Origin: a virus | Lineage: Duplodnaviria > Heunggongvirae > Uroviricota > Caudoviricetes | Reading direction: 5' to 3' (one strand) | DNA length: 10,350 bases | Virus record (IMG/VR): IMGVR_UViG_2617270945_000014 | In this document: piece after piece, positions 1-10,350 of the stretch | Layout of the letters: each line of letters starts with the position of its first letter | Numbering within the stretch: the stretch's first letter is position 1 | Notes under the pieces: generated by a model | Told to the model about the DNA's origin: nothing | Seen by the model: the letters and a program-made list of their open reading frames with translations, nothing else | The model's database searches: none | Position numbers and translations under genes: made by a program

Positions 1-22
1 GTAAGCGTAAAGCCAATGCCGT
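1..22. repeat. IS66 left terminal inverted repeat (extent approximate)
   Basis: gtaagcgtaaagccaatgccgt; the first 8 nt are a perfect match to the reverse complement of the right end, with partial matching beyond. Confidence 0.6.
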
Positions 23-82
23 CTGTAACACCTGCTCCTTGCAGACTAAATTAGAGCTCCTTCTAAATTAGACGGAGTTCTA

Positions 83-520
83 TTGATGGATAAACCTACA
101 GACTGGCGCTCCGGAACCCGCCGGATATTTTCTAATGAATTTAAACTTCATATGGTTGAACTGGCTTCGAAACCAAATGCCAATGTTGCACAACTGGCCC
201 GGGAACATGGCGTTGATAACAACCTGATTTTTAAATGGCTACGCCTCTGGCAAAGAGAAGGACGTATTTCTCGTAGAATGCCTCCAACTATTGTAGGCCC
301 TACAGTATCACAATCTTTTCCGGCCTCTCCGACTCTGGTTCCAGTGGAACTTATCGACACCCCGCGCTGTGCTACAGATGCTCCTGCTCCGGGGGCATTA
401 TCAGTTGCTTGTGCAGCTTCCTGCCATGTGGAATTCCATTACGGTAAAATGATGCTGGAAAATCCTTCACCAGAGCTGCTCACGGTGTTGATCCGTGAGC
501 TGACCGGGAGGGGACGATGA
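83..520 (+). CDS. tnpA: IS66-family accessory protein TnpA (orf1)
   Basis: 145-aa ORF, first gene inside the IS; its stop overlaps the start of the next ORF (ATGA at 517-520), as is usual for IS66 orfA/orfB. Confidence 0.8.
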   Translation: MMDKPTDWRSGTRRIFSNEFKLHMVELASKPNANVAQLAREHGVDNNLIFKWLRLWQREGRISRRMPPTIVGPTVSQSFPASPTLVPVELIDTPRCATDAPAPGALSVACAASCHVEFHYGKMMLENPSPELLTVLIRELTGRGR

Positions 521-867
521 TTTCACTCCCATCAGGTACCCGTATCTGGCTCGTTGCCGGCGTTACTGATATGCGTAAATCCTTCAACGGTCTGGGGGAG
601 CAGATACAGCATGTGCTGGATGATAACCCCTTCTCCGGTCACCTGTTTATCTTCCGTGGCCGACGGGGAGACACGATTAAAATCCTGTGGGCTGATGCTG
701 ATGGTCTGTGCCTGTTCACCAAACGCCTTGAGGAAGGTCAGTTTATCTGGCCTGCGGTGCGTGACGGTAAGATATCCATTACCCGCTCGCAACTGGCAAT
801 GCTCCTCGATAAGCTGGACTGGCGTCAGCCAAAAACATCCCGCCTTAACGCACTGACAATGTTGTAA
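517..867 (+). CDS. tnpB: IS66-family accessory protein TnpB (orf2)
   Basis: 116-aa ORF with the characteristic IS66 Orf2 sequence (…IWLVAGVTDMRKSFNGL…FIFRGRRGD…KILWAD…), translationally coupled to orfA. Confidence 0.85.
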   Translation: MISLPSGTRIWLVAGVTDMRKSFNGLGEQIQHVLDDNPFSGHLFIFRGRRGDTIKILWADADGLCLFTKRLEEGQFIWPAVRDGKISITRSQLAMLLDKLDWRQPKTSRLNALTML

Positions 868-897
868 AAAACGCCGGGCCGGATTATAAAAACGGCC

Positions 898-2511
898 ATG
901 AGTCAGAAATACCTCATTCGCATCGCTGAGCTGGAAAGGCTGCTCTCTGAGCAGGCTGAAGCCCTCCGTCAGAAAGACCAGCAACTGAGTCTGGTTGAAG
1001 AGACGGAGGCCTTCCTGCGCTCTGCACTGGCACGTGCCGAAGAAAAGATCGAAGAAGATGAGCGAGAAATAGAGCATCTGCGGGCTCAGATAGAAAAACT
1101 GCGCCGGATGCTGTTCGGAACCCGTTCTGAAAAACTGCGTCGTGAGGTTGAACAGGCTGAAGCCCTGCTGAAACAACGCGAGCAGGAAAGCGATCGTTAC
1201 AGTGGGCGTGAGGATGACCCGCTGGTTCCCCGCCAGTTGCGACAGTCGCGCCATCGTCGTCCGTTACCGGCACATCTCCCCCGTGAAATATACCGCCTGG
1301 AGCCTGAAGAAAGCTGTTGCCCGGAGTGTGGCGGTGAGCTGGATTATCTGGGGGAAGTCAGCGCAGAACAACTGGAACTGGTGAGCAGCGCCCTGAAAGT
1401 GATCCGCACAGAACGGGTAAAAAAAGCCTGTACAAAATGTGACTGCATCGTTGAAGCACCGGCGCCGTCCCGCCCGATAGAGCGTGGTATCGCGGGCCCC
1501 GGATTACTTGCCCGCGTGTTAACGGGAAAATACTGCGAACACCTGCCACTGTATCGTCAGAGTGAAATCTTTGCCCGACAGGGTGTCGAACTGAGCCGTG
1601 CATTACTCTCCAACTGGGTTGACGCGTGCTGCCAGTTAATGACGCCGCTGAATGATGCCCTGTACCGTTATGTGATGAATACCCGCAAGCTTCACACTGA
1701 CGACACACCGGTAAAGGTACTGGCACCGGGCCTGAAAAAGACGAAAACAGGGCGCATCTGGACGTATGTCCGGGATGATCGCAATGCGGGTTCGTCATCT
1801 CCTCCGGCGGTCTGGTTCGCGTACTCATCGAACCGGCAGGGGAAACACCCGGAGCAACACCTCCGCCCCTTCCGGGGTATCCTGCAGGCGGATGCGTTCA
1901 CAGGTTATGACAGGCTGTTCAGTGCAGAACGTGAAGGTAGTGCGCTGACAGAAGTTGCGTGCTGGGCTCATGCCCGGAGAAAAATCCACGATGTATACAT
2001 CAGCAGCAAAAGTGCGACGGCAGAAGAAGCCCTGAAGCGAATCAGTGAACTGTACGCCATCGAGGATGAAATACGGGGATTACCAGAGTCAGAGCGTCTT
2101 GCAGCCAGGCAGCAGCGAAGCAAAGCGTTACTGACGTCGCTGCATGAATGGATGGTGGAGAAGAATGGCACGCTGTCGAAAAAATCCAGACTGGGCGAAG
2201 CGTTCAGCTATGTACTGAATCAGTGGGACGCCCTCTGTTATTACAGTGATGACGGTCTGGCGGAGGTGGACAATAACACAGCGGAAAGAGCGCTTCGTGC
2301 AGTCTGTCTCGGAAAGAAAAATTACGTGTTCTTCGGTAGCGATCACGGCGGCGAGCGTGGAGCACTGCTGTACGGGCTGATCGGCACCTGCCGTCTGAAC
2401 GGTATCGATCCGGAAGCGTATCTGCGCCATATTCTGAGCGTACTGCCGGAATGGCCCTCCAACCGTGTTGACGAACTCCTGCCATGGAACGTAGTACTCA
2501 CCAATAAATAA
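898..2511 (+). CDS. tnpC: IS66-family transposase (orf3/TnpC)
   Basis: 537-aa ORF with an N-terminal coiled-coil/leucine-zipper-like region, a CxxC…CxxC zinc-finger-like motif (CPECGG…CTKCDC) and a DDE-type core, which is the IS66 transposase architecture. The stop lies 30 bp before the right IR end. Confidence 0.9.
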   Translation: MSQKYLIRIAELERLLSEQAEALRQKDQQLSLVEETEAFLRSALARAEEKIEEDEREIEHLRAQIEKLRRMLFGTRSEKLRREVEQAEALLKQREQESDRYSGREDDPLVPRQLRQSRHRRPLPAHLPREIYRLEPEESCCPECGGELDYLGEVSAEQLELVSSALKVIRTERVKKACTKCDCIVEAPAPSRPIERGIAGPGLLARVLTGKYCEHLPLYRQSEIFARQGVELSRALLSNWVDACCQLMTPLNDALYRYVMNTRKLHTDDTPVKVLAPGLKKTKTGRIWTYVRDDRNAGSSSPPAVWFAYSSNRQGKHPEQHLRPFRGILQADAFTGYDRLFSAEREGSALTEVACWAHARRKIHDVYISSKSATAEEALKRISELYAIEDEIRGLPESERLAARQQRSKALLTSLHEWMVEKNGTLSKKSRLGEAFSYVLNQWDALCYYSDDGLAEVDNNTAERALRAVCLGKKNYVFFGSDHGGERGALLYGLIGTCRLNGIDPEAYLRHILSVLPEWPSNRVDELLPWNVVLTNK

Positions 2512-2519
2512 GCGTCAAT

Positions 2520-2541
2520 ACGGTGCTCCGTTGACGCTTAC
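2520..2541. repeat. IS66 right terminal inverted repeat (extent approximate)
   Basis: Reverse complement of 2511-2541 is gtaagcgtcaacggagcaccgtattgacgct, which matches the left end GTAAGCGT and is imperfect thereafter. Confidence 0.6.
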
Positions 2542-2763
2542 AGAGTAAGGAAGCCTGACGGAGATTATCCAGTGACGATAATCGAGGCTGAGGGCTTTCT
2601 TAATCTCGTATCCGCGTCTGCGGTAGTTATGAATTAGCCATTCGGCCTGTTCTTCAGTACATGGTGGGTGTTGGTACCAGTCGGTTTTAAATGCGTGTGA
2701 ACGCCGCCCATGCCGGATGGCAAGGTCGGTATCAGAATTGTGAAATTTGGTTTTGTGCGCCAT
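2542..2763 (-). pseudogene. Prophage gene of unknown function, C-terminally disrupted by the IS66 insertion (possibly rem-like, by position next to hokD)
   Basis: Minus-strand ORF 2515-2763 runs from native DNA into the IS. The last 8 codons (VSVNGAPY) and the stop are encoded by the IS right inverted repeat (2515-2541), so the native C-terminus is lost. The rem-like guess comes only from synteny with K-12 Qin. Confidence 0.55.
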
Positions 2764-2834
2764 CTGTTTTCTCTGCTGGCGCAGCAGGTGTCAGGTGTTC
2801 AGGCTGACGTGCGAATTGTAAACCAGAATGCCAG

Positions 2835-2862
2835 AAAAAAACAAAACCCGCCGAAGCGGGTT
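2835..2862 (-). terminator. Rho-independent terminator for minus-strand transcription, downstream of hok
   Basis: GC stem AACCCGC / GCGGGTT with a CGAA loop (2845-2862), followed on the minus strand by a U-rich tract (the A-run at 2835-2846 on the + strand). It lies 68 nt past the hok stop. Confidence 0.75.
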
Positions 2863-2930
2863 AAGTGCGGGTGCGTTGAGGATGCCTGACACATCAGAGG
2901 TGGCGAGGGATTTCTCCCCCGCCAGGTCTC

Positions 2931-3086
2931 TTACTCCTCAGGTTCGTAAGCTGTGAAGACAGCGACCTCCGTCTGGCCGGTTCGGAGTCGTACCTCGCAG
3001 AGGTCTTTCCTCGTTACCAGTGCCGTCACTATGACGGTTAAACAGATGACGATCAGGGCGATTAACATCGCCTTTTGCTGCTTCAT
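2931..3086 (-). CDS. hokD: Hok/Gef-family type I toxin (small membrane-depolarising peptide), HokD/RelF-like
   Basis: 51-aa product MKQQKAMLIALIVICLTVIVTALVTRKDLCEVRLRTGQTEVAVFTAYEPEE, recognised from memory as near-identical to E. coli HokD/RelF and close to Gef/HokC. It has one transmembrane helix and the conserved Cys. Start taken at the internal ATG (3084-3086) rather than the 70-aa in-frame extension. Confidence 0.9.
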   Translation of the reverse strand: MKQQKAMLIALIVICLTVIVTALVTRKDLCEVRLRTGQTEVAVFTAYEPEE

Positions 3087-3323
3087 AGCCTGCTTCCCCT
3101 TGCCTTTCGGCACGTAAGAGGCTAACCTACATTTGTGAGACATAGATTGGGCCTCAGATTAATGTTAAGCGTCTTGCAGGACGCGAAATGTTAACTGGGG
3201 CTTTTCTCTATCTGCCTTTCAGTGTTCATGCCTGAGACAGATAGCCTCAAGCACCCGCAGCCATTCTACTTAACTCACGTCACCTCGCCAATATGAAATC
3301 AATCAGAAAGGTGATCCATAAAA

Positions 3324-4010
3324 TCACTCCTTCTCTTCTTTTCCGTAGTGGAGTTGGCCAATTTTGATAAGAGGGCGTCCCTGAGATTTGCGGTGTAGAT
3401 TGGTATCGCGCAGAGAATACACACAGCCACAATATTCCTGCTGATAGAATTTTTCGCGCTTGCTGATTTCAATCATACGGGACGAGCCGCCCTGCTTGCG
3501 CCAGTTATAATCCCAGTACACCATACCCGGATAATGCGCAACAGCTCGCCGCCCACACTCGTTAACCTGCTGCATATTTTTCCAGCGTGAAATGCCCAGT
3601 GAACTGCTGATCACACTGAAACCATTTTCAGCAGCGTACAACGCTGTCCGCTCAAAACGCATGTCAAAACACATGGTACAACGGATCCCCCTCTCAGGCT
3701 CCCATTCCATTCCTTTGGCACGTTCAAACCAGTTGTCGGTGTCGTAATCAGCATCGATAAACGGCACGCCGTGTTGTTCAGCAAAGCGAATATTTTCATC
3801 CTTACGAATTAAATACTCTTTCTGAGGATGAATGTTCGGGTTGTAGAAAAAGATGGTGTAGTCGATTCCCGAGGCCTGAAGCGCCTCCATCACTTCACCG
3901 GAACATGGAGCACAGCAAGAGTGCAGTAGTAGTTTGTTTGCCCCGTTTGGGAGCTCCAATTTAGGCCGTTTGAAATCAGCAATAGTCATAAATATTTTTA
4001 TTGGGGTCAT
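3324..4010 (-). CDS. queH: QueH-like epoxyqueuosine reductase homologue (DUF208 family); start codon uncertain (3989 or 4010)
   Basis: 228-aa ORF with motifs recalled for the QueH/DUF208 family: N-terminal [27 protein letters not shown] and C-terminal [11 protein letters not shown] (Cys-rich Fe-S ligand pattern). Neither candidate ATG has a clear Shine-Dalgarno sequence. Confidence 0.65.
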
Positions 4011-4163
4011 GAAAATAGCACAGAGTGTAGCATCAGAGCAGGTCTATCGGGAATATATGTCTAAATCTGGTAATATCTGGTTTTGACGCAAAGCGGACAA
4101 CCACGCTGGCTCTACCCTGCGCCATGAAAATGTCAATTCACATCTGAACTAATGCTCTTTAAT

Positions 4164-4589
4164 CTAGTAACGTCTAAAATACCTAACATTTCCTTGATAA
4201 AATGCCAGTACACGCTGCATAGCTTCGCTCTTCCGGCACTCGCGACAGATTATATTCAGGCGCCTGTCGTAGCGGCGTATTTCGCCGTCTGGTAACGACC
4301 AGATAAGGTCCGGATCAACCACTGCAGGTTTCTTCACCTTTGCCCTTGAGAGTTTTTTGCGAGCATTTTGCCAGTCCTTACGCGCCTGTTCAGACGGGAA
4401 TAACCCGTAACCAGAGTTGTATACATCGCCACTGGCAACCAGCTCTCTGGCGAGAACACTCATCAGATATCTTGTCGCACCTGTCCTGGCTTCCAGTTGC
4501 CGCAACGTCTCGCGACCGCTCAGACGTACAAGTTCAACAACCTGCCCTTTAATTTTTTCCCGCTCTTCTTGTGTAAATACTTTTGCCAT
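4164..4589 (-). CDS. Ren-like protein (lambda ren family) with an extended N-terminal region
   Basis: C-terminus NIICRECRKSEAMQRVLAFYQGNVRYF resembles the lambda Ren C-terminus (…FKECRQSAAMKRVLAVYG…) as recalled. It sits after the replication genes, as ren does in lambda. Start at ATG 4589, preceded by GGAGG; the ORF track's start at 4604 is a TTG. Confidence 0.6.
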   Translation of the reverse strand: MAKVFTQEEREKIKGQVVELVRLSGRETLRQLEARTGATRYLMSVLARELVASGDVYNSGYGLFPSEQARKDWQNARKKLSRAKVKKPAVVDPDLIWSLPDGEIRRYDRRLNIICRECRKSEAMQRVLAFYQGNVRYFRRY

Positions 4590-4604
4590 AAGCGCCTCCG
4601 GCAA

Positions 4605-5375
4605 TCACTTTTCCGATACAACACGGCGGGAAGAATCAGTAATCTGTCGAACAATATCCCGGTGCTTGTTCAGCTCCCGCAGCGCGGCGCAGACTCGCTC
4701 CCACTTCTGAACATCACTTTTCGCCCTGCGCAGCGCCAGGTTTGCCCTGCGAAGGGACGGAAAAATCAGCTCATCTGCTTGCGTTTCGGTAAACGATGGC
4801 AACGGCTGCACAATGTCCGCCACAGTTTCTGTTTTAATTTCTTCCTGTGTTGCGGCTTCCCGGACTGGTAACGCAGCACCTGCTGGCTGAGGAAAGGCCT
4901 TACCATCACTTTCCGTTACCAGCGCGGCTTTCGGCTCTGCTGGTAAATTATCGCCCGGCATGCAGTAACGAAATTTACCGTTCTGATTAACGCGTGCCAG
5001 CCGCCCCGTTGCGGTTACCACCGCCAGCGTGGAAGCAACCTTGCGAGTACTGACACTGAACTTACCCGCCAGTTCCTCACACGTTTTAGCCCCATCCTGA
5101 CCGATAAACTCAATCATCATGTCTGCGGTAACTTTTTGTTCGACCTCCCCGGTCAGCATATCCTGTGCTTCAGATTTTACTGGCCGCTCTTCGGTTACCC
5201 GGGATTCACCTTCGCCAGCCAGAAACCAGGTGTGACCAGTTTTATCAACGACGCCTTTTCTTTTGAGTTCCCACAGCTCGTTGACAGCCTCTTCACGACT
5301 GATTCCAAGGCGAGCTGCCACCACATGTGAAGAGGCTTTTTTCAGTGCTTTCAGTGCGTCAGATACGGTTTCCAT
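4605..5375 (-). CDS. Hypothetical prophage protein with two winged-helix-like segments (possibly DUF1627-type)
   Basis: 256-aa ORF with a GGAGGA Shine-Dalgarno sequence 8 nt upstream. Its stop abuts the start of the Ren-like gene, suggesting an operon. Function is unknown; the DUF1627 label is a weak recollection. Confidence 0.6.
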   Translation of the reverse strand: METVSDALKALKKASSHVVAARLGISREEAVNELWELKRKGVVDKTGHTWFLAGEGESRVTEERPVKSEAQDMLTGEVEQKVTADMMIEFIGQDGAKTCEELAGKFSVSTRKVASTLAVVTATGRLARVNQNGKFRYCMPGDNLPAEPKAALVTESDGKAFPQPAGAALPVREAATQEEIKTETVADIVQPLPSFTETQADELIFPSLRRANLALRRAKSDVQKWERVCAALRELNKHRDIVRQITDSSRRVVSEK

Positions 5376-5396
5376 TAAAATTTCCTCCGGACAAAA

Positions 5397-6143
5397 TTAC
5401 TTCACAACCCTCATATTGCTGACATTTGGACGCCAGCTATCCCAGTTAAACGTCACCCATCGACCACCGTTCATGGTCATGCGGTCCATAATCCTCTCAC
5501 CAAGAAGCGTACTCATTGCGGCATGATTCAGGTTTGTTAACATCCCGACACTGCACAGTGATGCTGTCCGGCGATCAATTATCTGGTGCAATACCACCTG
5601 CTCGTTTTTCGTCTCCCGCTGAACGCCTATTTCATCCAGGACCAGCAAATCAACCCCGCAAAGCTCCTGTAAAAATTTTTCCCCGGATTTGCCGTTGTCG
5701 TAGCTGTCATGCAACACGCTCATGACGTCAGACACGGTGACGATAATCACGCTGCGCCCCTTCACCATCAGCCGGTTGCCCATCGCCGCTGCAAGGTGAT
5801 TTTTCCCGGTGCCGGTTTTACCGCTGAACACAAAATTCGTGCACCCGGTCATCAGTTCGTCAGCTATGGATTTGGCCTGGCTCAGCGCGTATTTTTGCCC
5901 GTCGTTCTGCACCTGATAATTTGCAAACGAGCATTTGCTGTGCAGAGGCTGGATGCCCGAACGATTCAGGATTTTTTCCACCCGCAACTGGCGATTCTGG
6001 CGGTTAATCTCCTCGCTGCGTTTTCGTCCTTCAGCAAGTTGCCATTCCCGCCACTCCTCCACCGTCCGGTACGGTGGAACCGACCCCTGTGGTGCAAGTC
6101 TGCGAATACGTTCAAGAACCCCAACTGCCGCAATGTTTTTCAT
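5397..6143 (-). CDS. DnaC/IstB-like AAA+ replication helicase-loader (Rac YdaV-like, lambda P functional analogue)
   Basis: 248-aa ORF with Walker A (GKTGTGKNHLAAA) and Walker B (DLLVLDEIG) motifs, located immediately downstream of the O-like initiator gene. Confidence 0.85.
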   Translation of the reverse strand: MKNIAAVGVLERIRRLAPQGSVPPYRTVEEWREWQLAEGRKRSEEINRQNRQLRVEKILNRSGIQPLHSKCSFANYQVQNDGQKYALSQAKSIADELMTGCTNFVFSGKTGTGKNHLAAAMGNRLMVKGRSVIIVTVSDVMSVLHDSYDNGKSGEKFLQELCGVDLLVLDEIGVQRETKNEQVVLHQIIDRRTASLCSVGMLTNLNHAAMSTLLGERIMDRMTMNGGRWVTFNWDSWRPNVSNMRVVK

Positions 6144-6149
6144 GACACG

Positions 6150-7112
6150 TCACCCCCTGAATCCCGGCGGTATTTCAGTGTCCGGTTCAGAAATGTGATT
6201 CACGCAACGCTGCGCAGGCGAACGCCCCAGGCGGATAACCAGTTCATCCCATTTTTCCCGGAGTTTTGCCGGACTCATGATGTTTTTTACCCAGAACGAA
6301 TCCCGCTGGAGACGCCCAAACATTTCACAAATTTGTCTGTGAGTTCTGCCATCCAGCATCCGCATTGTGCGAACGTCATTGGCCCATGCTGTCCAGTTGG
6401 GTTCTTTCGGTCTAGTGATCTCGCCATCATAGCTGGCCGCCTGCTCGTAAAGACTCACGATTCGTCCCCAGATCCACTGTGCGCACACCAAATCTTCCTG
6501 ACTTCCCCACTGGCGTTTTTTCGCACTGAACACAACCGCGTCAGGGTGTCGGGTTAAAAAATCCTGTTCAGCCGTCTGCGGGTCCGGTTGCGAAGCGTCC
6601 GGACAAGAAGATCTTTTATCTGACGGATCAGGTTTTAATACTGACGGATCGGGGTCAATCATCGCCCCCCTAATCGGCAGTTTTTTATCAACAGTTGATC
6701 CATCAAAATTTGACGGGTCAACCGTTGAGGGGGCAATATTTGACGGGTCAACTGTTAACGGGTCATTTTTTGCCGGGCTAATTTTTCTTTTCGGTTTATA
6801 TGACTCACGCGCCGCCGCCGCAGCTGCTTCGAGTTTTTCCACATTAAGCCGATAGATATTGCTTACATTACGCCCACCGACCTTACGCTCTTCCTTCGTC
6901 AGCCAGCCCTCTTTCGCCAGTTCTGCAATAGCCGATTTCACTGTGGATTCACTTCTTGCACCGATCTGACGCCGGATAGTTTCAATGGCAGGCCATGACA
7001 CGCCCTCGTCATTGCTGTAGTCTGCAAGACGGGCCATAACCGCCACCCTGGATAAGATCATGCCGGTGAAGGCGCACCCTTCCCAGACAAGACCATGAAG
7101 CTTGCTGCTCAT
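6150..7112 (-). CDS. Replication initiator, lambda O-like (Rac YdaU-like); N-terminal HTH domain and internal repeat region
   Basis: About 320 aa from the first ATG at 7112 (the ORF track's longer start at 7127 is a GTG). The N-terminus has a winged-helix-like segment (WPAIETIRRQIGARSESTVKSAIAELAKEGWL). The middle contains peptide repeats (TVDPSN…TVDPSN…TVD) encoded by the DNA iterons. Confidence 0.8.
   Translation of the reverse strand: MSSKLHGLVWEGCAFTGMILSRVAVMARLADYSNDEGVSWPAIETIRRQIGARSESTVKSAIAELAKEGWLTKEERKVGGRNVSNIYRLNVEKLEAAAAAARESYKPKRKISPAKNDPLTVDPSNIAPSTVDPSNFDGSTVDKKLPIRGAMIDPDPSVLKPDPSDKRSSCPDASQPDPQTAEQDFLTRHPDAVVFSAKKRQWGSQEDLVCAQWIWGRIVSLYEQAASYDGEITRPKEPNWTAWANDVRTMRMLDGRTHRQICEMFGRLQRDSFWVKNIMSPAKLREKWDELVIRLGRSPAQRCVNHISEPDTEIPPGFRG
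6684..6790. repeat. Putative replication origin: ~30-bp-period iterons inside the O-like gene, followed by an AT-rich tract
   Basis: Palindromic cores TCAACAGTTGA (6688-6698), TCAACCGTTGA (6718-6728) and TCAACTGTTAA (6748-6758) are spaced exactly 30 bp apart. TTGACGGGTCA occurs at 6710-6720 and 6740-6750. An AT-rich stretch follows at about 6776-6800. This matches the ori-lambda arrangement of iterons within the O gene. Confidence 0.7.
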
Positions 7113-7134
7113 AAAACCCCCGAACACCGTGCTT

Positions 7135-7560
7135 TTAGTGCATCACCACAGCATTCCCTGCCGGGCCGCCGCGATTCATCTGGTCATACAAAACAACCGC
7201 TGACGCAACAAAATCATCGACATCCTTCCCCAGCCGATCCCTCCGTTCGACGATCTCACGGTAATATTCAGAACTGTGGCTGCGCATACGGGCCACCAGC
7301 AAAGGCGGCATCGCCTTTTCGATCGCCGGTAACAGAGCCTGCATTTTTTCAACAGCATCAGGGGTGTCTTTCTCTACCCAGCGGAAAATTTTCTGGGTAT
7401 TGCGAGCCAGGGCTTCCGGATGGCTGTCGTCATACAGTTCCGGGAACGTCATACCCAACTCAAAATAAGCCTGGGTTATTCCAGCTGCTGGAACTTTTTC
7501 GCCATCAGGACGCGCCCAGGCATTCATCGCCATGCGGATGTGTTCATGCTTGATTTTCAT
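7135..7560 (-). CDS. YdaT-like protein (Rac prophage YdaT family; in the cII position)
   Basis: 141-aa ORF with AGGAG 9 nt upstream of ATG 7560, overlapping the end of the YdaS-like gene by 17 nt. Size and position match Rac ydaT. Sequence identity is recalled, not searched. Confidence 0.65.
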   Translation of the reverse strand: MKIKHEHIRMAMNAWARPDGEKVPAAGITQAYFELGMTFPELYDDSHPEALARNTQKIFRWVEKDTPDAVEKMQALLPAIEKAMPPLLVARMRSHSSEYYREIVERRDRLGKDVDDFVASAVVLYDQMNRGGPAGNAVVMH

Positions 7561-7825
7561 GAATCAAGCTCCTAGAAAGTGGTTGTGTTAACGTTTTGGT
7601 ATCTTCCAGCTCGGGCCAAATATTCATCCAATCAAAAGGCCTTAGTTGCTGACGTGTAACTTCACCATTACTGGCTCGCTCAATAAGGACACATAACGAT
7701 GCCCCTAACACTTGACCTTTACTCAATGCCTTTCTTAGATAACCGATGCTGGTACCACACTCGCATGCAAACATACGCTGTTCATCTGACGAAAGAGAAT
7801 TGAGAAATATTCTTAATTCTTCCAT
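7544..7825 (-). CDS. Cro-like HTH regulator (YdaS/DicC-position), first gene of the early-right operon
   Basis: 93-aa ORF with AAGGAG 7 nt upstream of ATG 7825. It is divergent from the repressor gene and contains an HTH-like segment (CGTSIGYLRKALSKGQ). Confidence 0.7.
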   Translation of the reverse strand: MEELRIFLNSLSSDEQRMFACECGTSIGYLRKALSKGQVLGASLCVLIERASNGEVTRQQLRPFDWMNIWPELEDTKTLTQPLSRSLIHENQA

Positions 7826-7854
7826 AGCTACTCCTTAGTAAACACAGCAAAGAA

Positions 7855-7930
7855 TACCCACAGGTAAACAAAAGTCAATACCCATAGGTTGTTTACCTTG
7901 CGGTAATCGCATCTATTATTTACCTATGGA
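7855..7930. promoter_or_regulatory. Divergent promoter/operator region between the cro-like and repressor genes (OR-like)
   Basis: Three copies of a 12-bp dyad motif: TACCCACAGGTA (7855-7866), TACCCATAGGTT (7879-7890) and TACCTATGGA (7921-7930, overlapping the repressor ATG). There is also a perfect 10-bp inverted repeat, AGGTAAACAA (7862-7871) / TTGTTTACCT (7889-7898). Confidence 0.65.
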
Positions 7931-8345
7931 CAAATATGAATTTAGACGACAGCAACTCATCAAAATTCGTGATGAGAAATGCGATGGTAAAGCGGTTAAC
8001 GTGGCCAGAAAGATCGGGCGCGAGCCTTCTTATGTATCAAGAATGTTGTACCCAGAGGGGAAAAAGGGAAAAAAACGGATCGCTGATGATATGGTGGAGA
8101 TTATCGAAGAGTCCTTTGGGTTACCCCGGGGATGGATGGATGGTATCGTTTCATCATCAACGAACACAGCCTCCAGTTATGAAACAAGGGTTCTAACGCC
8201 ACGACAACGTATTTTTTTAGATCTCTTAGACGAACTGCCAGAAAGTGAAGCGGATAAATTATTAAAAACTCTTGAAGAGAAAAAACAGTATTACAATATG
8301 ATCTACGAAGAAATCCGTAAAAAGAAAGCACAAAACGCATCATAG
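7926..8345 (+). CDS. Prophage repressor, DicA/RacR-like HTH protein (no S24 peptidase domain)
   Basis: 139-aa ORF divergent from the cro-like gene. It has an N-terminal HTH-like region, and its C-terminal LPESE…LL motif resembles DicA (…LPESEQ…) as recalled. No Shine-Dalgarno sequence precedes the ATG, so the mRNA may be leaderless. Confidence 0.7.
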   Translation: MDKYEFRRQQLIKIRDEKCDGKAVNVARKIGREPSYVSRMLYPEGKKGKKRIADDMVEIIEESFGLPRGWMDGIVSSSTNTASSYETRVLTPRQRIFLDLLDELPESEADKLLKTLEEKKQYYNMIYEEIRKKKAQNAS

Positions 8346-8385
8346 CTCACCAAACAACTAGTCACCAGTTAAGACACCGCAAAAA

Positions 8386-8426
8386 TTTACCCATGGGTAT
8401 TTACTTTTTAAATACCTATGGGTATC
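8386..8426. promoter_or_regulatory. Second operator cluster (OL-like) downstream of the repressor gene
   Basis: The perfect palindrome TACCCATGGGTA (8388-8399) and TACCTATGGGTA (8413-8424) lie 25 bp centre-to-centre, the same motif and spacing as in the OR-like region. Confidence 0.6.
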
Positions 8427-8610
8427 CTTCTTTTCATACCAACCCACCCCGCCCCACAGAATGCAGGGCAATACTTCGAGTTACCAGGCAGTGGTCAGGG
8501 GTTAAGTAGCCAGCCCGAGGCGTAAGAACATGACGGCAGGGTTCAACTTTAATAACTATGCAGCAGGTTTTTGTTCCGCTACCCCGGCGTTAAGGGGAAA
8601 TGAGGTCAGC

Positions 8611-8763
8611 ATGGATACTATCGATCTTGGCAACAGCGAATCTCTGGTATGTGGCGTGTTCCCCAACCAGGACGGTACGTTCACCGCGATGACGTATACC
8701 AGAAGCAAAACGTTTAAAACTGAAGCTGGCGCGCGTCGCTGGTTAACCAGAAACACTGACTGA
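8611..8763 (+). CDS. DUF1391 small protein (YdfA/YdaF-like), first gene of the early-left operon
   Basis: 50-aa product MDTIDLGNSESLVCGVFPNQDGTFTAMTYTRSKTFKTEAGARRWLTRNTD, preceded by GAGG 5 nt upstream. The longer 77-aa ORF from 8530 lacks a Shine-Dalgarno sequence. Sequence and position match YdfA/YdaF as recalled. Confidence 0.7.
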   Translation: MDTIDLGNSESLVCGVFPNQDGTFTAMTYTRSKTFKTEAGARRWLTRNTD

Positions 8764-8774
8764 TGAGGTTGACG

Positions 8775-9095
8775 ATGGAATTTAAAGATTTACCAGTACC
8801 ATTCCAGGAAATGGCATCGAATGTGGTTCGCTCTCAACTGGCGACTCTTGACCTGAGTACCGTAGAAAAAGAAACCATCGACAATATATCCGGTAACGTA
8901 CGCCGAGCCTTTATCGGGCTGTACGAAGAGAAGCAGCTCTCTGATAACCAGGATTTACATGAAAAATACTTCCTGGATCTAATGGACATCATTGATAAGG
9001 GGTTTGGCTTGTTAATGAAAAAGAAAGGGATTCGAATAGAACCCCTTGAAAATTACTTTGCAACAAAAAGCATTAATTCTTTTGATTCAAAATAA
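8775..9095 (+). CDS. Hypothetical protein, 106 aa, in a low-GC cassette (alternative start 8763)
   Basis: ORF in a markedly AT-rich block. GAGG lies 6 nt upstream of ATG 8775, and the alternative ATG 8763 overlaps the upstream stop (TGATG). Acidic/Lys-rich composition; no recognisable motif. Confidence 0.5.
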   Translation: MEFKDLPVPFQEMASNVVRSQLATLDLSTVEKETIDNISGNVRRAFIGLYEEKQLSDNQDLHEKYFLDLMDIIDKGFGLLMKKKGIRIEPLENYFATKSINSFDSK

Positions 9096-9348
9096 GAGAA
9101 TTAATTACAGACTTAACATGCTCTTTCTCATGATTGAAGCTCTCATGATTGAAAGTGCCGGGTTGAAGCGAGTCGATATAATCAACAAGACTCTGTCGTA
9201 CGACTTCATTTTTATCCATAACAGATGCAAGAAATGAAATTGCTAAAAGAGTTATATCACTACGCGCCGCAGCATGTTGCAATGCTTTATCAAAATTATT
9301 AATCTGGCGTATCAGGGAGTTAATGATTTCATCATTTTCAGTCGACAT
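9073..9348 (-). CDS. Hypothetical protein, 91 aa, convergent with the 106-aa ORF
   Basis: Strong AGGAGG Shine-Dalgarno sequence 5 nt upstream of ATG 9348. AT-rich coding region; 3' ends overlap the + strand ORF by 23 nt. The upstream in-frame extension to 9561 is GC-rich, Arg-rich and begins with TTG, so it is judged non-coding. Confidence 0.55.
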   Translation of the reverse strand: MSTENDEIINSLIRQINNFDKALQHAAARSDITLLAISFLASVMDKNEVVRQSLVDYIDSLQPGTFNHESFNHEKEHVKSVINSLILNQKN

Positions 9349-9683
9349 TTCACCCTCCTGAGGGTTGGTGATTAAGGAGTTCTCCACGGGTGAGGTGGAG
9401 TGCGTGCGCCGGACACGGGTGAGCATCCGGCACTGACAGTTTACTGAAAGGATATTTCCCTGAAAAGTCAGACCATAACGCGAAAGCGCCCGGCGAGGTA
9501 GCTGGTTCATAGATAGCCTGTCGTTAAATTTTCGTCGACCGTGCGTTTCCGGTTGTGGCAATCCGCGAAATGGCGCGGCGGTAAGTATGGCGGGGTTATT
9601 CCTTCCCCCGTTGAGGACACCGGGTTGTCAGGTTGACCATACGCTTAAGTGACAACCCCGCTGCAACGCCCTCTGTTATCAAT

Positions 9684-9741
9684 TTTCTGGTGACGTTTGG
9701 CGGTATCAGTTTTACTCCGTGACTGCTCTGCCGCCCTTTTT
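9684..9741 (+). ncRNA. dicF: DicF small RNA (ftsZ-targeting sRNA of Qin/Kim-type prophages); 5' end approximate
   Basis: Sequence TTTCTGGTGACGTTTGGCGGTATCAGTTTTACTCCGTGACTGCTCTGCCGCCCTTTTT matches DicF as recalled. It ends in an intrinsic terminator and lies immediately upstream of dicB, as in K-12. Confidence 0.75.
9699..9741 (+). terminator. Intrinsic terminator forming the DicF 3' end
   Basis: GGCGG (9699-9703) … CCGCC (9731-9735) stem, followed by TTTTT (9737-9741). Confidence 0.65.
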
Positions 9742-9910
9742 AAAGTGAATTTTGTGATGTGGTGAATGCGGCTGAGCGCACGCGGAACAGTTAAAACCAA
9801 AAACAGTGTTATGGGTGGATTCTCTGTATCCGGCGTTAATTGTTAACTGGTTAACGTCACCTGGAGGCACCAGGCACCGCATCACAAAACTCATTGTTGA
9901 GGGCGCGATA

Positions 9911-10099
9911 ATGAAAACGTTATTACCAAACGTTAATACGTCTGAAGGTTGTTTTGAAATTGGTGTCACTATCAGTAACCCTGTATTTACTGAAGATGCC
10001 ATTAACAAGAGAAAACACGAACGGGAGCTATTAAATAAAATATGCATTCTTTCAATGCTGGCCCGTTTACGTCCGATACAAAAAGGATGCTGGCAATGA
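9911..10099 (+). CDS. dicB: Cell-division inhibitor DicB (MinC-dependent)
   Basis: 62-aa product MKTLLPNVNTSEGCFEIGVTISNPVFTEDAINKRKHERELLNKICILSMLARLRPIQKGCWQ, matching DicB as recalled. GAGGG lies 8 nt upstream of the ATG. Confidence 0.85.
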   Translation: MKTLLPNVNTSEGCFEIGVTISNPVFTEDAINKRKHERELLNKICILSMLARLRPIQKGCWQ

Positions 10100-10287
10100 A
10101 TACAGCATTTGCACTTGTTCTGACAGTTTTTCTTGTTTCCGGAGAGCCAGTTGATATTGCAGTCAGTGTTCACAGGACAATGCAGGAGTGTATGACTGCA
10201 GCAACCGAACAGAAAATTCCCGGTAACTGTTACCCGGTCGATAAAGTTATTCACCAGGATAATATCGAAATCCCGGCAGGTCTTTAA
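10096..10287 (+). CDS. ydfD: YdfD-like small lysis-associated membrane protein (63 aa)
   Basis: MNTAFALVLTVFLVSGEPVDIAVSVHRTMQECMTAATEQKIPGNCYPVDKVIHQDNIEIPAGL with an N-terminal transmembrane helix. Its start overlaps the dicB stop (ATGA at 10096-10099), and AAGGA lies 9 nt upstream. Confidence 0.75.
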   Translation: MNTAFALVLTVFLVSGEPVDIAVSVHRTMQECMTAATEQKIPGNCYPVDKVIHQDNIEIPAGL

Positions 10288-10350
10288 AACAGTTCCGTAA
10301 TAAATATCCGGTTTCATTCTTATATGCCAGCAATGGCAGGGATTTGTTCA

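Follow-up and report, generated by a model that had tools for sequence, protein, structure and literature searches.

The window analysed here, 10,350 bp that make up one entire draft contig, very probably consists of the early region (immunity, replication and early-left functions) of a common lambda-like prophage found beside ompW in many E. coli (2541-10350) and an ISEc47 insertion (1-2541). The region from 2541 to 10350 aligned to the ompW-site prophage of NZ_CP062910 in a single ungapped, collinear alignment with 99.9% identity, the ISEc47 insertion being the window's own. The NZ_CP062910 prophage carries int, xis, exo, Q, RusA, holin, lysozyme, terminase, portal and capsid genes. Matches of at least 99.8% were present in three further complete genomes, at least 80% of the region was held by 476 of 5,426 complete E. 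coli genomes, and the isolated phage HannyBb shares the backbone, including hok/sok and DicF. In the ompW prophage of EPEC E2348/69, the RefSeq accessions for the repressor, the Cro-like protein, DicB and DUF1482/YdfD are identical to those of NZ_CP062910, and YdaT, the O-like gene, DUF977 and hokD occur in the same order as in the window; unlike the window, it has other cargo in place of the DnaC-like, DUF1627 and queH genes. The features of the window are listed in Table 1.

Table 1. Features of the 10,350-bp window and the matches by which they were recognised.
Feature	Position	Strand	Evidence or remark
ISEc47 (IS66 family), complete	1-2541	+	
tnpA	83-520	+	NCBIfam IS66 TnpA match
tnpB	517-867	+	NCBIfam IS66 TnpB match
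tnpC	898-2511	+	NCBIfam IS66 transposase match
Lambdoid early region	2541-10350		
Right copy of 8-bp IS66 target-site duplication	2542-2549		AGAGTAAG
Small phage gene, phrog_1212	2515-2763	-	PHROG 2.7e-26; 3' end replaced by IS
hok/sok/mok type I toxin-antitoxin locus, complete	2845-3291	-	
Terminator-like hairpin of hok/sok	2862-2845	-	terminator scan
hokD	2931-3086	-	PF01848 1.6e-22; 98% aa identity to K-12 HokD
Mok-type ORF, in frame	2931-3143	-	
sok/hok leader, full	3081-3256	-	Rfam sok 120.5 bits
Promoter-like site of hok/sok	3291-3263	-	promoter scan
queH, cobalamin-independent epoxyqueuosine reductase family	3324-4010	-	PF02677 1.1e-65
DUF977/Ren-like protein	4164-4604	-	PF06163 9e-28; phrog_142 Ren-like exclusion protein 5e-46
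DUF1627 protein	4605-5375	-	PF07789 8e-98
DnaC/IstB-like helicase-loader ATPase	5397-6143	-	PF01695 7e-19
O-like replication initiator, N-terminal HTH_36	6150-7127	-	phrog_391 (replication initiation O-like) 2e-115; PF13730
YdaT, CII-equivalent regulator	7135-7560	-	PF06254 above cut-off; phrog_163 CII-like activator
Cro-type regulator, distant YdaS-family relative	7544-7825	-	phrog_35 4.8e-23
YdaT recognition palindrome, perfect	7550-7567		TTGATTTTCATGAATCAA; ydaS end/ydaT start
Exchangeable immunity cassette (Cro, OR, repressor, OL)	7567-8434		
OR-type operator cluster (predicted)	7850-7933		between divergent Cro and repressor genes
Repressor, prophage type, 139 aa, without S24 peptidase domain	7926-8345	+	phrog_5736 transcriptional regulator 6e-70
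OL-type operator pair (predicted)	8386-8425	+	sites 8387-8400, 8412-8425
YdfA/YdaF-type DUF1391 gene, first of PL-type operon	8608-8763	+	PF07151 2e-27
Low-GC variable segment, in place of Qin ydfB-ydfC	8743-9362		GC 0.38-0.41
orf110	8763-9095	+	phrog_6937
Antisense hypothetical ORF	9073-9348	-	annotated in NZ_CP062910 prophage
DicF small RNA	9685-9736	+	Rfam RF00039 76.7 bits (gathering score 48)
dicB, MinC-dependent cell division inhibitor	9911-10099	+	PF05358 2e-37; NCBIfam CellDivInhibDicB 131.8 bits
ydfD (DUF1482)	10096-10287	+	PF07358 2e-26; 97% aa identity to K-12 YdfD

The immunity cassette is an exchangeable module, and its edges (7566/7567 and 8434/8435) recur against Rac and against the ompW prophage of strain GN04530, which is otherwise 96-98% identical. 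It was present in 824 of the 5,426 genomes (coverage at least 80% in 822), and the collection of sequenced phage isolates held no match above 75% identity. For its repressor no Pfam family, no PDB relative and no similarity to RacR was found, and the C-terminal part weakly resembles DicA. The Cro-type protein scored 25.8 bits against PF15943, below the cut-off of 30, and its 54% identity to Rac YdaS is limited to 28 aa. YdaT is identical to that of CP-933P (PDB 8BT1) at 133 of 140 residues (95%), compared with 31% for Rac YdaT and 37% for Qin YdfX. The palindrome at the ydaS/ydaT junction matches the published YdaT operator 5'-TTGATTN6AATCAA-3' exactly (about 0.0006 exact matches expected by chance) and lies at the PRE-type position, as published for the YdaT site (PMC9986795). 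The CP-933P/Sp12 prophage of E. coli O157:H7 (PaaR2-YdaS-YdaT) has the same motif at this junction, a short repressor without peptidase domain and the OR/OL layout, but its repressor is a different protein and its paaA2-parE2 toxin-antitoxin pair is missing behind the window's repressor.

A ATACCCATGGGTAT-type motif had 4 matches against 0.29 expected (4 were reached in 0 of 200 shuffles), all of them confined to OR and OL. In the OR cluster the motif search placed sites at 7854-7867 and 7878-7891, weaker TTACC-N4-GGTAA-like sites were seen by eye at 7893-7906 and 7920-7933, and the cluster also holds divergent promoter-like hexamers (promoter scan) and repeat families D3, D4, I3 and I6. Both OL operators are one mismatch from ATACCCATGGGTAT and coincide with inverted repeat I4; a PL-like promoter, TTTACC-17-TAAATA, recognised by eye and below the threshold of the promoter scan, overlaps the pair, and the OL hairpin flagged as terminator-like in the scan could equally terminate the repressor gene instead.

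From this layout we infer promoter use, operon extents and repressor binding as follows. The 139-aa repressor would bind the predicted ATACCCATGGGTAT-type operators at OR and OL (8387-8425) and thereby silence both divergent early operons. The rightward-type operon, on the minus strand, would comprise the Cro-like gene, YdaT, the O-like initiator, the DnaC-like loader, DUF1627, DUF977 and queH, with YdaT, whose operator lies at 7550-7567, as its CII-equivalent. The genes from Cro through DUF977 are packed tightly, and the only intrinsic-terminator-like site on the minus strand from 7600 to 2500 is that of hok; hok/sok, which follows, is predicted to form a unit of its own, complete with promoter and terminator. 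On the plus strand, the PL-like promoter would drive the ydfA-like gene, the variable insert, DicF, dicB and ydfD, and in intact relatives this leftward-type operon probably continues into exonuclease, excisionase and integrase. Published work describes YdaS as a Cro analogue and YdaT as a CII analogue, dicBp as PL-like, DicA as a short repressor under antirepressor control, and several lambdoid prophages as having dicB or kil downstream of their repressor; the dicBF locus is likewise known from different prophages.

The sequence-only reading had described the whole span as a mosaic prophage in which a Rac-like immunity/replication module is joined to Qin-like modules. All the elements that it named were confirmed by profiles and K-12 comparisons (DicF, DicB, YdfD, HokD and the order YdaS/YdaT/O-like/DnaC-like), and a patchwork relative to K-12 Rac and Qin is evident in the prophage part, although the first 2541 bases are an IS66-family element. 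Nucleotide matches to Rac cover 4924-5045 (84%), 5216-6186 (77%), 8435-8598 (87%) and 8620-8744 (86%). Rac (racR-ydaS-ydaT-ydaU-ydaV-ydaW) has its functions in the same order, with YdaV 80% identical to the DnaC-like protein over the full length, YdaW 54% identical to the DUF1627 protein over 154 residues, which makes the latter the full-length counterpart of YdaW, and YdaF 84% identical to the DUF1391 product; the flanks of the immunity cassette are also conserved (7537-7566 97%, in addition to 8435-8598). In contrast, RacR has no homologue in the window, Rac carries kilS-kilR-sieB in place of DicF-dicB, and it has YdaU (DUF1376) where the window has an unrelated O-like initiator, whose candidate assignment as a YdaU homologue was rejected, the match being limited to the last 19 aa. 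The Rac-like label thus fits the helicase loader but not the initiator, and for immunity it did not hold, the YdaT being of CP-933P type and the cassette belonging to neither Rac nor Qin.

Nucleotide matches to K-12 Qin cover 2837-3100 (98.1%), 8573-8742 (91.2%) and 9363-10350 (97.4%). DicF, DicB, YdfD and HokD are indeed the Qin set: every base of DicF is the same as in K-12 dicF, dicB-ydfD and hokD are 97% and 98% identical at the nucleotide level, and the proteins DicB and YdfA are 90% and 88% identical. The order and orientation of the matching genes agree, with dicBF as a PL-type operon downstream of a short repressor. Qin differs in its DicA/DicC immunity, in rem, in ydfB-ydfC, which occupy the place of the window's variable insert, and in relBE-ydfV-flxA, which replace the replication genes. 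The variable segment aligned to none of Qin, Rac and the GN04530 ompW prophage, and its antisense ORF had no PHROG (run as a longer ORF, 9073-9561), Pfam or PADLOC match. The Qin match around hokD ends at 3100, and the Rfam sok family, found in the window, had no match in K-12 Qin, which is without sok/mok. The window keeps several things that K-12 Qin lost, namely the sok/mok leader of hokD, a full-length gene of the ydaT family and the replication genes, whose deletion from Qin the sequence-only reading had pointed out; Qin has only a 96-aa YdaT-family stub, ydfX, which is a truncated N-terminal remnant. Since the Qin lineage thus has a native YdaT-family gene of its own, the division of YdaS/YdaT to Rac and Dic to Qin reflects decay in K-12. 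The queH gene is cargo of the prophage, annotated as QueH by RefSeq in NZ_CP062910 and GN04530 and matched at 93% identity by a stretch of HannyBb.

A specific hybrid of Rac-type and Qin-type phages near the intact ancestor of K-12 Qin, useful for working out Qin cotranscription, is largely refuted and we consider it very unlikely, even though the Qin-like nucleotide identities, the similarities to YdaV and YdaW and the retained sok and replication genes would agree with it. Besides the foreign cassette and YdaT, the 3' half (6154-6619) of the O gene, which is distinct from ydaU, is nearer to the O gene of an intact Qin-type prophage in CFE299 (86% identity), and near-identical relatives of the window sit at ompW with an integrase that has no nucleotide match to intQ. 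The CFE299 prophage (NZ_OZ465017) is far closer, 97-99% identical to Qin over cspB-ydfT-ydfU-rem-hokD, dicC-dicA-ydfA, dicB-ydfD-exo and intQ, and is free of Qin's deletions, retaining full ydaT, O, DUF977, an AAA ATPase, sok and exo-xis-int; it is the real intact Qin counterpart and the better reference for Qin's original cotranscription. It resembles the window in hok and leader (94%), DUF977 (89%), ydfA (95%) and dicF-dicB-ydfD (95%), and differs in dicA/dicC immunity, a 173-aa YdaT-family protein, rem, a Qin-type integrase and the AAA ATPase in place of DnaC-like/DUF1627/queH. The mixed gene set is normal phage mosaicism in an ordinary, already known region. Its "Rac plus Qin" appearance has two sources: lambdoid phages swap modules at conserved joints, and the two K-12 references have decayed to remnants of one shared backbone, each with other pieces of it retained. 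The alignment to NZ_CP062910, collinear throughout the prophage part, is the outcome that the sequence-only reading itself had named as refuting its hybrid.

The contig is bounded by the IS on one side and by repeated prophage DNA on the other. The terminal inverted repeats of ISEc47, read directly, begin with GTAAGCGT at base 1 and end as its reverse complement at base 2541, and plasmid NZ_CP042885 holds a 100% identical 2541-bp copy annotated as ISEc47. The uninterrupted site in NZ_CP062910 reads ...TTCAGAGTAAGGAAGCC..., and the GN04530 ompW prophage carries an ISEc23 copy at the identical site, flanked at both ends by the same 8 bp, with the remnant of the truncated gene, DUF968, RusA and Q on its far side. 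Judged from this layout, the ISEc47 copy appears to be a simple insertion. The interrupted phrog_1212 gene has an intact annotated homologue in the NZ_CP062910 prophage (19951-20223), is 75% identical at the aa level to an unannotated Qin stretch between ydfU and rem, and lies in the stretch that separates the replication genes from Q.

Since base 1 of the contig is also base 1 of the IS, nothing beyond the IS is visible, and this, together with the documented IS-associated deletions of Qin itself (IS2E beside ydfE/intQ), would suit a decayed element in the source strain, in which ISEc47 marks the edge of a deletion that took Q, lysis and morphogenesis genes. We regard such decay as rather unlikely, given that in GN04530 the same target holds an IS66-family element as a simple insertion, flanked by an 8-bp duplication and followed by the rest of the prophage, and that a short-read assembly is expected to break contigs at a multicopy IS; it would in any case be compatible with the region being the early part of an ompW prophage. 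A short draft contig ending at an IS and within repeated prophage DNA might also be a chimera of wrongly joined short reads from co-resident prophages, but this is scarcely credible, as the same 7.8 kb occurs uninterrupted in several closed genomes at 99.8-99.9% identity, and an IS66-family element is joined to the prophage at this very target also in closed GN04530 and in sister draft assemblies.

The prophage part of the window (2541-10350) was collinear as one 7,810-bp piece, at 99.9% identity, with the prophage at the ompW site of E. coli O112ab:H8 strain Res13-Lact-EA06-22 (NZ_CP062910; region L001), and the sequence-only reading, a mosaic prophage in which a Rac-like immunity and replication module is joined to Qin-like dicF-dicB-ydfD and hokD modules, is supported only in part. 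Three further closed genomes matched 2541-10350 at 99.8% or above, and at least 80% of it was present in one place in 476 of 5,426 complete E. coli genomes. The window is the entire draft contig JNRC01000106.1 (assembly GCA_000704485.1) in reverse complement, both of its ends being contig ends; an assembly chimera was considered and ruled out, since the closed genomes hold the same 7.8 kb in one piece. Beyond the region, L001 carries exonuclease, excisionase, integrase and ompW on one side, and DUF968, RusA, Q, methyltransferase, tRNA, holin, lysozyme, terminase, portal, capsid and tail genes on the other.

That lambdoid phages are mosaic is in the textbooks. Compared with K-12 the region is indeed a patchwork, but one of the usual lambdoid kind, and the arrangement is that of a common prophage type which is already sequenced, annotated and known. 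As a discovery the region matters little, and its useful by-products are practical. The ompW prophage of EPEC E2348/69 has the same RefSeq accessions as that of Res13-Lact-EA06-22 for the repressor, Cro, DicB and YdfD, and this backbone recurs in an isolated phage, HannyBb, in which Rfam detected both hok/sok and DicF. The dicBF locus is known from different prophages, with multiple copies in O157:H7, and dicB or kil genes are known downstream of the repressor in prophages of the YdaS/YdaT type.

All of the elements named from the sequence (Cro/YdaS-like, YdaT, O-like, DnaC-like, DicF, dicB, ydfD and hokD) are real and were each present in the window, as listed in the table. The initiator and the helicase loader lie 3' of the cII-type gene, and dicB and ydfD come after DicF on one strand, which is the order of the dicBF operon. 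The hok locus has the Hok ORF, an overlapping 70-aa in-frame extended ORF of Mok type and the Sok leader structure, the Rfam sok match covering the full model.

Features of the window, with position, strand and supporting evidence
Feature	Position	Strand	Evidence
tnpA	83-520		IS66 gene, NCBIfam match
tnpB	517-867		IS66 gene, NCBIfam match
tnpC	898-2511		IS66 gene, NCBIfam match
Small phage gene cut by IS	2515-2763	-	PHROG match
Complete hok/sok/mok locus	2845-3291	-	Rfam sok, 120.5 bits; hok 2931-3086, PF01848
queH	3324-4010	-	PF02677, 1e-65
DUF977 / Ren-like protein	4164-4604	-	Profile matches
DUF1627 protein	4605-5375	-	Profile match
DnaC/IstB-like ATPase	5397-6143	-	PF01695
O-like initiator	6150-7127	-	phrog_391, 2e-115
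YdaT	7135-7560	-	PF06254; phrog_163 "CII-like"
Cro-type regulator	7544-7825	-	phrog_35; YdaS Pfam 25.8, below cut-off 30
139-aa repressor	7926-8345	+	phrog_5736; without Pfam match
DUF1391 gene (ydfA-like)	8608-8763	+	Pfam
Low-GC variable segment	8743-9362		GC and alignments
DicF	9685-9736	+	Rfam, 76.7 bits
dicB	9911-10099	+	Pfam, NCBIfam
ydfD	10096-10287	+	Pfam DUF1482

Between hok/sok and the DUF977 gene, queH was observed as cargo. E. coli normally uses QueG, and QueH belongs to the epoxyqueuosine reductase family that works without cobalamin. The gene occurs at 93% identity in HannyBb, where it is annotated as hypothetical, and its family is listed by PHROGs as of unknown function; nothing relevant was found in the literature on QueH in prophages, and this phage-borne alternative tRNA-queuosine enzyme may deserve attention. 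In the ompW prophages, copies of the STnc100 sRNA family and tRNA-Arg/Ile genes are located outside the window, between Q and the lysis genes (L001 15021-15698; L004, the ompW prophage of strain GN04530, 6472-6661).

Annotated K-12 Rac (L002) and Qin (L003) were compared with the window at the DNA and protein levels. The nucleotide matches to Qin were hokD (2837-3100, 98.1%), DicF-dicB-ydfD (9363-10350, 97.4% over 988 bp) and ydfA (8573-8742, 91.2%); DicF was identical base for base, and the Qin proteins DicB, YdfD and HokD were 90%, 97% and 98% identical to those of the window. The DicA/DicC control of dicBF in Qin has no counterpart in the window, the similarity between the repressor and DicA being limited to a 45-aa C-terminal stretch (33%), and the Cro-like protein had no match to DicC. 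While ydfA of Qin has a counterpart in the window, ydfB and ydfC are replaced by 8743-9362, an insert of low GC (0.38-0.41) encoding a 110-aa ORF (phrog_6937, unknown function) and an antisense 91-aa ORF (9073-9348), which is followed by a terminator-like hairpin (9047-9025) and lies opposite early-left genes, as sieB does in Rac. The ORFs of the insert had no Pfam match, and no meaningful match to the PADLOC defence models was obtained with orf110, the antisense ORF, DUF977, DUF1627 and orf82.

Judged by sequence, the matches to Rac are much weaker than those to Qin, and partial. The immunity and replication module can be called Rac-like in its order of functions and in one gene, the DnaC-like protein being 80% identical to YdaV, but the term does not suit the immunity module, whose 139-aa repressor had no blastp or tblastn match to RacR. 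The YdaT of the window passed the Pfam cut-off for its family (37.7 against 21) and was 31% identical to Rac YdaT, and Rac YdaS matched the Cro-like protein over 28 residues. Truncated YdaW was 54% identical to the DUF1627 protein, and the O-like protein matched YdaU (DUF1376) solely in its 19 C-terminal residues. The YdaT of the window was also 37% identical to Qin YdfX over 83-94 residues; since ydfX is what remains of the N-terminal part of a YdaT-family gene, the assignment of YdaS/YdaT to Rac and of Dic to Qin is an artefact of what survived in K-12.

The stretch between the DicF 3' end and the start of dicB (9731-9895) was about 79% identical to the stretch of Rac between the 3' end of the annotated kilS sRNA and kilR (L002 9250-9416), so that an order of sRNA followed by a small division inhibitor is conserved in position between the window and Rac. 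A DicF-like RNA in Rac was considered and rejected, as this match covers just the kilS 3' end and the kilR leader; the Rfam search of Rac gave no DicF-like RNA, and kilS is no DicF homologue by Rfam.

The suggestion that the element is close to the intact ancestor of Qin can be kept loosely, in that the backbone order is common to the ompW prophage and Qin, but a much closer intact relative is present in E. coli CFE299 (NZ_OZ465017; L006). Between the ompW prophage and Qin, identity was 83% for lysozyme, 81% for the holin/ydfR stretch, 84% for DUF968/ydfU, 98% for hokD and 96% for dicF-ydfE, with no similarity in the integrase or immunity genes. The CFE299 prophage was 97-99% identical to Qin over cspB-ydfT-ydfU-rem-hokD, dicC-dicA-ydfA, dicB-ydfD-exo and intQ, and it has a hok leader, AAA ATPase, DUF977, phage O, a 173-aa YdaT-family gene, a full exonuclease and an excisionase, which are absent from K-12 Qin. 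For working out the original operons of Qin, intact prophages of the CFE299 type are thus the right reference, and not the window.

In K-12 Qin, relE-relB-ydfV-flxA-ydfW stands in place of about 4.8 kb of L006 (4266-9058), and L006 12666-14849 (the exonuclease remainder, xis and the int start) is missing at the IS2E site. In a single K-12 rearrangement, this relE-to-ydfW segment took the place of the hok leader/sok, the AAA ATPase, DUF977, phage O and the 3' end portion of the YdaT-family (CII-type) gene, whose first 93 or so codons survive as K-12 ydfX (L003 17347-17637; 15289/17358). Similarity between the window and Qin ends at 3100, which is 14 nt before the start codon of hok, and Qin had no Rfam sok match, whereas one was found in the window, in the ompW prophages and in HannyBb. 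Two by-products arise here, namely the identity of ydfX as such a stub and the loss of the sok/mok leader of K-12 hokD in the same rearrangement as the Qin replication genes; the sok loss rests on sequence alignments and Rfam, and a literature search on hokD truncation turned up no statement of it.

Four copies of a 14-bp palindromic motif with consensus ATACCCATGGGTAT were found in the window, where 0.29 would be expected, and no shuffle out of 200 contained as many. The copies at 7854 and 7878 are flanked by the divergent Cro and repressor genes, and those at 8387 and 8412 lie just downstream of the repressor gene. The OR/OL layout of these predicted operators is classical, with a divergent repressor/Cro pair of lambdoid type, an OR cluster and an OL set before the early-left operon. 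Weaker sites resembling TTACC-N4-GGTAA (7893 and 7920) and a promoter-like element TTTACC-17-TAAATA overlapping the OL pair were read by eye, the latter not being reported by the promoter scan. A terminator flagged by the scan at 8388-8424 is the OL operator pair itself, and its role as a terminator is treated as unproven. The repressor gave only chance-level matches to PDB sequences and lacks a peptidase domain, like DicA and PaaR2.

The YdaT of the window was identical to the crystallised YdaT of CP-933P, an O157:H7 prophage (PDB 8BT1), at 133 of 140 residues (95%). The published YdaT site, 5'-TTGATTN6AATCAA-3', was footprinted at the ydaS end in CP-933P (PMC9986795). Published work has also shown that YdaS acts as an analogue of Cro, and YdaT as one of CII. 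This palindrome had one perfect match in the window (7550-7567; about 0.0006 exact matches expected by chance), at the point where the Cro-like gene ends and ydaT begins, so that a CII-type regulator follows Cro with its site at the cro/cII junction, as in lambdoid phages. The connection with CP-933P was drawn from the PDB sequence and the papers.

The steps proposed here are drawn from the anatomy and from characterised relatives rather than from this element. In the lysogen, the short repressor would occupy OR and OL, and it is probably controlled by an antirepressor and not cleaved by RecA, since it has no peptidase domain. Derepression would give a PR-type transcript of Cro, YdaT, O, DnaC-like, DUF1627, DUF977 and queH, whose genes are tightly spaced; the sole terminator-like site in the scan of that strand is the hok terminator (2862-2845), and hok/sok has its own promoter-like site (3291-3263). 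A PL-type transcript would cover the ydfA-like gene, the variable insert, DicF, dicB and ydfD and run on to exo-xis-int, in parallel to dicBp of Qin, which is published as PL-like and repressor-controlled. YdaT bound at 7550-7567 may drive a leftward PRE-type transcript towards the repressor gene, as was shown in CP-933P.

In the ompW prophage of GN04530, a pair of P22-Cro/LexA type was found in place of 7567-8434, with 96-98% identity in the aligned backbone blocks on both sides and 99.4% over 2542-7566 with the IS excluded. The Rac comparison gave the same two edges (7537-7566, and 8435 onwards), so that 7567-8434 is an exchangeable immunity unit; 8743-9362 is a second variable patch. The cassette was present in 824 of the 5,426 genomes, including EC958 and E2348/69, while in sequenced phage isolates only partial matches of 69-75% and none above 75% identity were found. 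We put forward, as a proposal that we consider unlikely, that this 868-bp cassette with ATACCCATGGGTAT operators, in 15% of complete E. coli genomes and in no sequenced isolate, represents an uncharacterised short repressor type without Pfam domain or solved relative, set in a backbone whose YdaT and operator are common to heteroimmune prophages such as CP-933P, and that YdaT of one resident prophage could therefore switch on repressor synthesis of another. If true, such cross-talk would couple the lysis-lysogeny decisions and the DicF/DicB expression of co-resident prophages.

Directly downstream of the OL/PL region, a C-rich sequence, CATACCAACCCACCCCGCCCCACAGA, was observed at 8435-8460 of the window, L004 20225-20250 and about L002 10596-10621, conserved between the window and the heteroimmune ompW prophage and also, apart from a gap of one base, in Rac. 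The immunity cassette has its right-hand joint at this sequence, for which a leader, a recombination joint and an antitermination site are candidate roles.

The window opens with a complete IS66-family element of 2,541 bp, whose left inverted repeat (GTAAGCGT...) has its first base at base 1 and whose right inverted repeat stops at 2541, followed by AGAGTAAG, the ends being read directly. The element has the tnpA-tnpB-tnpC order, inverted repeats beginning GTAAGCG and an 8-bp target duplication, of which the window holds the right copy only and L004 both copies at the same site; it was 100% identical to a copy annotated as ISEc47 on a plasmid of another strain. In GN04530 (L004 11610-14139), ISEc23, another IS66-family member, interrupts the same small phage gene at an identical target of 8 bp, AGAGTAAG. 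ISEc23 was 94.6% identical to the window's IS over 2,124 bp, its left 417 bp being unalignable, and the flanking prophage DNA was 99.4% identical. The identical IS-truncated 82-aa protein was also observed on contig L010, there adjoining relB-relE-hokD as in K-12 Qin. These observations suggest either an insertion hot spot for the IS66 family or the replacement of one IS by another.

Follow-up and report, generated by a model that had tools for sequence, protein, structure and literature searches.

A probable complete hok/mok/sok toxin-antitoxin cassette of the hokD/hokW subfamily in a Qin-like lambdoid prophage

The segment 3291..2835 (minus strand) very probably constitutes a complete hok/mok/sok type I toxin-antitoxin cassette of the hokD/hokW subfamily, located in the early-right (nin) region of a Qin-like lambdoid prophage (Table 1). 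It lies in a window of 10,350 nucleotides, the whole stretch of viral DNA that was analysed (IMG/VR record IMGVR_UViG_2617270945_000014). Every element of the cassette is present and conserved, and the arrangement and predicted folds of these elements are described below. A previous sequence-only reading of this DNA had left the mok/sok status of the locus unresolved. We can now place by sequence the mok frame (3143..2931, minus strand), the sok promoter (3100..3128, plus strand), and Sok (3135..3205, plus strand), and the comparison with R1 and other hok loci that had been proposed located all the features it was meant to find, that is, the tac and fbi elements, the mok frame, and the sok promoter.

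Table 1. Features of the putative hok/mok/sok cassette and of the adjacent insertion element, in window coordinates
Feature	Position	Strand	Basis
IS66-family ORFs	83-520, 517-867, 898-2511	+	ORFs
Intrinsic terminator of hok mRNA (predicted), stem 2862..2845 plus T tract	2835..2862	-	Consensus scan; shared sequence
Predicted full-length hok mRNA, ~419 nt	2838..3256	-	5' end by homology; 3' end approximate, within T tract
fbi (fold-back inhibitory element) CCUCAACGCACCC	2869..2881	-	Pairs with tac
3' UTR hairpin, likely protective 3' end of trimmed mRNA	2902..2923	-	All folds
hok (HokD-type toxin), 51 aa plus stop	2931..3086	-	ORF list, Pfam
mok ORF, 70 codons, in the hok frame with shared stop	2931..3143	-	ORF list; colinear with annotated mokW of 933W
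Putative sok promoter: -35 TTGCCT (3100-3105), 17-nt spacer, -10 TAACCT (3123-3128)	3100..3128	+	Homology, conservation
dcb (GCCUC), alternative partner of mok SD	3118..3122	-	Folds; helix of RF01794 consensus
Putative Sok-type antisense RNA, 71 nt	3135..3205	+	End-to-end alignment with annotated sokW of 933W
mok Shine-Dalgarno (SD) GAGG	3152..3155	-	Conserved GAGGC; aligned with R1
ucb / anti-SD AAGCCCCA	3196..3203	-	Pairs with tac in truncated form
Hairpin of tac stem (dyad 3206-3244)	3208..3244	-	Folds; first helix of RF01794 consensus
Partner of tac in nascent-transcript (metastable) hairpin	3228..3238	-	RNAalifold consensus
tac (translational activator element) GGGUGCUUGAGG	3245..3256	-	Pairs with fbi, ucb, or 3238-3228, depending on fold
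Putative hok promoter -10 TAGAAT	3263..3268	-	Consensus scan; 6 nt before predicted +1
Putative hok promoter -35 TTGGCG	3286..3291	-	Consensus scan

The product of hok matches the Pfam family PF01848 (HOK_GEF) at 1.6e-22 and 79 bits (cutoff, 22), and the RefSeq records with an identical 531-bp sequence name it hokD/HokD. As the sequence-only reading had described, the coding sequence (3086..2931, minus strand) is followed by a terminator at 68 nt: a G+C-rich, terminator-like hairpin (2862..2845, minus strand) begins exactly at this distance past the stop codon and continues into TTGTTTTTTT. By itself, this terminator is not significant in a consensus scan (1 found versus 1.7 expected), although K-12 hokD and a Rac-type prophage have it with the same sequence in the same position. 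Between both, the hairpin of the 3' untranslated region (2902..2923, minus strand) is stable in the full-length as well as in the 3'-truncated folds, and if the final stem-loop of the truncated R1 mRNA (PMC9841398) is taken as a guide, it is likely the protective 3' end of the trimmed hok mRNA. The predicted 419-nt transcript has a fold energy of -173.7 kcal/mol (z = -6.7 against dinucleotide shuffles). Inside the coding sequence, the Tyr47 codon of hok (2945-2948, minus strand) and the GAA that follows it create UACG, the TadA recognition motif for A-to-I editing; a preprint describes the recoding of hokC, hokD, and hokE mRNAs from Tyr to Cys at the Tyr47 position.

Upstream of hok, the leader matches the Rfam family RF01794 from 3256 to 3081 (minus strand) with 120.5 bits (gathering score, 59; E value, 1e-27) over model positions 1 to 157 of 157, which contradicts the case, contemplated in the sequence-only reading, of a leader unrelated to hok-family mRNAs. 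Model position 1 maps to 3256. The block common to the window and the plasmid copies (3268..2869) starts exactly at the hok -10 and ends exactly at fbi, and homology with phages and plasmids begins at this -10 and not farther upstream. Moreover, in all related loci examined, whatever lies upstream, a -10-like hexamer ends 6 to 7 nt before the conserved GGG(U/C)GCUU 5' end. The family model, the homology block, and the conserved hexamer together point to a 5' end of the hok mRNA at about 3256. This end gives a predicted leader of 170 nt (3256..3087); the 237 nt (3087-3323) previously taken for the leader correspond to the QueH-hok intergenic distance, and the remaining 67 nt of this gap hold the hok promoter region. 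The two mRNA ends would remain perfectly complementary for 3 nt beyond the predicted +1 on its upstream side (UGC, 3259-3257; GCA, 2868-2866). This extension (2866-2874 / 3251-3259) is partly shared by 933W, is absent in other relatives, and is probably due to chance, but because of it the exact 5' end is uncertain by a few bases.

The putative hok promoter, TTGGCG-17-TAGAAT (3291..3263, minus strand), has 9 of 12 consensus matches, and its -35 falls outside the block conserved between genomic contexts. Since the -10 is conserved in all relatives and the plasmid homology block starts at this hexamer, we can assume that hok has its own promoter and appears to be transcribed from it. The sequence-only reading had proposed either a promoter and a Sok RNA belonging to the locus in 3087-3323 or read-through from the QueH-like gene; the first alternative stands at the level of the sequence, while the second is not needed. 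The QueH gene (3324..4010, minus strand; Pfam, 1.1e-65) is located upstream of hok, and no terminator was predicted in the scan of the gap between its stop (3324) and hok, so read-through could act as an extra input. An extreme version would have hok devoid of a functional promoter and antisense RNA of its own and transcribed only by read-through from QueH or the early-right operon, as K-12 hokD is from relBE. It would fit the missing terminator, the common orientation of hok, QueH, and the replication genes, and the fact that K-12 hokD has no leader of its own. Nevertheless, this is highly improbable, given that the -10 hexamer keeps a fixed distance to the conserved 5' end in every upstream context and marks the start of the phage and plasmid homology, that the layout of the sok promoter and hairpin is identical to that of the experimentally validated sokW, and that a 5'-extended transcript could not put tac at the 5' end, as required by the family structure. 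QueH itself is a QueH-type epoxyqueuosine reductase, a tRNA-modification enzyme, here phage-borne in the prophage early region and directly upstream of hok.

The mok SD (GAGG) lies 8 nt ahead of the mok ATG and aligns with the mok SD of R1, which is also GAGG (PMC9841398), and a GAGGC motif situated 6 to 10 nt before the mok ATG is conserved in all the loci compared. The R1-type plasmid locus likewise has an in-frame ATG 57 nt ahead of hok, as do most relatives (from Escherichia, Photorhabdus, Pantoea, Citrobacter, and Erwinia). Across relatives, the mok start and its SD are conserved, but the reading frame and its length are not. The ATG at the mok position is out of frame with hok or runs into an early stop in several loci (L003, L013, L014, L025, L027, L029-L032, L048, and L049), and in a Rac-type record the annotated mok (1631-1837) is in a different frame from hok (1689-1844).

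On the opposite strand, the hexamers and spacing of the putative sok promoter are the same as those of sokW in 933W/Sp5. In all the loci compared, the -35 is TTGCCT or TTGACC, the -10 is mostly TA(A/T)(C/T)CT, and this promoter block is the best-conserved part of the mok-hok interval; the R1-type version is TTGCGC-17-TATCCT. A generic consensus promoter scan misses it (only 7 of 12 matches, weak by consensus), and the assignment was made by homology and conservation, not by consensus strength. The predicted Sok spans the mok SD and start codon and folds into a 14-nt single-stranded 5' tail and a long hairpin (3149-3203) followed by UUUU (-28.1 kcal/mol; z = -4.9). We can therefore place on the sequence a putative cis-encoded Sok with its own promoter and a terminator hairpin over the mok start. 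Across the family, variation in an otherwise conserved leader is greatest in the Sok tail and the matching N terminus of mok. Such a variable tail would prevent cross-talk between hok/sok loci residing in the same cell.

The Rfam match is an annotation trap, as RF01794 is named "sok antitoxin" yet models the hok-sense leader (here 3081-3256, minus strand). Taken literally, a match reported on the minus strand with that extent would describe a 176-nt sok antitoxin gene at 3256..3081, and this reading can be practically discounted. The match is hok-sense and extends no farther than the hok start codon (AUGAAG). In 933W (L002), too, RF01794 matches the hok-sense strand (1521-1695, plus), whereas the sokW annotated there, of 71 nt, has the opposite orientation (1571-1641, minus). 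As the family matches the hok-sense strand in both the window and 933W, the model describes the hok mRNA leader, with Sok as its partial complement.

The folds predicted for the transcript contain the alternative pairings of a hok mRNA switch. In the full-length fold, tac (3256-3245) pairs with fbi (2881-2869) through 12 pairs (P = 0.97 to 1.0). In the 3'-truncated transcript (positions 1-363), tac is predicted to pair with ucb (AAGCCCC, 3203-3197) at a P of ~0.95, versus 0 in the full-length form, and this tac-ucb pairing is the first helix of the RF01794 consensus. The leader hairpin noticed earlier around the dyad 3206-3244 was also recovered, flanked by the inverted repeat arms 3197-3217 and 3235-3255, which enclose it. 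As for the mok SD, its pairing with dcb has a P of 0.63 in the full-length fold and 0.82 in the truncated one. It can also form 5 pairs with ucb, plus a conserved C.A mismatch, although here this helix is 0.5 kcal/mol above the minimum free energy (MFE) structure (P = 0.35), and in the full-length ensemble of the window allele ucb pairs with the G run of the hok SD (P = 0.62). Because the GGGG run of the hok SD AAGGGGA competes for the CCCC of ucb, the ucb-mok SD helix is not the MFE in the window. It becomes the MFE when the common hok SD allele is restored in the window sequence, and it is the MFE in 933W and L007 as well. The base responsible is 3098, which gives a hok SD AAGGGGA (3095-3101, minus strand) versus AAGGAGA in 933W, K-12, and most relatives. 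Applied to the R1-type locus, the same procedure reproduced the published R1 model (tac-fbi together with ucb-mok SD at full length, tac-ucb after truncation), whose description includes a metastable structure (PMC9841398).

For the comparative analysis, a search with a single Hok protein, with one genome per species, returned 47 loci, nearly all with a full-length leader, and the comparative set comprises ~45 loci from six genera. In the scored set (47, made up of the related loci, the window, and three controls), a complement of tac is found 45 to 56 nt past the hok stop codon in 43, the exceptions including a K-12-lineage hokC locus (L017) and a truncated contig. The outer tac-fbi helix is paired in 99.3% of cells, against 22 to 58% in slid controls, and its pair 4 covaries (UA, 13; CG, 8). 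This formal count covers the outer six pairs only, as the bulge position varies between lineages and the inner half of the helix does not fit into a single ungapped alignment; this half rests on duplex predictions for each locus. A matrix of duplex energies between cognate and noncognate tac and fbi elements was uninformative because of G-U wobble, by which U-type tac pairs with G-type fbi.

The RNAalifold consensus of 29 leaders has 30 pairs, 10 of them with double changes. It recovers the metastable tac hairpin (columns 3-13 with 19-29), with covariation at pair 4-28 (UA, 20; CG, 8) and pair 12-20 (AU, 12; GC, 9; GU, 8), as well as the helix between ucb and the mok SD, in which the C.A mismatch is conserved and the closing A-U/G-C pair covaries. 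The window sequence is compatible with all the pairs of this consensus and is able to form all those of the metastable tac hairpin. Compensatory changes across genera suggest selection on the hok RNA switch. Tandem hok leaders, two or three within 3 kb, were seen in one Enterobacteriaceae genome (L029; 771 and 1333) and in Photorhabdus temperata (L037; 1356, 1985, and 2603).

Copies of the 531-bp region with 100% identity are present in numerous E. coli chromosomes, and strain AR_0013 (NZ_CP032204, hokD at 3645923-3646078) is one carrier of this allele. A match to at least 80% of this query region was obtained in 3796 of 5426 complete E. coli genomes (~70%); the K-12 relE-hokD junction is found in 1165 of the 5426. 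In E. coli, its context is a lambdoid prophage, between QueH and DUF968/RusA/Q, which also carries a DicA/DicC-like switch, a YdaT-family gene, O- and P-like replication genes, DUF1627, and DUF977. In the window, a DicF small RNA was identified at 9685-9736 (plus strand; Rfam RF00039, 76.7 bits), and 9363-10350 is 97% identical to the dicF-dicB region of the K-12 prophage Qin, from which we can assign the host element to a lambdoid prophage of the Qin-like kind, in which the replication genes are retained. The other end of the window is occupied by a complete IS66-family element (1-2541), with terminal inverted repeats starting with GTAAGCGTAAAG at position 1, so that the window starts exactly at the IS end, and finishing in GTTGACGCTTAC at 2541. 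Similarity to an uninterrupted prophage (L001) begins at 2541. The insertion is ~300 nt downstream of the hok terminator and appears to truncate the 3' end of a neighboring small gene (ORF 2763..2515; a 90-aa hypothetical protein in L001).

The mechanism that we propose follows from homology with plasmid R1 hok/sok and Sp5 hokW/sokW, and it is by analogy with them that the transcript ends, processing, Sok instability, and killing are assumed. Experimental data on 3' processing, Sok decay, RNase III cleavage of the duplex, and killing come from R1 and, in part, from Sp5 hokW-sokW (PMC9841398, PMC8621323). The hok mRNA would start at ~3256, under its own promoter, and stop at the terminator near 2838. 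In the nascent transcript, the 5' tac would be held in a local hairpin, while in the finished mRNA tac would pair with fbi near the 3' end and ucb would cover a Shine-Dalgarno sequence, leaving a molecule that is stable, untranslated, and blind to Sok. Slow trimming from the 3' end would then strip the terminator and fbi, tac would capture ucb, and the mok start region would open, with mok translation permitting that of the overlapping hok. As long as the short-lived 71-nt Sok (3135..3205, plus strand) is made, it would base-pair across the ribosome-binding site and the start codon of mok, forming a duplex that would be destroyed. If Sok synthesis stopped, by loss or induction of the prophage, the stored mRNA would yield Hok, a 51-aa membrane peptide that would depolarise and kill or lyse the cell. 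Candidate roles for the cassette are prophage retention, help in lysis as reported for Sp5, and phage exclusion.

However, intact anatomy is not proof of activity, since the chromosomal hokA, hokB, and hokC gave no post-segregational killing and no rifampicin activation, according to work cited in a preprint (bioRxiv 10.1101/2025.08.07.668861). The locus might thus be an anatomically intact but physiologically silent passenger relic, from which hok mRNA and Sok may be made without killing or stabilising anything. The changed hok SD, which alters the predicted closed fold, and the damage already done to the prophage by the IS66-family insertion 300 nt downstream would be consistent with such a relic. 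We consider it rather unlikely, as all the regulatory elements are intact and match those of the functional Sp5 locus, HokD-type peptides are toxic on expression according to the literature, compensatory changes across genera point to selection on the RNA switch, and at least 80% of the region is matched in 3796 of 5426 complete E. coli genomes. A different trigger can also be envisaged for the complete cassette. Being inside the early-right operon, co-oriented with it, and with no terminator after QueH, it could be read through from pR. Upon induction, strong hok-sense transcription would collide with the convergent sok promoter and silence Sok, and the release of Hok would be tied to induction, as a lysis or abortive timer, instead of to DNA loss. 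We regard this as improbable; if true, it would provide a mechanism for the RecA-dependent disappearance of sokW RNA reported in Sp5, which is unexplained.

The element is of a known type in a known setting, with a relative annotated in the 933W record and the Sp5 copy tested experimentally in 2021, and it raises no new biological question. Its importance is mainly one of annotation. In the RefSeq records that contain this 531-bp sequence unchanged, the hokD coding sequence is the only annotated part, while the mok frame, the Sok RNA, and the mRNA switch elements can be placed to the base, and a Rfam "sok" match should not be read as the Sok gene, as the model represents the hok-sense strand. 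In addition, the reference hokD of K-12 appears to be 5' truncated, and ~70% of complete E. coli genomes have at least 80% of the region that holds the complete locus.

Among known systems, the hok/sok (parB) locus of plasmid R1 has the same set of elements and the same predicted switch, with tac-fbi pairing at full length and tac-ucb after truncation, and a ucb-mok SD helix with the C.A mismatch, which in the window competes with the pairing of ucb to the hok SD. Its mok also starts 57 nt upstream in frame, its sok promoter also lies between the mok and hok starts, and it also matches RF01794, although the score of the R1-type locus (87 bits) is below that of the window (120.5). The two Hok proteins share only 39% identity, and the Sok/target hairpin is 16 nt longer in the window than in R1. 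The R1 locus is on a plasmid and has been shown to cause post-segregational killing, whereas that of the window belongs to a chromosomal prophage.

The closest characterized relative is the hokW/mokW/sokW locus of the Shiga-toxin phage 933W and the Sakai prophage Sp5, with 92% nucleotide identity to window 3276..2859, from the hok -10 region to just beyond fbi. Order and spacing are shared (hok -10, tac, ucb, mok SD and ATG, sok -35 and -10, hok, 3' hairpin, and fbi), and the products are of equal size in both loci (Hok, 51 aa; in-frame Mok, 70 aa; Sok, 71 nt). In Sp5, hokW-sokW is a working toxin-antitoxin pair in which HokW is toxic (Takada et al., PMC8621323). Both RNAs were detected on Northern blots, with sokW at 71 nt; sokW expressed from its own promoter neutralises HokW, and a promoter-less sokW mutant unmasks the toxicity (PMC8621323). 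By our reading of the mutagenic primers used for this mutant (YO-421 and YO-422), they alter the sok -10 TAACCT (PMC8621323). The Sok of the window and sokW differ at eight of 71 nt, six of them in the first 16 nt (3135-3150, plus strand), and as the differences are concentrated in this recognition tail, both RNAs are probably not interchangeable. Other differences are the C terminus of Hok (FTAYEPEE in the window, FVDYESEK in 933W), the absence in 933W of the terminator hairpin used by the hok of the window, and the location. The 933W locus is flanked by L0139 and L0136, close to an end of the linear record and not beside replication genes, whereas that of the window is between QueH and the Q antiterminator region.

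K-12 hokD (relF), the third gene of relBEF in prophage Qin, is 98% identical over window 2837..3100 and retains the hok SD, the coding sequence, the 3' hairpin, fbi, and the terminator. The similarity ends 14 nt upstream of the hok ATG (window 3100), where relE lies directly upstream in K-12, so the hok promoter, tac, ucb, the mok start, the sok promoter, and Sok appear to be missing there, and the K-12 hokD region, used as a negative control, gave no RF01794 match. The earlier claim that K-12 hokD lacks sok/mok regulation of its own is thus borne out at the sequence level; no statement that it lacks the upstream elements was found in the open-access literature, and the claim rests on these alignments. 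No relBE was found in the window by the ORF list or the context annotation, in agreement with the sequence-only reading. We also considered the window locus as a hokD of the K-12 type, with relE upstream and no leader, mok, or sok of its own, and rejected it given the absence of relBE and the presence of a full leader. Judging from the aligned sequences, the window carries the complete form of the locus, and K-12 hokD is a 5'-truncated derivative.

Follow-up and report, generated by a model that had tools for sequence, protein, structure and literature searches.

Organization of the locus

The DNA stretch analysed (the window, 10,350 nucleotides) belongs to a lambdoid (lambda-like) E. coli prophage of the Qin/DicF type, of which it is the early region. 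The order of the minus-strand genes is cro-like, YdaT-family, O-like, DnaC/IstB-like, DUF1627, DUF977, queH, hok and an 82-aa ORF (Table 1). The interval 3087-4163 consists of the hok leader and hok promoter (3087-3291), queH, and a spacer of 174 bp that runs to the stop codon of DUF977. DUF977 is a near-constant upstream neighbour, being present in 78 of the 80 IMG/VR loci with an identical QueH.

At gathering thresholds, the hok leader and DicF are the only Rfam matches in the window; no preQ1 riboswitch, cobalamin riboswitch or other Rfam family was found upstream of queH. QueH, DUF977, DUF1627 and orf82 have no match in PADLOC. No dpdA, queC, queD or queE is annotated in the prophage regions examined, and a function in DNA modification was rejected on that ground.

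Table 1. Positions of the genes and predicted signals in the window.
Feature	Position	Strand	Remarks
IS66-family element	83-2511	plus	
82-aa ORF (orf82)	2515-2763	minus	
Predicted full-length hok mRNA	2836-3256	minus	about 421 nt; 5'-3' fold-back pairing
Intrinsic terminator-like hairpin closing the hok transcript	2845-2862	minus	
hok toxin CDS	2931-3086	minus	51 aa; Pfam PF01848, E 1.6e-22
mok-like ORF	2931-3143	minus	70 aa, in frame with hok; PHROG 251 'MokW-like host killing', E 1.1e-32
hok leader / sok-complementary region	3081-3256	minus	Rfam RF01794, 120.5 bits, E 1.1e-27, full model 1-157
Candidate sok promoter TTGCCT-17-TAACCT	3100-3128	plus	putative assignment
hok promoter-like site TTGGCG-17-TAGAAT	3263-3291	minus	promoter scan
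queH cassette	3320-4039	minus	common to chromosomal queH loci and unrelated prophage backbones
queH CDS	3324-3989	minus	221 aa, 666 nt; start ATG at 3989
Spacer from DUF977 stop to queH	3990-4163	minus	AT-rich, 41-44% GC
Extended -10 element TGcTACACT	4024-4032	minus	about 43 nt upstream of the queH ATG; predicted native promoter
DUF977 / Ren-like gene	4164-4604	minus	Pfam PF06163, E 9e-28; PHROG 142
DUF1627 gene	4605-5375	minus	
DnaC/IstB-like loader	5397-6143	minus	
O-like replication gene	6150-7127	minus	
YdaT-family gene	7135-7560	minus	
cro-like gene	7544-7825	minus	
cI-like repressor	7926-8345	plus	
DicF	9685-9736	plus	Rfam
DicB gene		plus	

Family, conserved residues and predicted fold of the queH product

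The open reading frame of queH spans 3324-4010 on the minus strand (228 aa) when it is taken up to the unconserved ATG at 4010. The ATG at 3989 aligns with the starts of the chromosomal homologues and the one at 4010 does not. The resulting 666-nt CDS is the one used by PGAP, which names the product QueH. The protein matches the Pfam family PF02677 (QueH/DUF208) with E 1.1e-65 and 221.5 bits, the cut-off being 23.5 bits, over positions 1-174 of the 175 of the profile. It also matches T. maritima QueH (7LC5) with E 8e-22 over 175 residues and 30% identity. Despite the name given by PGAP, the NCBIfam scan produced no QueH match at E <= 0.01.

Three motifs are present in the 221-aa form: HSCCAPCS (23-30), RCTMC (103-107) and YCGC (186-189). 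Conservation was read from an alignment of 12 sequences, i.e., T. maritima, S. aureus, Listeria, three faecal-virome sequences, Proteobacteria and the window protein. Six cysteines are invariant in this alignment and all are kept in the window protein: C25, C26, C104, C107, C187 and C189. C29 falls at the position of T. maritima Asp13. This position is occupied by Cys, in a CCAPC motif, in the window QueH and in all ten other non-Thermotoga sequences, and by Asp only in T. maritima. Judged within these 12 sequences, Asp at T. maritima position 13 is a peculiarity of Thermotoga and does not define the family. The site is functionally important in the Thermotoga enzyme, of which the PDB includes D13N and C9S mutants. 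Li et al. are said to have reported in 2021 that the QueH cysteine set, CC..(C/D), RCxxC and YCGC, ligates a [4Fe-4S] cluster and an adjacent mononuclear iron. Their paper and that of Zallot et al. from 2017 are reportedly the primary QueH papers, with the experimental validation of DUF208.

The AF2 model was obtained from a shallow alignment and has a pLDDT of 69.8, i.e., moderate confidence only. With this model, the top five PDB matches in Foldseek are all T. maritima QueH, and 7LC5/7LC7 are the best (E 2e-10, TM 0.80 normalised to the target, rmsd 3.3 A). The next matches are alpha-hydrolase folds of the TtuA and LarE types. By its profile, its motifs and its predicted fold, the queH product is a canonical full-length QueH, i.e., an Fe-S enzyme with the adenine-nucleotide alpha-hydrolase fold. 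Enzymes of this family carry out the final reaction of queuosine formation in tRNA and do not depend on vitamin B12.

The Cys-rich DUF208/QueH signature proposed in the original prediction is borne out by these motifs and by the significant, near full-length profile match, and the cysteines expected as Fe-S ligands are conserved, all six of the alignment-invariant ones being kept. The catalytic Asp to be looked for beside them was a misleading guide, since Cys is found at this place in the window protein and in every non-Thermotoga sequence aligned. The idea of a diverged family member acting on a different substrate was rejected: the protein is 88-92% identical to the chromosomal QueH of related genera and the invariant residues are kept.

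Relatives of the protein and selection

The scan for relatives, with one genome per species, returned 595 of them. The closest is QueH of E. albertii, which is 100% identical to the window protein and lies in the same prophage context. Identities then decrease as follows: (i) Scandinavium (92%), Kluyvera (91%) and Enterobacter (83-90%); (ii) other Enterobacterales (78-87%); (iii) Pseudomonas, Stenotrophomonas, Sphingomonas, Neisseriaceae and Rhizobiales (74-81%). Over the alpha-, beta- and gammaproteobacteria, identity is 75-80%.

Among the loci of these relatives, the phage genes that surround queH in the window were found at the E. albertii locus only. In Scandinavium, Kluyvera and Enterobacter, queH has a non-phage context of ordinary chromosomal genes. 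Its neighbours in these three genera encode a short-chain dehydrogenase, a metallo-beta-lactamase-fold protein, Hcp and a DHDPS-family protein, together with chorismate mutase, a GNAT acetyltransferase, a LysR regulator and an EAL protein. The flanks of queH are syntenic within genera, e.g., in Serratia, Rahnella, Erwinia and Arsenophonus.

The comparison of dN/dS took in four prophage alleles, i.e., those of the window, of a Qin-type STEC prophage, of a Rac-type prophage and of strain 7/2. Between them, dS is 0.11-0.45 and dN is 0.007-0.025, with dN/dS of 0.04-0.065. The value is 0.036 when prophage queH is compared with the Scandinavium chromosome. Prophage QueH is thus under strong purifying selection, and the values between prophage alleles mean that the protein is strongly constrained while phage-borne.

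The queH cassette and its predicted promoter

The limits of the segment shared with other queH loci are, in blastn, 4039-3320 against the Scandinavium chromosome and 4038-3320 against a Rac-type prophage. It begins 50 nt upstream of the ATG and ends 4 nt past the stop codon. An extended -10 element is contained in it, and the same element, TGCTACA(A/C)T, is found at -42 to -44 of chromosomal queH in Scandinavium, Kluyvera, Enterobacter and Symbiopectobacterium. Motifs of the TGCTAnnnT type lie upstream of queH in further genera. The element was detected only by alignment of the upstream regions: a simple sigma-70 scan of the spacer (3990-4163) gave no consensus promoter, and the -35 is poor. 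No obvious Shine-Dalgarno sequence for queH was seen on reading the sequence.

From the common boundaries and the conserved element, we infer that queH, together with its native promoter core, was probably captured as a compact cassette from the chromosome of a member of the Enterobacteriaceae. Transcription of queH could then be independent of pR. This suggests that queH may be expressed independently of the phage promoters, from the predicted promoter.

The features expected of a moron are found in part: (i) the cassette is a discrete insert, which occurs on different backbones and is missing in K-12 Qin, as in 82% of genomes; (ii) a conserved extended -10 travels with queH, but the -35 is weak; (iii) no terminator-like site was found by scan between the end of queH and hok (3324 to 3256). 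The reading of the gene as a tRNA-modification moron, suggested at the outset, fits a captured cassette with a conserved -10 and strong purifying selection.

The hok/sok locus

Downstream of queH, the hok promoter-like site lies 7 nt upstream of the start of the hok-leader match (3256), and this match extends to the ATG of hok. The predicted mRNA folds with an MFE of -173.7 kcal/mol (z = -7.6), and its fold-back pairs the 5' segment GGGUGCUUGAGG with the 3' segment CCUCAACGCACCC. The pattern of the candidate sok promoter has one match in the window, 0.01 being expected by chance. The toxin ORF, the leader with mok, the promoter, the fold-back and the terminator of a type I toxin-antitoxin system are all present, sok itself being a candidate. 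On these features hok/sok is a separate, self-contained type I toxin-antitoxin unit.

The two genes also occur apart. queH is found without hok in a Rac-type prophage (L084), and hok without queH in K-12. Of the 80 IMG/VR loci whose QueH is identical, hok follows within 1.2 kb in only 54; in 21 there is no hok within this distance, and mostly an R-M system is found there. About 20 of the loci other than the 54 have their hok leader split by a type II R-M pair (C5 methyltransferase and NgoMIV-like endonuclease), and strain 7/2 has its leader split by the Kiwa pair KwaA/KwaB. Immediately downstream of queH there is thus a hotspot for modules of addiction and defence, with queH/DUF977 as its stable upstream edge. 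As judged from these gene contents, the neighbourhood of hok and queH is a shared insertion hotspot and involves no shared function. A functional coupling of queH to the toxin is thus not supported, hok having its own promoter, leader and terminator and each gene occurring without the other.

Distribution and annotation

queH is present in 995 of the 5426 complete E. coli genomes (18%), i.e., 82% are without it. It is nearly always in single copy: only 22 genomes have it in two places, and 1014 of the 1017 places are chromosomal. Near full length is found for 985 of the 995 copies. The module orf82-hok-queH-DUF977 is present in 671 E. coli genomes. The B12-dependent queG is found in 5426 of 5426 complete genomes, as expected from the view that E. 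coli normally uses QueG; queH is therefore always additional and never replaces queG. These frequencies do not support the qualification of a prophage-borne queH as unusual, the more so as all listed E. coli copies are named "epoxyqueuosine reductase QueH" by PGAP/RefSeq.

On the viral side, 190 IMG/VR contigs have close relatives of QueH. Among 50,697 phage records, this allele type occurs only in Escherichia phage HannyBb (complete, 45 kb), whose record labels queH "hypothetical protein". In PHROGs, QueH belongs to phrog_3217, of "unknown function". No description of prophage queH in E. coli was found in the literature searched, the primary QueH papers being outside its coverage. What is new is the genomic context, the enzyme family being known; the gene is machine-annotated in bacteria and unrecognised in phage resources. 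There is thus an annotation gap, i.e., unknown or hypothetical in PHROG 3217 and HannyBb versus QueH in RefSeq bacterial annotation. queH itself belongs to a characterised family, in which it is ordinary and well conserved, and to this extent the finding is modest.

Comparison with K-12 Qin

In K-12 Qin the order is rem-hokD-relE-relB. The homology between the window and K-12 around hok covers 2837-3100 (98%) and ends 14 nt upstream of the hokD ATG. This order and this boundary confirm that QueH sits where relBE lies upstream of hokD, and the correspondence is exact against the Qin-type prophage of STEC2018-607. Where the latter has the hok leader, queH, a methyltransferase fragment, DUF977, the replication gene and the 5' part of ydaT, relE-relB-ydfV-flxA-ydfW are found in K-12.

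Both gene sets are present in strain 7/2. K-12 is 100% identical to this strain from rem to ydfW, then resumes inside ydaT. As strain 7/2 has both sets and matches K-12 in this way, K-12 Qin seems to have arisen by a deletion in which queH was lost. Read from these alignments, the hok leader first received an insertion and the deletion came afterwards, so that there was no simple swap. The relBEF locus of K-12 Qin and the window have in common the prophage type and the hokD gene (98% identical). They differ in that K-12 hokD lacks the leader, the promoter and the sok region and is fused behind relBE, whereas in the window hok/sok is intact, with queH upstream.

Proposed role of prophage QueH

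It is probable, given the conservation of the protein and the limits of the cassette, that a canonical epoxyqueuosine reductase was captured as a cassette and that the prophage supplies a cobalamin-independent route from oQ to Q. The cassette (extended -10 and CDS) would have been captured from an Enterobacteriaceae chromosome. Its place in Qin-, Rac- and related lambdoid prophages is an accessory slot with the replication/DUF977 genes on one side and the hok/nin/Q region on the other. The reaction proposed for QueH in the lysogen is the reduction of oQ34 to Q34 in the tRNAs for Asp, Asn, His and Tyr (GUN anticodons) with no cobalamin. QueH would use its Fe-S and Fe site for this reaction and would work alongside QueG, the core enzyme that depends on B12, and the maturation of queuosine would thereby be independent of external B12. 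We infer that the enzyme would be active in E. coli and would be expressed in the lysogen from the predicted promoter, and that it may bring a gain in fitness when B12 is limiting.

QueG needs cobamide, and de novo synthesis of B12 is absent from E. coli; with a prophage QueH, the supply of Q would therefore be secured when B12 is scarce. QueG being universal in E. coli, a benefit of QueH would require B12-poor conditions. We know of no phenotype that separates oQ from Q, nor of any decoding difference between them. The B12 dependence of the oQ-to-Q step in E. coli is given in a passage of PMC4646009 that cites Frey et al. 1988, and QueH has been described as a replacement of QueG (PMC5372724). 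S. aureus has both QueG and QueH, which is a precedent for keeping two enzymes (PMC13443448).

Some observations count against the proposed role: (i) the loss of queH, as in K-12 Qin, has had no obvious cost, and 82% of genomes do without it; (ii) queH has no consensus -35, obvious Shine-Dalgarno sequence or terminator.

In a rival reading, queH would be an auxiliary of the lytic cycle only, i.e., silent in the lysogen, transcribed with the delayed-early operon from pR, and then completing Q34 and tuning NAU/NAC decoding in the phage late genes. The orientation of queH is that of cro, O, P and DUF977 and no terminator separates these genes, the queH promoter has no good -35, and Q levels increase during phage infection in Shewanella (reviewed in PMC13191261). 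This is nevertheless unlikely, since the conserved extended -10 of chromosomal queH favours autonomous transcription and since cryptic prophages that are past lytic growth retain an intact queH with dN/dS of about 0.05. It should be added that a use in the lytic cycle is compatible with the main explanation.

More improbable still is a redundant passenger, i.e., an active enzyme that is irrelevant since QueG suffices and that hitch-hikes with successful prophages. The alleles have diverged to dS 0.45 with dN/dS of 0.04-0.065, the cassette has spread to Qin-like and Rac-like backbones, and nearly all copies are close to full length (985/995), which is difficult to reconcile with irrelevance; on the other side stand the presence of queG in every genome, the absence of queH from 82% of them and its deletion in K-12 Qin.

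The hotspot beside queH, which alternately holds hok/sok, relBE, Kiwa or type II R-M, and the upstream neighbour DUF977, which belongs to the Ren-like exclusion protein family, may evoke a function in conflict (e.g., an altered susceptibility of tRNA to anticodon nucleases) or a substrate other than oQ-tRNA. This is very improbable for a protein that is near-identical to QueH in housekeeping contexts, that has no PADLOC match, and that is accompanied by no annotated dpdA, queC, queD or queE in the prophage regions examined. Finally, it is hardly conceivable that queH belongs to the hok operon with functionally linked products: the genes share a strand across a gap of 237 bp with no predicted terminator, but hok has a promoter-like site, a full leader, a fold-back and a terminator of its own, queH exists without it (L084 and 21/80 IMG/VR loci), and hok-family loci are common where queH is absent.

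If the captured reductase is active as proposed, the presence of Q versus oQ in E. coli tRNA under B12 limitation would be strain-variable and prophage-dependent. K-12 would represent the "lost" state, which would affect the reading of K-12 studies on tRNA modification and B12 dependence, and a tRNA-modification enzyme would join the lysogenic-conversion genes. More tentatively, a temperate phage may rewire the host tRNA epitranscriptome as a form of lysogenic conversion, with Q34 in queH+ strains (about 18%) and oQ34 in queH- strains such as K-12 under B12 scarcity, e.g., during competition with Bacteroides for corrinoids in the gut. This possibility, if true, would imply measurable effects on translation, stress tolerance or the expression of phage or toxin genes. 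It would also provide the first described phage-carried Q-specific tRNA-modification enzyme, within the literature searched, contrary to a 2019 survey of 7-deazaguanine genes, according to which the viruses analysed had no homologues of QueA, QueG or QueH (PMC6884629).

Comparison with known systems

Window QueH and T. maritima QueH (7LC5) have the same family, length class and six invariant cysteines, and a similar fold is predicted (TM 0.80). They differ by their sequences (30% identity), by Cys29 in place of Asp13 and by the location of the window gene on a prophage. Moreover, window QueH has a basic C-terminal tail of 25 residues that is shared with proteobacterial QueH and absent from the 7LC5 sequence.

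The chromosomal QueH proteins of Enterobacterales (Scandinavium, Kluyvera, Enterobacter, Serratia, Erwinia, Providencia and Photorhabdus) are 80-92% identical to the window protein, and the upstream TGCTACA(A/C)T is common to the genes of the closest genera. The difference lies in the surroundings, i.e., ordinary chromosomal genes for the former and a lambdoid early region for the latter.

E. coli QueG is predicted to share with window QueH the reaction oQ34 to Q34 on tRNA. It has an unrelated fold and cofactor, and it is core (5426/5426) whereas queH is accessory (995/5426). In S. aureus both reductases are likewise found in one cell, which has been read as redundancy tuned by cofactor availability (PMC13443448). 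Both are treated there as that species' own genes, whereas the second enzyme of E. coli is prophage-borne and strain-variable.

The DpdA/FolE/QueD/QueE/QueC clusters of phages are, like the window gene, phage-borne genes of the queuosine/archaeosine pathway. These clusters modify phage DNA and are devoid of the Q-specific steps, whereas the window would encode a lone Q-specific tRNA enzyme.

Insertions in the hok leader

The hok leader, located directly downstream of queH, is a recurrent insertion site (see the table). A type II restriction-modification pair, i.e., a C5 methyltransferase and an NgoMIV-like endonuclease, lies inside it in about 20 of the 80 IMG/VR loci, while IS3-family transposase genes are inserted in L170 (another of the compared loci) and the Kiwa system KwaA/KwaB in the prophage of strain 7/2. 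The hok leader also holds the relBE-ydfV-flxA-ydfW segment, both in K-12 and in strain 7/2.

Positions of the hok-leader insertion site, of the mok-like and dic features and of the IS66-family element
Feature	Sequence	Position	Strand	Remarks
Insertion site	L098	4845-6861
Insertion site	L085 (strain 7/2)	4153-5792
Insertion site	L170	5042-6676
Insertion site	window	3085-3269
mok-like ORF	window	2931-3143	-	in-frame N-terminal extension of hok, stop codon common to both
DicF sRNA	window	9685-9736	+	Rfam RF00039, 76.7 bits
DicB ORF	window	9911-10099	+
IS66-family element	window	83-2511	+	tnpA 83-520, tnpB 517-867, tnpC 898-2511

Prophage type and window edge

The assignment of the prophage to the Qin/dic type is confirmed by the DicF sRNA and the DicB ORF. 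The 3' end of an 82-aa ORF (2515-2763) adjoins the IS66-family element, with the junction near 2511-2541. The downstream DUF968/RusA/Q region was replaced by this element in the window, since homology to the uninterrupted prophage of AR_0013 starts only at 2541.

QueH tail and annotation

The basic C-terminal tail of the window QueH (residues about 197-221, window 3324-3401), conserved in proteobacterial QueH proteins, may serve to bind tRNA; the T. maritima enzyme lacks an equivalent in its alignable part (residues 4-178 of 192).

There is an annotation gap for queH: the PHROGs family that corresponds to QueH (phrog_3217, E 1.7e-138) is of «unknown function» and the gene of phage HannyBb (L092 8980-9666) is entered as a hypothetical protein, whereas in bacterial genomes PGAP names it QueH. 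The NCBIfam library searched with the window QueH (3324-3989) gave no match at E <= 0.01. The HannyBb counterpart of the mok-like ORF is annotated «MokW-like host killing protein».

It must be noted that the gene order of the «Bacillus subtilis SK7B5» contig (L081) matches Stenotrophomonas and that of «Pseudomonas lundensis I31» (L029) matches Serratia; records L081, L029, L087 and L088 are probably mislabelled. The QueH-carrying UNVERIFIED_ORG Staphylococcus (282 kb) and Listeria «phage» records resemble host DNA.

Comparison with K-12 Qin

When K-12 Qin (L002 3820-6947) is compared with the strain 7/2 prophage (L085 1-9079), the former equals the latter minus L085 2541-8495, a segment that carries a fragment of ISNCY, a remnant of the hok leader, Kiwa, queH, DUF977, the replication gene and part of ydaT. 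This comparison argues that queH was most likely lost by deletion in the K-12 lineage, where ydfX is the remnant of the ydaT-family gene.

Follow-up and report, generated by a model that had tools for sequence, protein, structure and literature searches.

The lambda ren gene was genetically defined in 1980. [quoted passage not shown] Lambda ren is dispensable for plaque formation. Ren interacted with RexA and RexB in the BACTH two-hybrid system. In yeast two-hybrid assays, a RexB-Ren signal was obtained with just one pair of vectors; Ren also scored with four further, unrelated proteins, in each case in this one NC vector combination, indicating that Ren may be sticky in that configuration.

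YdaW (b1361) of the Rac prophage of E. coli K-12 has been brought into contact with phage defense by a screen. The preprint of Bobonis et al. (bioRxiv 10.1101/2020.06.22.160242) lists ydaW, together with racC, dicC, yfjH and yjhC, among the prophage genes that blocked the retron-Sen2 toxin RcaT; as presented there, the ydaW result is at the screen level and was obtained with the truncated K-12 protein. RacC, the blocker studied mechanistically, is an unrelated 91-aa protein, whereas ydaW was a screen match only. This was the sole experimental hint of counter-defense in the YdaW family, and it had no tie to DUF977. YdaW is also among the predicted E. coli transcription factors (PMC9308461). The DUF977 family was given a winged-helix fold by HHpred/COMPASS in 2009 (PMC2686095). 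Its members are called LygF or "Ren-like exclusion protein" in phage records; the literature retrieved under "LygF" consisted of unrelated lysozyme/peptide papers and Salmonella genome notes only, and the name was uninformative on function.

The window analyzed here was the whole 10,350-nt stretch of IMG/VR record IMGVR_UViG_2617270945_000014. It contained the early-right operon of a Rac/Qin-like lambdoid prophage on the minus strand, with the gene order cro-like, cII-like, O-like initiator, DnaC-like loader, DUF1627 (256 aa), DUF977 (141 aa), QueH and hokD. The features of the replication end of this operon were as follows.

6150 to 7127, minus strand: O-like replication initiator gene (PHROG 391 "replication initiation O-like", E 2e-115)
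5397 to 6143, minus strand: DnaC-like helicase loader gene, immediately 5' of DUF1627 (Pfam IstB_IS21, E 7e-19; PHROG 50 "DnaC-like helicase loader", E 8e-82)
4605 to 5375, minus strand: DUF1627/YdaW-family gene, 256 aa plus stop (PF07789, PHROG 630)
4595 to 4599, minus strand: Shine-Dalgarno GGAGG of DUF977, read from the sequence, 5 nt before the ATG and within the 15-nt spacer
4164 to 4589, minus strand: DUF977/LygF gene of the Ren family, long form, 141 aa plus stop (PF06163, PHROG 142)

The two ORFs that the first-pass annotation had placed within 4164-5375 were confirmed, at 4605-5375 and 4164-4589, co-oriented on the minus strand. Their products were 100% identical to the RefSeq proteins WP_000450999.1 (DUF1627) and WP_001151165.1 ("DUF977 family protein"). 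The same annotation had the stop of the upstream gene abutting the Ren-like start; this was true of an in-frame TTG (4602-4604) that adjoins the DUF1627 stop, but not of the ATG annotated as the DUF977 start in RefSeq, since the DUF1627 TGA (4605-4607) and this ATG (4587-4589) were 15 nt apart. DUF1627 and DUF977 each had a Shine-Dalgarno sequence of their own. No promoter-like or terminator-like site was found on the minus strand between or around the two genes, and rexAB was absent beside the repressor gene of the prophage.

The arrangement resembled that of lambda, in which ren follows the replication genes of the rightward early operon. DUF977 occupied the ren position, next behind the replication genes of the early-right operon, with one extra gene, DUF1627, in between. 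The order in lambda is O, P, ren, whereas here DUF1627 sat between the loader and the Ren-like gene, and the loader was DnaC-like and not P-like. In lambda, ren overlaps P by 4 nt; by contrast, DUF977 started without overlap with the upstream gene and behind its own GGAGG, and the 15-nt spacer differed from the terminal overlap and translational coupling of the O-P-ren type. The neighbors were also those of K-12 Rac, which has the syntenic order ydaS-ydaT-ydaU-ydaV-ydaW. The DUF977 gene was lost from K-12 Rac, whereas intact Rac-type prophages have DUF977 next after ydaW. Both DUF977 and DUF1627 are already catalogued families and very common in E. coli prophages.

Sequence comparison placed the 141-aa DUF977 protein in the lambda Ren family as a long form, made up of a winged helix, an expanded basic linker and an ECR...MQRVLAFY motif, in the following parts.

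4365 to 4559, minus strand: winged-helix domain, about residues 11-75, aligned with Ren residues 17-57
4275 to 4364, minus strand: variable basic linker, about residues 76-105, mostly missing in lambda Ren
4197 to 4271, minus strand: conserved C-terminal Ren motif, residues 107-131, Y-D-R-x-x-N-I-I-C-x-E-C-R-x-S-x-x-M-Q-R-V-L-A-F-Y

The protein matched positions 1-113 of 116 of the PHROG 142 profile ("Ren-like exclusion protein") with E 5e-46; lambda Ren matched positions 11-110 of the same profile with E 1.6e-41. When the DUF977 and Ren alignments were compared by hhalign, both being shallow (Neff about 2-3), the probability was 96.6% (E 4.8e-10) and residues 27-134 were paired with Ren 17-95. 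In this pairing, residues 27-57 corresponded to Ren residues 17-47 in the winged-helix portion, showing that the N-terminal region is a winged helix also present in Ren, and that the winged helix and the C-terminal motif (N-x-I-C-x-ECR-x-S-x-x-MQRVLAFY in the DUF977 protein) are common to both. The Ren-like C-terminus noticed on first reading was real, with 12/20 identities (60%) by BLASTP between DUF977 residues 112-131 and Ren 73-92 (E 5e-7). However, the idea that only the C-terminal ~30 residues were Ren-like was wrong in view of the near full-length PHROG 142 match and the hhalign pairing over Ren 17-95; homology to Ren was detected on a proper alignment, and was stronger than first claimed. 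The "long N-terminal extension" was likewise not borne out. Lambda Ren (NP_040633.1) was confirmed as 96 aa, and the 45 residues by which the 141-aa protein exceeds it were mostly a linker insertion: about 29 lay in the linker, some 10 at the N-terminal end and some 6 at the C-terminal end.

Pfam placed the protein in DUF977 (PF06163) with 97.4 bits against a cutoff of 22.1, over profile positions 1-133 of 134; the match covered residues 6-140 of the 146-aa TTG-start ORF, i.e., residues 1-135 of the 141-aa protein. All close homologues carried PF06163, and the protein was a typical member of Pfam DUF977, the family called "LygF" in Salmonella Enteritidis and in many Escherichia phage records. 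Lambda Ren gave no score with the Pfam DUF977 model. The DUF977-Ren kinship rests on PHROG clustering, the shallow-alignment hhalign result and the C-terminal motif. For the winged helix, a profile of the DUF977 alignment retrieved winged-helix chains from the PDB (MntR, PKZ Z-alpha, AsnC/Lrp and GntR, E 1e-3 to 1e-2), and lambda Ren itself had weak MarR_2 and HTH_Crp_2 matches. The linker differed in length and sequence among representatives and was the gap zone of the hhalign alignment to Ren.

The C-terminal motif was invariant among DUF977 representatives that were only 31-40% identical overall. Invariant DUF977 columns were Y107, N112, C115, E117, C118, R119, S121, M124, R126 and F130; conserved columns of the Ren family were N73, F76, E78 and C79. 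Lambda Ren and the DUF977 protein had in common the C-terminal pattern N-x-[IV]-x-x-ECR-x-S-x-x-M-x-R-[VI]-L-A-x-Y and differed at the first cysteine, which was C-x-E-C in DUF977 and F-x-E-C in lambda Ren. A zinc finger built on the C-x-E-C pair was considered and rejected, because only two cysteines were invariant, other conserved ligands were absent, and Ren has F at the first cysteine position.

The 256-aa protein encoded upstream matched Pfam DUF1627 (PF07789) with 325 bits against a cutoff of 28.1, and PHROG 630 with E 7e-132. K-12 YdaW aligned with it at 54% identity over about residues 1-154 (E 4e-54). In K-12, the Rac deletion cut YdaW off at about residue 151, and the disordered linker and C-terminal helix were missing, whereas the window copy was intact; the 256-aa protein is the full-length, intact form of K-12 YdaW. 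An AlphaFold2 (AF2) model was built with a 44-sequence alignment; the single-sequence version had a mean pLDDT of 47 and was unusable. The structured parts of the model were as follows.

5214 to 5375, minus strand: first winged-helix domain of DUF1627, residues 1-54, AF2 pLDDT 86-93
4956 to 5138, minus strand: second winged-helix domain of DUF1627, residues 80-140, AF2 pLDDT 84-89
4611 to 4763, minus strand: long C-terminal helix of DUF1627, residues 205-255 in the AF2 model

Each winged helix was modeled as three helices and a two-strand wing. The elements of the first were H4-11, E13-15, H16-23, H27-39, E43-46 and E49-52, with a weak Pfam HTH_Crp_2 match at residues 18-48; those of the second were H84-94, H99-106, H110-123, E127-131 and E134-138, with weak Pfam FeoC, HTH_11 and PafC matches at residues 87-133. 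Foldseek aligned the second domain with FeoC, SrnR and Z-alpha at rmsd 0.9-2.2 A across 55-60 columns. The two winged helix-turn-helix segments reported earlier in this protein were thus upheld by AF2 and Foldseek at residues 1-54 and 80-140. Tandem winged-helix matches by Foldseek were SelB, ScpB, ESCRT-II and DDRGK1, and the protein was also paired with single winged-helix regulators of the MarR/ArsR/FeoC type. The linker at residues 145-196 was disordered in the model (pLDDT < 50). The C-terminal helix, with block-mean pLDDT values of 85, 91 and 83 across residues 211-240, is probably an oligomerization element.

Plain sequence searches of the PDB found no relatives of either the DUF977 or the DUF1627 protein; the DUF1627 profile search of the PDB found nothing better than E 0.1, and a BFVD fold search returned generic phage winged-helix proteins only. 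The second DUF1627 winged helix was aligned by hhalign with the DUF977 winged helix at a probability of 64% (E 6e-5); for DUF1627 against Ren the hhalign probability was 3.9%, and the DUF1627 protein matched PHROG 142 with E 4e-5. A special kinship of the DUF1627 and Ren winged helices was rejected as weak and generic.

The intact DUF1627-DUF977 pair, counted at >= 80% coverage, was present in 1145 of 5426 complete E. coli genomes, about a fifth. Taken singly in the same genomes, DUF977 was found in 3934 (about 72%) and DUF1627 in 1570, a three-fold spread with the pair. Among loci picked by DUF977, 32 had the order DnaC > DUF1627 > DUF977, 10 had P-like > DUF1627 > DUF977, and 28 had O-like > DUF977, with neither loader nor DUF1627. 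DUF977 was therefore directly 3' of the initiator in 28 of 72 informative IMG/VR loci, as it was in phage mEp460; in loci without DUF1627, a 40-nt spacer separated the initiator stop from DUF977. Conversely, Stx2a/PPompW phages and phage pPE4 carried DUF1627 without DUF977, and there too the loader was 5' of DUF1627. The loader was in this position in 79/79 loci picked by DUF1627, in the Rac-type prophages of four other E. coli genomes and in K-12. DUF1627 followed a loader, either DnaC-like or lambda-P-like, in every context examined and was absent where the loader was absent, showing that DUF1627 tracks the helicase-loader gene and not DUF977. The loader-DUF1627 loci were close relatives without phylogenetic independence, and the association could reflect mosaic block inheritance; the presence of DUF1627 after two unrelated loader types, on the other hand, indicates that the adjacency was kept through independent module exchanges. 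A contig scan with one strict peptide pattern recovered 12 loci (Escherichia, Shigella, mis-binned MAGs and one Enterobacter), and because it used this single pattern, it says little on taxonomic range.

The explanation that we favor, and consider somewhat probable, is that both genes encode accessory winged-helix proteins of the early-right (pR-type) replication module and are modules independent of each other rather than a co-evolved pair. The first-pass annotation had suggested a dedicated two-component anti-exclusion or counter-defense unit, a specialty of this prophage lineage. The genes were indeed adjacent and co-oriented with a 15-nt spacer, and among DUF1627 relatives of >= 95% identity DUF977 was the next gene 3' in all 76 uncut loci; Ren is tied to Rex resistance, and ydaW was a match in the retron-toxin screen. 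However, each gene occurred without the other (DUF977 in the 28 of 72 loci and mEp460, DUF1627 in Stx2a/PPompW and pPE4), and the genome counts for DUF977, DUF1627 and the pair were three-fold apart. The pair, carried by roughly one in five complete E. coli genomes, is not lineage-specific, and on these grounds that part of the suggestion was unsupported. In addition, DUF977 proteins of 91-100% identity partnered DUF1627 variants of 62-100% identity, giving no sign of co-variation. A dedicated unit is quite unlikely.

If, instead, both were ordinary sequence-specific transcription factors of the MarR/ArsR type, acting on delayed-early phage genes or on host genes and not specially tied to replication or defense, the clear winged-helix folds would be expected, as would the weak matches to HTH_Crp_2, FeoC, HTH_11, MntR and ArsR models, the entry of YdaW in the predicted E. 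coli list (PMC9308461) and the label "MarR family transcriptional regulator" on some database entries for Ren fragments. Yet no family model reached its curated cutoff, either in Pfam (HTH_Crp_2 18.2 vs 27, FeoC 19.4 vs 21, HTH_11 15.7 vs 25) or in NCBIfam (MntR 17.8 vs 153, ArsR/SmtB 14.5 vs 55), and the likeness to MarR-, ArsR- and Crp-type families was at the fold level only. Conservation in DUF977/Ren peaked in the C-terminal non-HTH motif and not in the recognition helix, the position after the replication genes was kept across different replication modules, ren genetics implicates O and P, and the fold matches included the non-transcriptional tandem winged-helix scaffolds ScpB, SelB, ESCRT-II and DDRGK1. 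We regard ordinary transcription factors as unlikely. Adjacency as a by-product of lambdoid mosaicism, with junctions flanking the loader+DUF1627 block and the DUF977 start and with the proteins being dispensable morons of unrelated function, or none now, is very unlikely, even though several observations fit it: the cassette edges were clean, with sequences parting exactly at the O-like stop and meeting again at the Shine-Dalgarno and start codon of DUF977; initiator genes that otherwise differed had their last 20 codons conserved beside DUF977, suggestive of a recombination hotspot; the ydaW truncation and the loss of DUF977 are tolerated in K-12 Rac; and lambda ren is non-essential for plaques. 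Against this, thousands of genomes had both ORFs intact and highly conserved, the ribosome-binding sites were good, DUF1627 stood behind two unrelated loader types, and the DUF977 C-terminal motif was invariant despite 31-40% overall identity.

Under the favored explanation of two accessory winged-helix proteins, the DUF977 protein would be co-made with the replication proteins, as Ren is, and would act at or close to the complex that initiates phage replication, such that phage replication would neither trigger nor be stopped by Rex-type abortive-infection systems of resident prophages. The conserved C-terminal motif may serve as an interaction surface, and the winged helix and linker as the anchor to DNA or to a partner. 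The YdaW-family protein would associate with the loader as a DNA-binding or scaffolding factor, and might in addition blunt abortive-infection toxins. This mechanistic part is extrapolated from Ren. Near-identical DUF977 (91-100%) was found behind three different replication modules, which speaks against tight binding specific to one initiator or loader partner of the phage.

A counter-defense role for the two genes is plausible by analogy, given that Ren acts against Rex and that ydaW came up in a screen against a retron toxin. PADLOC-DB defense models gave no matches for DUF977 or Ren; for DUF1627, they gave only weak matches in the winged-helix regions (CARF3--CARF E 0.002, Csa3 E 0.009) without membership. 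More speculatively, and with considerable doubt, DUF977/Ren-like and DUF1627/YdaW proteins might form a class of "replication-module guardians", small winged-helix proteins co-made with the initiator and loader that would mask the replication-complex signal or directly neutralize abortive-infection effectors; the Ren-type motif would be directed against RexAB-like systems, and the loader-linked YdaW family against toxins of the retron type, set off by replication or recombination functions of phages.

This locus holds a routine pair of catalogued accessory genes and leaves the view of lambdoid prophage organization as it was. The abundant DUF977 family is the long form of Ren, with the 25-residue C-terminal motif and the winged helix as the invariant common core; the core residues and the many natural variants are concrete material for probing Rex resistance and replication phenotypes. 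That DUF1627 strictly followed a helicase loader, of either of two unrelated types, is a lead on DUF1627 function. An equation of YdaW with DUF977 was rejected, as YdaW aligned with the DUF1627 protein and had no similarity to DUF977. This removes a pitfall in the naming: K-12 ydaW is a DUF1627 and not a DUF977 gene, and the published retron-blocker result therefore concerns the tandem winged-helix protein.

Pairwise BLASTP aligned the DUF977 protein (141 aa; window 4164-4589, minus strand) with lambda Ren over its C-terminal 20 residues only (60% identity, E 5e-7), which is what the first-pass annotation saw when it called only the C-terminal ~30 residues Ren-like. Profile comparisons extended the homology well beyond this. 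The DUF977 protein matched positions 1-113 of 116 in PHROG 142 ("Ren-like exclusion protein"; E 5e-46), and lambda Ren matched positions 11-110 of the same profile (E 1.6e-41). When an alignment of 13 diverse DUF977 representatives (31-65% identity to the window protein) was compared with one of 13 Ren-family proteins in hhalign, the relationship was confirmed (probability 96.6%, E 4.8e-10); window residues 27-134 were paired with Ren 17-95, indicating that the N-terminal part of the DUF977 protein is a winged helix that Ren also has. Judged from these alignments, the homology spans the full length of Ren. PDB matches of the DUF977 profile were the winged helices of MntR, Z-alpha, AsnC and GntR, and this fold was inferred for DUF977 as early as 2009 (PMC2686095). 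The DUF977 protein has 45 more residues than lambda Ren, of which a variable basic linker accounts for roughly 29, the N-terminus for 10 and the C-terminus for 6; as aligned, the surplus reflects an inserted linker segment, not the long N-terminal extension proposed before. The invariant DUF977 core (Y107, N112, C115, E117, C118, R119, S121, M124, R126 and F130) overlapped the conserved Ren C-terminus.

Lambda Ren gave no match to Pfam DUF977, so Pfam keeps the two families apart, whereas PHROGs unites them. PHROGs, and some phage records that use the name "Ren-like exclusion protein", already capture the Ren relationship. Neither protein of the segment is new: each has an identical RefSeq entry in a DUF family described long ago. 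The DUF977 family was narrow: only 102 of 1.8 billion representative clusters, many of them fragments, matched at E <=1e-3, and matches in the genome collection, scanned with a single strict peptide pattern, came from Escherichia, Shigella and one Enterobacter. DUF977 genes 90-93% identical to that of E. coli were seen in contigs of Collinsella sp. and Veillonella parvula MAGs (L085, L086, L088), almost certainly E. coli prophage sequence that was binned wrongly.

The 256-aa protein encoded upstream was a full member of Pfam DUF1627 (PHROG 630). A single-sequence AF2 model was poor; the model used, based on a 44-sequence alignment, showed two winged-helix domains (residues 1-54 and 80-140, pLDDT 84-93), disordered linkers (56-79 and 145-196) and a long C-terminal helix (205-255). 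Foldseek against the PDB returned the tandem winged-helix proteins SelB, ScpB, ESCRT-II and DDRGK1/UFL1, in agreement with the tandem winged-helix protein first proposed here, together with the single winged-helix regulators MarR, ArsR-type SrnR/NolR, FeoC and Z-alpha (rmsd 0.9-3 A over 55-65 columns). Residues 1-154 were 54% identical to E. coli K-12 YdaW (E 4e-54), which is truncated at the Rac deletion, and K-12 YdaW showed no similarity to the DUF977 protein. By sequence comparison, ydaW is a DUF1627 member, not DUF977, and intact Rac-type prophages had the order ydaS-ydaT-ydaU-ydaV-DUF1627-DUF977. The final ~35 codons of K-12 ydaW (L096 3753-4313, Rac prophage) were unrelated read-through sequence. 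A 2022 paper treats ydaW as encoding a predicted transcription factor whose length differs between strains; the Rac deletion alone accounts for that difference.

The window represents part of a Rac/Qin-type lambdoid prophage of E. coli.

Features of the window
10042-10287: DUF1482 gene
9685-9736, plus: DicF small RNA (Rfam RF00039, 76.7 bits), leftward early region
7926-8345, divergent from the early-right operon: repressor-like gene
7544-7825, minus: Cro/YdaS-like gene, early-right operon
7135-7560, minus: CII/YdaT-like gene, early-right operon
6150-7127, minus: O-like replication initiator gene, early-right operon
5397-6143, minus: DnaC-like helicase loader gene, early-right operon
4605-5375, minus: DUF1627 ORF, 256 aa, early-right operon
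4164-4589, minus: DUF977 ORF, 141 aa, early-right operon
3324-4010, minus: QueH homologue gene (Pfam E 1e-65), early-right operon
3081-3256, minus: sok antisense RNA, full length (Rfam RF01794, 120 bits), early-right operon
2931-3143, minus: hokD, hokD/mokW-like ORF (Pfam HOK_GEF, E 1.6e-22), early-right operon
898-2511, plus: DDE_Tnp_IS66 transposase, IS66 element
517-867, plus: TnpB_IS66 protein, IS66 element
83-520, plus: HTH_Tnp_1 protein, IS66 element

The first-pass coordinates and lengths, and the 96 aa given for lambda Ren, were all correct. Several complete E. coli genomes carried chromosomal prophages matching the 1212-bp segment (4164-5375) at 100% identity, and their annotations name the genes "DUF1627 domain-containing protein" and "DUF977 family protein". 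The DUF1627 stop (TGA, 4605-4607) was followed by a 15-nt spacer and the DUF977 ATG (4587-4589), with GGAGG at 4595-4599 in the spacer, 5 nt ahead of the ATG. The claim that stop abuts start held for an in-frame TTG directly adjoining the stop but not for the annotated ATG, which lies 15 nt away and has the ribosome-binding site. No promoter-like or terminator-like site was found between the two genes.

Among 5426 complete E. coli genomes (match coverage at least 80%), the DUF977 segment was present in 3934, the DUF1627 segment in 1570 and both together in 1145; both proteins occur in a large share of genomes. Of 80 IMG/VR loci chosen by DUF977 (each at least 91% identical to the window protein), 32 had the order DnaC-like, DUF1627, DUF977, and 10 had a 220-aa protein, a lambda-P-like helicase loader (PHROG 109, E 2e-63), in place of the DnaC-like one. 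DUF977 followed an O-like initiator without loader or DUF1627 in 28 loci, as also in phage mEp460; one locus was interrupted by an IS element, and the upstream part was too short to classify in nine. Among 79 loci chosen by DUF1627 (at least 95% identical), a loader lay upstream in all 79 (65 DnaC-like, 14 P-like) and DUF977 downstream in all 76 that were uncut. More distant DUF1627 genes (Stx2a/PPompW phages, the pPE4 phage record) also followed a P-like loader, with genes other than DUF977 next. A DnaC-like (ydaV) gene stood immediately ahead of DUF1627 in four more E. coli genomes, three of which had no intact DUF977 downstream; strain 00-3076 carried a partial "DNA-binding protein" pseudogene after DUF1627, and DUF977 was lost in K-12-like strain CV601 with a deleted Rac. 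These contexts indicate that the two genes are separable modules: DUF977 takes the ren position whichever replication genes come before it, and DUF1627 travels with a helicase-loader gene. Because the loci are close relatives of one another and lack independence, the latter association is a lead, not a statistic.

The pPE4 record (L177, PP818812.1, Actinobacillus phage vB_Apl-pPE4) was 83.5% identical in DNA over 725 bp to the E. coli DUF1627 gene. Its layout was E. coli-type (ydaT, primosomal, P-like, DUF1627, hok), unexpected for a Pasteurellaceae phage, and the attribution to Actinobacillus pleuropneumoniae should be treated with caution.

The independent distributions contradict the dedicated counter-defence or anti-exclusion pair that the first-pass annotation had suggested. 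Adjacency as a by-product of mosaicism was considered, and clean cassette junctions agree with it: in four IMG/VR loci (L026, L027, L056, L074) the window's O-like gene (99% identity) was followed directly by DUF977, both the DnaC-like and DUF1627 genes of window 4590-6150 being absent. The sequences part precisely at the stop codon of the initiator and come together again at the ribosome-binding site of DUF977, whose start codon there is GTG, not ATG, showing that the DnaC-like gene and DUF1627 act together as a two-gene cassette. However, DUF1627 was kept beside two unrelated loader types, and the DUF977 C-terminal motif was invariant at 31-40% overall identity. The winged-helix fold would also suit ordinary transcription factors, but no family cutoff was reached and the most conserved element lay outside the helix-turn-helix.

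Our preferred reading adds to the directly observed family membership, domain architecture, operon position and context rules a mechanism inferred from Ren. ren mutants grow poorly on Rex+ lysogens, with suppressors in O and P (Toothman and Herskowitz 1980, as summarised in bioRxiv 10.1101/2021.04.19.439022), and bacterial two-hybrid data reported in that preprint (Thomason et al.) have RexA and RexB each interacting with O and Ren. RexB-Ren is also on a yeast two-hybrid map, in one vector pair only, the same combination in which four other Ren interactions were solely scored (PMC3224144). Plaques can form without ren. Like Ren, the DUF977 protein would be made along with the replication proteins. 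Working at the initiation complex, it would keep replication from setting off, or from being halted by, Rex-type abortive infection, and its conserved C-terminal motif would serve as the contact surface. Near-identical DUF977 variants stood behind three different replication modules and no rexAB was found in the window prophage, both counting against a tight partner-specific mechanism; the absence of its own rexAB would fit a role directed at heteroimmune resident prophages. For DUF1627/YdaW we favour a loader-associated DNA-binding or scaffolding factor. The one experimental clue comes from the overexpression screen of bioRxiv 10.1101/2020.06.22.160242, where the prophage genes listed as "blockers" of RcaT, the toxin of retron-Sen2, included ydaW; this is a screen-level result from the truncated K-12 gene. 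The useful outcomes are the full-length Ren homology suggested by the profiles, the linker insertion, the placing of ydaW in DUF1627 and the DUF1627-loader link; their significance is low to modest, and would be greater only if the counter-defence idea were true.

DicF and the DUF1391/DUF1482 genes lay past the divergent repressor-like gene, and in the identical RefSeq prophage dicB lay between DicF and the DUF1482 gene, indicating that the prophage carries a Qin-type cell-division inhibition cassette. A complete IS66-family element with three ORFs (83-2511, plus strand) was inserted just past an 82-aa ORF (2515-2763). Strain STLEFF_47 carries the identical prophage, in which DUF968, rusA and the Q antiterminator gene come after this ORF, showing that the element interrupts a nin-like region in the window copy. 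In isolate F1140 (L179 1-1860, intact Rac-type prophage), genes directly after DUF977 were annotated as the anti-phage system iteA/iteS, so defence cargo can occupy the position after the Ren-like gene. The same position in the window held hok and QueH. hokD/sok (2931-3256, minus strand) is a type I toxin-antitoxin locus; the epoxyqueuosine reductase homologue QueH, encoded directly after DUF977 and accompanying it in many IMG/VR loci, is a tRNA-modification enzyme and a prophage moron. The final 20 codons of the O-like initiator (6150-6212, minus strand), ending …EPDTEIPPGFRG, were 95% identical in loci with an otherwise unrelated initiator (L023-L042, about 3898-3957) and also matched several distinct PHROG initiator families at their C-termini; this stretch may be a partner-binding tail common to these initiators, or it may mark a recombination junction.

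Follow-up and report, generated by a model that had tools for sequence, protein, structure and literature searches.

The early operon and its initiator gene

The window, the whole 10,350-bp stretch of DNA analyzed here, comes from a tailed-phage record (IMG/VR IMGVR_UViG_2617270945_000014), and its prophage is integrated next to ompW. This prophage segment occurs in ~28% of complete E. coli genomes, those of O157:H7 strains included. On the minus strand, a gene for a 320-residue initiator (6150-7112) is followed directly by a gene for a DnaC/IstB-like AAA+ helicase loader (5397-6143; Pfam IstB_IS21, E 7e-19; PHROG 50 'DnaC-like helicase loader', E 8e-82), which is not homologous to lambda P and is its functional counterpart. 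Upstream on the same strand and in the same rightward early operon, Pfam and PHROG matches mark a CII-like gene of the YdaT type (7135-7560) and a Cro-like gene of the YdaS type (7544-7825), with a predicted promoter-like site at 7878-7851 (minus strand) and a divergent repressor-like gene (PHROG) at 7926-8345. The complete order (repressor, Cro-like, CII-like, initiator, DnaC-like loader, DUF1627, Ren-like) parallels the cI-cro-cII-O-P-ren order of lambda. Apart from an early-promoter pair near 7850-7920, no internal promoter or terminator was predicted in 6100-7800, and the only Rfam matches in the window, sok and DicF, both lie elsewhere than near the repeats described below.

The initiator matches PHROG 391 ('replication initiation O-like') with residues 1-320 on profile positions 1-298 of 298 (E 2.1e-115), and its sole Pfam match is HTH_36 (PF13730) at residues 25-71. 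The AF2 model divides the protein into an N-terminal winged-helix domain (residues 1-105; 6798-7112, minus strand; pLDDT 70-87), a disordered linker (residues 108-176; pLDDT <50), a C-terminal domain (residues 177-297; 6222-6584, minus strand; pLDDT 78-90), and a second disordered segment (residues 298-320). Judging from its modeled fold, the N-terminal domain presumably binds the iterons; it matched winged-helix DNA binders of the MarR, PadR, and PaaX types, although this fold search returned only generic regulators (E ~4e-3) and no replication-initiator structure, confirming the fold class and nothing more. BLASTP identified the C-terminal domain as a homologue of the C-terminal domains of lambda O (35% identity; E 5e-26) and phi80 gp15 (36% identity; E 5e-26), and it is this domain of lambda O that binds the P loader. 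The initiator also carries a DnaT-like C-terminal tail. In the text consulted, a 2026 paper on the preprimosome names no contact of the extreme C-terminus.

A 15-bp iteron array in the initiator gene

Codons 110-144 of the initiator gene, in the segment that encodes the disordered inter-domain linker, consist of an array of seven head-to-tail 15-bp units (6681-6785, minus strand), each made of a 5-bp spacer and a 10-bp core. The outer units, U0 (6771-6785) and U6 (6681-6695), are degenerate, and the best cores, TGACCCGTCA, are found at 6741-6750 and 6711-6720, all on the minus strand. The core type is TGAC-CC-GTCA, and the rule for the family is TGA-N4-TCA; three cores that obey this rule fall inside 100 bp, and more than two were seen in none of 500 Markov simulations. 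Self-identity over 6681-6780 was 64% at a lag of 15 bp, 69% at 30 bp, and 55% at 45 bp, and ~10-40% (mostly 15-30%) at other lags. A repeat search recovered five in-register copies 15 bp apart, and TRF reported a period of 15 (6688-6765; 5.2 copies) as well as a period of 30 (6688-6756; 2.3 copies, 79% matches, score 82).

The first-pass annotation had described three repeats of about 30 bp. TRF and self-identity bear out the repetition, but the basic unit is 15 bp and there are seven of them. In the allele group to which the window belongs, spacers switch between AAWWT and ACNGT and strong cores alternate with weak ones, and these two alternations produce a 30-bp beat. The beat is a trait of this allele group rather than a property of the family, whose other members show either simple 15-bp repetition or a superperiod of 45 bp. 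The suggestion that a 30-bp spacing would place sites on one helical face, about three turns apart, is not supported either, as 30 bp corresponds to 2.86 turns and a phase shift of ~51 degrees, and the 15-bp spacing sets neighboring sites ~154 degrees apart. Given this geometry and the other periods found in relatives, a shared helical face is not a conserved feature.

Each 30-bp repeat had also been credited with two palindromes, which proved exact in two copies only. TCAACnGTTGA is present at 6688 and 6718 and recurs imperfectly, as TCAACTGTTAA, at 6748; and TGACGGGTCA, an inverted repeat with a non-palindromic 2-bp center, is present at 6711 and 6741 and recurs imperfectly, as TAACGGGTCA, at 6756. 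Likewise, the peptide TVDPSN is encoded twice, in a linker that AF2 models as disordered, but its third copy is degenerate (STVDKK). Either the core or the spacer palindrome TCAAC-N-GTTGA could form the center of the recognition unit. For a winged-helix dimer, 10-bp cores that repeat every 15 bp and whose half-sites are only 7 bp apart would present an unusual geometry, a point that counts against the mechanism proposed below.

Arrays of this type are widespread. The initiator family is spread over prophages and phages of Enterobacterales, SfII, SfIV, and phiP27 among them. We compared 80 relatives from different Enterobacterales species, with N-domains 54-78% identical to that of the window, and 74 of them have a chain of 3-9 units of 15 bp at the corresponding position; the same array type is also present in nine phage genomes.

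GATC boxes and the candidate unwinding region

On the downstream side, a GC-rich gap (6659-6680, minus strand; 36% AT), whose equivalent in relatives is a G-rich stretch, GAATCTGGNGGG, separates the array from two boxes. A half-site, TTGACCCC, and box 1, GATCCGTCAG, which is core-like and contains GATC, occupy 6641-6658; an AT-rich spacer, TATTAAAACC, box 2, TGATCCGTCAG, and then ATAAAAGATCTTCTTGT occupy 6603-6640, our proposed unwinding region, both segments again on the minus strand. The boxes are themselves core-like sites, in that TGATCCGTCA fits TGA-N4-TCA.

These two boxes (6603-6650) are even better conserved than the array. The sequence GATCCRTCAG is present twice in 76 of 81 loci, and the aspartate of the two copies is encoded by GAT in 76/76 and 69/76 loci. 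For box 1, the 76/76 compares with a GAT background of 55%; in addition, 68/76 loci use CCG for proline, and 64/76 have TCA as the third codon. The spacer between the boxes averages 76% AT across loci, and in one natural allele (L168) a single box is missing, a loss of exactly 21 bp. For GATC, only the cross-species conservation carries weight; within the window, the clustering of four sites in 90 bp was reached by 12.7% of simulations and is not significant.

The segment 6603-6650 aligns with the AT-rich region and right border of the lambda and phi80 origins, and its AT content is 62% (76-80% in the spacers) versus 72% in lambda and 62% in phi80. We propose on the basis of this alignment that 6603-6640 is the positional homologue of the AT-rich region in ori-lambda and ori-phi80, although the least stable stretches of the window lie elsewhere. 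An AT-rich tract had earlier been noted as following the repeats. That tract is N-terminal of the array (6766-6809, minus strand), is only 64% AT, and is missing in SfII-group relatives; the conserved element is on the other side, at 6603-6650. The 30-bp stability of the tract is ~-35 kcal/mol (window mean -41, SD 3.5), two further patches near the array are as weak, and the tract is unlikely to be the conserved element for unwinding.

Could the iterons nonetheless act as proposed below, with unwinding starting at 6766-6809 or in the A-rich last units of the array (6681-6710) and the boxes kept mainly as a joint for recombination between N- and C-modules? The stretches 6680-6714 (70-73% AT) and 6775-6809 (67-70% AT) are as unstable as or more unstable than 6610-6645 (67% AT). 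Moreover, the box region is exactly where N- and C-modules reassort, and junctions in mosaic lambdoid genomes can stay conserved through frequent exchange. Against this possibility, SfII-type relatives lack the upstream tract, the AT-rich regions of lambda and phi80 are C-terminal of the iterons and align with the box region of the window, and the boxes themselves resemble cores. We regard this alternative as unlikely and favor 6603-6640 as the candidate unwinding region.

Comparison with known origins

The first-pass annotation had likened the array to ori-lambda, with iterons inside an O-like gene, and this comparison holds up in terms of matching codon positions, C-domain homology, and DNA-level constraint across ~80 species. 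Iterons lie at codons 110-144 of 320 in the window, 117-145 of 299 in lambda O, and 122-147 of 302 in phi80 gene 15 (lambda and phi80 positions are the experimentally defined ones annotated in their records). As in lambda, more AT-rich DNA lies downstream of the iterons, and the right border AAAAGATCTTCTTGTCCGGA is homologous to lambda AAAAGATTATTCGTCAGAGA. A helicase-loader gene again lies directly downstream, in a rightward early operon after cro- and cII-like genes, and the N-domain with its iterons again forms one exchangeable module and the C-domain another.

Other features set the window apart from lambda and phi80. First, its N-domain belongs to HTH_36 rather than to Phage_rep_O (PF04492), and BLASTP against lambda O and phi80 gp15 found no N-domain similarity. 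Second, it has seven contiguous 15-bp units with a 10-bp core, whereas lambda and phi80 have four sites of ~18-19 bp spaced 20-24 bp apart (20, 24, and 23 bp in lambda; 20, 21, and 21 bp in phi80). Third, it has additional GATC-containing, core-like boxes inside the AT-rich part that ori-lambda lacks. Finally, its loader is DnaC/IstB-like, unlike lambda P, and its initiator ends in a DnaT-like tail.

Tandem direct repeats, a winged-helix initiator, and an adjacent AT-rich region are also hallmarks of plasmid iteron origins of the RepA/pi/RepE class and of P1 oriR, and GATC motifs occur in the unwinding regions of P1 oriR and oriC. The window likewise has tandem repeats, a predicted winged-helix initiator, and GATC motifs in a candidate AT-rich region. 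Plasmid iterons, however, are ~17-22 bp long with a helically phased spacing of ~22 bp and usually accompany DnaA boxes outside the rep gene, whereas the window has 15-bp units (1.43 turns) that abut one another within the gene. We considered DnaA boxes flanking the array and rejected them as evidence; there are two 9-mers with one mismatch (6685-6693 and 6835-6843), a count reached by 35 of 200 shuffles and thus at chance level.

The Rac prophage of E. coli K-12 (ydaS-ydaT-ydaU-ydaV-ydaW) is similar to the window in having YdaS-like and YdaT-like genes, an initiator, a DnaC-like gene (the window loader is a YdaV homologue), and a DUF1627 gene (a YdaW homologue), and its YdaU protein shares the C-terminal ...IPPGFRG tail. 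YdaU differs in having a DUF1376 N-domain, no match to a lambda-O-type C-domain, and its own repeats, four copies of AAGCAGATGTTCAA, and the integration site also differs. Rac is known to have a functional origin, and oriJ plasmids are cited in PMC11014345. We rejected identity of the window origin with oriJ, because YdaU shares only the C-terminal tail, the last 19 residues of the initiator being all that align.

That distantly related lambdoid initiators each have their own in-gene iterons is an established principle (PMC8022706; PMC7466680). In both P22 and phage L, gene 18 contains a putative origin in its middle, with short repeats distinct to each; in phage L these are an 11-bp sequence in six imprecise copies (PMC8022706). 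These genes encode distantly related lambdoid initiators, and their origins were read by the same comparative logic as ours (PMC8022706), but repeat sequence and period differ and the partner is a DnaB-type helicase gene rather than a DnaC-like loader gene. P22 and phage L were absent from tblastn matches to the window N-domain at E <= 1e-5, a search that may miss more distant homology.

The repeats might instead be protein-binding sites with a role other than at an origin, such as autoregulation of the early operon or a roadblock by the initiator, or sites for the CII-like YdaT protein, for a partition or packaging protein, or for SeqA at the GATC boxes. The DNA-level constraint described in the next section implies a reader without identifying which, retention of GATC in both boxes would suit Dam or SeqA recognition, and an adenine methylase gene directly follows the initiator gene in many relatives. 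Several observations nevertheless make a role of this kind improbable. Position, element order, and flanking homology are those of ori-lambda and ori-phi80, two origins known to be bound by their initiators, and the array travels with the initiator N-domain and not with regulators or the C-domain. In addition, its pattern is unlike the TTGC-N6-TTGC repeat that forms the CII consensus, no promoter-like site is predicted in or beside it, and DnaA-box-like 9-mers are at chance level.

Constraint on DNA versus peptide

Codon choice in the relatives indicates that constraint on the array is exerted at the level of DNA and not of peptide. First, in [DE]-x-S motifs of the linker, which were defined at the protein level, serine is encoded by TCA in 395 of 444 cases (89%), compared with 193 of 1332 (14.5%) outside the linker; in the same loci, the invariant serines 33 and 84 of the N-domain use all six serine codons. 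Second, the codon that supplies the T of TGA at its third position specifies ten different amino acids, with the T retained across them, and the middle codon of the unit varies freely (25 codons, 11 amino acids). Third, units occur as TGACCCCTCA, encoding DPS, and as the exact reverse complement, TGAGGGGTCA, encoding EGS. Because slippage and concerted evolution copy units within an array, these units are not independent observations.

It is very unlikely that the repeat is a slippage-made, low-complexity peptide linker, with any selection acting on a flexible spacer rich in Asp, Pro, and Ser and the DNA itself functionless; the encoded segment is indeed disordered in the AF2 model, its amino-acid content is typical of linkers, and whole-unit number is polymorphic among close alleles and species, as slippage predicts, with array length in natural alleles differing by exactly one 15-bp unit, but such a linker would leave unexplained the TCA serines, the retained T, the middle residue free to change, the reverse-complementary DPS and EGS units, and the invariant GAT of box 1.

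The unit consensus follows N-domain clade, being TTGAC in the window clade, TCTGAC in the SfII clade, and TCTGAA in the phiP27 clade, a match that could reflect co-inheritance of adjacent DNA rather than co-adaptation. The N-domain and repeats occur joined to C-domains of at least three unrelated kinds, as expected of lambda-O-like modularity, and DNA-level matches of the window gene to other phages are confined to its C-terminal half.

A proposed origin within the initiator gene

From the anatomy of the array, its conservation across the family, the constraint on its DNA, the homologies of the initiator's domains, and a position equivalent to that of ori-lambda and ori-phi80, we infer that 6603-6785 is likely to be the replication origin of a lambdoid prophage, located inside its own initiator gene. 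In the mechanism that we envisage, the N-terminal winged-helix domain would bind the TGA-N4-TCA cores of the seven contiguous units together with two to three core-like sites in the GATC boxes, and the bound sites would together build up a multimeric nucleoprotein complex resembling the O-some of lambda. This complex would destabilize the neighboring AT-rich spacers that surround and follow the two GATC boxes (6603-6640), and the lambda-O-type C-domain would then bring host DnaB by way of the DnaC-like loader encoded directly downstream. Transcription from the Cro-side early promoter would traverse the origin, as in lambda. Lying within a reading frame, the DNA sites are translated into a repetitive xVDPSx peptide, which would serve as a disordered, sequence-tolerant linker joining the two folded domains.

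Our literature search on this initiator family found no report of binding, unwinding, or autonomous replication. Searches for the core sequences (TGACCCGTCA and related ones) returned only unrelated primer or fungal matches, and papers on SfIV and CP-933P mention a 'replication module' or an 'O homologue' and nothing further on the origin.

A more distinctive design, mechanistically unlike that of lambda, can also be envisaged, although we give its two parts jointly only a modest chance. In the first part, a continuous winged-helix filament on the contiguous 15-bp units would feed the unwinding element, and the two invariant GATC boxes would make firing sensitive to Dam methylation or SeqA. 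In the second, the helicase would be recruited by the C-terminal tail, which copies the last ~20 residues of the host restart protein DnaT. If this reading is true, the DnaT-like tail would let phages that have no loader gene of their own load DnaB via host primosome partners.

Implications

These repeats are very probably the origin of a common lambda-like prophage of E. coli, placed in the initiator gene as in phage lambda. As such, they add a further example of a well-known arrangement and not a new kind of element; a known lambdoid principle is confirmed, and no new one is revealed. A sequence-level definition of the origin would provide a target for asking which 'cryptic' prophages still replicate, would help to interpret read-depth peaks after induction, and could be a start for compatible phage-derived replicons. 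The rule of TGA-N4-TCA every 15 bp, followed by two GATCCRTCAG boxes, may allow automatic annotation of origins across the family. The locus also offers a clean case of DNA sites inside a reading frame, which the protein would tolerate as a disordered linker.

A 15-bp repeat array within the initiator gene

The product of the initiator gene (6150–7112, minus strand; 320 aa) aligns along its entire length with PHROG 391, 'replication initiation O-like' (E 2e-115). The coding strand of the gene carries seven head-to-tail units at 6681–6785, each consisting of a 5-bp spacer and a 10-bp core that follows or approaches TGA-N4-TCA. Spacers and cores of the units, all on the minus strand, are AAAAT and TAGCCCGGCA (U0), AAAAA and TGACCCGTTA (U1), ACAGT and TGACCCGTCA (U2), AATAT and TGCCCCCTCA (U3; core at 6726–6735), ACGGT and TGACCCGTCA (U4), AATTT and TGATGGATCA (U5), and ACTGT and TGATAAAAAA (U6). 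The tandem repeat noticed in the first-pass annotation is real by several measures. TRF found period 30 at 6688–6756 (2.3 copies, 79% matches) and period 15 at 6688–6765 (5.2 copies), a repeat search found five in-register copies spaced by 15 bp, and self-identity of 6681–6780 reached 64% and 69% at lags 15 and 30, respectively, compared with about 10–40% at other lags. Three TGA-N4-TCA cores per 100 bp were reached in none of 500 simulated sequences.

The repeat unit had initially been described as about 30 bp long. A 30-bp beat is present because both the spacers (AAWWT/ACNGT) and the quality of the cores (good/weaker) alternate from unit to unit, but natural length change goes by 15 bp, as some proteins from near-identical alleles have 315 rather than 320 aa and have lost exactly one 15-bp unit. 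Each of the two palindromes described earlier is exact twice and imperfect in its third copy; one is the core TGAC-CC-GTCA, and the other is the TCA/spacer/TGA junction TCAAC-N-GTTGA. Placement of the sites on the same helical face is only approximate, since neighbors are 1.43 turns (about 154 degrees) and alternate units 2.86 turns apart, and it is not conserved, as relatives have plain 15-bp arrays or 45-bp superperiods. The adjoining tract proposed to be AT-rich (6766–6809) is only 64% AT, and two other nearby patches are equally unstable. DnaA-box-like 9-mers flank the array on the plus strand (TTATCAACA, 6685–6693; TTTTCCACA, 6835–6843) but were rejected as evidence; the window-wide count of such near-matches was at chance level, being reached by 35 of 200 shuffles.

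The array is conserved as DNA

We compared relatives of the initiator's winged-helix N-domain from nine phage genomes (including SfII, phiP27, phiNP, LLS, YeP1, and Klebsiella phages), 80 loci of different Enterobacterales species (54–78% identity), and 80 near-identical viral contigs. A chain of 3–9 15-bp units (mode 5) occupies the same position, immediately behind the winged-helix domain, in 74 of these 80 species-level loci. A repeat selected only as peptide is contradicted by synonymous-site data, and peptide constraint accounts for none of the following codon patterns. First, codon third positions T6 (1.71 bits) and A15 (1.62 bits) were among the most informative positions in 40 phage units. 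Second, with units defined at the protein level as [DE]-x-S within the linker, the unit serine was encoded by TCA in 395 of 444 motifs, whereas 193 of 1332 serines in the rest of these genes use that codon. Invariant N-domain serines use all six Ser codons across these loci, and Ser33 is encoded by AGC (41), AGT (19), TCG (9), TCT (8), TCA (7), or TCC (2). Third, the T completing TGA is retained while its codon encodes S, F, V, I, A, P, Y, T, N, or C, and the middle codon of the unit has drifted to 25 codons for 11 amino acids. Finally, units in the window clade (Erwinia, Mixta, Edwardsiella, Morganella) include TGACCCCTCA (D-P-S) and its exact reverse complement TGAGGGGTCA (E-G-S), and a block of three units (45 bp) distinguishes the arrays of two Edwardsiella species. 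Sequence conservation here follows a DNA site that runs across codon boundaries. The linker peptide would then be a passenger, in agreement with an AlphaFold2 model in which residues 108–176 (6585–6791) are disordered and the winged helix (1–105) and C-domain (177–297) are folded.

Compared with the commonest allele, TGACCCCTCA (loci L098–L177), the U3 core of the window has a point change. Relatives also appeared in assemblies labelled Vagococcus, Chryseobacterium, and Martelella (L048, L054, L034) and in an 'Elizabethkingia phage' (H104); these look like contamination or mislabelled public records because their sequences are typically enterobacterial.

Two conserved GATC boxes lie downstream of the array

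Past an A-run and a G/C-rich gap, the array is followed on the minus strand by two GATCCRTCAG boxes (6641–6650 and 6620–6630), an AT-rich spacer between them (6631–6640), and then ATAAAA, with ATAAAAGATCTTCTTGT at 6603–6619. The boxes are core-like, as TGATCCGTCA matches TGA-N4-TCA. Both were found in 76 of 81 loci, with an inter-box spacer averaging 76% AT. The usual spacing is 24 bp (68 loci); it is 18 bp in 7 others, and the window has 21 bp. The box Asp codon is GAT in 76/76 and 69/76 loci against a background GAT usage of 55%, and thus GATC is preserved. GATC clustering within the window alone was not statistically significant, so support for the boxes is comparative; judged across loci, the box element is better conserved than the array. 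It is common to genes with different C-domains, and one natural allele (L168) lacks exactly one box (21 bp).

Relation to ori-lambda and ori-phi80

Iterons inside the initiator gene are the textbook arrangement for lambda and phi80. The likeness to ori-lambda noted at first pass holds for placement, with the array at codons 110–144 and annotated iterons at codons 117–145 in lambda and 122–147 in phi80. When DNA after the last iteron was aligned, the window box region fell opposite the AT-rich region of both phages, with homology at the right border (window, AAAAGATCTTCTTGTCCGGA; phi80, AAAAGATCTTCGTCCGAGA; lambda, AAAAGATTATTCGTCAGAGA). In its C-domain the initiator shows homology to both lambda O (35% identity, E 5e-26) and phi80 gp15 (36%, E 5e-26), whereas the N-domain is HTH_36 (PF13730) and not homologous to the Phage_rep_O domain (PF04492) of lambda and phi80. 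As in lambda, the gene behaves as two modules, the N-domain with its repeats and the C-domain: DNA-level matches to other phages cover only the C-terminal half of the gene, and an N-domain and array of the same type occur in combination with three or more unrelated C-domains. The unit consensus varies with N-domain clade (TTGAC, TCTGAC, TCTGAA), a match that could reflect plain co-inheritance.

The window covers the early region of a lambdoid prophage that is inserted next to ompW in E. coli. Gene order parallels cI-cro-cII-O-P-ren of lambda. A divergent repressor-like gene (7926–8345) is followed on the minus strand by Cro-like/YdaS-type (7544–7825) and CII-like/YdaT-type (7135–7560) genes, the initiator gene, a DnaC/IstB-like loader gene (5397–6143), a DUF1627 gene, and a Ren-like gene. 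Segment 6600–7127 (528 bp) is 100% identical to NZ_CP062910 and present in 1521 of 5426 complete E. coli genomes. The window also contains a sok antitoxin RNA (3081–3256, minus; Rfam, 120.5 bits), implying a hok/sok toxin-antitoxin locus, a DicF small RNA (9685–9736, plus; Rfam, 76.7 bits), and a prophage-borne homologue of the epoxyqueuosine reductase QueH (3324–4010, minus; E 1e-65). An IS66-family transposase (898–2511, plus; DDE_Tnp_IS66, E 3e-97), preceded by two small plus-strand ORFs (83–520 and 517–867), occupies the window's left end; this element (83–2511) is apparently an insertion into the prophage.

We propose that initiator winged-helix domains would occupy the 15-bp units and core-like boxes in an O-some-like complex, that AT-rich spacers at 6603–6640 would melt, and that the lambda-O-type C-domain would recruit DnaB via the DnaC-like loader encoded next door, with early rightward transcription running through the array/box site. 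The units might instead bind protein for a non-origin function, a reading that fits less well with the positional and sequence homology to ori-lambda. Unwinding might occur in another, AT-richer patch, and the boxes might owe their conservation to a role as a recombination joint, an alternative that touches only one step of the proposed origin mechanism.

A DnaT-like tail and variable loader genes

The last 21 initiator residues (...VNHISEPDTEIPPGFRG; aa 300–320; 6153–6215, minus) are near-identical to the C-terminal end of DnaT, the replication-restart protein of the E. coli host (PDB 2ru8, 6aep, 9zbt; E 2e-4). Of 87 relatives, 51 carry this tail, and its presence does not depend on the type of C-domain. 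No DnaC-like gene was found within the available downstream flank of any of these 51, and all six loci with a DnaC-like neighbor lack the tail; tail and DnaC-like gene occur together in the window and in K-12 Rac, where YdaU bears the tail. These distributions hint that DnaT mimicry by the tail may be a route to helicase recruitment or loading. In E. coli MB07081 (L002, 588–2013), an initiator allele 91% identical to that of the window is followed directly by a DUF977 gene, without DnaC-like or DUF1627 genes. The loader gene is also absent in SfII, LLS, phiNP, 733R5, and YeP1 (L005–L009 set), most of which have an adenine methylase gene in its place or close by.

K-12 ydaU encodes a DUF1376 N-domain unrelated to that of the window initiator. 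It contains four internal AAGCAGATGTTCAA repeats (spacing 33, 33, and 12 bp) and an inverted TGTTCAAACA (L017, 2972–3078), candidates for the iterons of oriJ, the classical origin of Rac.

Implications

The principle of in-gene repeats has been explicitly extended to distantly related lambdoid initiators, including four repeats of about 20 bp in the P22 initiator gene and six 11-bp repeats in phage L that are 'likely the origin' (PMC8022706; PMC7466680). Our literature search, in which older papers were thinly covered, returned no account of the origin of the HTH_36-type initiator family or its core sequence. The in-gene origin principle was already known; what is new is the rule of a TGA-N4-TCA core every 15 bp, together with the conserved GATC boxes. 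The U3 point variant and the alleles without one 15-bp unit (315 aa) or one box (L168) are ready-made natural mutants of the proposed origin.

Follow-up and report, generated by a model that had tools for sequence, protein, structure and literature searches.

Divergent promoters placed back to back, three imperfect palindromes and a second operator cluster at the early-left promoter characterise the genetic switches of phages lambda, 434 and P22, and in phages 434 and P22, too, operators are found on both sides of the repressor gene. Sites 2 and 3 of lambda are spaced 23 bp apart, and its cI mRNA made from PRM is leaderless. Prophage Qin of E. coli K-12 encodes DicA, a repressor of 135 aa that has no site for RecA cleavage and is antagonised by the antirepressor Rem; its operators occur in both the dicA-dicC and dicA-dicBp regions (dicCp and dicBp), with three operator sequences in the dicA-dicBp region (PMC10448788).

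The locus described here lies in a 10,350-nt stretch of Caudoviricetes DNA (IMG/VR record IMGVR_UViG_2617270945_000014), the whole of which is referred to as the window, and is almost certainly an ordinary lambdoid OR/OL immunity switch of textbook design, built on the same plan as that of Qin. As in Qin, a cro-like gene, a divergent short repressor gene (135-139 aa), ydfA, DicF and dicB follow one another in the same order, the C-terminal domains of the repressors are homologous, the last part of the ydfA leader is common to both, and operators stand on either side of the repressor gene, that of Qin encoding a protein without a RecA cleavage site and under antirepressor control (PMC10448788). 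However, the N-terminal DNA-binding domain of DicA is unrelated at the sequence level, the Qin operators are of the TGTTAG type whereas those found here read TACC-N4-GGTA, and the dicA-dicBp region contains three operator sequences (PMC10448788) compared with two in the window. The original prediction saw in this arrangement a compressed form of that of lambda, but operators flanking a short repressor gene have already been described for dicA of Qin (PMC10448788), and the layout is not unusually compressed.

Phage mEp043 has the same operator consensus, its three OR sites being located at -72/-47/-32 and its two OL sites 25 bp from each other, a repressor N-terminal domain ~65-76% identical to that encoded in the window, a Cro protein that is 72% identical and, by prediction, the same leaderless promoter geometry. 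In contrast, its cI protein has 228 aa with an S24 self-cleavage domain, its OL precedes N, at ~1.1 kb from the cI start, and its CII is of the lambda type, not YdaT. Neither operator mapping in mEp043 nor a report of the 12-mers as operators was found in a search confined to the openly searchable literature: the papers containing one of the six 12-mers were on unrelated topics, apart from one phage paper, and those on mEp043 and a repressor do not concern operator mapping by title or abstract.

Similarly to lambda, 434 and P22, the locus has predicted back-to-back promoters, three palindromes and a second cluster on a PL-like promoter, as well as 24 bp between sites 1 and 2, a second site centred close to -42 relative to the maintenance promoter and a repressor mRNA that is here predicted to be leaderless. 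It differs in that sites 2 and 3 are 15 bp apart, site 3 lies on the -35 instead of the -10, two OL sites are present instead of three, the S24 domain is missing and the 12-bp operator core is TACC-N4-GGTA.

Positions 7400-8900 of the window are 99.9% identical to E. coli chromosomes, and of the 5,426 complete E. coli genomes 683 cover at least 80% of the 1.5-kb region around the switch. In NZ_CP062910, the sequence lies within a lambdoid prophage inserted beside ompW. On the minus strand, the Cro-like and YdaT/CII-like genes (Table 1) are followed by an O-like and a DnaC-like gene, beyond which lie genes for RusA and a Q-like antiterminator. On the plus strand, the repressor gene is followed by a DUF1391 (ydfA-like) gene and the DicF RNA, with dicB, exonuclease, xis and int beyond the window. 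The repressor and cro-like genes are divergent with 100 bp between their start codons, and this intergenic region contains back-to-back promoter-like sites, one on each strand, both scoring 9/12 in a promoter scan.

Table 1 Features of the switch region, with positions in the window.
Feature	Position	Strand	Remarks
YdaT/CII-like gene	7135-7560	-	
Cro-like gene, YdaS-related, 93 aa	7544-7825	-	72% identity to mEp043 Cro; phrog_35; weak YdaS match
PR-like promoter, TTGACT-16 bp-TATTCT	7851-7878	-	promoter scan 9/12; predicted start near 7844
Site 1 (OR1-like), TACCCACAGGTA	7855-7866	.	exact match; TACC and GGTA invariant in the 16-locus alignment
Site 2 (OR2-like), TACCCATAGGTT	7879-7890	.	1 mismatch; CAATACC and right-half G invariant in 16 loci
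PRM-like promoter, TTTACC-16 bp-TATTAT	7892-7919	+	promoter scan 9/12; for the repressor gene
Site 3 (OR3-like), TACCTTGCGGTA	7894-7905	.	exact TACCN4GGTA; TTTACC and GGT invariant in 16 loci
Weak near-match, TACCTATGGACA	7921-7932	.	2 mismatches; centred on the repressor start codon
Repressor gene, 139 aa, 'hypothetical protein'	7926-8345	+	phrog_5736, E 6e-70
RNA hairpin: two OL sites and palindromic spacer, 16-bp stem, then UCCUUCUUUU	8388-8434	+	terminator-like scan match
OL-like operator a, TACCCATGGGTA, perfect palindrome	8388-8399	.	exact match; adjoins PL-like -35
PL-like promoter, TTTACT-17 bp-TATCCT	8400-8428	+	8/12; predicted start near 8435
OL-like operator b, TACCTATGGGTA	8413-8424	.	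exact match; in PL-like spacer, overlaps -10 by 2 bp
DicF RNA	9685-9736	+	

Palindromes and promoter-like sites between the cro-like and repressor genes

Exact matches to TACCN4GGTA number four in the 10,350 bp (7855, 7894, 8388 and 8413) against 0.09 expected, a count that none of 200 shuffles reached, and all four lie inside the two intergenic regions on either side of the 139-aa gene. The palindromes are real and non-random, and the feature that they form is almost certainly functional; very probably these putative sites serve a lambdoid (Qin/Rac-like) E. coli prophage as the operators of its immunity switch.

The original prediction had recognised a non-random motif correctly but had miscounted it as five copies of a 12-bp palindrome. 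Its degenerate motif, TACCYAYRGGTA (0 matches expected, from 200 shuffles), is matched exactly at three positions only (7855-7866, 8388-8399 and 8413-8424), while the copies at 7879 and 7921 carry one and two mismatches, respectively, and only the 8388 copy is a perfect palindrome. A sixth copy at 7894, which had been missed, keeps both outer half-sites and has a different core that places it outside the degenerate motif. Centre-to-centre distances are 24 bp from 7855 to 7879, 15 bp from 7879 to 7894, 27 bp from 7894 to 7921 and 25 bp from 8388 to 8413. The 24-25-bp spacing proposed for adjacent sites is therefore seen within the 7855/7879 and 8388/8413 pairs but not for the third right-hand site, which lies 15 or, if 7921 is taken, 42 bp from 7879.

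Sixteen upstream regions were aligned with MAFFT, their loci chosen by protein similarity alone and their sites not pre-selected. The loci collected for comparison, which encode relatives of the repressor N-terminal domain, came from mEp043, Serratia, Yersinia, Salmonella, other E. coli, Edwardsiella, Brenneria and Pantoea, together with Leclercia, Atlantibacter, a Hydrogenophilaceae MAG and a metagenome contig. The separate site table includes loci partly chosen with TACC....GGTA and is circular for sites 1, 3 and OL, a circularity from which site 2 and the 16-locus alignment are free; in 12 relatives, site 2 was found by position alone, without the pattern. With one exception, every column that is invariant ahead of the ATG belongs to TACC/GGTA of site 1 (7855-7858 and 7863-7866 of the window), CAATACC/G of site 2 (7876-7882 and 7887) and TTTACC/GGT of site 3 (7892-7897 and 7902-7904), the exception being an A at 7851, with which the PR-like -10 ends. 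The first bases of the gene, ATGGA, are likewise invariant, and the cores, spacers and flanks vary freely, among them the core and flanks of site 1 and the 4-bp core of site 3. The three sites are located at -72/-73, -47/-48 and -32/-33 from the ATG, with a spacing of 24-25 bp and then always 15 bp.

Judged from this alignment, the true third right-hand operator is the 7894 copy, because it is conserved and always lies 15 bp from site 2 in the 16 loci. The 7921 copy, which had been put forward as the third operator, was dropped as a conserved site: its left half is missing in most of the more diverged relatives (mEp043, Serratia, Yersinia and others) and in the Salmonella locus it is degraded, and the right half coincides with coding sequence, ATGGAyAAA. 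The copy is lineage-specific, an auxiliary half-site at most and possibly fortuitous.

Each of the three sites has a defined position relative to the two predicted promoters. The PR-like promoter, which is predicted to serve the Cro-like/YdaT-like/replication operon (its Shine-Dalgarno, AAGGAG, is the complement of 7831-7836), contains site 1 inside its spacer with a 2-bp overlap with the -10, so placed that the centre of the site falls at ~-16.5 relative to the PR start and at -65.5 relative to the PRM start, both predicted. Site 2, whose right half is weak, adjoins the PR-like -35, a hexamer (TTGAnn) conserved in relatives, and its centre falls at -41.5 relative to the predicted PRM start. 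Site 3 covers the -35 (TTTACC) and spacer of the PRM-like promoter, with its centre at -26.5 from the predicted PRM start. At 15 bp, sites 2 and 3 are separated by a gap of 3 bp, and their occupancy may be mutually exclusive instead of following the stepwise filling of lambda.

The PRM-like -10 ends 6 nt before the ATG at 7926, and across the 17 loci examined the repressor-promoter -10 ends 6-7 nt before the ATG. Fifteen of these loci have the geometry TTTACC-16-TAnnnT, the other two having 17-18-bp spacers and a GATACT -10, and in 12 of the 17 there is no Shine-Dalgarno-like tetramer upstream. Because of this short distance and the lack of such a tetramer in most loci, the repressor mRNA is likely to be leaderless, with a predicted start at the A of the ATG (7926).

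The left-hand pair and its hairpin

Downstream of the repressor gene, the second pair of palindromes is associated with a PL-like promoter (equivalent to dicBp of Qin) that precedes the ydfA-like/DicF/dicB operon. Its hexamers, TTTACT (8400-8405) and TATCCT (8423-8428), were scored by script at 8/12, which falls below the promoter-scan cut-off of 9/12. The same layout recurs in 16 loci, where a -35-like hexamer (TTGACC, TTGACT, TAGACA and TTTACT among others) directly follows the first OL site, a -10-like hexamer (including TATATT, TATGCT and TAATCT) begins in the last TA of the second, and the spacing of the pair is kept at 25-26 bp. Operator a holds the same position relative to the -35-like hexamer in these 16 loci and aligns colinearly with site 2 of the PR module; indeed, the PL module as a whole is a colinear inverted copy of the PR module, consisting of operator, -35, seven bases and an operator overlapping the -10 by TA. 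With sites overlapping promoter-like hexamers on both sides of the repressor gene, the original claim of OR-like and OL-like clusters is upheld. In addition, sequence common to phage Tritos, which has a different immunity, begins ~ten bases after the predicted start near 8435, the point at which one would expect two modules to meet if this is indeed the transcription start.

The two OL sites and the palindromic spacer between them can also pair as RNA, and 8388-8424 might be mainly an intrinsic terminator of the repressor transcript in front of the toxic dicF/dicB, rather than OL, or, in a softer form, might do both jobs. A terminator would be sensible at this place, since transcription of the repressor gene would otherwise run on into dicF and dicB, and a terminator scan picks out a stem of 16 pairs that encloses a 5-nt loop and is followed by the tail TCCTTCTTTT. 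The fold of 8346-8445 is stable, with a minimum free energy of -23.4 kcal/mol and a z-score of -5.3, although a hairpin is largely unavoidable here because two neighbouring copies of the same palindrome are bound to pair. Hairpins are strongest (-20 to -24 kcal/mol) in three loci in which OL directly follows the repressor gene, compared with -6.6 to -17 where OL is far from cI, but these three loci are close relatives and not independent observations. Moreover, the T-rich tail is missing in close relatives (4 T in 10 in L030, 1 T in 10 in L029), and the same promoter geometry is kept at pairs located kilobases from the repressor gene, just upstream of N; in mEp043 and a Yersinia locus (L005), for example, the OL pair precedes the N gene at a distance of one to two kb from the repressor start. 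Apparent compensatory changes between the window and L030 were dismissed as evidence for RNA structure, as the core consensus Y-R-Y-R mostly pairs anyway. A role mainly as a terminator is thus unlikely, and a dual role as operator and terminator is possible but doubtful. The reading of the pair as OL is preferred below.

The repressor as the probable binder of the palindromes

The 139-aa protein matches phrog_5736 ('transcriptional regulator') from end to end (E 6e-70), while a Pfam search of it returned no match, including to HTH_3 and PF00717. Over residues 1-74/86 it shares 65-82% identity with the N-terminal domains of LexA-family (PF00717) repressors of 221-242 aa from Salmonella, Edwardsiella, Pantoea, Klebsiella and phage mEp043 (cI), and among these relatives the stretch REPSYVSRMLYPEGKxGKKRIADDM is almost invariant. 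Together, the phrog_5736 match and the CI-type N-terminal domain confirm the earlier assignment of the gene as a phage repressor divergent from a Cro-like gene.

The C-terminal domain has a different affinity. Residues 89-134 align with residues 84-129 of DicA, in its C-terminal domain (33% identity, E 2e-7), and also with the 139-aa 'CI' of phage Tritos (39.5%), a protein related to DicA along its whole length that links the two. BLASTP against DicA gave no alignment in the N-terminal domain, and BLASTP against RacR found no similarity (best E-value 2.3). The description of the protein as DicA/RacR-type consequently holds for DicA in the C-terminal domain only, and the RacR part was dropped. 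The S24 peptidase domain is not present: homologues of the N-terminal domain carry PF00717, whereas this protein stops after residue 139, its C-terminal domain being helical. By sequence comparison, the repressor is a mosaic of a CI-type DNA-binding domain and a DicA-type C-terminal domain, without a self-cleavage domain.

An AlphaFold2 model (pLDDT 83) shows a helical N-terminal domain with a helix-turn-helix, a disordered linker at 76-87, and a helical hairpin followed by a long terminal helix. The best Foldseek match of the model is the Rep repressor of the Salmonella phage SPC32H (PDB 5d50/5d4z; E 1.7e-3, probability 1.0), which likewise has an N-terminal helix-turn-helix domain and is represented in the PDB in complex with its antirepressor (Ant). 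However, the TM-score is only 0.46 and the identity 17-22%, and a sequence search of the PDB with the 139-aa protein gave only chance-level matches (E at least 0.08), with no sequence-level match to any chain.

The motif tracks the N-terminal domain of the repressor, occurring with S24 or DicA-type C-terminal domains and with CII or YdaT as a neighbour. In most loci the repressor and Cro cannot be separated as candidate binders because they are inherited together. Five Klebsiella loci (L009, L012-L015), however, carry the motif although neither a Cro homologue within 4 kb nor a small divergent ORF is present. That the motif follows the N-terminal domain even where Cro or YdaT is missing points to the repressor as the protein that would bind the palindromes, and by analogy with lambdoid phages the co-inherited Cro-like protein probably uses the same sites too.

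Alternatively, only the Cro-like (YdaS-family) protein might use the palindromes as operators, or a separate Cro operator might be formed by the nested inverted repeat AGGTAAACAA/TTGTTTACCT, with the 139-aa protein binding elsewhere. Cro homologues (43-91% identity) do accompany the motif in most loci, but the five Klebsiella loci retain the N-terminal domain (78-80% identity) and sites at -73/-33 yet lack any Cro homologue within 4 kb, and the invariance of the TACC half-site is mirrored by a near-invariant recognition-helix region, REPSYVSRML. The nested repeat itself is present in the window (7862-7871 and 7889-7898) and belongs to a 20-nt, 80% complementary pair, 7852-7871/7889-7908, which is site 1 set against site 3. 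One arm is formed by the right half of site 1 and its flank, and the other by the PRM-like -35 (TTTACC)/left half of site 3 and its flank. The flank after site 1 is variable in relatives, whereas the other arm is conserved because it is the promoter -35 and the site 2/3 junction. From this composition, the nested repeat arises as a side effect of the operators and the promoter -35; it was dropped as an independent element, and the suggestion of a separate 10-bp Cro operator goes with it. We regard binding by the Cro-like protein only, in either form, as very improbable. Binding by the CII-like YdaT protein has a negligible chance of being correct and was dropped, since, although YdaT of Rac footprints the racR-ydaS intergenic region (PMC11879457) and the window encodes a homologue with 30% identity, most motif loci encode either a lambda-type CII or no YdaT, no such motif occurs in the 3.3 kb examined of phage Tritos despite its 86% identical YdaT, and a perfect YdaT-box of the window lies elsewhere, at 7550-7567.

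Proposed switch and its meaning

Beyond the motif statistics, conservation, promoter-like geometry and domain relationships, which come directly from this analysis, we infer binding, cooperativity, activation, the leaderless start and the mode of induction as follows. Dimers of the 139-aa repressor would bind the palindromes through the CI-type N-terminal helix-turn-helix domain. Occupation of site 1, within the spacer and -10 of the PR-like promoter, would block the cro-like, ydaT-like and replication genes, and cooperative binding at site 2, 24 bp away, would complete the repression of PR. From its position at -41.5 of the repressor's own promoter, site 2 may also activate that promoter, a tentative suggestion that we rate somewhat short of an even bet. 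Site 3, over the -35 of the repressor promoter, would provide negative autoregulation or allow shut-off by Cro, and autoregulation through this site is on balance favoured. Transcription of the repressor gene would start at the A of its own ATG. With the same geometry on the PL-like promoter, the 8388/8413 pair would keep the ydfA-dicF-dicB-exo-xis-int operon silent. As the C-terminal domain is DicA-like instead of a LexA-type peptidase, induction is expected to be independent of RecA-stimulated self-cleavage and would probably need an antirepressor.

As far as can be read from sequence, the locus is of Qin-like design with another DNA-binding domain and other operators, and these are common to mEp043 and many enterobacterial LexA-type repressors. 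The current picture of lambdoid switches is unchanged by it, and the differences from lambda are modest. With a defined consensus (TACC-N4-GGTA), a site map and predicted promoters, the switch is directly testable, and cross-immunity with phage mEp043 is predicted.

The locus is also a natural example of a repressor with exchanged DNA-binding and induction domains. More speculatively, the N-terminal domain, OR, Cro and OL might form a recognition module that is combined with interchangeable induction modules, either an S24 self-cleavage C-terminal domain or an antirepressor-controlled DicA-type C-terminal domain, or the OL hairpin might additionally terminate the maintenance transcript; we put this forward as a minority possibility. 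If, in this lineage, the OL pair has grown into a strong hairpin with a U-rich tail that also terminates transcription, toxic dicF/dicB would be insulated, and if modules are exchanged, phages and prophages with a common immunity would respond to different induction signals.

Operon leader, small RNAs and an inverted repeat

Phage Tritos, whose immunity is different, carries a nearly identical leader of the ydfA-like operon (CCACCCCGCCCCACAGAATGCAGGGCAATACTTCGAGTTACC...; L003 about 1990-2055). The similarity begins shortly 3' of the predicted PL start. Ahead of ydfA the transcript has a long 5' leader, about 175 nt in length and conserved. Small RNAs were found on both arms of the window (see table).

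A perfect inverted repeat, TTGATTTTCATGAATCAA, was also observed, the spacer of which contains the start codon of the YdaT/CII-like gene. This repeat matches the published YdaT-box of CP-933P and Rac, 5'-TTGATT-N6-AATCAA-3' (PMC11879457). In Rac, YdaT acts via this box to activate a reverse PRE-like promoter within ydaS, leading to expression of the repressor gene (PMC11879457).

Coordinates of regulatory features and repressor-gene elements in the window
Feature	Position	Strand	Remarks
sok antitoxin RNA	3081-3256	-	120.5 bits; adjoins hokD, on the other arm from DicF
Inverted repeat TTGATTTTCATGAATCAA	7550-7567		perfect; YdaT-box match
YdaT/CII-like gene start codon	7560	-	within repeat spacer
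Repressor gene	7926-8345	+	139 aa
Alternative ORF	7936-8196		overlaps repressor gene
A-runs GGGGAAAAAGGGAAAAAAACGG	8059-8077		encode GKKGKKR of repressor
ydfA-like operon leader	about 8446-8530		nearly identical in Tritos
DicF antisense RNA	9685-9736	+	76.7 bits; downstream of PL-like promoter

Frame variation and domain composition of the repressor

Several database homologues (P0010, P0013, P0014, P0016, P0017 and P0019, also P0005 and P0029) either have their start at 7936, in the alternative frame, or exit the frame near the A-runs. The pattern suggests that some E. coli genomes carry frameshift alleles of the repressor gene at these homopolymer tracts.

The N-terminal domain of the window repressor also occurs in the 233-aa S24 repressors of Klebsiella loci L009 and L012-L015 (positions about 3925-4000), where sites lie at -73 and -33 from the repressor ATG and TTTGCTATATTTT takes the place of site 2, the middle of the predicted right-hand operators. 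No divergent cro gene was found in these five loci. Instead of forming prophage switches, their repressors may act alone as LexA-like regulators that control their own expression.

At the protein level, sequence comparison identifies the window repressor as a domain mosaic. Its N-terminal domain shares 65-82% identity with CI repressors of the S24/LexA type, and its C-terminal domain is common to DicA and Tritos CI; one operator set is therefore found alongside two different induction modules.

Follow-up and report, generated by a model that had tools for sequence, protein, structure and literature searches.

The window (the whole 10.35-kb stretch of DNA analysed here) is the immunity region of an E. 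coli lambdoid prophage, in which a YdaT/CII-like gene, a YdaS/Cro-like gene, a set of operators, a repressor gene and the OL operators follow one another in that order (Table 1). The prophage is present in many E. coli chromosomes at 99.9% identity, and in one record it adjoins ompW.

Table 1. Genes and control elements of the window. Promoters, operator roles and the transcription start are predictions; operators are given as 12-mers with the enclosing 16-mer in the remarks.
Feature	Positions	Strand	Centre	Remarks
IS66-family element	83-2511	+		
hok/sok	2931-3143 and 3081-3256	-		
queH	3324-4010	-		
DUF977 and DUF1627	4164-5375	-		
DnaC/IstB-like ATPase	5397-6143	-		
O-like replication protein	6150-7127	-		
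CII analogue YdaT	7135-7560	-		~95% identical to CP-933P YdaT; PDB 8BT1, 9.5e-88; PHROG 163 "CII-like"
Cro analogue, YdaS-like, 93 aa	7544-7825	-		Pfam YdaS_toxin (weak); PHROG 35; PDB "Cro" 8c7k and 8co2 at 1e-10
Perfect YdaT operator TTGATTTTCATGAATCAA (TTGATT-N6-AATCAA)	7550-7567			ydaS/ydaT junction; the window's only zero-mismatch match
Intergenic control region, 100 bp	7826-7925			
PR-like promoter TTGACT-16-TATTCT	7851-7878	-		drives the ydaS(cro)-ydaT(cII)-O-dnaC-like operon; overlapped by O1, abutted by O2
O1 TACCCACAGGTA	7855-7866		-65.5	16-mer 7853-7868; PWM 21.3, the window's top score; over the PR-like spacer and -10
O2 TACCCATAGGTT	7879-7890		-41.5	16-mer 7877-7892; PWM 12.0; right half degenerate; predicted PRM-activating position
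-35 hexamer TTTACC	7892-7897	+		embedded in the left half of O3
O3 TACCTTGCGGTA	7894-7905		-26.5	16-mer 7892-7907; PWM 16.1; over the -35; predicted negative-autoregulation site
-10 hexamer TATTAT	7914-7919	+		promoter scan; conserved in close relatives, flanks vary
Candidate "O4" TACCTATGGACA	7921-7932			16-mer 7919-7934; half-site on +1/ATG; 2 mismatches; PWM 7.55, rank 6
ATG start codon	7926-7928	+		A is the predicted +1 of the maintenance promoter
Repressor gene, 139 aa, CI analogue	7926-8345	+		from the ORF list; PGAP start identical (WP_000362153.1)
Second operator pair (OL-type)	8388-8424			
OL1 TACCCATGGGTA	8388-8399			16-mer 8386-8401; PWM 20.9
OL2 TACCTATGGGTA	8413-8424			16-mer 8411-8426; PWM 17.7
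DUF1391 gene and others	from 8530	+		
DicF RNA	9685-9736	+		

The 139-aa protein WP_000362153.1 is recorded as a "hypothetical protein" in RefSeq, and its position, its divergence from the cro-like gene and the operator sets that flank it fit a CI analogue. The PHROG 5736 family ("transcriptional regulator") aligns with it end to end (residues 1-139, 6.4e-70). Over residues 1-86 the protein shares 65% identity with cI of coliphage mEp043 and shows the N-terminal domain pattern of the PHROG 5736 / 12107 type, MDKYE..RR..L..IRD...REPSYVSRMLYPE..KKRIADDM...LPRGWMDG; this mEp043-cI-type domain is also the N-terminal part of hundreds of LexA/S24-type repressors, both within Enterobacterales and outside them. 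The tail (residues 89-134) is helical, and BLASTP aligns it with the C-terminus of DicA at 33% identity over 46 aa. The AF2 model of the repressor (pLDDT 85.8) has a helical N-terminal domain, and its fold matches are to phage repressors or XRE-type helix-turn-helix proteins (SPC32H Rep, C-proteins and the TP901-1 CI N-terminal domain) with marginal E-values and high probabilities. A Pfam search with the protein gave no match even at E=10, the S24 peptidase domain (PF00717) included; that domain is present in relatives with the same N-terminal domain, and the window repressor ends in the helical tail instead. The protein falls short of a full-length DicA match: the DicA model NCBIfam NF007257 scores 24.5 bits against a cut-off of 101 and aligns with residues 86-136 only. 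Against RacR, BLASTP detects no similarity (E=2.3). When the repressor alone was searched against PDB sequences, only noise came back (top match the ADAR Z-alpha domain, E=0.08), and the same search with the family profile returned only the S24 domain, which the window protein does not have. A literature search for the repressor accession and for studies of the mEp043 switch found nothing relevant, nor any paper or dataset on this element.

Relatives of the repressor were collected by a family profile scan of one-genome-per-species contigs, which gave 40 loci; a scan of viral contigs gave near-identical copies only. The loci span gamma- and beta-proteobacteria (Yersinia, Arsenophonus, Edwardsiella, Klebsiella, Pantoea, Brenneria, Aeromonas, Neisseria, Paraburkholderia, Ralstonia, Massilia, Xanthomonas, Stenotrophomonas and others), and anchoring on the conserved start ATG-GAY-AAR-TAY-GAR yielded 42 upstream regions, 36 of them non-redundant.

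The initial annotation held that no Shine-Dalgarno (SD)-like sequence precedes ATG 7926, and this was borne out: the preceding 22 nt, taatcgcatctattatttacct, show no pairing with the 16S anti-SD (best dG +1.9 kcal/mol), and an energy as weak as this is met in only 1.1% of random 22-mers drawn from the window. The corresponding values for the neighbouring ydaS-, ydaT-, O- and dnaC-like, DUF1627 and DUF977 genes are about -6.5 to -10.8, and the ydaS-like gene has a normal SD (AAGGAG, dG -8.6) and an ordinary leader. Across the repressor family the median anti-SD dG is -2.8 kcal/mol, which equals the random-sequence background. An in-frame stop codon lies at 7824-7826, and ATG 7926 is the first start codon after it. 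Every anchored relative starts with ATG, as the window gene does, in a set that is biased in this respect because one search pattern required an ATG. Conservation among the relatives is sharp at this codon, since downstream of it only third codon positions vary and from -1 to -6 there is none, and the ATG is thus marked as the coding boundary.

Translation from a downstream codon (for example GTG 8001 or ATG 8043), with 7926 not the true start, would account for the disagreement of gene callers in some relatives, where N-terminal extensions are annotated or frameshifted alleles are called from ATG 7936. However, those annotated extensions are not conserved, whereas residues 1-11 are invariant or nearly so (M1, K3, Y4, E5, R7, R8 and L11 in homologues 45-85% identical) with codons that vary at third positions only, PHROG 5736 aligns from residue 1, and a downstream start would delete helix 1 of the modelled DNA-binding domain; we regard such a start as scarcely credible. 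The +1-frame open reading frame at 7936-8196 was considered as an alternative product and is unsupported, being only the head of the frameshifted alleles (P0010, P0019).

The sole sigma-70-like match on the plus strand within 7200-8800 is TTTACC-16-TATTAT. Its -10 hexamer is followed by the six bases TTACCT and then by the ATG; the A of the ATG is the seventh base past the hexamer, the canonical start position, and the -1 base is a T, a pyrimidine. From this arrangement we infer that the repressor mRNA is very probably made from a PRM-like, autoregulated promoter, that its 5' end falls at the A of ATG 7926, and that it is leaderless. In the MFE fold of this predicted mRNA the 5'-terminal 20 nt are unpaired.

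The promoter sequence taken singly matches only 9/12 consensus positions, and two such matches are found in the region where 1.1-2.5 are expected. This near-chance density, together with the IS66 insertion in the window and the frameshifted repressor alleles that exist in some genomes, could mean that the match is fortuitous and the gene silent in a possibly cryptic prophage. We think this very improbable: hundreds of E. coli genomes carry the repressor gene intact and >99% conserved, distant relatives keep its promoter geometry (below), and in the analogous Rac prophage the repressor, which silences ydaS/ydaT, is essential for the host.

The position of the -10 element was compared among the 36 non-redundant relatives with a strict definition of the hexamer (A at position 2, T at position 6 and at least 4/6 matches). 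A strict -10 lies 6 nt (n=11) or 7 nt (n=11) before the ATG in 22/36, and shuffling the last 30 nt gave 2.8±1.6 at that offset with a maximum of 9; at each of the other offsets (0 to 33) a strict -10 is found in three sequences at most, with no enrichment. The hexamers themselves vary (TATTAT, TAGAAT, TAAAAT, TATGAT, TAAGAT, TAGACT, GATAAT and others) and only the -10 consensus positions are kept; since the sequences differ, what has been kept is a -10 element and not a protein-specific site. Most of the 14 relatives without a strict -10 at the offset carry a weaker NNNAAT there. A hairpin at 7899-7911 followed by a T-run was examined as a terminator and set aside, as it consists of only five pairs within the promoter spacer and O3 and is of a kind met 0.7-1.3 times per region by chance. 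We also note that TATTAT 7914-7919, the key feature of the segment that the initial annotation described, went unmentioned there.

The operators share the motif TACC-N4-GGTA, with the extended consensus TTTACCTATAGGTAAA, and 10 strand-matches are found in the window where 2.2 would be expected. These matches are confined to the two control regions, and with a position weight matrix (PWM) built from relatives only, the five top scores are those of the five clear operators (O1, O2, O3, OL1 and OL2). TACC-N4-GGTA operators are also present upstream of 36 relatives, in which the TACC of the three sites starts near -73, near -48/-47 and near -33/-32. The centre of O2 falls at -41.5 to -44.5 in every relative that has this site, and its right half is degenerate in nearly all of them, which suggests that binding there needs cooperativity. 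TTTACC or TTTACT lies inside O3, with a spacer of 16-18 nt to the -10, at 34 of the 36 loci having O3. Operators are absent from four loci (L106, L117, L122 and L126) of the 14 without a strict -10 at the offset, and one of these, L117 (from Orbus), has a genuine SD; leadered versions of the gene can thus exist, and the leaderless layout is the one that accompanies the switch.

The initial annotation also placed an operator copy over the start codon. The sequence in question, TACCTATGGA at 7921-7930, does overlap the ATG, but only its left half is a good half-site: the 16-mer TTTACCTATGGACAAA is identical to the extended consensus outside the right-half core, and there GACA replaces GGTA. Its PWM score of 7.55 is reached somewhere in 61/100 shuffled windows (the clear operators score 12-21), and some of the matching bases (ATGGA..AAA) follow from the need to encode Met-Asp-Lys. 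Close E. coli variants (92%-identical protein) retain the site, a Salmonella relative (85% identical) has a C>T change in its core, and none of the 41 more distant relatives has it. It is thus lineage-specific, individually non-significant and of doubtful standing, and it may have a role in repression or be due to chance; of the support that the initial annotation drew on, it is the weakest element. The conserved auto-repression site of this repressor family would be O3, over the -35, with none at the ATG.

Is the maintenance promoter the only source of repressor mRNA? The YdaT operator at the ydaS/ydaT junction bears on this, since in CP-933P a YdaT operator of the same motif is found at the same location (PMC9986795; PMC8630535), and YdaT activates a PRE-like promoter (PRE933P) at that junction, reading towards the repressor (PMC8630535; PMC9986795). 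By analogy, a second repressor transcript probably arises in the window from a YdaT-activated PRE-like promoter, and it would be leadered and SD-less with ATG 7926 internal. The initial annotation suggested that the gene may be translated from a "leaderless or SD-less" mRNA, and each half of that phrase may apply to a different transcript.

A stronger form of this idea is that the repressor mRNA is solely leadered and SD-less, coming from a weak intergenic promoter or from the YdaT-dependent one, with ribosomes recruited, for example, by S1 binding at ATG 7926. With a perfect YdaT operator and the published PRE933P, read-through transcription is very likely; racR is also served by two further promoters upstream (below), so that leadered transcripts could likewise coexist here, and the sequence near the ATG is rich in A/U and lacks structure. 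An exclusively leadered mRNA nevertheless leaves unexplained the -10 found 6-7 nt before the ATG in 22/36 relatives and 16-18 nt after a -35 in O3, and PRE-type promoters are silent in a lysogen, where repressor is still needed. We therefore consider it unlikely, and a leaderless transcript from the PRM-like promoter remains the preferred reading.

Phage lambda offers one of the closest known models of that reading, with its cI gene transcribed from PRM into a leaderless mRNA. The lambda PRM sequence reads TAGATT, then six bases (TAACGT), then the cI ATG, and the spacing from -10 to ATG is identical in the window. The centres of lambda OR1, OR2 and OR3 are at -66, -42 and -19, and those of the window O1, O2 and O3 at -65.5, -41.5 and -26.5, so that the first two agree within half a bp. 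The two regions further share divergent repressor and cro genes, a tripartite operator, the lack of an SD and an OL pair beyond the repressor gene. They differ in that the window repressor has a DNA-binding domain without sequence similarity to that of lambda CI and no S24 self-cleavage domain, its operators are TACC-N4-GGTA 12/16-mers rather than 17-mers, O3 lies over the -35 whereas lambda OR3 lies over the -10 and spacer, and the Cro and CII roles are filled by YdaS- and YdaT-type proteins.

Experimental precedents also come from analogous E. coli prophage switches. In CP-933P of E. coli O157:H7, the paaR2 transcript starts on the start codon by 5'-RACE (PMC8630535, Jurenas et al. 2021), translation from that codon was established by N-terminal sequencing and mass spectrometry, and PaaR2 acts on its own promoter as an activator at low levels and as a repressor at higher ones (PMC8630535). 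The window and CP-933P share the layout of repressor, operators, ydaS, ydaT and O-like gene, with YdaT ~95% identical and the YdaT operator identical. The repressors and their operators differ, the PaaR2 operators being four inverted repeats of the GTTTAGTAA type; the YdaS-like Cro of the window is only distantly related to its CP-933P counterpart, and unlike CP-933P the window has no paaA2-parE2 toxin-antitoxin pair downstream.

In E. coli K-12, the repressors racR (Rac) and dicA (Qin) are divergent from a cro-like gene, as in the window, and primer extension or dRNA-seq shows both mRNAs to be leaderless. The strongest racR promoter, PracR3, gives a leaderless transcript and two further promoters lie upstream (PMC9638921), while dicA, racR and ymfK were found to be leaderless by dRNA-seq (PMC4681348) and are among the known leaderless E. 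coli genes (PMC8794815). DUF1391, dicB and DicF lie downstream in the window as in Qin, and over residues 89-134 the window repressor shares homology with the C-terminal domain of DicA, but the N-terminal DNA-binding domains of the two proteins differ.

With mEp043 the window shares TACC-N4-GGTA operators at the same offsets, and the mEp043 promoter reads TTTACC-16-TAGAAT-6-ATG; an equivalent OL pair adjoins its annotated PL. The mEp043 cI protein, presumably RecA-cleavable, has an S24 peptidase domain where the window repressor has the DicA-type tail, and mEp043 has a lambda-type CII, a 76-aa Cro and no half-site over the ATG.

Taken with the geometry of the promoter, its conservation, the lack of an SD and the positions of the operators, these E. 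coli precedents support the initial annotation's proposal of an autoregulated, leaderless maintenance promoter like lambda PRM, as far as sequence comparison can. In a lysogen, RNA polymerase would place the first base of the transcript on the A of AUG 7926, and ribosomes would use the 5'-terminal AUG, as they do on lambda cI mRNA. Repressor dimers on O1 and on the weaker O2 would shut off the divergent PR-like promoter, and repressor on O2, at -41.5, would probably also stimulate RNA polymerase at the maintenance promoter; excess repressor would fill O3, occlude the -35 and shut the maintenance promoter off. During establishment, the transcript activated by the CII-like YdaT from near 7550-7567 would probably read through ATG 7926.

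Leaderless, autoregulated prophage repressors are already well known, from textbook lambda and from the demonstration in CP-933P, and no concept is changed here. What is modestly new is that an entire repressor family, with a DNA-binding domain unrecognised by Pfam, keeps the design, that O1 and O2 lie at the lambda positions despite unrelated sequences, and that this lineage joins an mEp043-type domain to a DicA-type tail and to YdaS/YdaT partners. A RefSeq "hypothetical protein" of hundreds of E. coli genomes gains a function, as the CI-type repressor of a lambda-style switch, and the short list of leaderless E. coli genes gains one more well-supported candidate. Gene-finding programs that depend on a ribosome-binding site call the wrong start in such genes, as is seen among the relatives in N-terminal extensions that are not conserved and in calls in another frame, and the family-wide conservation provides a natural comparative set for asking why leaderless translation is so common in prophage maintenance repressors.

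More speculatively, and as a proposal that we put forward with considerable doubt, the leaderless design (-35 in O3, O2 at about -42 and -10 6-7 nt before the AUG) might be a fixed ancestral property of the family across gamma- and beta-proteobacteria, whatever the C-terminal domain (S24 or DicA-type) or the Cro and CII partners. In addition, the extra half-site TTTACCTATGG on +1/AUG in the E. coli/YdaS-type lineage might be a functional fourth operator, through which the maintenance promoter could undergo a further round of auto-repression or be shut off specifically by Cro.

Beyond the repressor gene, the OL pair would control the leftward-type early genes. OL1 and OL2 together also form a 16-bp hairpin followed by a T-run, a terminator-like match, and this hairpin could serve as the terminator of the repressor transcript.

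The repressor gene of this immunity region is predicted to start without a leader, at ATG 7926, and genes of this kind that lack a ribosome-binding site would be expected to mislead start-site annotation, which bears on how its relatives are annotated. Many homologous repressors carry short, non-conserved N-terminal extensions in front of the conserved MDKYE (MLMS-, MFC-, MSG-, MVNDVKIAS- and others, in proteins P0028, P0036, P0042, P0064, P0071, P0082, P0101 and P0109), and these are probably systematic gene-caller mis-starts that arise because leaderless genes have no ribosome-binding site. Frameshifted repressor alleles are also present in some E. coli genomes (proteins P0010 and P0019; window 7936–8196, +1 frame); their annotated start is ATG 7936 in another frame (MNLDDSNSS...), with the repressor frame regained further on, and they are probably pseudogenes or sequencing errors rescued by gene callers.

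Phage Tritos, whose CI shares a DicA-type C-terminal domain with the repressor studied here, has a near-consensus −10 hexamer, TATCAT, that ends 7 nt 5' of the CI ATG (locus L005, 1880–1922), and the annotated cro start lies just 7 nt away. These features suggest that the leaderless layout is present in the DicA-like group as well, where the annotation of the cro start may be wrong.

In the homologous loci L087–L125 the O1 and O3 operators are near-perfect, unlike the middle operator, O2, whose right half is degenerate in nearly all of them (GGTT, GGGA, GGCC or GGGC versus GGTA). Such a consistently weak half-site suggests that O2 occupancy relies on cooperativity, as it does at lambda OR2. 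The OL-type operator pair beyond the repressor gene makes up a 16-bp hairpin with a 5-nt loop, followed by TCCTTCTTTT (window 8388–8434), so the same DNA may serve both as operators and, when transcribed, as an intrinsic terminator of the repressor message. The PL-like promoter listed for this region in the table below (TTTACT-17-TATCCT) scores under the promoter-scan threshold.

The window's YdaT, the CII analogue, is ~95% identical to the crystallised CP-933P YdaT (PDB 8BT1), and its operator motif is present as a perfect copy; on these sequence grounds the right arm of the switch is CP-933P-like, while its repressor, Cro and operators belong to another immunity type.

Additional features of the window
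Feature	Coordinates	Strand	Content or position	Basis
Weak PL-like promoter	TTTACT 8400–8405, 17 nt, TATCCT 8423–8428		between/over both OL sites	sequence read by eye
YdaT operator TTGATT-N6-AATCAA	7550–7567		covers ydaT start and ydaS end	published motif, perfect match
IS66-family element, complete	83–2511		HTH_Tnp_1 ORF, IS66 Orf2/TnpB ORF, DDE_Tnp_IS66 transposase	
hok/sok type I toxin-antitoxin locus	2931–3256	−	Hok/Gef family ORF 2931–3143 and sok RNA	
sok RNA	3081–3256	−		Rfam, 120 bits
DicF small RNA	9685–9736	+	downstream of repressor arm	Rfam, 76.7 bits

The IS66-family element is missing from the otherwise collinear prophage of NZ_CP062910.1 (locus L001). DicF also lies downstream of the repressor arm in phage Tritos and in the Qin prophage. 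In related prophages, dicB comes after DicF.

Follow-up and report, generated by a model that had tools for sequence, protein, structure and literature searches.

The described gene closest in placement to the one analyzed here is sieB. In lambda, sieB (34482-35036, plus strand) directly adjoins N and is read antisense to the PL operon. In the Rac prophage the order is racR, ydaG, ydaF (a DUF1391 gene), sieB on the opposite strand, the small RNA KilS, and kilR, and sieB overlaps ydaF by 4 nt. Expression of sieB from the prophage was reportedly observed by Ranade and Poteete in 1993.

Two further bodies of work frame the locus. Independently transcribed accessory genes of temperate phages are known as morons (PMC3594210). 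The dicBF operon is toxic and under layered control that includes RNase III processing; its DicF leader is processed by RNase III as well as by RNase E, and on the plus strand there is no report of an additional promoter (PMC10448788). DicF and DicB are among the best-studied products of cryptic prophages, yet the operon genes that concern us here remain nameless in published maps, and a comparative operon figure likewise leaves the non-conserved neighbors nameless (PMC5069750). A literature search by accession numbers and related terms returned no description of an antisense gene at this place or of the conserved sequence that precedes it. A search for published transcription-start or 3'-end data antisense to ydfC and dicF yielded one list, which gives just a plus-strand 3' end within ydfC.

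Results

Two convergent genes between the DUF1391 gene and the DicF leader

We analyzed a stretch of 10,350 nucleotides from a Caudoviricetes virus record (IMGVR_UViG_2617270945_000014), which we call the window. A first-pass annotation had drawn attention to positions 8764-9348 as a low-GC cassette of two convergent ORFs. Its description of the genes was reproduced in every particular. A plus-strand ORF of 106 aa (8775-9095; 110 aa from an alternative ATG at 8763) and a minus-strand ORF of 91 aa (9348-9073) share the 23 nt of their 3' ends (9073-9095), and the near-consensus Shine-Dalgarno sequence claimed for the minus-strand gene, AGGAGG, is found at 9359-9354, separated from the ATG at 9348 by the 5-nt spacer GTGAA. 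RefSeq labels the products of both ORFs hypothetical proteins.

The neighbors named in that annotation, the DUF1391 gene and the DicF leader, were borne out by Pfam and Rfam. Directly upstream of the plus-strand gene is a DUF1391 (YdfA/YdaF-like) gene (8530-8763, plus strand; Pfam PF07151, E 6.6e-27). A DicA-like repressor gene (7926-8345, plus strand), whose product matches the transcriptional regulator family phrog_5736 (E 6e-70) and, weakly, the NCBIfam DicA subfamily, is followed by a 16-bp terminator-like hairpin (8388-8424). On the other side of the two ORFs, the DicF leader of the dicBF transcript (9363-9684, plus strand) precedes the DicF small RNA (9685-9736, plus strand; Rfam RF00039, 76.7 bits), and the DicB and DUF1482 genes are located downstream of DicF. 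This layout agrees with the proposal that the minus-strand gene would be transcribed antisense to the dicBF operon.

The low GC content is real, and it is more narrowly confined than had been described. GC is 0.383 over 8764-9348; the DUF1391 gene has 0.50 and the DicF leader 0.548. Relative to these flanks of about 50%, the fall is limited to 8936-9348, which comprises the C-terminal half of the plus-strand gene and the complete minus-strand gene. At 0.351, this variable block has the minimum GC among 413-nt stretches in the window (0.18% are equally low).

Aligned with the Qin prophage of K-12, the window loses homology after ydfA (8742) and regains it at 9363, from where the two are 97% identical up to 10350. 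Because K-12 homology breaks and resumes at these points, the block occupies the interval that holds ydfB and ydfC in K-12, as had been claimed. It is no general replacement for those genes. In one locus ydfA-ydfB-ydfC is followed by the same gene pair (L004), and in the PPompW phage ydfC alone is followed by a variant pair (L010). Since both occur in tandem elsewhere, the pair has a slot of its own, adjoining the DicF leader and adjacent to ydfB/ydfC. Homology between Rac and the window flanks the block, at 8435-8744 and 9731-9895.

Both genes are under purifying selection

On its own, the minus-strand protein matches the phrog_18692 profile weakly (E 0.022, residues 9-88 of 91). A different prophage (L005) encodes, at the matching place and in the matching orientation, a 92-aa protein that is 28% identical to it end to end (BLASTP, E 9e-6). 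A profile search with both proteins recovered the 92-aa family from E. coli and, from Salmonella, a 93-aa form; the gene for the latter, just downstream of the repressor, faces a small gene in convergent orientation and overlaps it by 41 nt. Five of seven aligned relatives match phrog_18692, the best at E 5e-62, and the window protein is 26-32% identical to members of that family. The kinship is drawn from the BLASTP E value of 9e-6 together with the identical genomic position. By these alignments the window protein, designated type A below, is a separate subfamily and a distant member of phrog_18692.

Selection acts in the frame of this protein. Between two alleles, A1 and A2, dN/dS is 0.28 (0.25-0.28 across pairs), the lowest among the six frames, and between the type B relative in E. 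coli and its type C counterpart in Salmonella it is 0.245. Among shuffles matched for composition, a frame of this length stays open from the fixed ATG with a probability of 0.0013 for type A; the chance per cargo type is 0.001-0.004, with a product of about 2e-11. The minus-strand gene is a genuine gene under purifying selection. Its product is acidic (pI 5.4, GRAVY -0.31), has no transmembrane segment (maximum 19-residue Kyte-Doolittle score 1.43) and is modeled as four helices (pLDDT 64.8).

The family is narrow. Searches by word seeds and, exhaustively over 1.84 billion representatives, by phmmer recovered only near-identical E. coli copies or fragments of the minus-strand protein; the single marginal extra phmmer match is a repetitive protein of 1168 aa. 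At the peptide level, no relative turned up among genomes sampled at one per species, and tblastn against 50,697 sequenced phage genomes found neither type A nor type B cargo. Some type B alleles are frameshifted.

The phrog_6937 profile covers the plus-strand protein from end to end (E 6e-67; residues 1-106 align with positions 1-106 of the 124-position profile), and residues 1 to about 55 additionally match phrog_1363, phrog_2151 and phrog_9419. An alignment of plus-strand proteins shows a mosaic: a near-invariant N-terminus of 54 aa (8775-8935 in the window) is joined to at least five different C-termini, giving forms of 106/109, 124, 133, 135/122 and 201 aa. We recovered 231 homologues. 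DNA of the gene is present in 923 of 5426 complete E. coli genomes, where the majority of matches stop at query position 328, corresponding to position 9091 of the window; the commonest form in the genomes with this end point encodes a 124-aa plus-strand protein with no minus-strand gene behind it (for example L003). Sequenced phages have the N-terminal part of the gene only. With a dN/dS of 0.24 (against L004), the plus-strand gene, too, is a genuine, uncharacterised gene under purifying selection; its AlphaFold2 model has three helices (pLDDT 70.7). The two PHROG families that the proteins match, phrog_6937 and phrog_18692, carry no described function, in keeping with the description of both ORFs as unrecognised.

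Cargo genes are exchanged at a fixed start codon

Comparison across related prophages confirmed that the slot is a variable cargo site, occupied by five or more types or empty. On the minus strand, the sequence upstream of the ATG is alike in types A1, A2, B, D and E and ends ...CCGTGGAGAACTCCTTAATnAnnAACCCTCAGGAGGgTGAA, immediately before the ATG, where unrelated coding sequence begins. At least five unrelated small ORFs (63-92 aa) swap exactly at this start codon. The Shine-Dalgarno sequence and its spacer (9349-9359, minus strand) are kept in every cargo-bearing locus, and the conserved sequence up to the ATG extends to Salmonella, where KilS-like sequence instead of DicF lies behind it. 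In K-12 and L003, which have no minus-strand gene, homology is lost just before the Shine-Dalgarno sequence. We refer to this conserved minus-strand sequence as the dock and to the ORFs joined to it as cargo.

A scan of IMG/VR with the Shine-Dalgarno-bearing sequence returned at least 120 loci. Among the loci listed, the ATG is in place at 117, and nearly all of these open an intact ORF from one of five families, with a few truncated alleles; type D accounts for at least about 37 loci, type B for at least about 34, type A for at least 28, type E for at least 14 and type F for at least 4. Types A, B, D and E were counted in the 5426 complete E. coli genomes (198, 127, 650 and 88, respectively); about 1,060, or about one fifth, O157:H7 included, bear one of these four.

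Every cargo type is tied to one form of the plus-strand gene, always convergent and overlapping it by 11-41 nt. Type A (91 aa) goes with the 106/109-aa plus-strand form, type B (92 aa, phrog_18692) with the 133-aa form, type D (77 aa, phrog_10348, found in the PPompW phage) with the 135-aa form, type E (73 aa, phrog_7249) with the 124-aa form, and type F (63 aa) with the 201-aa form. By hhalign, the A/B family showed no kinship with either type D or type E. The association is looser when followed from the plus-strand side: the type-A C-terminal core accompanies type A cargo, cargo of the unrelated type E or, most often, no cargo.

The exchange has two conserved arms, the N-terminal domain of the plus-strand gene on the left and the DicF leader, kept with K-12, on the right. 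In L005 the block is replaced, with the break at 8934 and homology again from 9346. The unit of exchange is not the two-ORF cassette that had been described: the plus-strand N-terminus stays, the type-A C-terminal core has more than one partner, and what varies as a unit is the one small minus-strand gene. L005 is 98% identical to the window over 6264-8934, repressor included, yet has type B cargo; L001 has a 100% identical type A block and a different repressor. Cargo type is, as far as these sequence comparisons go, independent of immunity type. The cargo gene is also dispensable, because most of the approximately 720 matching genomes that lack the type-A minus-strand gene carry no minus-strand gene whatever, and because frameshifted type B alleles exist. 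The dock is conserved, the cargo is exchanged at the ATG, and the genes on both strands are real.

Signals upstream of the start codon

On the minus strand, the cargo mRNA has a predicted 5' UTR (9360-9432) of about 83 nt including the Shine-Dalgarno sequence; read on the plus strand, the same segment is the beginning of the DicF leader. Its predicted fold (-33.2 kcal/mol, z -2.35) has two strong, conserved hairpins and a small one at the Shine-Dalgarno sequence, and one compensatory pair is found in the alignment (CCGG/CCGG to CCAG/CTGG). The segment is 85-89% identical in Buttiauxella and 79% in Salmonella.

Upstream of the predicted transcript start at about 9431 is a candidate promoter (9438-9466, minus strand), with a T-rich -35-like hexamer (TTTTCA, 9466-9461), a 17-nt spacer and a -10-like hexamer (TAAACT, 9443-9438). 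Across loci the spacing of the two hexamers is 17-18 nt. The pattern T-A-n-n-n-T is invariant and lies at a fixed distance from hairpin 1, as TAAACT in E. coli, TGaTAAGCT in Salmonella and TGgTAGAAT in Buttiauxella, where the sequence farther upstream is unrelated. The hexamers match 8 of 12 consensus positions, which accounts for the silence of a simple promoter scanner on the minus strand over 9349-9800. A promoter-like site upstream of and antisense to DicF (9846-9819, minus strand) matches 9 of 12 positions; nothing else supports it and we did not adopt it.

The candidate promoter elements persist in cargo-less loci, where conservation of the hexamers could reflect DicF processing. Buttiauxella keeps an 88-nt segment comprising the UTR and Shine-Dalgarno sequence, and has neither DicF nor the remaining leader; behind the segment come a 33-aa ORF and then a 156-aa ORF with a long hydrophobic stretch. 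Retention of the segment without DicF suggests that it serves a minus-strand gene and not just DicF processing.

At the other end, a terminator-like hairpin with a T-run (9025-9047, minus strand) lies 26 nt past the stop of the minus-strand gene, within the plus-strand gene. It is weak, in that such hairpins occur at counts near the shuffle expectation, and terminator scans 3' of the type B and Salmonella cargo genes found none.

Function searches

Significant matches to Pfam, NCBIfam or PADLOC models were absent for both proteins and for every alternative cargo or partner protein; for type F the scan covered Pfam alone. The best PADLOC-DB 2.0 score for the pair was BrxA (E 0.014, 12.7 bits) and for the alternative cargo and partner proteins HerA (E 0.022), both non-significant. 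For the minus-strand protein, scans of Pfam, NCBIfam and PHROG gave no SieB and no other significant family. Searching PDB sequences by profile returned no hit up to an E of 10, and a BFVD fold search gave nothing below E 0.49; fold matches were uninformative.

The first-pass annotation had put the pair forward as a candidate defence or toxin-antitoxin-like module. This proposal gained no backing from family, fold or membrane matches, and the genes are convergent rather than co-directional, which by analogy would be atypical of a toxin-antitoxin pair. Since matches to defence, toxin-antitoxin, membrane and fold models are all absent, a defence role would be read from position.

Discussion

Our comparison of the locus across prophages suggests an arrangement in which the two genes belong to different transcriptional programs. 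The plus-strand gene, a mosaic with a replaceable C-terminus, would be one of the usual members of the early-left (dicBF) operon under repressor control. The minus strand of the first 90-120 nt or so of the DicF leader would act as an antisense dock, predicted from sequence to supply a weak sigma-70-type promoter, a hairpin-rich 5' UTR of about 83 nt and a strong Shine-Dalgarno sequence, to which unrelated small ORFs (63-92 aa) are joined at the ATG; the cargo in the window, type A, is probably a soluble helical protein. Being oriented against the repressed operon, the minus-strand gene would be made in the lysogen, free of DicA-type repression. After derepression, convergent transcription and RNA pairing would oppose its transcription.

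On balance we consider this combination, a mosaic plus-strand gene and a lysogen-expressed minus-strand gene on an antisense dock, somewhat the better bet. What we infer is that the promoter is active, that lysogens express the minus-strand gene, and what part the gene plays. Our best guess is that the gene benefits the lysogen, through phage exclusion or through modulation of the toxic dicBF products. That its role is specifically phage exclusion or defence is possible, and we would put it at rather less than an even chance. We are a shade more tentative about the general form of the idea, that across the Enterobacteriaceae a dock antisense to the DicF/KilS leader expresses undescribed lysogen proteins that are anti-phage or modulate DicF and DicB.

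The architecture of the locus, with its constant N-terminus, variable C-terminus and variable small neighbor, also fits a cognate module, in which the plus-strand C-terminus would be an induced effector or toxin and the minus-strand protein its constitutive immunity or antitoxin partner. The association of each cargo type with one specific plus-strand form speaks for such a module, as does Salmonella, where the type-B C-terminal module exists as a stand-alone gene of 71 aa (60% identity) that is still paired with a cargo homologue across a 41-nt overlap despite a different left flank, both genes of the pair being under purifying selection (0.19 and 0.25). The C-terminus of type A in the window has no detectable similarity to this 71-aa partner. 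Linkage within the block is, however, expected from recombination in two conserved flanks, and no toxin, antitoxin or DNA-binding domain was detected in the proteins. Because the type-A core also occurs with type E cargo or with none, the minus-strand protein is no indispensable partner of the type-A C-terminus. Given the expected linkage, the mixed partners and the absence of toxin-antitoxin domains, we rank a cognate pair below the reading in which the minus-strand gene acts singly, and regard it as improbable.

The same overlap of 3' ends, which is found at every locus (11-41 nt), raises an alternative at the level of RNA or transcription. Since dicBp and DicF enclose the minus-strand gene, which is read from the other strand, any dicBF transcript has to be complementary to the entire mRNA of that gene, and transcription from the dock might collide, or its transcripts pair, with those from dicBp and so damp toxic leak, with the protein secondary. 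It is the dock, and not the cargo, that stays constant across cargo types, and control of the toxic dicBF operon is already layered, RNase III included (PMC10448788). Against this, purifying selection acts in the protein frame, length is kept at 28% identity, and the strong Shine-Dalgarno sequence is retained only where an ORF follows; these three observations argue that the protein matters. We therefore give a primarily RNA-level function a small chance, noting that RNA-level and protein roles of the minus-strand unit are compatible and not mutually exclusive. Less probable still is that the minus-strand ORF is non-functional, either a chance frame opposite AT-rich sequence or a decaying remnant. 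Its family is narrow, represented in phmmer searches by close copies only and absent from the species-representative genomes, truncated and frameshifted alleles exist, and the promoter and terminator are candidates. Chance or decay would nevertheless have to reconcile homologues that retain length, position and start at 28% and at about 70% identity, a dN/dS minimum in precisely this frame, an open-frame chance of about 0.001, and an ATG in 117 of the at least 120 docks listed that nearly always opens an intact ORF.

An active dock would mean that a small protein is expressed from a position equivalent to that of sieB in about 1,060 of the 5426 complete E. coli genomes. These proteins would form a compact set of candidate prophage exclusion or regulatory factors, and their loci a natural case of cargo swap at a fixed start codon. 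It is also possible that they add a layer of control over a toxic operon.

How the locus relates to known systems depends on which of its features are compared. With polymorphic toxin-immunity loci and those of pore-forming colicins it shares an N-terminus that is conserved, a C-terminus that varies and a variable small gene next to them, and the convergent pairing of an induced with a constitutive gene, as for colicins, is a proposed parallel for the two genes here. It differs from polymorphic toxin loci in having no recognisable toxin or immunity domain, and strict pairing of each variable C-terminus with its own partner was not observed. It also departs from type II toxin-antitoxin systems, as the genes are convergent and scans of Pfam, NCBIfam and PADLOC gave no toxin-antitoxin domains. 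The locus also resembles morons. Low GC relative to the flanks (0.351 against about 0.5), patchy presence (198 of about 920 related loci), small size and an orientation that allows expression in the lysogen are all moron-like. Classical morons come with a promoter and a terminator of their own, whereas here the start signals are resident and conserved and only the ORF is swapped. The K-12 genes ydfB and ydfC likewise sit between ydfA and the DicF leader, on the operon strand and with unrelated sequence, and the minus-strand gene occupies the opposite strand.

The nearest parallel remains sieB, which in both lambda and Rac is one gene, read antisense to the early-left operon, that converges on promoter-proximal genes, as the minus-strand gene does. 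In Rac it precedes a small RNA and a division inhibitor, kilR, and the minus-strand gene likewise precedes a small RNA and a division inhibitor. The agreement of the Rac and lambda layouts places the minus-strand gene in a sieB-equivalent position, as had been suggested, and in a sieB-equivalent orientation, and by analogy its logic would parallel that of sieB as well. The products are distinct: SieB of Rac has 162 aa and hydrophobic segments, whereas the minus-strand protein has 91 aa, is soluble and acidic, and resembles SieB neither in sequence nor in topology. The slots differ as well, that of the window being multi-allelic, with a start region common to its alleles.

Variation among cargo genes and related loci

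The alleles of the small minus-strand cargo genes that lie antisense to the dicBF operon were compared through their proteins (P0004, P0005, P0007 and P0151-P0155). Type A alleles, the type found in the window, show in-frame losses of a repeated five-residue FNHES motif, and also a 9-aa in-frame loss within the hydrophobic helix. In type B, the C-terminus is recurrently frameshifted in several strains, DEC2C among them. The cargo-gene alleles indicate a degree of decay or dispensability.

Two Salmonella prophages carry two extra genes that separate the repressor from the convergent pair (L007, 6011-7413; L008, 4968-6370). Both inserted genes match PDC-M63, a PADLOC candidate defence system (A, E 5e-42; B, E 8e-41), and DUF6932 is present in one of the two. 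Because these PDC-M63 matches fall there, the repressor-proximal region of these Salmonella prophages accepts candidate defence cargo.

The Buttiauxella gaviniae locus (L211, 1745-2412) keeps the conserved UTR-plus-Shine-Dalgarno segment at 88 nt. Two ORFs come after this segment: the first encodes 33 aa, and the second, which encodes 156 aa, contains a long hydrophobic stretch and converges on the repressor gene. BLASTP found no similarity between this 156-aa protein and Rac SieB. One locus of the 124-aa type (L003) is without cargo, and Rfam matches to isrK and C4 antisense RNA lie 3' of its DicF (3468-3656, plus strand). These matches overlap the 5' part of an annotated Rha-family gene, after which dicB comes.

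Other genes and possible signals in the window

At its left end the window contains an IS66-family element (83-2511, plus strand), which appears to have inserted into the late-regulatory region of the prophage. Of its three ORFs, two lie at 83-520 and 517-867, and the third (898-2511) encodes the transposase. A hok/sok type I toxin-antitoxin locus spans 2931-3256 on the minus strand, with a Hok family ORF at 2931-3143 and sok at 3081-3256 (Rfam, 120.5 bits). This locus flanks one side of a full-length homologue of the epoxyqueuosine reductase QueH (3324-4010, minus strand; Pfam E 1e-65), which lies within the prophage and has replication genes on its other side. In a second type A locus (L001), by contrast, the QueH position is held by a methyltransferase and a SMEK-domain gene.

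Directly 3' of the repressor gene, a terminator-like hairpin of 16 bp is accompanied by a T-run (8388-8424, plus strand); it would keep transcription of the repressor gene apart from the dicBp-type promoter region. Between dicB and DicF, a minus-strand promoter-like site (9819-9846; TTAACA, 16 nt, GAGAAT) matches at 9 of 12 positions; it is kept in a type B locus (L005) and is also present in the K-12 sequence. If this site is active, an RNA antisense to DicF would result.

Comparison of the DicF and KilS layouts

We compared the layout around the two small RNAs in K-12 Rac (L212, 2406-3160) and in locus L006 (4720-4876). Rac carries KilS between sieB and kilR, and DicF has the equivalent relative position, with the antisense cargo gene on one side and dicB on the other. 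The Salmonella loci have a KilS-like sequence instead of DicF, behind the same conserved minus-strand start of the leader. DicF and KilS look like positional counterparts within one conserved layout.

Follow-up and report, generated by a model that had tools for sequence, protein, structure and literature searches.

DicF was one of the first bacterial small RNAs to become known, and work on the dicBF operon continues in relation to cell division, phage resistance and EHEC virulence. The untranslated region of this operon in the Qin prophage of K-12 was reportedly described by Faubladier, Cam & Bouche in 1990. The operon there runs from small genes through a long untranslated region to dicF, dicB and ydfD. 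RNase E makes the 5′ end of DicF from a polycistronic transcript, and the 3′ end either comes from the terminator or is produced by RNase III, giving a 72-nt form (PMC5069750). The same source terms the ydfC-dicF region a long untranslated region and names no structured domain in it (PMC5069750), although older dicF papers may differ. The RNA directly upstream of DicF has so far been treated as a spacer. Elsewhere among the lambdoid phages, the put RNAs of HK022, HK639 and HK75 act in cis and need no phage protein partner (PMC9378689).

The window considered here is a stretch of 10,350 nt from a tailed phage (Caudoviricetes; IMG/VR record IMGVR_UViG_2617270945_000014). Its segment 9349-9741 is very probably the untranslated leader of the dicBF (early-left) operon in a lambdoid prophage integrated at ompW. 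The gene order is that of K-12 Qin, except that ydfB/ydfC are replaced by a 106-aa gene on the + strand and a 91-aa gene on the - strand. Homology with K-12 starts at 9363, and 9363-9741 (alignment query positions 15-393) is 97.6% identical to the K-12 ydfC-dicF spacer; in K-12, ydfC ends 20 nt ahead of the match. An earlier sequence-only reading had taken the segment for the processing leader of DicF and proposed this alignment as a check. The identity bears the proposal out, and the RNase E-made 5′ end is textbook knowledge. As an operon leader, therefore, the stretch before DicF is already known, and what is new is the folded domain inside it. Where the earlier reading saw a single generic leader with a hairpin, the non-coding leader of DicF stands, but the hairpin turns out to be helix P4 of a modular, pseudoknotted domain shared with phages P1 and P7. 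The leader would thus have four parts: a mosaic left half (9349-9550) that supplies the ribosome-binding site and presumably the promoter for an exchangeable small gene on the minus strand; a self-contained RNA domain of ~117 nt (9552-9667); a 16-nt A/U-rich linker in which RNase E would form the DicF 5′ end; and DicF with its own intrinsic terminator.

The DicF at the end of the leader (+ strand, 9684-9741) is authentic. A covariance search with Rfam, also suggested by the earlier reading, gives a full-length match to RF00039 at 9685-9736 (+ strand; model positions 1-52 of 52) with 76.7 bits against a gathering score of 48. The 53-nt RNA (9684-9736) contains a terminator hairpin at 9700-9735 (dG -15.1 kcal/mol) and is followed by a U-tract of five residues (T5 in the DNA, 9737-9741). 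Ahead of it, the single-stranded linker (9668-9683, + strand) ends at a predicted RNase E cut between 9683 and 9684 (CAAU/UUUC), placed from the Rfam match. Inspection by eye and a promoter scan found nothing convincing on the + strand directly upstream of the domain, which agrees with DicF being processed from an operon transcript. Further on, dicB lies on the same strand at 9911-10099 (Pfam PF05358, 126.9 bits). The dicF-dicB spacer (9746-9893, + strand) is itself structured: its ends pair in a 19-nt long-range helix (9746-9764 with 9875-9893, 89% complementary), which is probably the RNase III site giving the 72-nt DicF. This inverted repeat and an Rfam match mark the spacer as STnc100-like: STnc100 (RF02076) matches 9748-9888, including the long-range closing helix and not the domain at 9552-9667, with 38.4 bits, under its gathering score of 47.

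No credible open reading frame occupies the segment, as the earlier reading had held. Between stops, the longest frames in 9363-9684 reach 88 aa on the - strand and 57 aa on the + strand. An in-frame extension upstream of the 91-aa ATG meets stop codons in four related loci, and a run of four versus five C separates close relatives by 1 nt; these stops and frameshifts rule out a coding region. Neither of the two outcomes named as refuting the earlier reading, a failed DicF alignment or a conserved protein encoded here, was observed. The description of the segment as GC-rich holds relative to its neighbours (53-57% G+C across 9375-9675 versus 31-38% in the cassette to the left) but not in an absolute sense.

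The left half (9363-9550, assigned to no strand) is common to K-12 and is a mosaic. In a blastn map of about 120 IMG/VR loci against the window, combined with the alignment, its recombination borders recur at 9363, 9385, 9403, 9410/9414, 9455/9463 and 9552. The 10-bp direct repeat CACGGGTGAG reported by the sequence-only reading is present at 9385-9394 and 9414-9423 in two 100% identical copies, one in each of two small + strand hairpins read from the sequence, CTCCAC/GTGGAG (9382-9400) and GCCGGA/TCCGGC (9408-9431). That reading did not notice that the repeat varies by insertion or deletion where mosaic segments join: in the alignment, loci L007 and L118 lack the 29-bp unit that separates the copies, and the breakpoints at 9385 and 9410/9414 fall at the repeat. 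The repeat is real but, from this comparison, appears dispensable. The left half also contains CCCUGAAAA, the lambda boxB 9-mer; a lambda-type nut site was rejected because the 3′ arm is absent and the phages lack an N protein.

The 91-aa gene (9073-9348, - strand), which a 100% identical record annotates as a hypothetical protein and whose product has no match in Pfam, PHROG or PADLOC, occupies a replaceable slot. At least four other unrelated minus-strand ORFs begin at the identical start junction in other prophages, among them ORFs of 92, 73 and 77 aa, the last from phage Evi. Ahead of its ATG, the 91-aa gene brings along just 14 nt that are its own (9349-9362, - strand), a lineage-specific 5′ leader in which GGAGGG, 5 nt from the start codon, reads as a Shine-Dalgarno sequence. 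A further minus-strand lineage joins at 9403 and brings its own start, GGAGGATAAAATG. As the junction is common to unrelated genes and to the 9403 lineage, their promoter must lie in shared DNA to the right of 9403. The earlier proposal of a minus-strand promoter inside the segment is thus sound both logically and comparatively, by virtue of the shared start junction, but is not matched by a strong sigma-70 consensus. A scan of the minus strand of 9350-9684 for -35 and -10 hexamers with 16-18 nt spacing and at least 9/12 matches returned no site. The best candidate, chosen by eye, scores 8/12 (- strand, 9438-9466: TTTTCA at 9466-9461, 17 nt, TAAACT at 9443-9438) and lies within the DNA that the alignment finds common to all lineages carrying a minus-strand gene. 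Its transcript would run away from DicF, and any antisense coupling would involve the operon transcript over the 91-aa gene and not DicF itself. A replaceable slot with one shared start junction makes a neat case of a moron insertion site.

To the right of the mosaic, the + strand of 9552-9667 has the features of a conserved RNA domain, a multi-helix junction with a pseudoknot, as judged from RNAalifold, pair counts and double variants. Its helices on that strand are P1 (9552-9559 with 9660-9667), P2 (9563-9567 with 9574-9578), P2a (9579-9582 with 9619-9622), P3 (9591-9595 with 9606-9610), P4 (9624-9630 with 9650-9656) and P4b (9631-9633 with 9643-9645), and the 6-bp pseudoknot pairs 9585-9590 (GUAUGG) with 9637-9642 (CCAUAC). 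Helices P1, P2, P2a, P3 and P4, all recovered by the RNAalifold consensus fold, would form a closed junction locked by the pseudoknot, which would join the internal loop between P2a and P3 to the loop of P4. The hairpin of the earlier reading is where it was placed (9621-9660), with the qualification that its 11-nt arms included one C·C mismatch; arms of 9622-9630 and 9650-9658 form nine perfect base pairs. A few natural variants (L128, L135 and L146) are without the 5′ strand of helix P1.

Over the alignment 96.3% of helix cells are paired. Eight pairs are changed on both sides, against 2.3 ± 1.1 in shuffled alignments (0/500) and 0-4 in slid controls, with compensatory changes in helices P1, P2a, P3 and P4 and in the pseudoknot. 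P3 is found in at least six different self-complementary versions. The variable pair of the pseudoknot is U-A in the majority, U·G in L049/F1055 and L035, and C-G in the phage P1 lineage; all 71 of 71 double variants are the compensatory C-G, including one lambdoid locus (L287), where this form occurs independently of the phage P1 lineage. Many of the G·U pairs would be A·C on the opposite strand, so the + strand is the RNA strand. All copies come from Enterobacteriaceae and amount to an effective sequence number of 1.3 in the covariance model, so that the covariation rests on few independent events. The earlier description of the segment as structured is upheld by these comparisons but not by single-sequence thermodynamics, which is weak (z = -1.65 for 9349-9741 and -2.06 for 9545-9741). 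Within that range of sequences, the compensatory changes support 9552-9667 as an autonomous, modular RNA domain. Rfam 15 has no family that matches it (E ≤ 10), nor its phage P1 and Ayreon counterparts (E ≤ 1). A tRNA- or tmRNA-like element was discarded, as ARAGORN reports 0 genes in the window and no conserved CCA follows helix P1.

Of 5426 complete E. coli genomes, 4418 (~80%), K-12 among them, carry the domain, and none has it annotated; E. coli copies number about 9,400 in all. A scan of genome contigs adds Escherichia albertii, the taxonomic breadth being drawn from phage, plasmid and E. coli collections. The domain is also found in phages P1 and P7, where a 'dicF-like region' is annotated (AF234172, 68791-68892). 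That annotation marks sequence similarity only and spans helix P4 to the terminator, short of the whole domain. The P2-P4 core there is 76.8% (P1) and 82.2% (P7) identical to the window; it shares the helices and the pseudoknot and likewise has an intrinsic terminator behind it. It lies directly behind a C1-repressed promoter and ahead of tRNA genes, tciABC and ban, with unrelated flanks. The smallest segment shared with the window is 9552-9675 in Ayreon, cdtI and Stx2c phages and 9563-9660 in phages P1 and P7, in which a closing helix of different sequence, AGCUGUUA/UUACGAGCU, takes the place of helix P1. Both the blastn map and the P1/P7 comparison have conservation ending exactly at helix borders.

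These comparisons bear on the simplest reading of the segment, a plain spacer that links ydfC-type genes to DicF and houses the minus-strand promoter, its conservation being due to recent descent and recombination. Most copies are indeed more than 95% identical, the effective sequence number is only 1.3, the MFE z-scores are unremarkable and recombination has plainly pieced the left half together. A plain spacer would not, however, be expected to keep a core at 77-82% identity in P1/P7 amid unrelated flanks, to be conserved up to its helix borders and no further, to change in a compensatory manner in four helices and a pseudoknot, or to stay while the cassette downstream diverges or is swapped, and we regard this reading as very unlikely. 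Still more improbable, to the point of being far-fetched, is an element acting at the DNA level, whose hairpins would function in single-stranded DNA, for instance in priming, or would mark a site of recombination. Mosaic breakpoints do cluster around the region, G·T pairs are tolerated in single-stranded DNA, and three adjacent hairpins presumably resemble single-strand initiation signals. Against this, the breakpoints flank the domain and do not cut it, bar three exceptions, no link to replication origins was seen, and the domain lies without exception on the strand that is transcribed in an early operon leader, with an intrinsic terminator always following on the same strand.

An intrinsic terminator lies ~10-50 nt behind the domain in 133 of 133 loci examined; measured from helix P4, the hairpin plus T-run begins after 23-63 nt in every one, in 32 hairpin sequences. 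Conversely, the full domain is upstream of all 124 DicF copies examined. The comparison thus gives good support to a conserved unit consisting of the domain plus a hairpin/U-tract cassette, of which DicF would be one of ~10 interchangeable versions. In phages P1 and P7, the cassette is not DicF but a short GC hairpin with a UUCG loop. A short single-stranded stretch ahead of the cassette hairpin looks like a variable seed. The cassettes, and the CACAACA-containing 3′ strand of helix P1, were considered as the EHEC anti-sRNA AgvB or Pas small RNAs and rejected, as those sit at the PR′/late-region moron site. While the cassette varies freely or is swapped, the loops and junctions of the domain are invariant, which points to a conserved host partner and not to pairing with the cassette.

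One possible, though rather doubtful, role for such a unit, and the main rival of the reading preferred below, is maturation or insulation of the small RNA, with the domain as a transferable module at the 5′ side of the precursor. The domain may specify or expose the RNase E site in the linker, so that a precise 5′-monophosphate end results whatever lies upstream. Alternatively, it may prevent the seed from base-pairing to RNA further upstream, or shield the upstream cleavage product from 3′ exonucleases. The linker end CAAU/UUUC is, we assume, compatible with the known preference of RNase E. Helix P1 closes the domain 16 nt ahead of the cut, the domain accompanies every DicF copy examined, and it always precedes a hairpin and U-tract with a short seed-like single-stranded stretch. 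For insulation or protection, however, simple hairpins would be enough, and the invariant loops and pseudoknot in P1/P7 and lambdoid phages would be left unexplained. The Ayreon type leaves almost no seed (~12 nt between helix P1 and the terminator stem), and phage P1 has no upstream mRNA to protect. We know of no 117-nt pseudoknotted RNase E guide that could serve as a precedent. RNase E does make the DicF 5′ end from the operon transcript (PMC5069750, PMC9438474), and SroC and CpxQ are likewise small RNAs at a Rho-independent terminator in or at the end of an mRNA with an RNase E-made 5′ end (PMC9438474). Unlike the DicF precursor, precursors of the SroC/CpxQ type have no known conserved pseudoknotted domain directly upstream of the cleavage site.

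The reading that we tentatively prefer, at somewhat less than an even chance, is that the domain sets the balance between termination and read-through at the terminator behind it, in cis. The domain would fold during transcription and act without base-pairing to the cassette, most plausibly by binding RNA polymerase as a conserved host machine, in a manner resembling put of HK022 and EAR of Bacillus. Termination or processing would yield a DicF-type small RNA; read-through would allow expression of dicB, an exonuclease, xis and int here, and of the tRNAs and ban in phage P1. The positions of the domain suggest the antitermination step by analogy, as does its architecture. In lambdoid phages, the domain is located behind PL, ~300 nt after the annotated PL in Ayreon, and no N-like protein was recognised among the early-left operons examined. 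In P1/P7, it is behind the C1-controlled Pban, and in phage P1 ~40-50 nt after the P1ban promoter. In Qin-type prophages, it follows ydfABC or other small genes and is ~1 kb from the promoter.

The same layout of leader, conserved fold and intrinsic terminator is canonical for transcriptional riboswitches. The domain might then sense a ligand and control the terminator, or it might be released as a stable RNA of ~120-130 nt, by RNase E in the linker and another nuclease at the 5′ side of helix P1, to act in trans, for example as a decoy that draws off a host protein or a defence factor. Either role would suit an RNA that folds compactly into a closed, pseudoknotted structure, keeps its junction nucleotides invariant and moves between P1/P7 and unrelated lambdoid phages without a conserved phage protein partner. 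In phage P1, transcription from Pban to the terminator would yield a discrete primary RNA of ~180 nt. We nevertheless consider both versions unlikely. Inspection of the cassette classes found no conserved antiterminator pairing of the domain with the variable terminators; a possible alternative hairpin in the DicF class had no equivalent traced in the others. ARAGORN finds no tRNA-like gene and Rfam no riboswitch or ribozyme family at E < 10, and an RNA acting in trans alone would leave the obligatory terminator partner unexplained.

Whatever its mode of action, the domain and its cassette together make up a conserved, transferable unit common to lambdoid prophages and phage P1. Should the domain control termination or maturation, it would account for the expression of dicB and of the downstream recombination and excision genes beyond the DicF terminator, and for the passage of transcription in phage P1 from Pban past a strong terminator and into the tRNA/ban operon. 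The ~10 alternative cassettes would then provide a handle for finding new prophage small RNAs.

Among known systems, control at the terminator in cis would have a counterpart in put, a folded RNA in the early-operon leader of lambdoid phages without an N protein, with conserved non-paired nucleotides. The position of the domain in phage P1 and the Ayreon type matches that of put. The Qin-type domain lies after several genes, and its ~1 kb distance from the promoter counts against antitermination. The put RNA relies on the zinc-binding domain of beta′, an RNA polymerase subunit, to suppress termination in cis. It has two stem-loops within ~70 nt and a triplex, whereas the domain is a ~117-nt junction with a pseudoknot. 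HK022 has two copies, putL and putR, and the domain one per prophage region; a second copy for a rightward operon was sought in ~0.96 Mb of related loci and none was found at E ≤ 1, a further point against antitermination. In addition, put needs no terminator directly behind it while the domain always has one, and this obligatory adjacency fits small-RNA maturation equally well. Homology with put was rejected: BLAST of putL finds HK75, HK639, phiEt88 and others but no domain-carrying phage, and the covariance model of the domain, run with filters off on the putL and putR regions of HK022, scores at most 7.8 bits. A 9-mer, GCGCGGCGG, common to the domain and stem II of putL, was judged to be chance, its structural context being different.

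The size and fold of the domain recall EAR, reportedly a conserved pseudoknotted Bacillus RNA of ~120 nt (Irnov & Winkler 2010) that is said to lie inside its operon after the first genes and to promote read-through of downstream intrinsic terminators. EAR comes from a different phylum and has a different fold, and the domain has no Rfam match to the EAR family, so the likeness is one of analogy only. Set beside put and EAR, the domain could conceivably represent a new class of phage cis-regulatory RNA, a possibility that we hold with more doubt than confidence: a third, structurally unrelated factor-independent antiterminator, or a signal sensor, that would decide between a DicF-type RNA and the early-left genes.

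The segment 9349-9741 matches, at 100%, an ompW-adjacent lambdoid prophage of E. coli O112ab:H8 (NZ_CP062910). It follows plus-strand genes for a 139-aa repressor-like protein (7926-8345), a DUF1391/YdfA-like protein (8611-8763) and a 106-aa protein (8775-9095), and precedes dicB (9911-10099) and a DUF1482/YdfD-like gene (10096-10287), after which exonuclease, xis and int come in the full record. The segment itself is read on the plus strand, and a 91-aa gene (9073-9348) lies on the minus strand. This arrangement is that of the early-left operon under repressor control and corresponds to the dicBF operon of the K-12 Qin prophage (PMC5069750). Directly after the repressor-like gene, a 16-bp palindrome with a T-rich tail (8388-8424) is likely to be a terminator between that gene and the early-left promoter region. 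Elsewhere in the window, a full-length sok antitoxin RNA (3081-3256, minus strand; Rfam RF01794, 120.5 bits) adjoins a hokD-type toxin gene, according to the annotation of the identical record.

DicF is genuine, matching Rfam RF00039 over its full length at 9685-9736 with 76.7 bits (gathering score 48). The sequence-only reading had described the DNA before it as GC-rich, structured, free of credible ORFs and probably the processing leader. G+C is indeed 53-57% over 9375-9675 (the cassette of genes on the left has 31-38%), and 9363-9741 aligns with the K-12 ydfC-dicF spacer at 97.6% identity, the match starting 20 nt after the end of ydfC. There is no sign of coding: the sole long frame, which prolongs the 91-aa ORF on the minus strand, has stops in four related loci, and the length of a C-run differs by 1 nt between close relatives. 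The processing role is established knowledge rather than a discovery, since it is already in the literature: RNase E generates the 5′ end of DicF out of a polycistronic transcript, a Rho-independent terminator gives the 3′ end of the 53-nt RNA and RNase III gives a 72-nt form. The word ‘structured’ must rest on comparative evidence, which carries it, because the minimum free energy (MFE) z-scores are only weak (-1.65 for 9349-9741 and -2.06 for 9545-9741). As it stood, the reading described a known leader correctly and added a reasonable, unproven promoter inference. Beyond DicF, the spacer to dicB (9746-9893) gives a sub-threshold Rfam STnc100 match (38.4 bits; gathering score 47), and a long-range helix of 19 nt (9746-9764 with 9875-9893) closes it. 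The helix is probably an RNase III site, as the reported 3′ end of the 72-nt DicF (about 9755) lies in its 5′ arm.

Over 120 related loci (L numbers) of prophages and phages were drawn from IMG/VR via two short anchors inside the region and mapped onto the window. Their homology to it has recurrent borders at 9349, 9363 (the K-12 type), 9385, 9403, 9410/9414, 9455/9463 and 9552. Only 9552-9675 is common to about 20 loci and to phages such as Ayreon, cdtI, 2H10 and the Stx2c phages, and phages P1 and P7 have only 9563-9660 in common with it (76.8% and 82.2% identity), their flanks being otherwise unrelated. The left part, 9349-9550, has thus been pieced together by recombination, and the right part contains a conserved core with sharp limits. 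The 10-bp direct repeat reported earlier is present (9385-9394 and 9414-9423), but it lies at two breakpoints, and L007 and L118 lack the 29-bp unit that separates its copies; the alignments mark it as an insertion/deletion polymorphism rather than a required motif. Also in the left half, CCCUGAAAA (in 9450-9472) has nine bases identical with lambda boxB; some lineages form a CCCUGA-AAAG-UCAGGG hairpin with it, and no N gene lies nearby.

From 57 distinct versions of the domain (alignment A1), RNAalifold gives a consensus fold with a closing helix P1 (9552-9559 with 9660-9667) and helices P2 (9563-9567 with 9574-9578), P2a (9579-9582 with 9619-9622), P3 (9591-9595 with 9606-9610) and P4 (9624-9630 with 9650-9656), the last with a short inner extension. 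P4 is the hairpin of the sequence-only reading, a 9-bp perfect inverted repeat (9622-9630 with 9650-9658). A pseudoknot, added by eye, joins the internal loop between P2a and P3 (GUAUGG, 9585-9590) to the loop of P4 (CCAUAC, 9637-9642). The comparative structure has an energy of -37.2 kcal/mol, to which the pseudoknot adds about -5.9; the MFE is -45.9. The 3′ strand of helix P1 is GCCACAACA(A/G)CC in many variants and includes CACAACA, which is the consensus that the R1 seed of GcvB targets (PMC4104026); a GcvB sponge is conceivable here. An imperfect repeat, CGCGAAAGCGCCCGGCG/CGCGAAATGGCGCGGCG (9479-9495 and 9564-9580), appears to mediate deletions: L128 and L135 are joined at AACGCGAAA and have no 5′ strand of helix P1. 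L146 is likewise without it, and these are natural variants of the domain devoid of helix P1. L146 is PP818812, ‘Actinobacillus phage vB_Apl-pPE4’, with an E. coli-type DicA/YdaT/Kil/exonuclease VIII region and the domain at 85% identity; its stated Actinobacillus host seems doubtful.

Standard pairs fill 96.3% of cells on the structure across the 57 versions. Eight pairs are changed on both sides, against 2.3±1.1 in column shuffles (none of 500 reaches 8) and 0-4 when partners are slid as a control. Helix P1 is GUUGUGGC/GCCACAAC, or GCUGCAAC with G.U pairs, versus GUUGUGGU/ACCACAAC in the Ayreon type; phages P1 and P7 close the domain with another sequence, AGCUGUUA/UUACGAGCU, where a natural U-to-A variant improves pairing. 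P2a has C-G in P7 where others have U-A, and P4 is UUGUCA/UGACAA, UUGCCA/UGGCAA (P1/P7) or UCGUCA/UGACAG (L029, L113). P3, under-counted in these statistics because MAFFT misaligns it, has at least six self-complementary versions (GGGG/CCCC, CUGGGG/CUCCAG, CAGGGG/CUCCUG, GAGG/CCUC, CAGGUG/CACCUG and CUGGG/CCCAG). The pseudoknot strands are GUAUGG/CCAUAC in P7 and GCAUGG/CCAUGC in phage P1, with a U.G intermediate in L049/F1055 and L035. When IMG/VR was scanned for double variants with neither the U nor the A, all 71 loci found had C and G; 70 are P1-like, and the other, L287, is of the lambdoid DicF type and represents an independent event. G.U pairs are abundant (32 and 36 of 57 sequences at two positions of helix P1, 40 and 55 of 57 in the inner P4 extension), so the folded strand is the plus strand, that of the operon transcript. 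The compensatory changes and strand-specific G.U pairs fit poorly with a functionless spacer, which is very improbable, and with an element acting as DNA, which we hardly credit at all. Diversity is shallow (effective sequence number of the covariance model, 1.3), so the covariation amounts to a few independent events, short of formal statistical proof. The domain is shown to be conserved, structured and autonomous.

Behind it, each of the 133 loci whose flank is long enough has a hairpin and then a T-run, of five or six T's in nearly all cases, beginning 23-63 nt past the P4 3′ strand. In the other direction, all 124 copies from a DicF-anchored scan have the full domain upstream. The 32 distinct hairpin sequences form about ten classes, including DicF, DicF with other 5′ parts, several unrelated ‘seed + hairpin’ units, a near-seedless hairpin (Ayreon type) and a short GC hairpin whose loop is UUCG (P1/P7). 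The domain is obligatorily coupled to an intrinsic terminator or small-RNA cassette downstream, of freely variable sequence. The main rival to the reading favoured below, a module for maturation or insulation of the small RNA, fits this strict adjacency, and also the RNase E cut 16 nt after helix P1; we give it slightly less weight. An autonomous RNA or ligand sensor is less probable still. No conserved antiterminator pairing could be traced from one cassette class to another. The alternative cassettes at the DicF position (equivalent to 9668-9741; L007/L103/L109/L146, L079/L135/L128, L008/L029/L113, L024/L041/L123, L085, L131, L049/L145 and L003), about ten in all, resemble alleles in a series of prophage small RNAs, as yet unstudied, that differ in their seeds.

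The 91-aa gene comes with just 14 nt of upstream DNA that is its own (9349-9362, with Shine-Dalgarno GGAGGG). At the same junction, other prophages start a second 91-aa allele or minus-strand ORFs of 92, 73 and 77 aa (the last in phage Evi), so that at least five unrelated small ORFs share exactly one start junction and Shine-Dalgarno region in a replaceable slot (9073-9362 in the window; L004, L023, L040, L124 and L137). Pfam, PHROG and PADLOC gave no match for any slot ORF, and the 91-aa and 106-aa proteins had no informative family match. A different lineage has its join at 9403 and a GGAGGATAAAATG start of its own, and the slot promoter should therefore lie in the shared DNA right of 9403. 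The minus-strand promoter proposed inside the segment is supported by this comparative reasoning, but not by a consensus scan, which found no site there. The best candidate by eye, TTTTCA (9466-9461)-17 nt-TAAACT (9443-9438), matches 8/12 with a predicted start near 9431. Its transcript would run leftwards, away from DicF, so that it would overlap, and might interfere with, the operon transcript across the 91-aa gene and not DicF.

Each prophage region has one copy of the domain, which belongs to the leader of an early operon under repressor control, on the strand that is transcribed, in three settings. In phage P1 it lies about 40-50 nt behind the C1-controlled P1ban promoter and ahead of tRNA-Asn, tRNA-Thr, tciABC, tRNA-Ile and ban; in Ayreon it is about 300 nt past the annotated PL; in Qin-type prophages ydfABC-type genes precede it. 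No N-like protein was recognised in the domain-bearing early operons examined. The P2-P4 core was found at 9463 places (507 on plasmids), which are spread over 4418 of 5426 complete E. coli genomes with a median of 2 and up to 8 per genome, and 510 records of P1-like plasmids have the domain. Among the 40 core matches listed, none has an annotated RNA feature; one falls under a ‘hypothetical protein’ CDS and the others under no annotation. No Rfam 15 family matches the domain in the window, P1 or Ayreon, and the only annotation trace found is a ‘dicF-like region’ note in the P1 record. In the annotation and papers covered the domain is undescribed, and a prior description in older key papers is possible. 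What the analysis adds to the sequence-only reading is this very widespread, conserved pseudoknotted domain, present in P1/P7 too, with its invariable terminator/small-RNA partner.

Since loops and junctions are invariant across unrelated phages, the cassette varies and no phage protein is common to them, the partner of the domain is most likely a conserved host machine, and pairing with the cassette is less likely. Tentatively, we suggest that it acts in cis and may set the balance between termination and read-through at the terminator next to it, perhaps at later ones also; in phages without N, read-through would reach dicB and the recombination/excision genes, or the tRNA/ban operon of P1. 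Membership of the put family was considered and rejected, as the covariance model gives at most 7.8 bits on HK022 putL and putR and BLAST with putL returns a different set of phages. The control proposed for the domain would be exerted in the same manner as by the put RNAs of HK022 and by EAR of Bacillus, but put has a two-stem structure and the fold of the domain is different.
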